DNA of 24,937 bases from Candidatus Thorarchaeota archaeon (GTDB lineage: Archaea; Asgardarchaeota; Thorarchaeia; Thorarchaeales; Thorarchaeaceae). The stretch spans positions 52,129 to 77,065 of the forward strand of contig RDNZ01000010.1 in NCBI GenBank assembly GCA_011364905.1, read 5' to 3'. The notes under the pieces are model-generated. The model did no database searches. It saw only the letters and a list, made by a program, of their open reading frames with translations, and was not told where the DNA came from. Each line of letters starts with the position of its first letter. The stretch's first letter is position 1. This document shows positions 1-24,937 of the stretch, one piece after another. The position numbers and the translations under genes are program-made.

Positions 1-2
1 AC

Positions 3-18
3 AAAAGCAAAGTATATA
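3..18 (+). promoter_or_regulatory. Putative archaeal BRE/TATA promoter upstream of the DUF1858 gene
   Basis: A-rich AAAAGCAAAG followed by TATATATT (11-18). A second AT-rich box, ATTAAATA, lies at 51-58. Confidence 0.35.
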
Positions 19-78
19 TTCGCGAATTTCAGAGAAGCTTGTAATTGACAATTAAATATCGTTAACAAGGTGAATGAA

Positions 79-297
79 ATGGCTGCAGTAACAAAAGAAA
101 TGAGCATTGGTGAAGTGGTCGTGAAATGGCCCGAATCAGCAGGTGTTTTCATGGCTTATGGGCTAATGTGCTTTGGCTGCGCGGCTGCCAGGTATGAAAC
201 GATTGAGCAAGGTGCAATGGCCCACGGGATCGACACCGACACCCTCATCAAAGCTATTAACAAAGAGATTGAGAACAAAGAAGAGAAAGAGGAGTAG
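79..297 (+). CDS. DUF1858 / hybrid-cluster-associated redox disulfide domain protein
   Basis: Sequence VTKEMSIGEVV..WPE...VF..YGLMCFGC..A..ETIEQGAMAHGID matches the family pattern, including CxxC. I prefer ATG at 79 over GTG at 70 because GGTGA (RBS) lies at 69-73. Confidence 0.85.
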   Translation: MAAVTKEMSIGEVVVKWPESAGVFMAYGLMCFGCAAARYETIEQGAMAHGIDTDTLIKAINKEIENKEEKEE

Positions 298-395
298 ATT
301 CATTTAAAGCCCACCTGTAAGAGGGCTGATTCTATTTTATTCTAGAAACTCTTGTTTCACTCAACCGAGTATTGACTGTAAAGAAGGGAGAGAAA

Positions 396-1253
396 TCAAT
401 CTTCCTTCGGTTTTGTTCTTCCGTATAGCCGTCCGGTTTCTTCCTCATCCATCTCAAAACTATGTTCCTCATCAGGGAAGGAACCTTCTCGGACTTCCTT
501 CGAGTATTCGGCTACTGCGTTTTTGATTAATTCACGAACGTTGGCAAACTTCTTGACAAATTTCGGCTTGAAGTCTTCGAAGAGACCAAGCATATCCCAA
601 AGCACGAGAACTTGACCATCACAATAAGGACCAGCACCAATACCGATTGTAGGTATGCCAACAGTTTCAGTGATCATCTTAGCAGTTTCCGACGGAACCA
701 GTTCAATGACCAAGGAGAAAGCACCAGCTTCTTCAAGCTTAACGGCTTGCTGGACTAGAACCTCTGCGAGATCAGCGGTGCGTCCTTGAATACGATAGCC
801 ACCTAACTGGTAGATTGACTGGGGTGTAAGACCAATATGGCCCATGACAGGAATGCCTGCATCCACCACGGTCCGAACGATATCAACAACCAAATCTGTG
901 CCACCCTCAAGCTTCACTGCCTCAGCGCCACCTTCTTGAAGCATCAGTCCGCAGTTTTCAAGTGCTTGTTCCGCGCTAACTTTGTAGGACATGAATGGCA
1001 TGTCACCGATGACAAAACAGTCCGGTCTAGCTCTCGAAACTGCAGCACTGTGGTGAATGACATCATCAAGTGTGACAGGAATAGTGCTTTCATACCCCAA
1101 GAGCGAGTTGCCAACAGAGTCACCAACAAGAATCATGTCAACACCCATTTCGCTTAGGATTGCGGCCGTAGGAGCATCATAGGCCGTGAGCATGACAATC
1201 TTCTTGCCTTTCTTTTTCATTAGGCGAATGCTGTAAGTGGTCTTTCGTGTCAA
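396..1253 (-). CDS. panB: 3-methyl-2-oxobutanoate hydroxymethyltransferase (ketopantoate hydroxymethyltransferase)
   Basis: Motifs MLTAYD, LVGDS, DMPFMSY, VKLEGG, GHIGLTPQS, TIGIGAG, GQVLV..DMLG and PKFVK. TTG start preceded by GGAGA. Confidence 0.96.
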   Translation of the reverse strand: MTRKTTYSIRLMKKKGKKIVMLTAYDAPTAAILSEMGVDMILVGDSVGNSLLGYESTIPVTLDDVIHHSAAVSRARPDCFVIGDMPFMSYKVSAEQALENCGLMLQEGGAEAVKLEGGTDLVVDIVRTVVDAGIPVMGHIGLTPQSIYQLGGYRIQGRTADLAEVLVQQAVKLEEAGAFSLVIELVPSETAKMITETVGIPTIGIGAGPYCDGQVLVLWDMLGLFEDFKPKFVKKFANVRELIKNAVAEYSKEVREGSFPDEEHSFEMDEEETGRLYGRTKPKED

Positions 1254-1360
1254 ATTATTATCTCCATGAATATGGGATGAAATCCATCATATATAGAGTT
1301 TCATCTCAAAATATATAATGTATATACAATTTGGATATTCTCGCTTTTTTCTGAGAGGGC

Positions 1361-4282
1361 CTAGAGGTCGACATTCTTCTTCCTGAAATACCACTTGTAT
1401 AGTTCTACACCAACGATTGATGGGAGAGAACCAAGGAGCACTATTGACCAATCAAAGCTGGTCAAAGGCATGAAGTAGAAATGAAGGCCATAAGGCGCAA
1501 GAATTTCCTGAGCCAAAGGTACATACATGAGTAGGTAATGAGCCAAATAGATCAATCCTAGTAGGAACACGAAAATCCAAGTTCCAGGTTCTCGGATACT
1601 TCTCGTGATTGGCATATTGATTCTTCGAATGCTAATGACAATCGTACTCTCCACTAATAGTATGACCGAGAGCAACATGGTAGTTGCCTTCGCTTGGTTG
1701 AGTGGTACCAGGAATTCACCAATTGTGGAATAGTAACCAGTGAGATTCTCTGGAACAACACCAACAATACCTGTGAGGGTCATCATGTAGATAGCTGCAG
1801 CCCCGATAGTCATCAGGATGACGTTCAACACCATGAATTTCCCGAGGTTGCGAGTGATGAGGGCTTGGCTATCGCGGGGTTTGTCTTCCATTGCATGCGG
1901 CGATGTCCTGTCAAAGACCAGTGCTAATCCAGGAAATGAGTGAGTTGTTACAACCAGGTACAGGCTCTGCCAGAGGGATAATGTGGTGATGGTGTCGGGT
2001 AAGAAGAACAGAGCGCCAAAGAAGATCATGCTCTCAAAGACGTTGATAGCCACATAGAAGTAGATCATCATTCTGATCTTGTTGAAGAGCCCTCTTCCTT
2101 GATGCACTCCCGATACTATTGAAGCAAAACTGTCATCTGTGATGACAAGATCTGCTGCTTCTTTCGCAACATCAGTCCCAGTGATACCCATTGCTATCCC
2201 AGCATCGCTCATGGCAAGGGCTAGCGCATCATTGACACCGTCCCCAGTCATTGCGACGACTCGTTGTTGGTCTTGATAACGTTCAACGATGATTTGTTTA
2301 TGGTCGGGGTTTACTCTGGCGAAAACATTTGTACGGGCGAAGTCGTCGTCCGAAACATCTTCAATCTCACTCCCCTCAACAACGAGGGAGTTTGCGTTGA
2401 AGATGCCCAAGTCTTCAGCGATGGTTTTTGCAGTCGCAGCAGCATCTCCAGTGATCATTATGACATTAATTCCCGCACTGTGGCACTCTGAAACAGCCTC
2501 TTTCACACCATCCCGAGGCGGATCAACGATACAGGCAAAGCCGAGATAGATGAGGTCGTTCTCAGTTTCTTCACGTGCATCCTTCCCAGTTGGAACCTTG
2601 TCCATGTGTCGGTAGGCAAGTGAAATCACGCGATACCCTCTAGAGGCAAAATCAGTGGTGAGCGTTCGGACTTTGTTGACGAGGCCTGGAGTGATCTTTG
2701 ATGGAGTTTCTTTTCCGTCAACCATTGTACACTTGGTTAACAATACTTCAGTGGCACCCTTGCAGAAGGCAACGAATTTCTTGCCATCCTTACATATCTT
2801 TGTCATGCGTTTTAATTCCGACTCGAACGGGTACTCCTCTACAATCTGATACTTCTTGGTGATGGCTTCTTTGTCAATTCCGCTTTTTCGGAACAATGTT
2901 AGTAAGGCGGCATCTGTCGGGTCGCCCAATGGTTTCCAGACTTCGCCTTGTTCAGGCAGTACCTCTCTCACTATCTCAGAGTCATTATTTATTCCGCCAC
3001 AGACCACTAGACGATAGAGCCCCTTCCACTTGAAGACATCTTTCACCTCTTCCTCAGCAACATCAGGGATTAGATCATGATCCTCATCCTTGAGAAGATG
3101 AATTGCACCAAGGGGATCATAGCCATCACCCTTTACAGAGTAAAGATTGTGGGTATCCCAGCAGTATTTCACAGTCATCTGGTTACGCGTCATCGTACCA
3201 GTCTTGTCACTGCAAATTACACTGACCCGTCCGAGGCTTTCCACCGCAGAGAGGTCTCGAATGATGACACCCTTCTTGGCCATCGCCAAAACTCCCGTCA
3301 AGAGAACAATGGTTGTAAGGAGTGGGATGTTGATGGGCATGATGGTCATTGCGCGGTTTATGGCTTCCTGCATTTGTAGCAGCACATTTACAAAGCTAGT
3401 GTTAGGAACTCGACCATTGAGCCAATCATACACGAAGACCTGCCACAATACAGAAACGGTCAGGAGAATGATTGCAGCGATTCCCAAGTACTTTGCCAGA
3501 AGGTTCACTTTTCTTCTAAGAGGAATATCGCCAGTGTTTAGCTGTTGAAGAGTACCTTGAATTTTGCCTATCTCGGTTCGACCACCAGTTGCTGTTGTAA
3601 TAACAGTGGCCATTCCTGTTGATACATAGGTGCCGAAGAAGACCATATTCCTCATATCGGTCAATGGCACATCTGTAGCAACAATAGAGTCCTCATCCTT
3701 GGCAACAGGTACGCTCTCACCAGTCAGAGAAGCCTCATTTGTTGTGAGATTCGATGATCTAATAATTCTACCATCAGCTGGAATTCTATCACCCTGATCG
3801 AGTTTCACAATGTCCCCAGGTACTATTTCGAAGGGAGGAATGCTCTTCTCAGAGCCTCCTCGAATTACTCGTGCTTCTCCTGCAGAGAGTTTCTCTAGGG
3901 CTTCCAGCTTCTTCTGTGCCCTATATTGTTGGAATATCGCTACAAGCGCATTGATGGCAACAATTGCGAGCCAGACTAGAGCTTGTCCCATATCGTTCTG
4001 ACCTGAAGGTAGCAATTGTGCTATGATGATGAGTCCAAATGAGCTGAGGATATAGATTGTAATTAGCCAATTCATAATGGGGGCAATATAGACTTGCCAG
4101 AAGGGACCGCGAATCTTGGGGATGGCATTCTCTCCAAATCGGTGAAGTCTTTCCTTTACCTCAGAATCCGATAGCCCCTTTTCAGAATCAGCTTGAAGAG
4201 TCTTGCAGACTTCCTCGAGAGGTATTGCATGATACGCATGAGTCTCGGAAGGTTCCGTTGTGATGGCGTCTTCATTGGACAA
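1361..4282 (-). CDS. P-type ATPase with a P2A-like scaffold and an atypical transport site; substrate unknown
   Basis: A-domain LTGES, phosphorylation site CSDKTGT, GDPTD, KGATE, DPPR, MITGD and hinge TGDGVND, with about 10 hydrophobic segments. M4 reads MPINIP rather than PEGLP. Confidence 0.93.
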   Translation of the reverse strand: MSNEDAITTEPSETHAYHAIPLEEVCKTLQADSEKGLSDSEVKERLHRFGENAIPKIRGPFWQVYIAPIMNWLITIYILSSFGLIIIAQLLPSGQNDMGQALVWLAIVAINALVAIFQQYRAQKKLEALEKLSAGEARVIRGGSEKSIPPFEIVPGDIVKLDQGDRIPADGRIIRSSNLTTNEASLTGESVPVAKDEDSIVATDVPLTDMRNMVFFGTYVSTGMATVITTATGGRTEIGKIQGTLQQLNTGDIPLRRKVNLLAKYLGIAAIILLTVSVLWQVFVYDWLNGRVPNTSFVNVLLQMQEAINRAMTIMPINIPLLTTIVLLTGVLAMAKKGVIIRDLSAVESLGRVSVICSDKTGTMTRNQMTVKYCWDTHNLYSVKGDGYDPLGAIHLLKDEDHDLIPDVAEEEVKDVFKWKGLYRLVVCGGINNDSEIVREVLPEQGEVWKPLGDPTDAALLTLFRKSGIDKEAITKKYQIVEEYPFESELKRMTKICKDGKKFVAFCKGATEVLLTKCTMVDGKETPSKITPGLVNKVRTLTTDFASRGYRVISLAYRHMDKVPTGKDAREETENDLIYLGFACIVDPPRDGVKEAVSECHSAGINVIMITGDAAATAKTIAEDLGIFNANSLVVEGSEIEDVSDDDFARTNVFARVNPDHKQIIVERYQDQQRVVAMTGDGVNDALALAMSDAGIAMGITGTDVAKEAADLVITDDSFASIVSGVHQGRGLFNKIRMMIYFYVAINVFESMIFFGALFFLPDTITTLSLWQSLYLVVTTHSFPGLALVFDRTSPHAMEDKPRDSQALITRNLGKFMVLNVILMTIGAAAIYMMTLTGIVGVVPENLTGYYSTIGEFLVPLNQAKATTMLLSVILLVESTIVISIRRINMPITRSIREPGTWIFVFLLGLIYLAHYLLMYVPLAQEILAPYGLHFYFMPLTSFDWSIVLLGSLPSIVGVELYKWYFRKKNVDL

Positions 4283-4519
4283 TGCTGCGACCTCTCAGGG
4301 TATTCATGCTTTATTCTTTCTACAGATAAATCAAACTCGAATGTTCCTACCTCAAGTCCGATGTATACCTGTGTCCTTTTTACACCTTTTGAAGATTTCC
4401 GGTTTAGTCAAGCTGAGGACGGGGCTACTAGCAAAAGGCTGCCATCTCCGATAGGTTCTTGTGCTCTTTGGTGAGGATTGACAGGCCGCGTGAGTGTATC
4501 AACGGCCTTGGTGAAAGCG

Positions 4520-6496
4520 ATGAGTGACTACTATTACTGGCAAACCACATCTCCCCGAGAAGAAAAATCGGGTGGACTCAAAATAATCGCGATCATCATC
4601 ATTCTTATGATCATCATATCGACAGGTTTAGTCGTTATTATCCAGATAAGACCAGCAGCGAATAGCCCAAGTAGCAAGGTGAGAGTGGCGATCCTGGACT
4701 CTGGAGTTGATGTTGGTACAACCCTCCAGGGAAAGGTAGTTGCAGAGAAGAGCTTCATCGAACCTCAATATGGATATGATACTACCGACCTGACAACAAC
4801 TGATTCAAGACCAGAGAATGTCCCACATGGGACGTTGGTCGCATCACTTGTTGCAGGGGCACCGAATGCGGAGATAGTGAACGCAAAAGTGATGGGTTCA
4901 GATGGTACAGCAACGTCGATTGCACTAGTGGCAGCTGTCTACTGGGCTGTTGAACAGAACTGCAAAGTCATCTCGATGAGCCTTGGATCAAGTCCAGTTC
5001 TTGGAGACCCAATAGACGGAGCCATAGACTATGCATTTGCCAGAGGTGTGGTCATTGTTGCATCTGCAGGCAACGAAGGAGACAGTGGGTTAGCTGGCAC
5101 AAGCATTGATTCACCCAGTGTCTTCGCGAAGTGCATCTCAGTCGCTGCACTCAAAGAAGATGGTACGCCTGCTGATTTCTCATCCACAGGCCCAACATTT
5201 GACAGGTATATGAAACCAGATCTTAGTGCGGATGGTTGGGTGTCAAGTGGAACATCACGATATTATGGTACGAGTTTTTCAGCGCCCCGGGTTGCAGCAG
5301 CAGCAGCTCAGCTCATTGGCCATTCCATTGACAATAACATCACTTACTCACCGGGTTCTATCATGACGGCTCTGATGAAAGGCGCAAATCCGATGAGTTC
5401 GTATCCTAGTTATGTTGTTGGGACTGGAAAGTTGAATCTCCAGAATTCAATTGCGCTTCTTGATACAGCTTCCCAGGAAGGAGTACTTCCAGCATTGAGT
5501 CTTGTTTATCCAACAACATTGCCCATAGACTATGAGAAACTCTTCTATAATGACACTTACGACTTTAATCTCAGACTACTTGCTTCTGGAAGCACAACCT
5601 TCACTGTTTCTATAACCGGAAACTCCCCAGGAATATTTGATCTTCCATCGACAATCGATGTGAACCAGAGTTTGCTTGTTCCTCTAAGGGTGCTTGTTCC
5701 CTCATCGGGCCCGTCAGTTCTCGCCAACTCAATTGAATTCTCATCGACCGACTTCGGAGATACTAGCCTAAATGTTACCTTCGAGCTTTCAGATGCAATA
5801 GCCAGAGTTGCCTTCGACATCAGCCACACAACCTGGACCATTGATTCGAGCTACGGTCAATTTCGTGAGTTCTACAAATTGCTCACTGAGAATGACATCT
5901 CAGTCACTGAGATTCGGAATAGCTCAGCAACAACTCTTGCCGTCCTGCAGCAGTTTGACTCGGTTGTCATCCTTGATCCATGTGTTGTAGACTATAATGA
6001 AACCGTTGCATCAGACACCACGGTCTATTCCCTGCCATTCTCGGGTGCAGAAAAGCAAGCATACGAGCAGTATTATAATGCAGGTGGCGGCATATTCCTA
6101 GCAACGCTGGGAGATAGCTATGCGAACATTACCGAGGTGAACGACTTTCTGAGCTTCTCAGGATTCGGACTCAATCCAGTTGAGGTGCCTTCAGGAAGCA
6201 ACCCGGCGCTTGTTTCGAACATTTATAGCCATATTATCACATCCAGTGTCACTGGATTTCACTATTCTGGGGCAACTGTGCATGTTCCAGGGGGTGCAAT
6301 CTTGCTTGCACAATTTCAACCAGGAGCCGACGTATTAGGCTGCAAAGAGGGACCGGGCGGTGGAAGAATAGTTGTCACCGGGACTAACTTCTTCATCGAC
6401 AATTATGGTCTGTCTGGGCAATATGAGCAATATGGCACCGGAAATGATGCACTACTCGCGCTGCGGATAGTGTTGTGGATATCGGACCAACTCTAA
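4520..6496 (+). CDS. Membrane-anchored S8 subtilase with a C-terminal GldG/IFT52/DUF4350-like domain (site-1-protease-like architecture)
   Basis: Catalytic motifs VAILDSG (Asp), HGT (His), SAGN (oxyanion Asn) and GTSFSAP (Ser). N-terminal hydrophobic anchor IIAIIIILMIIISTGLVVII. C-terminal domain VAFDISH...GGGIFL...GRIVVTG. I prefer ATG 4520 over TTG 4478 because GGTGA lies at 4510-4514. Confidence 0.9.
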   Translation: MSDYYYWQTTSPREEKSGGLKIIAIIIILMIIISTGLVVIIQIRPAANSPSSKVRVAILDSGVDVGTTLQGKVVAEKSFIEPQYGYDTTDLTTTDSRPENVPHGTLVASLVAGAPNAEIVNAKVMGSDGTATSIALVAAVYWAVEQNCKVISMSLGSSPVLGDPIDGAIDYAFARGVVIVASAGNEGDSGLAGTSIDSPSVFAKCISVAALKEDGTPADFSSTGPTFDRYMKPDLSADGWVSSGTSRYYGTSFSAPRVAAAAAQLIGHSIDNNITYSPGSIMTALMKGANPMSSYPSYVVGTGKLNLQNSIALLDTASQEGVLPALSLVYPTTLPIDYEKLFYNDTYDFNLRLLASGSTTFTVSITGNSPGIFDLPSTIDVNQSLLVPLRVLVPSSGPSVLANSIEFSSTDFGDTSLNVTFELSDAIARVAFDISHTTWTIDSSYGQFREFYKLLTENDISVTEIRNSSATTLAVLQQFDSVVILDPCVVDYNETVASDTTVYSLPFSGAEKQAYEQYYNAGGGIFLATLGDSYANITEVNDFLSFSGFGLNPVEVPSGSNPALVSNIYSHIITSSVTGFHYSGATVHVPGGAILLAQFQPGADVLGCKEGPGGGRIVVTGTNFFIDNYGLSGQYEQYGTGNDALLALRIVLWISDQL

Positions 6497-6544
6497 TGGC
6501 TTCAAAGTGTATCTAGAAACACCATGATTGCCGATATTTAGGCC

Positions 6545-6558
6545 TTTAAATATAAAAA
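6545..6558 (+). promoter_or_regulatory. Putative TATA box upstream of a structured leader and the MFS gene
   Basis: TTTAAATATAAAAA in the intergenic region, about 30 nt upstream of the first hairpin. Confidence 0.5.
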
Positions 6559-6585
6559 GACGACTGACTCCTTCACTAACAACCT

Positions 6586-6662
6586 TTCCGAGTCGAAGTC
6601 GGAACTGCTGGTGGCGTGGGATGCTCTCATGTCACCAGCTTACCGACGTTTCTCTGCTTTTG
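6586..6662 (+). other. Tandem RNA hairpins followed by a U-rich tract (candidate sRNA or leader attenuator)
   Basis: TTCCGA/TCGGAA stem (6586-6604). A 15-bp stem, 6607-6621 paired with 6625-6639, has three G.U pairs. GTTTCTCTGCTTTTG follows. Confidence 0.45.
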
Positions 6663-6737
6663 ACCTAGTTGTCTATACCAGCATGCTTAACTCATCGGTA
6701 TACAGGTCCCACGAATACTTGGGTGTGATTCAGCGGA

Positions 6738-7982
6738 TTGGCAAGAACTACGAAAGCCTCCTACGCGGTCTTGGCAGCAGTCACAATGGCGCATTTTTTG
6801 AATCACGTATACTCAGGAGCGCTATCGCCGTTCCTGCCCAAGATTCAGGAGGATCTGCATCTTGGATACACTGAGGTCGGAATCATAACAAGTGCTGTAG
6901 TTATGGCAATGACAATCTCCCATTTCGTCGTGGGCTATCTTGGTGATAGGGGTTCTCGGTGGCGTGATGCATTCATATCGGCCAGTGTGCTTCTTAGCGC
7001 AGTGGCTATGATTCTTGTTAGCTATTCTAGCACATTCTTGGTGCTCGCAATCTTCCAATTCTTCCTCGGTGTTGGCGCATCTGGATATCATCCGAGCGTT
7101 TTTCCTGCTCTCGCAGAGAAGTTTCCCCGAAGAGATCTCTCAAAGGCCACAGGTGTTCAAGCGATGGGGGGATTGATAGGAATGGCGGCAATCCCATTTC
7201 TAGGTGTAAGCCTTTATGTTATCTTCAACAACCAGTGGCGACCATCGCTGATAGCACTTGGCTTGATGGGCTTAGTCATCTTCATCCCCTTCATTTTCCT
7301 AATGAGATACTCCAGATCTGGCTACCTTAATGGATTCATTAGTAAGGAGGATGAGTGCGAAGGTACGGATGGATGGACAAAAGGATACTGGCTCGGTCTG
7401 GGACTTATGGGACTAAGAGGGATGTCATTCAGGTGTACGTCTCTGCTTATGCCAGTCTACTTAGTCGCAACATACCCAGTGAACTTGATTGAAGCAGGTT
7501 TCCTAACATCTGTGATGTTGACAGCTGGTCTCTTTGGAGAGATTATGTCTAGCTGGCTATCAGACAAGCTAAACAGACGAGTCTTGTTCCTAGTGCTCTC
7601 TACAGGACTGGCTACCCCAGCGTTGCTTCTGTTGAACTACTCTCTAAGCGTAAGTGCCCTAATCTTGATGTTAGTCGTAATTGGCTTCTTCTTCTATCTT
7701 GGAGTGCCTGCTAATACAGCCTACCTGACTGAAGTCAGTCCACGAGAGAACAGAGGACTTGCTTTTGGCCTTCTTTTCTCGGTGGGAGCCCTTCCAGGTG
7801 CGATATCACCCATCATCTTCGGCATCATTGCGGACAGCTTTGGACTCAGCGCATCAATCCTCTTCCTCGTTGTCACAACAACACTTGCAACTCTTGTCGC
7901 ACTTATCATGAAGGACGTGAAACCAACAAATCTAATCAGCGGAGCCCAGCTCTTCTTGGATTCACCACCCTCGATCGAATAG
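6738..7982 (+). CDS. MFS transporter (FsR/fosmidomycin-resistance-like)
   Basis: About 12 TM segments. N-terminal HFLNH, motif-A-like GYLGDRG and WLSDKLNRR, plus GYHP and RGLAFG. TTG start after GGGTGTGA. Confidence 0.9.
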   Translation: MARTTKASYAVLAAVTMAHFLNHVYSGALSPFLPKIQEDLHLGYTEVGIITSAVVMAMTISHFVVGYLGDRGSRWRDAFISASVLLSAVAMILVSYSSTFLVLAIFQFFLGVGASGYHPSVFPALAEKFPRRDLSKATGVQAMGGLIGMAAIPFLGVSLYVIFNNQWRPSLIALGLMGLVIFIPFIFLMRYSRSGYLNGFISKEDECEGTDGWTKGYWLGLGLMGLRGMSFRCTSLLMPVYLVATYPVNLIEAGFLTSVMLTAGLFGEIMSSWLSDKLNRRVLFLVLSTGLATPALLLLNYSLSVSALILMLVVIGFFFYLGVPANTAYLTEVSPRENRGLAFGLLFSVGALPGAISPIIFGIIADSFGLSASILFLVVTTTLATLVALIMKDVKPTNLISGAQLFLDSPPSIE

Positions 7983-8033
7983 GGCAGTATTTCATCTTTA
8001 GACAAGCTGATATATCGCCAAACTGGAGGCAGT

Positions 8034-8906
8034 TTGATGCTCGATTATCATATCCACCCAAACTTCTCGATTGACGCAGATGGAGAGATGGAGGAGTTCT
8101 GCCAAGCAGCACTAGATGCAGGTCTCAAAGAGATTGCATTCACAACCCATCTTGACACCGATAGGGTAGCAGAGGAATGTTATGTCAATGTCAGAGGTCA
8201 GAGGGTGGATATAAGTTCGAGTAAATGGTTCGAAGAATATGAAATAAGCGTCAGATTGCTTGAAGATCGCTATCGGGACCAAAACCTAAGAGTCTTGCTT
8301 GGGGTTGAATTGGACTGCTATCCACATGTTGAGGATGCCCTTCCTGAGAGGTTTTATTCAACTGACTTCGACCTCATCATTGGTTCAGTTCATTTAATTG
8401 ACCACATAGCCATCTCTGCGCATGGGAGAGCCGAAGAGGCATTTCGTAAGTACTCAATCGATGCGCTGGGTGAGAAGTATTACTCTATACTCATGGATTC
8501 AATCGACCTTGAGATCTTTGATGTCTTGGCACATATCGACCTTTATCGTCGTTATGGCGAGTTATACTATGGTGAATCCATCCACGACCTGTGGCAGCCC
8601 TATCTGAATGAGTTGGCAAAGAAGATGTTATCAAAGGGTGTAGGATTTGAGGTCAACACATCATCGTTGAGAAGGGGGATGCAACAACCGATGCCAGAAG
8701 AACGCATCATTCGTGCCTTGAAGAATGAGGGTATTGAGCTGGCAACAGTAGGGTCGGATGCTCATAGTCCTCACGATGTTGGCAAAGGAATTGATAAGGC
8801 ACTTGACTTGCTGAAGTCTTCCGGATTCTCAGGACCCTCTATCTTCCGAAGACGAAAGGCGACAATCACCCAGTGGTCGAATCTAGTTAAGGAGAAACAG
8901 AATTAA
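8034..8906 (+). CDS. PHP-domain phosphatase, histidinol-phosphatase HisJ/HisK family
   Basis: Metal-ligand motifs DYHIH, FTTH, GVE, GSVH, LAHID, EVNTS and GSDAH. GGAGG RBS at 8025-8029; start is TTG 8034 or ATG 8037. Confidence 0.85.
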   Translation: MMLDYHIHPNFSIDADGEMEEFCQAALDAGLKEIAFTTHLDTDRVAEECYVNVRGQRVDISSSKWFEEYEISVRLLEDRYRDQNLRVLLGVELDCYPHVEDALPERFYSTDFDLIIGSVHLIDHIAISAHGRAEEAFRKYSIDALGEKYYSILMDSIDLEIFDVLAHIDLYRRYGELYYGESIHDLWQPYLNELAKKMLSKGVGFEVNTSSLRRGMQQPMPEERIIRALKNEGIELATVGSDAHSPHDVGKGIDKALDLLKSSGFSGPSIFRRRKATITQWSNLVKEKQN

Positions 8907-8938
8907 ACTCGTGCTACCCCATTATTGCCGGTGATACT

Positions 8939-9361
8939 TTGAAGAACGGGCTTTCTGTTGCATTAGCACTTATTGGCGGAGTATTGCTCTTCCAAGTGGG
9001 CTGGGTTGGAAATATCGGATTCATTGCCGATATTGCTGTCTATGCAGAAACATACTTTCCAGCAGCATCTGAAATCATCACATTAATCCTCACTATTCTG
9101 CTCTACATTGCCTCATTGGGAGGTATAGCAGTTATAATTGGTGGATTGCTTATCGCAGTGAGTCGAATTCGACCAGCCAAGTTTGTGATTGGTCTAGGTG
9201 CTGGTGTAGGACTCATTGGGCTCATTATCATGTTAGTAGAAGCATATCTGGCTGGTGGAGTTGCTGCACTCATGGAAATACTTACGCTGATTTCGCAGTC
9301 TATTGCATGGATAGGAGTCATCCTCTCAATAGTAGCACGAAATAGAGCTAAGTCCGATTAA
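8939..9361 (+). CDS. Hypothetical membrane protein, about 4 TM, with an apparent internal duplication
   Basis: Almost entirely hydrophobic 140 aa, with a GGTGA RBS before the TTG start. Confidence 0.75.
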   Translation: MKNGLSVALALIGGVLLFQVGWVGNIGFIADIAVYAETYFPAASEIITLILTILLYIASLGGIAVIIGGLLIAVSRIRPAKFVIGLGAGVGLIGLIIMLVEAYLAGGVAALMEILTLISQSIAWIGVILSIVARNRAKSD

Positions 9362-9403
9362 GTCCGCGACGGAATCCTTATTCATACTGGGATATCAAGA
9401 AGC

Positions 9404-10057
9404 TTGGTAACTGTGTCAGAGAAGAACACTAGCAAGCTCCAAGATGCACTCAAACTCCTAGAGGAGGGACTAGTTGAGAAGGCAATAGAGATCTTGAAGG
9501 AGTTGGTGAAAGAAGAACCAGACCTTATAGAGGGATGGTACAATCTAGGTTATGCCTTAGCAGAGAATGAAGAGTATGAAGAGGCTGTCAAAGCGTATGA
9601 TGAAGCTCTGGCAATTGATAATTTCATCTTTGAAATTTGGTACAATAAAGGGGCAGCGCTCTATGCTATGAGGGATTTTGAGGGAGCAAGAGATTGCTAT
9701 GAGGAAGCATTGGAGATCAATCCCGATGACGCAGAGGCATGGAATAATCTGGGAAACTGTCACTCACGACTTGCGGATGGAGAAGCGGCTATTGAGGCAT
9801 ACACTCGTGCCGTAGCTCTCAGACCGGATTATGCGGAGGCATTCTACAACAAGGCAAATGCGCACTTCATAGAGGAACAAGACGATAGGGCCATAGCATA
9901 CGCTGAACTTGCAATCAAGTTGAATCCCGAGCTTGAGAAGATGGTGAATCAGTGGATAAATGTTGCAAGAAACAGACTGGCGTCCAAAAGAGATGATGCA
10001 GAACACAAGAGAAGACAAATGGAAAAGAGTGGTTCTGATAAACCCCGAAACCATTGA
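9404..10057 (+). CDS. Tetratricopeptide repeat (TPR) protein
   Basis: 34-aa periodic units WYNLGYAL, WYNKGAAL, WNNLGNCH and FYNKANAH with 'AL.I.P' turns. The start may be GTG 9413. Confidence 0.9.
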   Translation: MVTVSEKNTSKLQDALKLLEEGLVEKAIEILKELVKEEPDLIEGWYNLGYALAENEEYEEAVKAYDEALAIDNFIFEIWYNKGAALYAMRDFEGARDCYEEALEINPDDAEAWNNLGNCHSRLADGEAAIEAYTRAVALRPDYAEAFYNKANAHFIEEQDDRAIAYAELAIKLNPELEKMVNQWINVARNRLASKRDDAEHKRRQMEKSGSDKPRNH

Positions 10058-10100
10058 TTGATTCGCCAGACCTAAAAGGAATCCGTTAGCCTTTCAACCC

Positions 10101-10643
10101 ATGATGTCTCAAGTGCCCGATGAAGAAGATGGCATAAGTATGTTGCCACCAAAAACTGTGAGTATAGCAGTTGTCGTCATCTTCATTGGTGGAATCATCC
10201 TATCACTTCTTGCTGGACAGGGATACATACCAGTCGACCCGGCTATGACATTTGGATTATCAATGATGGCGATTGTTGTTCTTGTTTGTTGTAGCGCGAC
10301 CATGATGGTTTCCCACTATTCCCAGAGAATGCCAGAATACAGCGAGATGGAGGCCAGATTTGAAGAGGCAAAGTCGCGATTCGACAACGAAGAATATGAA
10401 CCAGCCCTCGAGATCTTCAAGGGATTGGCAGGTCCCAGGATGAATCACAAGAGAGCGTTATACTATGGAGCACGTTGCTATGAGGAACTTGGTGATTGGG
10501 AGAACATGAAGGTCTTCTGCAAAGCATATCTTAAGCTGAAACCAAAAGACAAAGAGGTCTGGGAGATGCTCAATCGAGCCCACAAGAAGCTCTTCGAGTA
10601 TGAGGAAGCAGAGGAGGCTTTTGAAAGAGCAAGTAAACTCTAA
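10101..10643 (+). CDS. Membrane-anchored TPR protein (2 TM plus 2-3 TPR-like units)
   Basis: Two N-terminal hydrophobic helices, then ALYYGARCYEELGDWE and YLKLKPKDKEVWEML..AHKKLFEYEEAEEAFERA. Confidence 0.75.
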   Translation: MMSQVPDEEDGISMLPPKTVSIAVVVIFIGGIILSLLAGQGYIPVDPAMTFGLSMMAIVVLVCCSATMMVSHYSQRMPEYSEMEARFEEAKSRFDNEEYEPALEIFKGLAGPRMNHKRALYYGARCYEELGDWENMKVFCKAYLKLKPKDKEVWEMLNRAHKKLFEYEEAEEAFERASKL

Positions 10644-10721
10644 GTGTGATACATACTCCGCCCAGCAAATAACAATAAGAGTATTAGATATCTCTCAACC
10701 CACATTATTGGAGGCGAACCA

Positions 10722-13016
10722 TTGCCTGAGCAATTTGAGACATGCACCTTAGATGTTGGAGAAGACATCATTCGTCTCAGCAATGGTGTAGTTACTGTTT
10801 GGTTCAATACCTTAGTTGGCACTTTTGACCTCACATCTGCAGACCTAGCTACCTCCTATTTCTCCCGGGCGTATGCACGAGTCGTTACGACTGAGCATAC
10901 TTATGACTCTAGAACCATGACTTACCGAGAAGTGACATCACTCGATTTTAATGACATGAGAGGAAAAGGAAAGGTTGTTGTCATACGACTACAAGACCCA
11001 GAGAAACATGTAGAAATGAATGTACGTTTGAGTCTGGCATTAGGGGACTTAGGGTACTATTGTATTGTCCAATTGAGAAATCTGGGGGATGAACTCACTA
11101 TTGAGGTACTCAATCCATTCGTCATTGATGTGGACAATAATGACCGCATTCAAACTGGATGGAAAGGAGAGACCCTTAGGTATTTTAAAAATGGGTTTCA
11201 TTCTTGGGAATTGAGTCAGACTCTCCCACTGGCGCCTAGGGAAAATCTGAGTCACACTTACTCGGTACTCAATTGTATTGACCGCAATCTAGCACTCATA
11301 CTCGGTTTTGTGACCTTAGCTGATCAGTTCACGACACTCTCTTTTTGGAAGGACTTAGAAGAGGATAGACTCACACAGGTCGTGGCTTCGTCACAAGCAG
11401 ACTTCGTGTCACTAAAGGAGAAAGGGTCTATTGCATCTGAGGAACTCTTCATCCTTGTGGATACGGATCCCAGGGAGGGCCTCATTCAATATGTTCGATC
11501 TGTGTCTCAGAAGATGGGGGCACGGGTTGGAATGCCTCCCGTAGGTTGGAGTAGCTGGCCTTACTACTTCAATAGACCTGATGAAAAAGCGATTCTAGAA
11601 AATGCTAAGCTCATCAACCAGCATTTCTCTGAGGATATTAGATGGATTCAACTTGATGATGGATACCAAAGAGCTGTAGGGGATTGGGAAACAAACCCCA
11701 GGTTCCAGAACGGCCTCAAGAATTTAGTGGAGAAGATAAAATCCCTTGGTTTCAAAGCTGGAATCTGGGTCGCTCCCTTTATTGCATCCCAACACTCAAA
11801 GCTATTTCAGGAGCAACCTGATTGGTTTGTAAAAGGAGAAGACTCCAAACCTCTCGTGGTCGGAGAGAACCCACTGTGGCTTGGAGAATTCTATGCCTTG
11901 GATCTCACGAATCCGCATGTAATCAGTCACGTTAGAGACCTATTTACTGAGTTCGTGGAGATGGGTTTTGAATACTTTAAGATTGATTTTCTCCATCATG
12001 CCACAATTGCTGGAAAAAGACATGATGAAAGCATTACCCGCTGTATGGCATTTAGAAGAGGATTGAAGGAAGTACGAGAAGCTGTTGGTGAATCCTATAT
12101 CTTGGCGTGTGGTGCACCTCTTGGACCTGCCATAGGACTTGTTGATGGGATGCGGATAGGAACAGACATTGGTGCAGTATGGAGATATGATTGGGGAGGA
12201 GGTGTTTATGAGTGCTCAATAAACACGCTTTCTCGTTCAGTGCTGCACAATCATTGGTGGCTAAATGATCCAGATTGTATTATTGTAAGACAAGATGACA
12301 CTGAACTCACAATTGACGAAGTGGTACTTTGGGCCACCGTGGTTGCTCTGAGTGGAGGAGCCCAAATGATGGGTGATAATCTGAGTGAAGTTTCAGATGC
12401 ACGTCTTGCAATTCTGAACAAAGTTATGCCACCATTCAAAGAGGGTGCTATAGCTGCTGATTATCTCATGAAGTCGGAACCCCGCCTATTCGTGTTACCA
12501 ATAGAGTCGCCGCTCGGTGAATGGACTGTGGTCGGAGTCGTAAACATTGGAGAGCGAGATATCGATGTGGACATTCCTTTTGATGAGATTGGACTTAGCG
12601 ATGGAATACCACACCATGTCTTTGAATTCTGGTCCGAGCAGTATGAAGGACTCTACGAAGATCTCTACACAGTGAGGAATTTGAGCCCCCATATGGGAGA
12701 GCTCCTGTGCTTTAGACCAGAATCGCAAGTTCCAGCAGTACTCTCTACTAGTATGCATTACACTCAAGGAGCAGTAGAAATCGTTGACCAGATCTGGGAT
12801 GAAAGGAACTTTGAGCTTAGTATCACTGTAAAGAAGACCGTAAAGAGGCCTGAAGCAGTGTTTTTTTCAGTCAGCAATGAGTTTGTACCCGAGTCCGCGC
12901 TCATTGAAGATGAACCAATCGAACTAGAGTCCATTGCTCCAGAGGTCGTAGCAGTGAGATATCAGTTTGCCAGAGGGCAAACTATTCGCATAAAGTTCCG
13001 ACAACTCACTGAGTGA
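10722..13016 (+). CDS. Glycoside hydrolase family 36 (alpha-galactosidase-like)
   Basis: Motifs GWSSW, IQLDDGYQ, GIWVAPF, LDLTNP, YFKIDF (nucleophile Asp), RIGTD (acid/base Asp) and WLNDPD. GGAGG RBS before the TTG start; no signal peptide. Confidence 0.9.
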   Translation: MPEQFETCTLDVGEDIIRLSNGVVTVWFNTLVGTFDLTSADLATSYFSRAYARVVTTEHTYDSRTMTYREVTSLDFNDMRGKGKVVVIRLQDPEKHVEMNVRLSLALGDLGYYCIVQLRNLGDELTIEVLNPFVIDVDNNDRIQTGWKGETLRYFKNGFHSWELSQTLPLAPRENLSHTYSVLNCIDRNLALILGFVTLADQFTTLSFWKDLEEDRLTQVVASSQADFVSLKEKGSIASEELFILVDTDPREGLIQYVRSVSQKMGARVGMPPVGWSSWPYYFNRPDEKAILENAKLINQHFSEDIRWIQLDDGYQRAVGDWETNPRFQNGLKNLVEKIKSLGFKAGIWVAPFIASQHSKLFQEQPDWFVKGEDSKPLVVGENPLWLGEFYALDLTNPHVISHVRDLFTEFVEMGFEYFKIDFLHHATIAGKRHDESITRCMAFRRGLKEVREAVGESYILACGAPLGPAIGLVDGMRIGTDIGAVWRYDWGGGVYECSINTLSRSVLHNHWWLNDPDCIIVRQDDTELTIDEVVLWATVVALSGGAQMMGDNLSEVSDARLAILNKVMPPFKEGAIAADYLMKSEPRLFVLPIESPLGEWTVVGVVNIGERDIDVDIPFDEIGLSDGIPHHVFEFWSEQYEGLYEDLYTVRNLSPHMGELLCFRPESQVPAVLSTSMHYTQGAVEIVDQIWDERNFELSITVKKTVKRPEAVFFSVSNEFVPESALIEDEPIELESIAPEVVAVRYQFARGQTIRIKFRQLTE

Positions 13017-13911
13017 CCTTGTTACGCAAGTAACCGATTTTTTCGATGTACAACTCCAACCGATCACCCGCTTTCAAGAATTCAGGAGGCTCTCTCACAA
13101 AGCCTACACCAGAAGGCGTACCTGTTGCAATCACATCGCCCGGTTCGAGAGTAAAGGACTTGGATAGGAATGAAACAATCTTGCGAACATTGAAAATCAT
13201 CTCGGAGGTGGTCGACTCCTGCTTCAAAACTCCGTTCACTTTTGTATGCATCTTCAGCTTTGATGCATCGCCAAGCTCATCCTGGGTCACAATGCATGGA
13301 CCCATAGGGCAGAATCCATCCAGTGATTTTGCACGGACCCACTGACCATCGTTCTTTTGGAGGTCACGCGCGGAAACATCATTGATCACGGTGTAGCCTG
13401 CAACATACTCTAGCGACTTTTTCTCACTGACGTCCCTACAGCTCTTTCCAATGACTATGCCAAGCTCAACCTCCCAATCAATCATCGATGATACCTCTGG
13501 AATGCGGATGTGGTCATCAGGGCCTATCACGCTGGAGGGAAACTTGGCGAAAACCACTGGAAACTTAGGAACATCGGAACCTGTTTCCTCAACATGGTTC
13601 AGATAGTTCTTTCCCAGAGCTACGATTTTTCCGGGACGTGAAATGGGAGGTTCAAGAGTTATAGAACTAAGGGGGCGGGTCATGATTCGTCCACTCTTAG
13701 GAGTCTTCATGTACCGTTGAACAATCTGGCGAACCACATCAATCCCAGATTCCCACTGTAAAAGATCCATCATGGTAGTAGGAAAACTGTGGCCTCTCAC
13801 GTGATACTTTCTGCCAAAGTGAGAAGCAGCATCTGGGATGTCAAGGACTCCTGATTCAAGTTCTACGCCGATTGAAGGCACTCCCATCCTTGCATATGTG
13901 ACAAGTCGCAT
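13006..13911 (-). CDS. Fumarylacetoacetate hydrolase (FAH) family protein
   Basis: Motifs KIVALGKNY..H, FAKFPSS, DWEVEL, NDVSARDLQ, W.RAKS.D.FCPMGP and GDVIATGTPSGVG. Its 3' end overlaps the GH36 gene's 3' end by 11 nt. Confidence 0.93.
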   Translation of the reverse strand: MRLVTYARMGVPSIGVELESGVLDIPDAASHFGRKYHVRGHSFPTTMMDLLQWESGIDVVRQIVQRYMKTPKSGRIMTRPLSSITLEPPISRPGKIVALGKNYLNHVEETGSDVPKFPVVFAKFPSSVIGPDDHIRIPEVSSMIDWEVELGIVIGKSCRDVSEKKSLEYVAGYTVINDVSARDLQKNDGQWVRAKSLDGFCPMGPCIVTQDELGDASKLKMHTKVNGVLKQESTTSEMIFNVRKIVSFLSKSFTLEPGDVIATGTPSGVGFVREPPEFLKAGDRLELYIEKIGYLRNKVTQ

Positions 13912-13975
13912 AGAGATTTGTGAACAACCATCTCATTTATCCGTAATGGTACATAGGTCGATTGTGGTGAAAAGT

Positions 13976-14302
13976 ATGGCAGATGACCGATCACTGCAAG
14001 AGCTGCCAGACAGAGTATATGTTGCCCTAGGGAGAAGAGGAATGGAGCCTCTACCACTGAAGGAGTGCACTTACGATTGTGACGGAAAAGAACTGAAACT
14101 CATCAAGCCTCCAAACAATCAGAAGATTCCCGAGAAGGGTAGTGTCGAAGTTGATGAGGATTGGTTGGTTGAGTGTGAAAAGTGTAGTCGACATTTTACA
14201 ATTCGATGCAAAATACACTATCTTGATGGAGAGAAACTTGAAACAAGAGTCAACATCATAGATGATAGTGGTAAGGACTTAGGCTGGCTAGGGAGTTACT
14301 AG
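13976..14302 (+). CDS. Small hypothetical protein, probable Zn-binding (C-x3-C ... C-x2-C)
   Basis: ATG 13976 follows GGTGA (13966-13970); the longer ORF from 13838 overlaps the FAH gene. Contains CTYDC and CEKC. The stop abuts the next gene's GGTGA RBS. Confidence 0.75.
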   Translation: MADDRSLQELPDRVYVALGRRGMEPLPLKECTYDCDGKELKLIKPPNNQKIPEKGSVEVDEDWLVECEKCSRHFTIRCKIHYLDGEKLETRVNIIDDSGKDLGWLGSY

Positions 14303-14312
14303 GTGATCAGTT

Positions 14313-15455
14313 TTGGCTCGTAAGTACAAGATTGCATTGCTGCCTGGGGATGGGATAGGCAGGGAGGTTATCTCAGAGGCCAGAAGGGTACTAGATGAAG
14401 TGATCACTTGGATAGATGGACTTGAAATGGAAATCCATGAGTTTGATTGCGGCGGGGAGTACTTTCTCAGGACCAACCGAGAATGGTCAGAAGAGGCTGA
14501 GGATTTCACAAAGACTGAGGCGGATGCCGTTTTATTCGGTGGAATTGGAGCGATAGGTCCAGATGGCAAGACTGTCAGACGACCTGACGGAAATCTTGCG
14601 GGCTACAGCGTGGTCATTGGACTAAGACACGAGCTTGACCTCTATGCCAATGTAAGACCTGTGAAGCTGTTTGAAGGTGTACCAACACCGCTAGTTTCGA
14701 AAGGACCAAAGGATATTGACATGGTGGTTGTTCGAGAAAACACAGAGGGCCTTTACTATCCCGCACGCGGACGAGTCAAGGAGTCAGACCGGGATTTCGC
14801 ATATGACTTGAGGATAATCACTACTCGCGGCTCAGAGAGAATTGCCAGATATGCATTCGACCTAGCCATGACCAGAAACGGTGCACCAGTTGATGGAAGA
14901 AGACGCGTGACCTGTGTCGACAAAAGCAATCTCCTTGCTGGTTGCCAGCTTTTCAGAGAGACTTTCACTAGAGTTGGAGAGGAGTATAAAGAAACTTCAA
15001 AGGATTATGCCTATGTCGATGCTTGGACATTGTTAGCAATCAGGAAACCTGAGTACTATGATGTGGTTGTTGCTCCAAATGAGTTTGGAGACATAATAAG
15101 CGATTTAGGAGCAGCCCTTCAGGGCGGACTAGGTGTGGCACCTTCGGGGAACATCGGTGTTAAGCATGCAGTCTTTGAACCGGTACATGGATCTGCACCA
15201 GATATTGCAGGAACCGGAAAGGCGAATCCCATTGCGGCCATACTATCGATGGCAATGATGTTTGAATGGTTGGGCAAGAATCACGATGATGCTGTTTCGA
15301 TAAGGACAGCGGAGAAAATCAGGAACTCAGTCGAATTAGTGCTTCACGAAGGGAGAATTCGAACACCGGACCTCTGCCTTGGAGAGTGGTCCGGTGTAGT
15401 ACCTTCAACGACCCAACAAGTGACTGATGAAGTAATTCGAAAGATGAAGGGGTGA
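14313..15455 (+). CDS. leuB: Beta-decarboxylating dehydrogenase (3-isopropylmalate/homoisocitrate/tartrate-D-malate family)
   Basis: Motifs LPGDGIGREV, LR..LDLYANVRP, VRENTEGLY, VDKSN, N.FGDIISD, FEPVHGSAPDIAG and ANPIAAILS. The symbol is family-level only; substrate is not established. Confidence 0.88.
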   Translation: MARKYKIALLPGDGIGREVISEARRVLDEVITWIDGLEMEIHEFDCGGEYFLRTNREWSEEAEDFTKTEADAVLFGGIGAIGPDGKTVRRPDGNLAGYSVVIGLRHELDLYANVRPVKLFEGVPTPLVSKGPKDIDMVVVRENTEGLYYPARGRVKESDRDFAYDLRIITTRGSERIARYAFDLAMTRNGAPVDGRRRVTCVDKSNLLAGCQLFRETFTRVGEEYKETSKDYAYVDAWTLLAIRKPEYYDVVVAPNEFGDIISDLGAALQGGLGVAPSGNIGVKHAVFEPVHGSAPDIAGTGKANPIAAILSMAMMFEWLGKNHDDAVSIRTAEKIRNSVELVLHEGRIRTPDLCLGEWSGVVPSTTQQVTDEVIRKMKG

Positions 15456-15459
15456 CCTC

Positions 15460-16725
15460 ATGGGACAGACTATAGCAGAGAAGATACTAGCGAGTCATAC
15501 TGAAGATGGAAAAGCTAGTGCAGGAGAAATCATTGAAGCCAGAGTCGATCTATTGATGGTACACGAGGTGTTGGGGTCAAGAATTCTGCCAATCCTTGAC
15601 GAGATGGGATTCAAGAAGGTCTGGAACCCAAACCGGGTGCTTGTAGTAAATGATCATTGGGCTCCCGCATCCGATATTAATAGTGCCGAAATTCACAGGA
15701 GAAACAGAAACTTCGTGAAAGAACAGGGAATCACTAATTTCTGCGATGTGGACTGTGGAATATCCCATCAAGTTCTCCCGGAGATGGGTTTGGTTGTCCC
15801 AGGAGCAACCATCATTGGAAGTGACTCCCACTCCACAACTTATGGTGCCTTCAACGCTTTCTCAACAGGACTTGCAGCAACTGATTCAGCATTGATACTA
15901 GCCACAGGAGTATGCTGGTTCAGAGTTCCTGAATCACTGAGGATTGAAATCTCGGGTGAGCTAGGTGAGCGAGTGATGAGTAAAGACCTGATATTGAAAA
16001 TCATAAACCAACTAGGCCCAGATGGAGCGAACTATCAATCTATGGAGTTTCATGGACCCACTATCGATGCCATGAGTGTAGGAGAACGAATGACCATGTG
16101 CAACATGACTGTTGAGGCTGGAGCCAAGTGCGCGCCAATGCCAATCAATCAGGATGTGAGGTTTTGGATGGAGGACTTTGCACCAAAGAAAAAATGGAAG
16201 GAGGTCACAAACGACTCGGATGCGGAATATGTCGACACCCTCCAGTTTGATCTTAATGAGGACCCCCTTGAACCTACAGTTGCCCCACCAGAACTTCCAA
16301 CCAATGGAAAACCAGTTGCAGAGGTCGAAGGAGTCCCAATCGATCAAGCATTCATCGGTTCATGCACCAATGGTCGAATTGGAGATTTAATCATAGCAGC
16401 TGAAATACTGAAAGGCAGAAAAATCCACAAAGGCGTTCGTCTAATAGTCACCCCAGCGAGTAAAGCGACATACATGGAGGCTCTAGAGCGAGGCATCATT
16501 AAGATACTTATGGAATCTGGAGGCATCGTCACCAACTCCACGTGCGGCGCATGTGTGGGGGGACATCTTGGTGTTCTGGGACCAGGTGATGTTTGTATAT
16601 CAAGCACGAATCGAAACTTCAGGGGAAGGATGGGACATCAAGACTCCAGAATCTACCTTGCCTCTCCTGCGACCGTGGCTGCTAGTGCATTGAAGGGTGT
16701 AATCACAGACCCACGGAGTGTGTGA
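15460..16725 (+). CDS. leuC: 3-isopropylmalate dehydratase/homoaconitase large subunit (archaeal-type LeuC/HacA)
   Basis: Motifs MGQTIAEKIL, DH, GISHQV, GSDSHSTTYGA and CNMTVEAGAK; [4Fe-4S] cysteines in GSCTNGR and CGACVG; SSTNRNF.GRMG and YLASP. The symbol is family-level only. Confidence 0.92.
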   Translation: MGQTIAEKILASHTEDGKASAGEIIEARVDLLMVHEVLGSRILPILDEMGFKKVWNPNRVLVVNDHWAPASDINSAEIHRRNRNFVKEQGITNFCDVDCGISHQVLPEMGLVVPGATIIGSDSHSTTYGAFNAFSTGLAATDSALILATGVCWFRVPESLRIEISGELGERVMSKDLILKIINQLGPDGANYQSMEFHGPTIDAMSVGERMTMCNMTVEAGAKCAPMPINQDVRFWMEDFAPKKKWKEVTNDSDAEYVDTLQFDLNEDPLEPTVAPPELPTNGKPVAEVEGVPIDQAFIGSCTNGRIGDLIIAAEILKGRKIHKGVRLIVTPASKATYMEALERGIIKILMESGGIVTNSTCGACVGGHLGVLGPGDVCISSTNRNFRGRMGHQDSRIYLASPATVAASALKGVITDPRSV

Positions 16726-16728
16726 GAA

Positions 16729-17244
16729 ATGGTGCAGCGTTTCAGCAATATTACAGGGAGAGCATGGGTCTTTGGGAACAACATCAACACGGATCAGATA
16801 ATTCAGGGGCAATACCTCAGACTCCTTGACTATAGCGAGATGGCAAAACATACCTTTGAAATACCAAGGCCACTGTTTGCATCTAGAGTGAAGAAAAACG
16901 ACATTGTAGTTGCGGGGCACAACTTTGGTGGTGGGTCGTCACGTGAAGAAGCGCCCAAGGTCCTTCTGCACAGTGGTGTGGGTTGTGTTGTTGCTGAATC
17001 ATTTGCAAGGATTTTCTATAGGAACTCCTTCAACATAGGCCTTCCACTTCTAATTGTGCAGAATGGTTCAAAGCTTGTGAAAGACGGAGAAACTGTCACT
17101 GTGAACCTTTTGGAAGGGACTCTGACGATTAAGGAGAAAGGAGATGTCATTCATGGGAAGCCTTTGCCTAATAGGATGTTGGAGATTCTGAAAGCGGGCG
17201 GAGCTGTCCCGTGGTACAAGCAGAGGGCTGGGCACAAGGGCTGA
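16729..17244 (+). CDS. leuD: 3-isopropylmalate dehydratase/homoaconitase small subunit (LeuD/HacB)
   Basis: Motifs GRAWVFGNNINTDQII, AG.NFG.GSSRE.A, AESFARIFYRN..N.GLP and ILKAGG. The substrate loop reads YLRL. The symbol is family-level only. Confidence 0.92.
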   Translation: MVQRFSNITGRAWVFGNNINTDQIIQGQYLRLLDYSEMAKHTFEIPRPLFASRVKKNDIVVAGHNFGGGSSREEAPKVLLHSGVGCVVAESFARIFYRNSFNIGLPLLIVQNGSKLVKDGETVTVNLLEGTLTIKEKGDVIHGKPLPNRMLEILKAGGAVPWYKQRAGHKG

Positions 17245-17306
17245 CTGAAAAACGCTAAAAGGCATCAGGCGCTGACACGCAGAAGACACCTTAGAGAGGT
17301 CACCCA

Positions 17307-19094
17307 ATGAACGTAATAGTGTTTCTTCTGATTAGCTTGATAGTTCATGCCATTCCGATTCCTTTCAGACAGGAGATGTTGAGGCCCAACAAATTGATCA
17401 AGTGGCTTCCATTTCGACTTGTCTGGGGTACTGGAGCATGGATTATCATTTGTTTGGTGCTAGTCTCCACGCTACCATGGGCGATTCTCACATTGATAAT
17501 CAGCTTTGGAGCCCTGTTAGTCGTTTCCAGTGGTTTTCGTGCAAGACGTATTGACGAAGTTCTTGAAGGCGTTCGAATGCCATTCGCATGTATTGGCATT
17601 CTCATAGTAATAATCGTACCAGTATTCTCTGGCGTCATAAGCTGGACTTCAGACGTGTCCAATGCGGAGTTCTTTAATTCTATGATAATTGTGAGCAACG
17701 AGCCCCTCTTCAACCATACAATTGCTGATAACAAGGTGAGGCTTGTCACAGAGGAATACGCGACGTATGTGGCGGGTCAACACATGTCGCCATTTGGGTC
17801 CAATGTACGTGTCGCTGCAGCGCACATAACAACGAATCAAAATGGAACACTGGTTTGGGTGTGTACGATTGTATCAACGAACGTCCTAGCTGAGAATTAT
17901 GTGAAGGGTTTCATTGTTGTAGATGCTAACGACCCACAATCAGTAGAACCTCAACTCATTTTGAATACGACGATTCCTGTGGGAGAGGGACTATTCTGGG
18001 ACAAGGACATCCAATTTAGAAACTACTTGAATGATATGACAGCTAGCTATCAATATGCATATCCAACATGGGACCCCGTTGGAAATCTTGTATATATCCA
18101 AACCCGAACACCTCTCGGATTCGACTTTGTTGAAAGAGCGAGCGGGCCTATCGTCTATGCTGAGAATGGTTCAGTCTTTAGTTATGCGACCATCGAGGAT
18201 ACTCCTGACTGGATAACTCAAGCCTATGGAGAGCAGTATCTCGAACGCCAGATCACACGATGGGGCAGCTATCGTCGGGGAGATGGTTTTGATCTTTTTG
18301 CTGGAGGACTACTATGGTTTATCCCGCCCTCAAACAGCCGGTTAGAGATAACAGAGGACACCCGGTACATCGTCAACCCTGATACAAACCGAGTTGAAGC
18401 ATTCATAGCCGTCCATCCTGTCACCTCAAGCAGAACGTTGGCTGGTGTCTTCAGAGCTACAAAAGATGCTGTCTATTACCATGATTTTAGCGCAGAAGGC
18501 TATGTGAGCGGTGACGCTGCTTCTGCTGCGGTTGTAGCAGACATCGGGGCTCCTGCCAGCGGATCATATTATGGCGCAATGCCACTACTATATCCTGTTG
18601 CCATCAATTCAACTCTGATAAAGTGGACCTGGTATACACCAATCTATTGGGCTGACTACCAGTACGACGCGGAAACTGATGAATACACTGCGACGAATAT
18701 GCGACTTTATGCACTGGGTATGGTGGATGCCTCAGACGCAGACAAGCATACCTGGGTACCTCAGCAAGGATTGATCACTGGTGCAGATTTTGTTTATGCG
18801 GTGCGTTCAGAGTATGTGAAACTCTTTGGGGGATCGATCGAACCTGAACCATCGAGCGCCTTTACAATGAGTGCATCTGTGGTAAACAAGACATCATATG
18901 TTGAAAATGGAAATACCCACATTGTACTTCGGACAGATAATGCCACAATTCCATATATTGAGGGGGCACGAGCTTGGATGAACTTAACCGACTGGTATAC
19001 TCTACTGAACGAGATTGGTGCGGGTGACAGTTTCACAGCCTCAATCCAGATTGTTGGTGACATGTATAGGATTGTAGCAATAACAAAGATCTAG
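17307..19094 (+). CDS. Hypothetical membrane protein: about 4 N-terminal TM helices plus a large, probably extracellular, beta-rich region
   Basis: 595-aa ORF with a GAGGT RBS. The first ~115 aa are hydrophobic; the rest is Tyr/Trp/Thr-rich with N-x-S/T sequons (NHT, NGT, NTT, NGS, NST, NKT, NAT, NLT). Confidence 0.8.
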   Translation: MNVIVFLLISLIVHAIPIPFRQEMLRPNKLIKWLPFRLVWGTGAWIIICLVLVSTLPWAILTLIISFGALLVVSSGFRARRIDEVLEGVRMPFACIGILIVIIVPVFSGVISWTSDVSNAEFFNSMIIVSNEPLFNHTIADNKVRLVTEEYATYVAGQHMSPFGSNVRVAAAHITTNQNGTLVWVCTIVSTNVLAENYVKGFIVVDANDPQSVEPQLILNTTIPVGEGLFWDKDIQFRNYLNDMTASYQYAYPTWDPVGNLVYIQTRTPLGFDFVERASGPIVYAENGSVFSYATIEDTPDWITQAYGEQYLERQITRWGSYRRGDGFDLFAGGLLWFIPPSNSRLEITEDTRYIVNPDTNRVEAFIAVHPVTSSRTLAGVFRATKDAVYYHDFSAEGYVSGDAASAAVVADIGAPASGSYYGAMPLLYPVAINSTLIKWTWYTPIYWADYQYDAETDEYTATNMRLYALGMVDASDADKHTWVPQQGLITGADFVYAVRSEYVKLFGGSIEPEPSSAFTMSASVVNKTSYVENGNTHIVLRTDNATIPYIEGARAWMNLTDWYTLLNEIGAGDSFTASIQIVGDMYRIVAITKI

Positions 19095-19102
19095 AAAGTG
19101 AA

Positions 19103-19131
19103 AGGGGTGGATCATTTCCACCTTTCTTTTT
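19103..19131. terminator. Hairpin plus T-tract between convergent genes (likely terminator)
   Basis: AGGGGTGGA (19103-19111) pairs with TCCACCTTT (19117-19125), followed by CTTTTT, in the 37-nt gap between convergent stops. Confidence 0.55.
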
Positions 19132-20301
19132 CTATTCCGGGAAAAACTCCTTGAAGACCTCGCGTTGAATGAGAAATCGAAGAATCTCCGCCGTCCCACC
19201 ACCGATCGTCATGAGTCGTGCATCTCTGAGGAACCGCTCGACTGGATAATCAGTGGTATATCCCATCCCACCAAGAATCTGTAGGGCATCATTGGTAATC
19301 TGAATAGCAGCCTCAGTGGTGTAGAGCTTTGCAATTGACGCCTGTTTCGTAATCTTCTCGCCTTTGTCATACATCCTTGCCGCTGTGAGTGTGAGGGCGC
19401 GTCCTGCTTCAAGCTTCATTGCCATGTCAGCAACTTTGAAGCTTACTCCCTCAAATGCACGTATGGGCCGTCCGAACTGGTGGCGTTCATTTGCATACTT
19501 GACAGAAATCTCATAGGGAGTCCTGGCATATCCAATAGCCTCTCCTGCGATAGCAGTTCTCTCTGAGTCTAACTCATCCATCAAAATATGGAAGCCTTCA
19601 CCGGGCTTTCCGAGAAGCCTGTCACCAGGCACCCGGACATCCTCGAATTTCAACCAAGAAACCCTGGCTGATTTCATACCTAGAAGCTCGTGGTCTTGCA
19701 CGACCTTGAATCCATCAGACTTTGTGTCAACTATGAATGCAGACATGCCATCCTTTGAGTGAACATCGGGATTAGTAATGGCGAAAGCACACATGTAGTC
19801 AGCTTGGCTCCCGTTCGTGATGAACCTCTTCTCACCGTTGAGGACCCAGTCATCTCCATCTTTCACAGCCTTAGTCTTCATTCCTGCAGTATCACTACCG
19901 ACATCAGGTTCGGTAATACCAATACAACCAATTTTCTCACCAGCCACCACTGGCTCTAAGAACTTCTTCCTTTGTTCAGGAGTTCCAAAACGTGAAACGG
20001 GCATTCCATAGAGCGTCGTGGAAGCCATACGAGCCATGTCGAGACCTCCATTCACAGCCGAGATCTCCTCAGCAACTATGATCTCATAGGAAAGACCTCT
20101 ATCCGTTCCACCATCAGCTCTGTCATGGTGAACACCCATATACCCCGCCTTTCCAATCTTTCTGAGAAGCTCCCTGGGATATGGGCCCTTGTCAATTTCA
20201 TCCGCAATTGGTGCGATTTCCTTTGCACAGAACTCCTGTAGTTCTCTTCTAAAGGCAATCTCATCGTCGGTCCAAAGGGCACTTGTAAGATAGTCAACCA
20301 T
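19132..20301 (-). CDS. Acyl-CoA dehydrogenase (isovaleryl-CoA/LCAD-type position of the catalytic Glu)
   Basis: Motifs GITEPDVGSD, LNGEKRFITNG, R.QFGRPI, ALQILGGMGY and ERFLRDARLMTIGGGTAEI, with LDSER on helix G. Confidence 0.93.
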   Translation of the reverse strand: MVDYLTSALWTDDEIAFRRELQEFCAKEIAPIADEIDKGPYPRELLRKIGKAGYMGVHHDRADGGTDRGLSYEIIVAEEISAVNGGLDMARMASTTLYGMPVSRFGTPEQRKKFLEPVVAGEKIGCIGITEPDVGSDTAGMKTKAVKDGDDWVLNGEKRFITNGSQADYMCAFAITNPDVHSKDGMSAFIVDTKSDGFKVVQDHELLGMKSARVSWLKFEDVRVPGDRLLGKPGEGFHILMDELDSERTAIAGEAIGYARTPYEISVKYANERHQFGRPIRAFEGVSFKVADMAMKLEAGRALTLTAARMYDKGEKITKQASIAKLYTTEAAIQITNDALQILGGMGYTTDYPVERFLRDARLMTIGGGTAEILRFLIQREVFKEFFPE

Positions 20302-20364
20302 TATTGAAACCTAGATTCTTTGGAAGAGCTTCTGCTTAAATTCATAGCTGCCGGCGCAGAGGTT

Positions 20365-20697
20365 CTACTTTTCAGGTTGATATCGAAATCTACCTTCTTT
20401 ATCGAACTCAATGGATACTGAATCACCAATGCTGACAGCTGCTTTAGCTTGATCAATTGCCAGACAAAGAATCAAAGCACCATGCTCAAGCTCAACAAGC
20501 GCCATCGAGAGCGGGGCTTGAAATCCATCCGGTGGATTGTGAAGTGTCGTAAAACTCAGAACGGTCCCTTGAGGAGACAGATTCAGTTTCTCCATTGCTC
20601 CACCGCTAAATCCGCAATAGGGACAAGTCTCTCTAGGAGGGACAATGATCCTTTGACATGACCTGCATTTTGAGCTGGGTATCGTTTGAGCTGACAT
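20365..20697 (-). CDS. DUF35-family Zn-ribbon/OB-fold protein
   Basis: CRSC...PPR.TCPYC zinc ribbon followed by GTVLSFTTLH.PP.GF..P..MALVEL..G and ..IGD.V OB-fold pattern. Confidence 0.88.
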   Translation of the reverse strand: MSAQTIPSSKCRSCQRIIVPPRETCPYCGFSGGAMEKLNLSPQGTVLSFTTLHNPPDGFQAPLSMALVELEHGALILCLAIDQAKAAVSIGDSVSIEFDKEGRFRYQPEK

Positions 20698-20778
20698 TGT
20701 ATGCCAGTCCTATATTCCCTTCATGAAAAGGTTTCGTACTAACATGAATCTCGGTGCAGAGATTCAAACCTACGAAAA

Positions 20779-23700
20779 TCACTCCTCAATATCCCTGAAA
20801 GACTCCACTAGGCTGATTAGCTCCTGCTTCGTCAGACGTTTGAGCTCGTTGGGAGGGGTGGTTTTTCTGATATCTTCAGGGATGAGCTCGAGGAGTTCCT
20901 TCTTGGTCATTGTTGATAGATCCACCGGAGCTTTTGGTTCGATGAACTCCTCAGGAACACTATCGTAGTCAGGATACTCTGGTTTCACCTCAGGTTCCGC
21001 AATGGGTTCCTCGATTGCCTCTGGTTCCAACTCCGGTTCAGGGAGAGGCTCCTCTGAAATCTCGGGTCCTTCACTGATTGGAGTCTCAGGCTCAATCTCA
21101 GGTTCTTCTATCGGAGCCTCCATTTCTTCAGGCTCTGGAACTTCAGTGACAGCTTCAATCTCAGGTTCCACTGGCAGTTCTTCAGCCAAGAGTAACTCCT
21201 CATCCATTGGTGGAAGCTCCGTCTCCACTGGCTCAGGTGAAATCTCAGGCTCTGCGACACCCTCAAGCTCGGCAGGTTCAGCCACCTCGGGTACAACCTC
21301 CTCAGGGGCGGCCTCAACCTCAGGCTCGATGGTTTCCGGTTCTACTGGAGCAACTTCCGCTACGGGTTCAGAAACTCCGAAATCACCGGGCTCCAAGTCT
21401 TTAGTGCCAACCGTAGCTCCGCCTTTTCGTCGACGTGACGCAACAATCGCCACACCAAGAACTGCAATACCACCTCCGGCTCCAAGAATCATCAAGGTCA
21501 TTGGATCAAGCGCAAAGGGAGCAGCTCCAACCCACTCGACCTCAACGCTCAGACCAGCTGTGTCGAGTGAGGAAACTCCATAGTTGTTTCCTGAAACACT
21601 GCTGACAGTGAATGTGTAATTGCCAGAAACCGACTTTGTAACTGATGCGCTCCAATAACCGCCTGCTGAGATATATGACATTGGCACAGATGCAATACCG
21701 TCATTCAGAGTAACCAGACCATCAGTGACTGAAGTAGAGTCGAACTCGTACTCCAGTACTACATGAATCTCTGTTGGAGAGTTAACATCTACTGACGAAG
21801 TTGTAGCTGTGATGGATGTAACTCGAATCCGGTCCCAGATCACTGTTGCGTCGGAAGCTGTCTGCACGAATGCACTCATCTCCCCAAGAGATGCTGACAG
21901 AATGCTATAACTCATACTACCGACAGTACTCTCAGTGACTGATGCAACATAGACACCAGCTGATAGGGTAAGGGCGATTGATCCAGTCATCTGGGCTGTG
22001 ACTCCACTGGTAATGGAGATGCCCGCACTCTCGAGTCGCACACTCCATTCAATATTAGTTGAATCCTCGACATTGATTCTGGAGTCAACCACTGACACCG
22101 AGTAGAACTCAAGGCGGTCCCAGTACACAGTGACAATGTTGCTGTTCATGTTGTACCCATCGATTCCATAGAGAGATGCATTGCAGGTTGTGAGATCATC
22201 AAAGTCTATGGTTTGATACGAACCGACTGTGACTAGGGTTTCCCAAACGCCAGCCCCAACATGAGTCAGTGGGTTGCCTGAAACAGCAAATGTGCCTGCT
22301 AGAACTGGAGTTCCATCATATTCATACTCTAGTCCAACAGATATTGATACATTGTCATTAGGATCGTGGTATAGCTCATCAGCATCAATTGAAACTACTC
22401 GCACTCGATCCCAGATACAGAATGTGACATCATTGATTCCAATGGCTGTTATCCCGTATGAGTCGCCTGTTGCAGTGACTACAGTATAGGCCTGTTTCTG
22501 CGGAGTTGCATACAGAAAGTTTGTGTTGTTTAGTATCAAGTTTCCATCAAATGCTATACCATGGAAAGCATATACAGCACTTGCAACAATTCCACTTGCA
22601 TTGGCACCAACATTGATTCGCTGATCTGTTGGGTTGCTTATCGTAATTACCAGTGAGTCCCAAAGTACTTGCTGTATTGATGTTGAATCGGACCATTGAG
22701 TTAGTCCGTAGGTCAGCTCACTCGCAGAAAACACATCAAAGAGGACCAATACAGGACTAGCAGAGGTTTCTTGCCATCGCCAGTAGAGATTACCGGGGTC
22801 CCAAGCAAGAGTTCGCGATCCATTCAGAACGATTGTCAAACCACTCTGAATCTCTACGGAGTCATACTCGTACCTTGCACGCCACCAGACATCGCAAGCA
22901 GTATCGATGTCTATCCAATCATCAACTGTTCCAGCTTCATAGATCTCAATCCTATCGGTGATGAAGGTGTCGGTCAGACTAGTCGTGTAATAGAGATCAA
23001 CTGCTCCAGAACCAGCACCTTCGGGAACAATCTTGAATGTGTAGGTGTTCATGCGGACTGCTGCTGCTGAACCGATGCTAGAGATGCTGAAACTGCCTGT
23101 TACAAGGTCACCGCTCCAGGCTCCAGCAAGGTCATGAATGACCCAGACATCAGTCTCATTGGAATGCGGGCTTAGAGCAGAGCCGAAGTAGGTAACGGAG
23201 CCAGTGCCGACCAAGTCGGCAGTGTTGACATCTCCTCGATCCTCAGATAATGAGGGAACAACGGAATAGGTAAGACGGGTTTCCATATTCCAGTTGGTCT
23301 CATAGAAGTCTGAAGCACTCGTAATACCGTCACTAACAAACTGAAGAATGTCTGTGTTTACGACATTTGAGTGATTCCAACCAATTTTGATGTACCAAGT
23401 AATTGTAAGAGTGTCACCCACGCCTACCGCATTGGACAAGAGACCTATACTCACATTCGATCCACCAGATTCAACAGAGAATAGACCTGAACCAGCGGTG
23501 TATCGAATGGTCCAGTACTGAGTGACATCGTCATCTGAGTAGAGTGTCAGCTCAACATAGTTGATGTCAATATACCCATCAGGATCGCTAACAGATGTGA
23601 TTATCACGTAGTATCGATACCGCGCATAGAGGTAGTCTGTATCATCAGCATTCGTTAGCACCGGACTTGAATCGTTAACGGGAGCTTCGTTCGGAGCAAG

Positions 23701-24936
23701 CGACCAGATCACCTGCAGAGTATTGCATGTGAAAGCAGTGATGCCAAATGCGGATTCACTTGTTACAAAGCTTACAGTGTATGAGTATGTCATGTTAATA
23801 TTGGTGTCAATGAAGGATGATACATTTGCCAAATCGAACGAGTGCCACCAGGTAGAATTGCGCGATATCACAATTTGGTAGGTTGTGCAGTTCTGGTTGT
23901 CGTAAGCATACTTCACGATGAGTGAGAAATTCTCCTGGACACCGTTCAACAGAGTTGCGTCATCCACTCGAATTTCAATGATTAGTTCATCCCAGACACA
24001 AGAAGTCATGTCATTAACGGAAACAGCAGTGATACCGTGAGTCCCTCCGCTCGCTGAACTAACTGTATACCATTGAATCTGGGCAGTAGCATAGCTGAAT
24101 TGAGTATTGTTCAGGGTAAGGGTTCCATCGAATGGCGTTCCATCATAGTCATAGACAGCAGTAACAATGATTCCTGTGGCGTTGGAACCGACATCGATCC
24201 TTTGGTCTGCCGGATCAGAAATTGTTATTGTCAACGAATCCCAGATGCACCAAGTCATGTCATTAGTGGAGATTGCTGAGATTCCATAGGAGTCCCCACT
24301 TGCAGAGCTAACAGAATACCATTGAATCTGAGCCGAGAGATAGTTGAATTGAGTATTATTTAGTGAAAGCGTGCCATCAAACGCGGCTCCATCGTAATCA
24401 TACAATGCTGTGACAATGATCCCTGAGGCATTTGTGTTGATATTGATCCACTGGTCGATAGGCCCAACGATAGTAATTGTCAATGAGTCCCAAATACAGT
24501 AGGTCGCATCATTTGTTGAAATTGCAGTGATGCCATGAGAACTGCCGCTAATTGAGTCAACAGTATACCACTGGATTTGAGCGGAGAGATAGTCAAACTG
24601 TGTATTGTTGAGAGTGAGGGCCCCATCGAATGGTGTTCCATCATAGTCATAGACTGCAGAAACAATGATTCCTGTGGCATTGGACCCGATGTTGATTCGC
24701 TGGTTCAACGGATTGGTGATCGTTATAGTCAATGAGTCCCAGATGCAATATGTTGCATCGCTAGTTGATATAGCAGAGATTCCGTAAGCACTACCACTCA
24801 CCGATTCTACAACATACCACTGAATCTGTGCATTTGAATAGCTAAACTGGGTGTTGTTCAATGTAATTGTACCATTAAATGCAGTTCCATCGTAATCATA
24901 AACCGCGGATACGAGAATCCCTGTTGCATTTGCGTT
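20779..24936 (-). CDS. Giant single-pass cell-surface (adhesin/S-layer-like) protein; 5' end lies beyond the window
   Basis: The frame stays open past the track's TTG at 24861 to the window edge (NANATGILVSAVYDYDGTAFNGTITLNNTQ...). Tandem 83-aa beta-rich repeats, one TM (MTLMILGAGGGIAVLGVAIVA) followed by SRRRK, then a Glu/Pro-rich tail. Confidence 0.9.
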   Translation of the reverse strand, partial: NANATGILVSAVYDYDGTAFNGTITLNNTQFSYSNAQIQWYVVESVSGSAYGISAISTSDATYCIWDSLTITITNPLNQRINIGSNATGIIVSAVYDYDGTPFDGALTLNNTQFDYLSAQIQWYTVDSISGSSHGITAISTNDATYCIWDSLTITIVGPIDQWININTNASGIIVTALYDYDGAAFDGTLSLNNTQFNYLSAQIQWYSVSSASGDSYGISAISTNDMTWCIWDSLTITISDPADQRIDVGSNATGIIVTAVYDYDGTPFDGTLTLNNTQFSYATAQIQWYTVSSASGGTHGITAVSVNDMTSCVWDELIIEIRVDDATLLNGVQENFSLIVKYAYDNQNCTTYQIVISRNSTWWHSFDLANVSSFIDTNINMTYSYTVSFVTSESAFGITAFTCNTLQVIWSLAPNEAPVNDSSPVLTNADDTDYLYARYRYYVIITSVSDPDGYIDINYVELTLYSDDDVTQYWTIRYTAGSGLFSVESGGSNVSIGLLSNAVGVGDTLTITWYIKIGWNHSNVVNTDILQFVSDGITSASDFYETNWNMETRLTYSVVPSLSEDRGDVNTADLVGTGSVTYFGSALSPHSNETDVWVIHDLAGAWSGDLVTGSFSISSIGSAAAVRMNTYTFKIVPEGAGSGAVDLYYTTSLTDTFITDRIEIYEAGTVDDWIDIDTACDVWWRARYEYDSVEIQSGLTIVLNGSRTLAWDPGNLYWRWQETSASPVLVLFDVFSASELTYGLTQWSDSTSIQQVLWDSLVITISNPTDQRINVGANASGIVASAVYAFHGIAFDGNLILNNTNFLYATPQKQAYTVVTATGDSYGITAIGINDVTFCIWDRVRVVSIDADELYHDPNDNVSISVGLEYEYDGTPVLAGTFAVSGNPLTHVGAGVWETLVTVGSYQTIDFDDLTTCNASLYGIDGYNMNSNIVTVYWDRLEFYSVSVVDSRINVEDSTNIEWSVRLESAGISITSGVTAQMTGSIALTLSAGVYVASVTESTVGSMSYSILSASLGEMSAFVQTASDATVIWDRIRVTSITATTSSVDVNSPTEIHVVLEYEFDSTSVTDGLVTLNDGIASVPMSYISAGGYWSASVTKSVSGNYTFTVSSVSGNNYGVSSLDTAGLSVEVEWVGAAPFALDPMTLMILGAGGGIAVLGVAIVASRRRKGGATVGTKDLEPGDFGVSEPVAEVAPVEPETIEPEVEAAPEEVVPEVAEPAELEGVAEPEISPEPVETELPPMDEELLLAEELPVEPEIEAVTEVPEPEEMEAPIEEPEIEPETPISEGPEISEEPLPEPELEPEAIEEPIAEPEVKPEYPDYDSVPEEFIEPKAPVDLSTMTKKELLELIPEDIRKTTPPNELKRLTKQELISLVESFRDIEE
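22411..22662 (-). repeat. Isolated, more diverged copy of the 83-aa repeat
   Basis: WDSLVITISNPTDQRINVGANASGI...YGITAIGINDVTFCIWD, with Trp codons at 22660-22662 and 22411-22413 (249 bp apart). Confidence 0.85.
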
Positions 24937-24937
24937 G
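23992..24937 (-). repeat. Coding tandem repeat with a 249-bp (83-aa) period: three full copies plus one partial copy in the window
   Basis: Trp codons of the 'WD' boundary at 24739-24741, 24490-24492, 24241-24243 and 23992-23994, each exactly 249 bp apart. Confidence 0.9.

Follow-up and report, generated by a model that had tools for sequence, protein, structure and literature searches.

Gene, catalytic core and predicted fold

The 24,937-nt window (i.e., the whole stretch of DNA analyzed) carries on its reverse strand the gene of a 973-aa P-type ATPase, which shares a divergent intergenic region with a subtilase gene (Table 1). An A/T-rich stretch, GAAAGAATAAAG, lies approximately 30-40 nt upstream of the TTG start and may represent a promoter element. 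The translated frame contains the Pfam domains Cation_ATPase_N, E1-E2_ATPase, Hydrolase, Cation_ATPase and Cation_ATPase_C, and it combines all P-type ATPase superfamily hallmarks: the DKTGT motif, a TGES-type loop, GDGxND, and the E1-E2, HAD and nucleotide-binding domains. The catalytic machinery (TGES, DKTGT and GDGVND), described as intact in the preliminary description, was confirmed by coordinate in the 973-aa translation. Among the 54 family members compared, TGES is present in 50 and DGET in none; the glycine and glutamate of the loop are invariant, and its threonine and serine are nearly so. The AF2 model (pLDDT 81) contains ten TM helices, with M4 unwound at residues 315-317, and its best Foldseek matches are SPCA1 (8iwt) and SERCA2b (6ln8) in E2P-like states.

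Table 1. Features of the ATPase locus, with positions counted from the first letter of the window
Feature	Position	Strand	Basis
P-type ATPase gene, 973 aa	1361..4282	-	TTG is the earliest start codon past an in-frame TGA
Divergent intergenic region, 195 nt, common to the ATPase and subtilase genes	4283..4477	.	read directly
TGES, A-domain dephosphorylation motif, residues 187-190	3713..3724	-	read by coordinate
M4 PINIP, P316-P320; I317 at the SERCA E309 position, N318 at that of G310	3323..3337	-	alignment and coordinate
DKTGT, including the phosphorylated Asp359	3194..3208	-	by coordinate; invariant in the family alignment
GDGVND hinge motif, residues 680-685	2228..2245	-	by coordinate and family alignment
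M5 N747-V-F-E750, equivalent to SERCA N768 and E771	2033..2044	-	HMMER alignment
V777 in M6, at the SERCA N796 position	1952-1954	-	HMMER alignment
M6 TTHSFP; H781 (nt 1940-1942) at the SERCA D800 position	1931..1948	-	HMMER alignments to SERCA1a and LMCA1
M8 Glu878 (LLVES), equivalent to SERCA E908	1649-1651	-	HMMER alignment

Transport-site residues and the family that shares them

Manual alignment had previously placed Ile, Val and His at the positions of SERCA E309, N796 and D800, and the HMMER alignments to SERCA1a and LMCA1 uphold all three replacements. In the LMCA1 alignment, I317 lies under the glutamate of the M4 motif, and the SERCA1a alignment yields the M5, M6 and M8 equivalences listed in Table 1 and, in addition, sets T780 at the position of T799. 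The residues then thought to be retained fall into two groups: the equivalents of N768, E771 and E908 are indeed kept, whereas a threonine at the T799-equivalent position is confined to this protein and relatives from Thorarchaeotes, the position varying among V/T/A/L/S/I across the family. Asn318, which occupies the position of SERCA G310 and is absent from the preliminary description, is the best-conserved novelty of M4. By these alignments, the side chains of SERCA site II are lost and the N/E/E side chains of site I are retained, in agreement with the earlier view that the protein is not a conventional Ca2+ pump.

Comparison of 54 family members with 100 PEGLP pumps shows how consistently this replacement has been maintained. 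Within the family, E750 is conserved in 54/54 members, H781 in 53/54, N747 and E878 in 50/54 each, and N318 in 48/54. Position 317 is hydrophobic in every one of the 54 (I/F/V/L/W), and position 777 is mostly Phe, Tyr or Val. The E309 glutamate is found in all 100 PEGLP pumps and the D800 aspartate in 92 of them, versus none of the 54 family members in either case. Two clade-specific neutral residues, P68 and Q119, stand where PEGLP pumps carry Gln (M1) and Glu (M2, 96%).

The substitutions are also conserved among orthologs. IMPINIP is present in 121/121 close homologs (65-100% identity), and an M6 of the T-H-S-F-P type in 119/121. Approximately 40 clusters, defined at 50% identity, share an M4 of the form P-hydrophobic-N-hydrophobic-P, the N..E pair of M5, the M6 histidine and the M8 glutamate; the same residue set is retained by the deepest subclades (PFNFP and PWNFP) and by tandem paralogs at 41-45% identity. 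A rough dN/dS of about 0.04 was obtained, dS being computable in only 2/29 pairs and near saturation. Conservation in the 121 close homologs and the approximately 40 distant clusters, together with this dN/dS, rules out decay or sequencing error as the source of the substitutions.

In a quick tree rooted on P1B, built without eukaryotic subfamilies or any ENA sequence, the family forms a single clade, supported by an SH-aLRT of 100, within the prokaryotic P2A-like pumps of the PEGLP type; one record labeled Korarchaeota falls within the clade. The host of the window is a Thorarchaeote, i.e., an Asgard archaeon, as had been surmised. The gene was matched in 286/400 Asgard genomes at E<=1e-290, and no match was found at the same score threshold in 352 genomes of two other archaeal phyla. 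As calibrated, family members score at least 1002 bits and PEGLP pumps at most 879, and the E-value threshold is reached by family members only. Full-length open frames of the family occur in hundreds of genomes. A literature search found no description of the family, no characterized subfamily with the same signature turned up, and no NCBIfam equivalog cut-off was reached. The family appears to be an undescribed, large Asgard-archaeal offshoot of the calcium-pump family, and its status as a candidate new subtype of P-type ATPase stands. It would best be explained as a distinct, old, Asgard-wide paralog family of the prokaryotic P2A-like Ca2+-pump group.

The same genome encodes six P-type ATPases, including two PEGL-type, one P3A-like (which the tree separates from the P2 group) and two CPC pumps; the PINIP pump is therefore an extra, specialized paralog. 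An apparent 1731-aa MFS-ATPase fusion in this genome is an artefact from a run of N. Conserved neighbors in 21 loci (panB, subtilase, MFS, PHP and TPR) reflect Thorarchaeote synteny only, beyond which the gene neighborhoods gave no clue to the substrate; the pump genes of other loci stand next to unrelated genes (molybdopterin oxidoreductase, luciferase-like monooxygenase, Lon, M29 peptidase, YhhN, GHMP kinase and GNAT).

Proposed transport mechanism and alternative substrates

Members of the family are probably functional P2-type ATPases with a rebuilt single site for a small non-Ca2+ cation, H+ or Na+ being favored. ATP would phosphorylate Asp359 and the TGES loop would dephosphorylate E2P, as in the standard catalytic cycle. 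Ca2+ site II is filled by hydrophobic side chains, with Ile, Phe or Val replacing E309 and Phe, Tyr or Val replacing N796. The single remaining site would lie at SERCA site I and consist of Asn747 and Glu750 (M5), His781 (M6), Glu878 (M8) and Asn318, the latter contributed from the unwound stretch of M4; the geometry of these five residues is modeled on homology to SERCA. One small non-Ca2+ cation would be bound from the cytoplasm in E1 and released outside in E2P, and H+ or Na+ might be handled by the Glu-His-Glu cluster. The earlier proposal that a Glu-His pair might conduct H+ or a monovalent cation is still reasonable. The neutral residues of the cytoplasmic entry path may also point to a monovalent ion; this hint is weak, since some of those charges are missing from SPCA1 and LMCA1 too, which carry Asn and Thr, respectively, at two of these positions.

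A divalent transition metal would be the main rival to H+ or Na+. Coordination of Na+ or K+ by histidine is unusual, and one His combined with two Glu and two Asn would suit Mn2+, Fe2+, Co2+, Ni2+ or Zn2+ as well. Such an exporter on a P2 scaffold would hold one ion between His781, Glu750 and Glu878, the rest of the shell being supplied by Asn747 and Asn318, and would move it out of the cytoplasm. The net charge of -2 and the composition of this ligand set are typical of borderline-metal sites (compare those of the ZIP and P1B-4 type), the M6 histidine is nearly invariant, and anoxic sediment, which can be rich in dissolved Fe2+ and Mn2+, seems to be the main habitat of the hosts. Nevertheless, a metal substrate is considered unlikely. 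No HMA or His-rich accessory domain occurs among the members examined, the longer ones included, and genes for metal regulators, metal chaperones or other metal functions are absent from the conserved neighbors; moreover, the genome is already equipped with two CPC-type P1B pumps. To our knowledge, SPCA (Mn2+) is the only P2-type pump with specificity for a transition metal, and the Mn2+ transport of SPCA uses the very site erased in this family.

Transport of Ca2+ (or Mg2+) by site I alone, with His781 in place of Asp800, would accord with the annotation of the protein as a Ca2+-transporting ATPase by public pipelines, with LMCA1, SPCA1 and SERCA as the top sequence and fold matches, and with the retained equivalents of N768, E771 and E908. 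However, Ca2+ binding and occlusion in SERCA require E309 and D800, both of which are missing throughout the family, and we know of no single-site Ca2+ pump that does not retain site II. In addition, all Ca2+-pump equivalog cut-offs are missed widely: the protein scores 464.5 bits against a cut-off of 798.3 for the PMR1-type model (TIGR01522) and 418.5 against 703.4 for the SERCA-type model (TIGR01116), and P2A equivalog scores are similar for further family members. Two PEGL-type pumps are available for Ca2+ in the same genome, and this reading is very improbable. A bulky or non-metal substrate (a lipid passing a P4-like Ile gate, for instance, or an organic cation such as a polyamine) is very improbable as well, despite the hydrophobic residue at the E309 position, reminiscent of the P4 PISL, and the aromatic or aliphatic side chains occupying site II. 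The A-domain carries TGES, not DGET; the P4 model (TIGR01652) yields 104 bits where its cut-off demands 431, and the P5 model 217 against 618; the fold is closest to SPCA1 and SERCA, and none of the 50 best Foldseek matches listed is a P4 or P5 structure; and the clade lies inside the PEGLP pumps. Two buried glutamates are retained and the M5 lysine is absent, the position of the supposed gate is merely hydrophobic, and no Cdc50-like partner gene is conserved nearby in the 21 loci. The suggested link to flippase origins was rejected on the TGES loop, the low P4 score, the P2 fold and the position among PEGLP pumps: on present evidence, the family has no bearing on the origin of lipid flippases. 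Finally, loss of transport, leaving a decaying or purely regulatory ATPase paralog, is hardly credible. The classical Ca2+ site is gone and the E1-E2 Pfam score is the lowest among the six P-type ATPases of the genome, but the catalytic motifs are invariant, the frames remain full-length in hundreds of genomes, dN/dS is low as estimated above, and the new membrane residues are conserved across paralogs at 35-45% identity.

With the Ca2+ site filled and the other site rebuilt, a small non-Ca2+ ion is therefore the probable substrate, rather than the lipid of a flippase. Because no closer relatives of eukaryotes than the hosts are known, this substrate is relevant to the membrane bioenergetics and ion homeostasis of Asgard archaea. 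A more far-reaching possibility, to which we give little credence at present, is that Asgard cells use the new P2 subtype, with its Glu-His-Glu carrier site, as the main ATP-driven pump for H+ or Na+ in their cell membrane. If true, P-type energizing of the membrane, a hallmark of eukaryotes, would already have been practised in their archaeal lineage. The idea that the pump substitutes for respiration-driven membrane energization found no support, as COX1-bearing Asgard families (f14, f22 and f29) carry it too. P-type ATPase subtypes are few and long-stable, each with its own transport-site signature; a further signature would mean an added subtype, with a substrate not deducible from any solved pump. 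It inverts the usual rule on which SERCA site survives and offers a natural experiment on ion selectivity on the P2 scaffold.

Comparison with known pump classes

The P4 flippases (ATP8A2 and Drs2) have only the Pro-Ile opening of the M4 motif in common with the family; they differ in combining DGET with PISL, where the family combines TGES with PINI, retains its buried glutamates and has no M5 lysine. Features of P1B pumps are likewise missing, with neither a CPx motif nor an HMA domain and a TIGR01525 score of 247 bits against 346. The P3A proton pumps (AHA2 and Pma1) resemble the family in their P-I-x-x-P M4, whose E309-equivalent residue is hydrophobic, and in using a single central titratable M6 residue as carrier, as proposed here. 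In P3A pumps this residue is an Asp (AHA2 D684), whose partners are an Arg of M5 and an Asn of M2, whereas in the family it is a His flanked by two Glu; the P3A model (TIGR01647) gives 330.7 bits, below its cut-off of 615.5.

A precedent that the preliminary description does not mention is the P2D pump NcENA1, which moves Na+ and K+, has the motifs IPASL, ENIAQ and TSGLPD and lacks an acid where SERCA has E309 and D800 (PMC10779151). ENA-type pumps (NcENA1, yeast ENA1 and PfATP4) share with the family the P2 scaffold, the absence of an acid at these two positions and, in M4, a hydrophobic residue followed by a small polar one, but ENA carries Gln at the E771 position and Ser at that of D800, instead of Glu and His, and the family motifs differ from the P2D pattern IPxSL / ENxxQ / TSxxP. 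The P2D model (TIGR01523) is the second-best NCBIfam model, with 423.9 bits against a cut-off of 645. Against the family profile, PfATP4 (P2D) scores 552 bits, below the P2A pumps and the Na,K- and H,K-ATPases; a specific kinship to P2D found no support in this overall similarity, the tree holding no ENA sequence. Both P2D and P3A pumps are less similar overall to the family than P2A pumps are, and the likeness to them is one of analogy, not homology.

The P2A pumps (LMCA1, SPCA1/PMR1 and SERCA1/2) have the domain set and the ten-TM fold in common with the family, as well as TGES, DKTGT, GDGVND and the N..E pair of M5. LMCA1 is the top sequence match of the protein (411 bits) and scores 731 bits against the family profile. 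The P2 fold and the placement in the tree agree with P2A, whereas the P2A signature itself, PEGL in M4 and Asn/Asp in M6, is absent. Relative to P2A pumps, Ile stands in for the Glu of M4 and Asn for the Gly after it; in M6, a hydrophobic residue takes the place of the Asn, and His that of the Asp. The M8 Glu is fixed, and the family retains the site that the single-site Ca2+ pumps discard.

The gene and its conserved signature

The ATPase gene starts with TTG, the first start codon past an in-frame TGA, and its product carries the complete P2/P3-type Pfam domain set (Cation_ATPase_N, E1-E2_ATPase, Cation_ATPase, Hydrolase, and Cation_ATPase_C). All motifs named in the preliminary description were re-derived by coordinate.

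Features of the window
Feature	Position	Strand	Basis or remark
P-type ATPase gene	1361-4282	-	translation; uninterrupted open frame, 973 residues
TGES	3713-3724	-	coordinate check
PINIP (M4)	3323-3337	-	coordinate check
DKTGT	3194-3208	-	coordinate check
GDGVND	2228-2245	-	coordinate check
NVFE (M5)	2033-2044	-	coordinate check
His781 codon	1940-1942	-	coordinate check
Glu878 codon (M8)	1649-1651	-	coordinate check
ORF, 140 aa	8939-9361	+	no Pfam match; conserved within Thorarchaeote synteny block
ORF, 154 aa	13838-14302	+	no Pfam match
ORF, 595 aa	17307-19094	+	no Pfam match
Metabolic cluster	13006-20697		FAA-hydrolase family protein, isocitrate/isopropylmalate dehydrogenase, aconitase-family large and small subunits (LeuC/LeuD-like), acyl-CoA dehydrogenase, ChsH2-type OB-fold protein
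ORF, at least 1360 aa	20779-24936	-	continues past window end; faint Pfam matches only (DUF7738, F-93 winged helix)

HMMER alignments with solved pumps agree with the earlier manual one. Against LMCA1, I317 occupies the M4 Glu position, and V777, T780, and H781 occupy those of N, N, and D; the SERCA1a alignment pairs N768 with N747, E771 with E750, N796 with V777, T799 with T780, D800 with H781, and E908 with E878. Of the SERCA residues described as retained, N747, E750, and E878 stand; position 780 varies across the family, and the T799 equivalent holds only for Thorarchaeotes.

Near-identical public proteins carry Thorarchaeote names, which place the host in that group. The substitutions are conserved in orthologues: IMPINIP is present in 121/121 homologues at 65-100% identity and the T-H-S-F-P type of M6 in 119 of them. 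A search over 1.84 billion cluster representatives yielded a graded series of matches down to ~35% identity, beyond which they change abruptly to PEGLP pumps with T-D-G/S. About 40 clusters (50% identity) have in common M4 P-[I/V/F/W/L]-N-[I/L/F]-[P/V], the M5 N..E, a His aligned with D800, and the M8 Glu. Conservation on this scale, in the 121 homologues and the clusters, rules out decay or sequencing error. The dN/dS of ~0.04 is a rough figure, computable in only 2/29 pairs with dS near saturation.

Residues by position in the family (54 members) and in 100 PEGLP pumps
Residue (SERCA)	Family	PEGLP pumps
E750 (E771)	54/54	91/100
H781 (D800)	53/54	Asp 92/100
N747 (N768)	50/54	95/100
E878 (E908)	50/54	Gln 58, Glu 34
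N318 (G310)	48/54	Gly 93/100
317 (E309)	hydrophobic throughout	Glu 100/100
777 (N796)	chiefly Phe/Tyr/Val	Asn 96/100

Tandem paralogues in other Asgard families (41-45% identity) retain the conserved residue set in both copies. Tandem or near-tandem pairs, 41-69% identical and with N..E, His, and Glu in both copies, lie at L118:1187-7495, L122:6898-12872, L129:7062-15632, and L135:6989-13782, and many genomes of the family-level groups f9 and f24 have two matches each. One lineage (f22) has Ile for the M8 Glu (L120:6922-9930, L123:6949-10038). Another variant (L119:7054-9996, record P0131) combines M4 PIMIP with His-Asp in M6, possibly a compensating pair.

Place among P-type ATPases and distribution

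No NCBIfam equivalog cut-off is reached by the window ATPase, which scores 464 bits with the PMR1-type model (cut-off 798), 424 with P2D (645), 419 with SERCA-type (703), 404 with PMCA-type (507), 331 with P3A (616), and 217 with P5 (618). Other family members behave in the same way, while two PEGLP pumps reach ~680-700 bits on the PMR1 model. Of the solved structures, the window protein matches LMCA1 best, followed in order by SPCA1, SERCA, Na,K-ATPase, and a PMCA-type pump from a plant; the family profile gives 731 bits for LMCA1, 700 for SERCA, 690 for SPCA1, 591 for Na,K, 565 for H,K, and 552 for PfATP4. An AlphaFold2 model built from a family alignment of 49 sequences (mean pLDDT 81, pTM 0.68) has ten membrane helices with M4 broken at residues 315-317, and its top Foldseek matches are E2P-like states of SPCA1 and SERCA2b. 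The proposed link to lipid flippases finds no support: the P4 model gives 104 bits against a cut-off of 431, and P4 and P5 pumps are absent from the 50 best Foldseek matches listed.

A 68-row maximum-likelihood tree, rooted on the two CPC pumps, combined 30 members of the family and 33 PEGLP pumps with the other five P-type ATPases of the genome. In it the family forms a single clade (SH-aLRT 100, stem 0.41) within a poorly resolved PEGLP radiation, outside which the genome's own P3A-like pump branches. From this quick LG+G4 tree, which lacks eukaryotic reference subfamilies, an origin inside the prokaryotic P2A-like pumps is the preferred interpretation but falls short of proof. The candidate new subtype is real: a conserved P2-like subtype with a rebuilt site. 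Searches for its motif strings, Asgard P-type ATPases, FUPA families, and new subfamilies returned no description of the signature or clade, which, with subscription journals thinly covered, is not proof of novelty. A 2021 Asgard transporter survey lists only "orthologs of a putative Ca2+ ATPase (TC 3.A.3.2.21)" (PMC7997004), and Asgard archaea do not feature in a 2023 review of open P-type ATPase questions (PMC10654040).

The family profile was calibrated locally (family members at least 1002 bits, PEGLP pumps at most 879). At E<=1e-290, a match occurs in 286/400 genomes of the phylum (71/90 of high-quality ones), covering most family-level groups (f1 67/85, f9 119/135, f5 27/31, f24 13/14, f14 11/12, f22 16/22), with none in several smaller groups: f27 (0/12), f20 (0/7), f19 (0/6), f7, f17, f15, or f3; E<=1e-150 (232/251) overcounts the family, as PEGLP paralogues clear that threshold. 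Two other archaeal phyla (201 and 151 genomes) give no match at E<=1e-275. By public name, all but one of 30 representatives belong to Thor-, Odin-, Hel-, or Promethearchaeota, and the nearest Atlas cluster is likewise mainly Promethearchaeota. The sole non-Asgard name, a Korarchaeota record (P0127), is nested in the Asgard clade beside Thorarchaeote sequences, a placement that hints at horizontal transfer or mis-binning of the contig.

Genomic context

The window's genome encodes six P-type ATPases: two CPC-type, one P3A-like (M4 IPVALP, M6 LNDLP), one canonical PEGLP, one PEGLI, and the window pump. The apparent 1731-aa fusion containing the P3A-like ATPase (G000:C11:6815-12010, outside the window) is an artefact in which a run of N joins an upstream MFS-like gene to it.

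Neighbourhoods of 21 family loci reflect lineage synteny and carry no functional signal. The Thorarchaeote block (window:396-10643, L130-L134) comprises panB and the ATPase and, on the opposite strand, a subtilase, an MFS transporter, a PHP-domain protein, the 140-aa ORF, and two TPR proteins; no neighbour is common outside the Thorarchaeote family. In three related Thorarchaeote genomes, panB and the ATPase are separated by an ORF of 655-666 aa (L130:5200-7200(-), L131:9925-11910(+), L132:5083-7050(-)), with a weak E3 UFM1-ligase-like Pfam match (PF09743, E 1.7e-07); the window's 108-nt gap lacks it. The pump's presence shows no opposition to aerobic respiration, COX1-bearing families carrying the pump too: in a phylum-wide search, haem-copper oxidase subunit I (PF00115) occurs only in f14 (11/12), f22 (9/22), f29 (2/2), and f26 (2/3), and the pump is also present in three of these four groups.

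Transport site and candidate substrates

In SERCA, Ca2+ site I is surrounded by D800, E771, N768, T799, and E908, and site II by E309, N796, D800, and M4 backbone carbonyls; known single-site Ca2+ pumps retain site II. The family has hydrophobic bulk at the site II positions instead, and its conserved polar set (E750, N747, H781, E878, and N318 on unwound M4) lines or adjoins site I throughout, so that the protein would be a single-site pump on an ordinary Post-Albers cycle. Two buried carboxylates without a membrane lysine or arginine partner point to a cation as substrate. Both acidic residues essential for Ca2+ are gone, which speaks against that ion.

A small non-Ca2+ cation is the probable cargo of the site-I-like site, and two kinds of ion are serious candidates. 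A transition metal could be held by a ligand set of one His with two Glu and two Asn, but accessory metal-binding domains are lacking and metal genes are absent nearby; this candidate is the less likely. A monovalent ion, H+ or Na+, is tentatively favoured over it, owing to several features taken together. The clade-specific P68 and Q119 are neutral, versus Gln (M1) and Glu (M2) in PEGLP pumps; from the SPCA1 alignment and SERCA numbering, we take them to lie at SERCA Q56 and E109. This clue is weak, since some of these charges are missing in SPCA1 and LMCA1 too. The titratable His is flanked by Glu, and M4 has the P-I-x-x-P shape likewise found in P3A pumps. A precedent is offered by ENA (IPASL, ENIAQ, TSGLPD; PMC10779151), a P2 pump in which neither Glu nor Asp occupies these positions.
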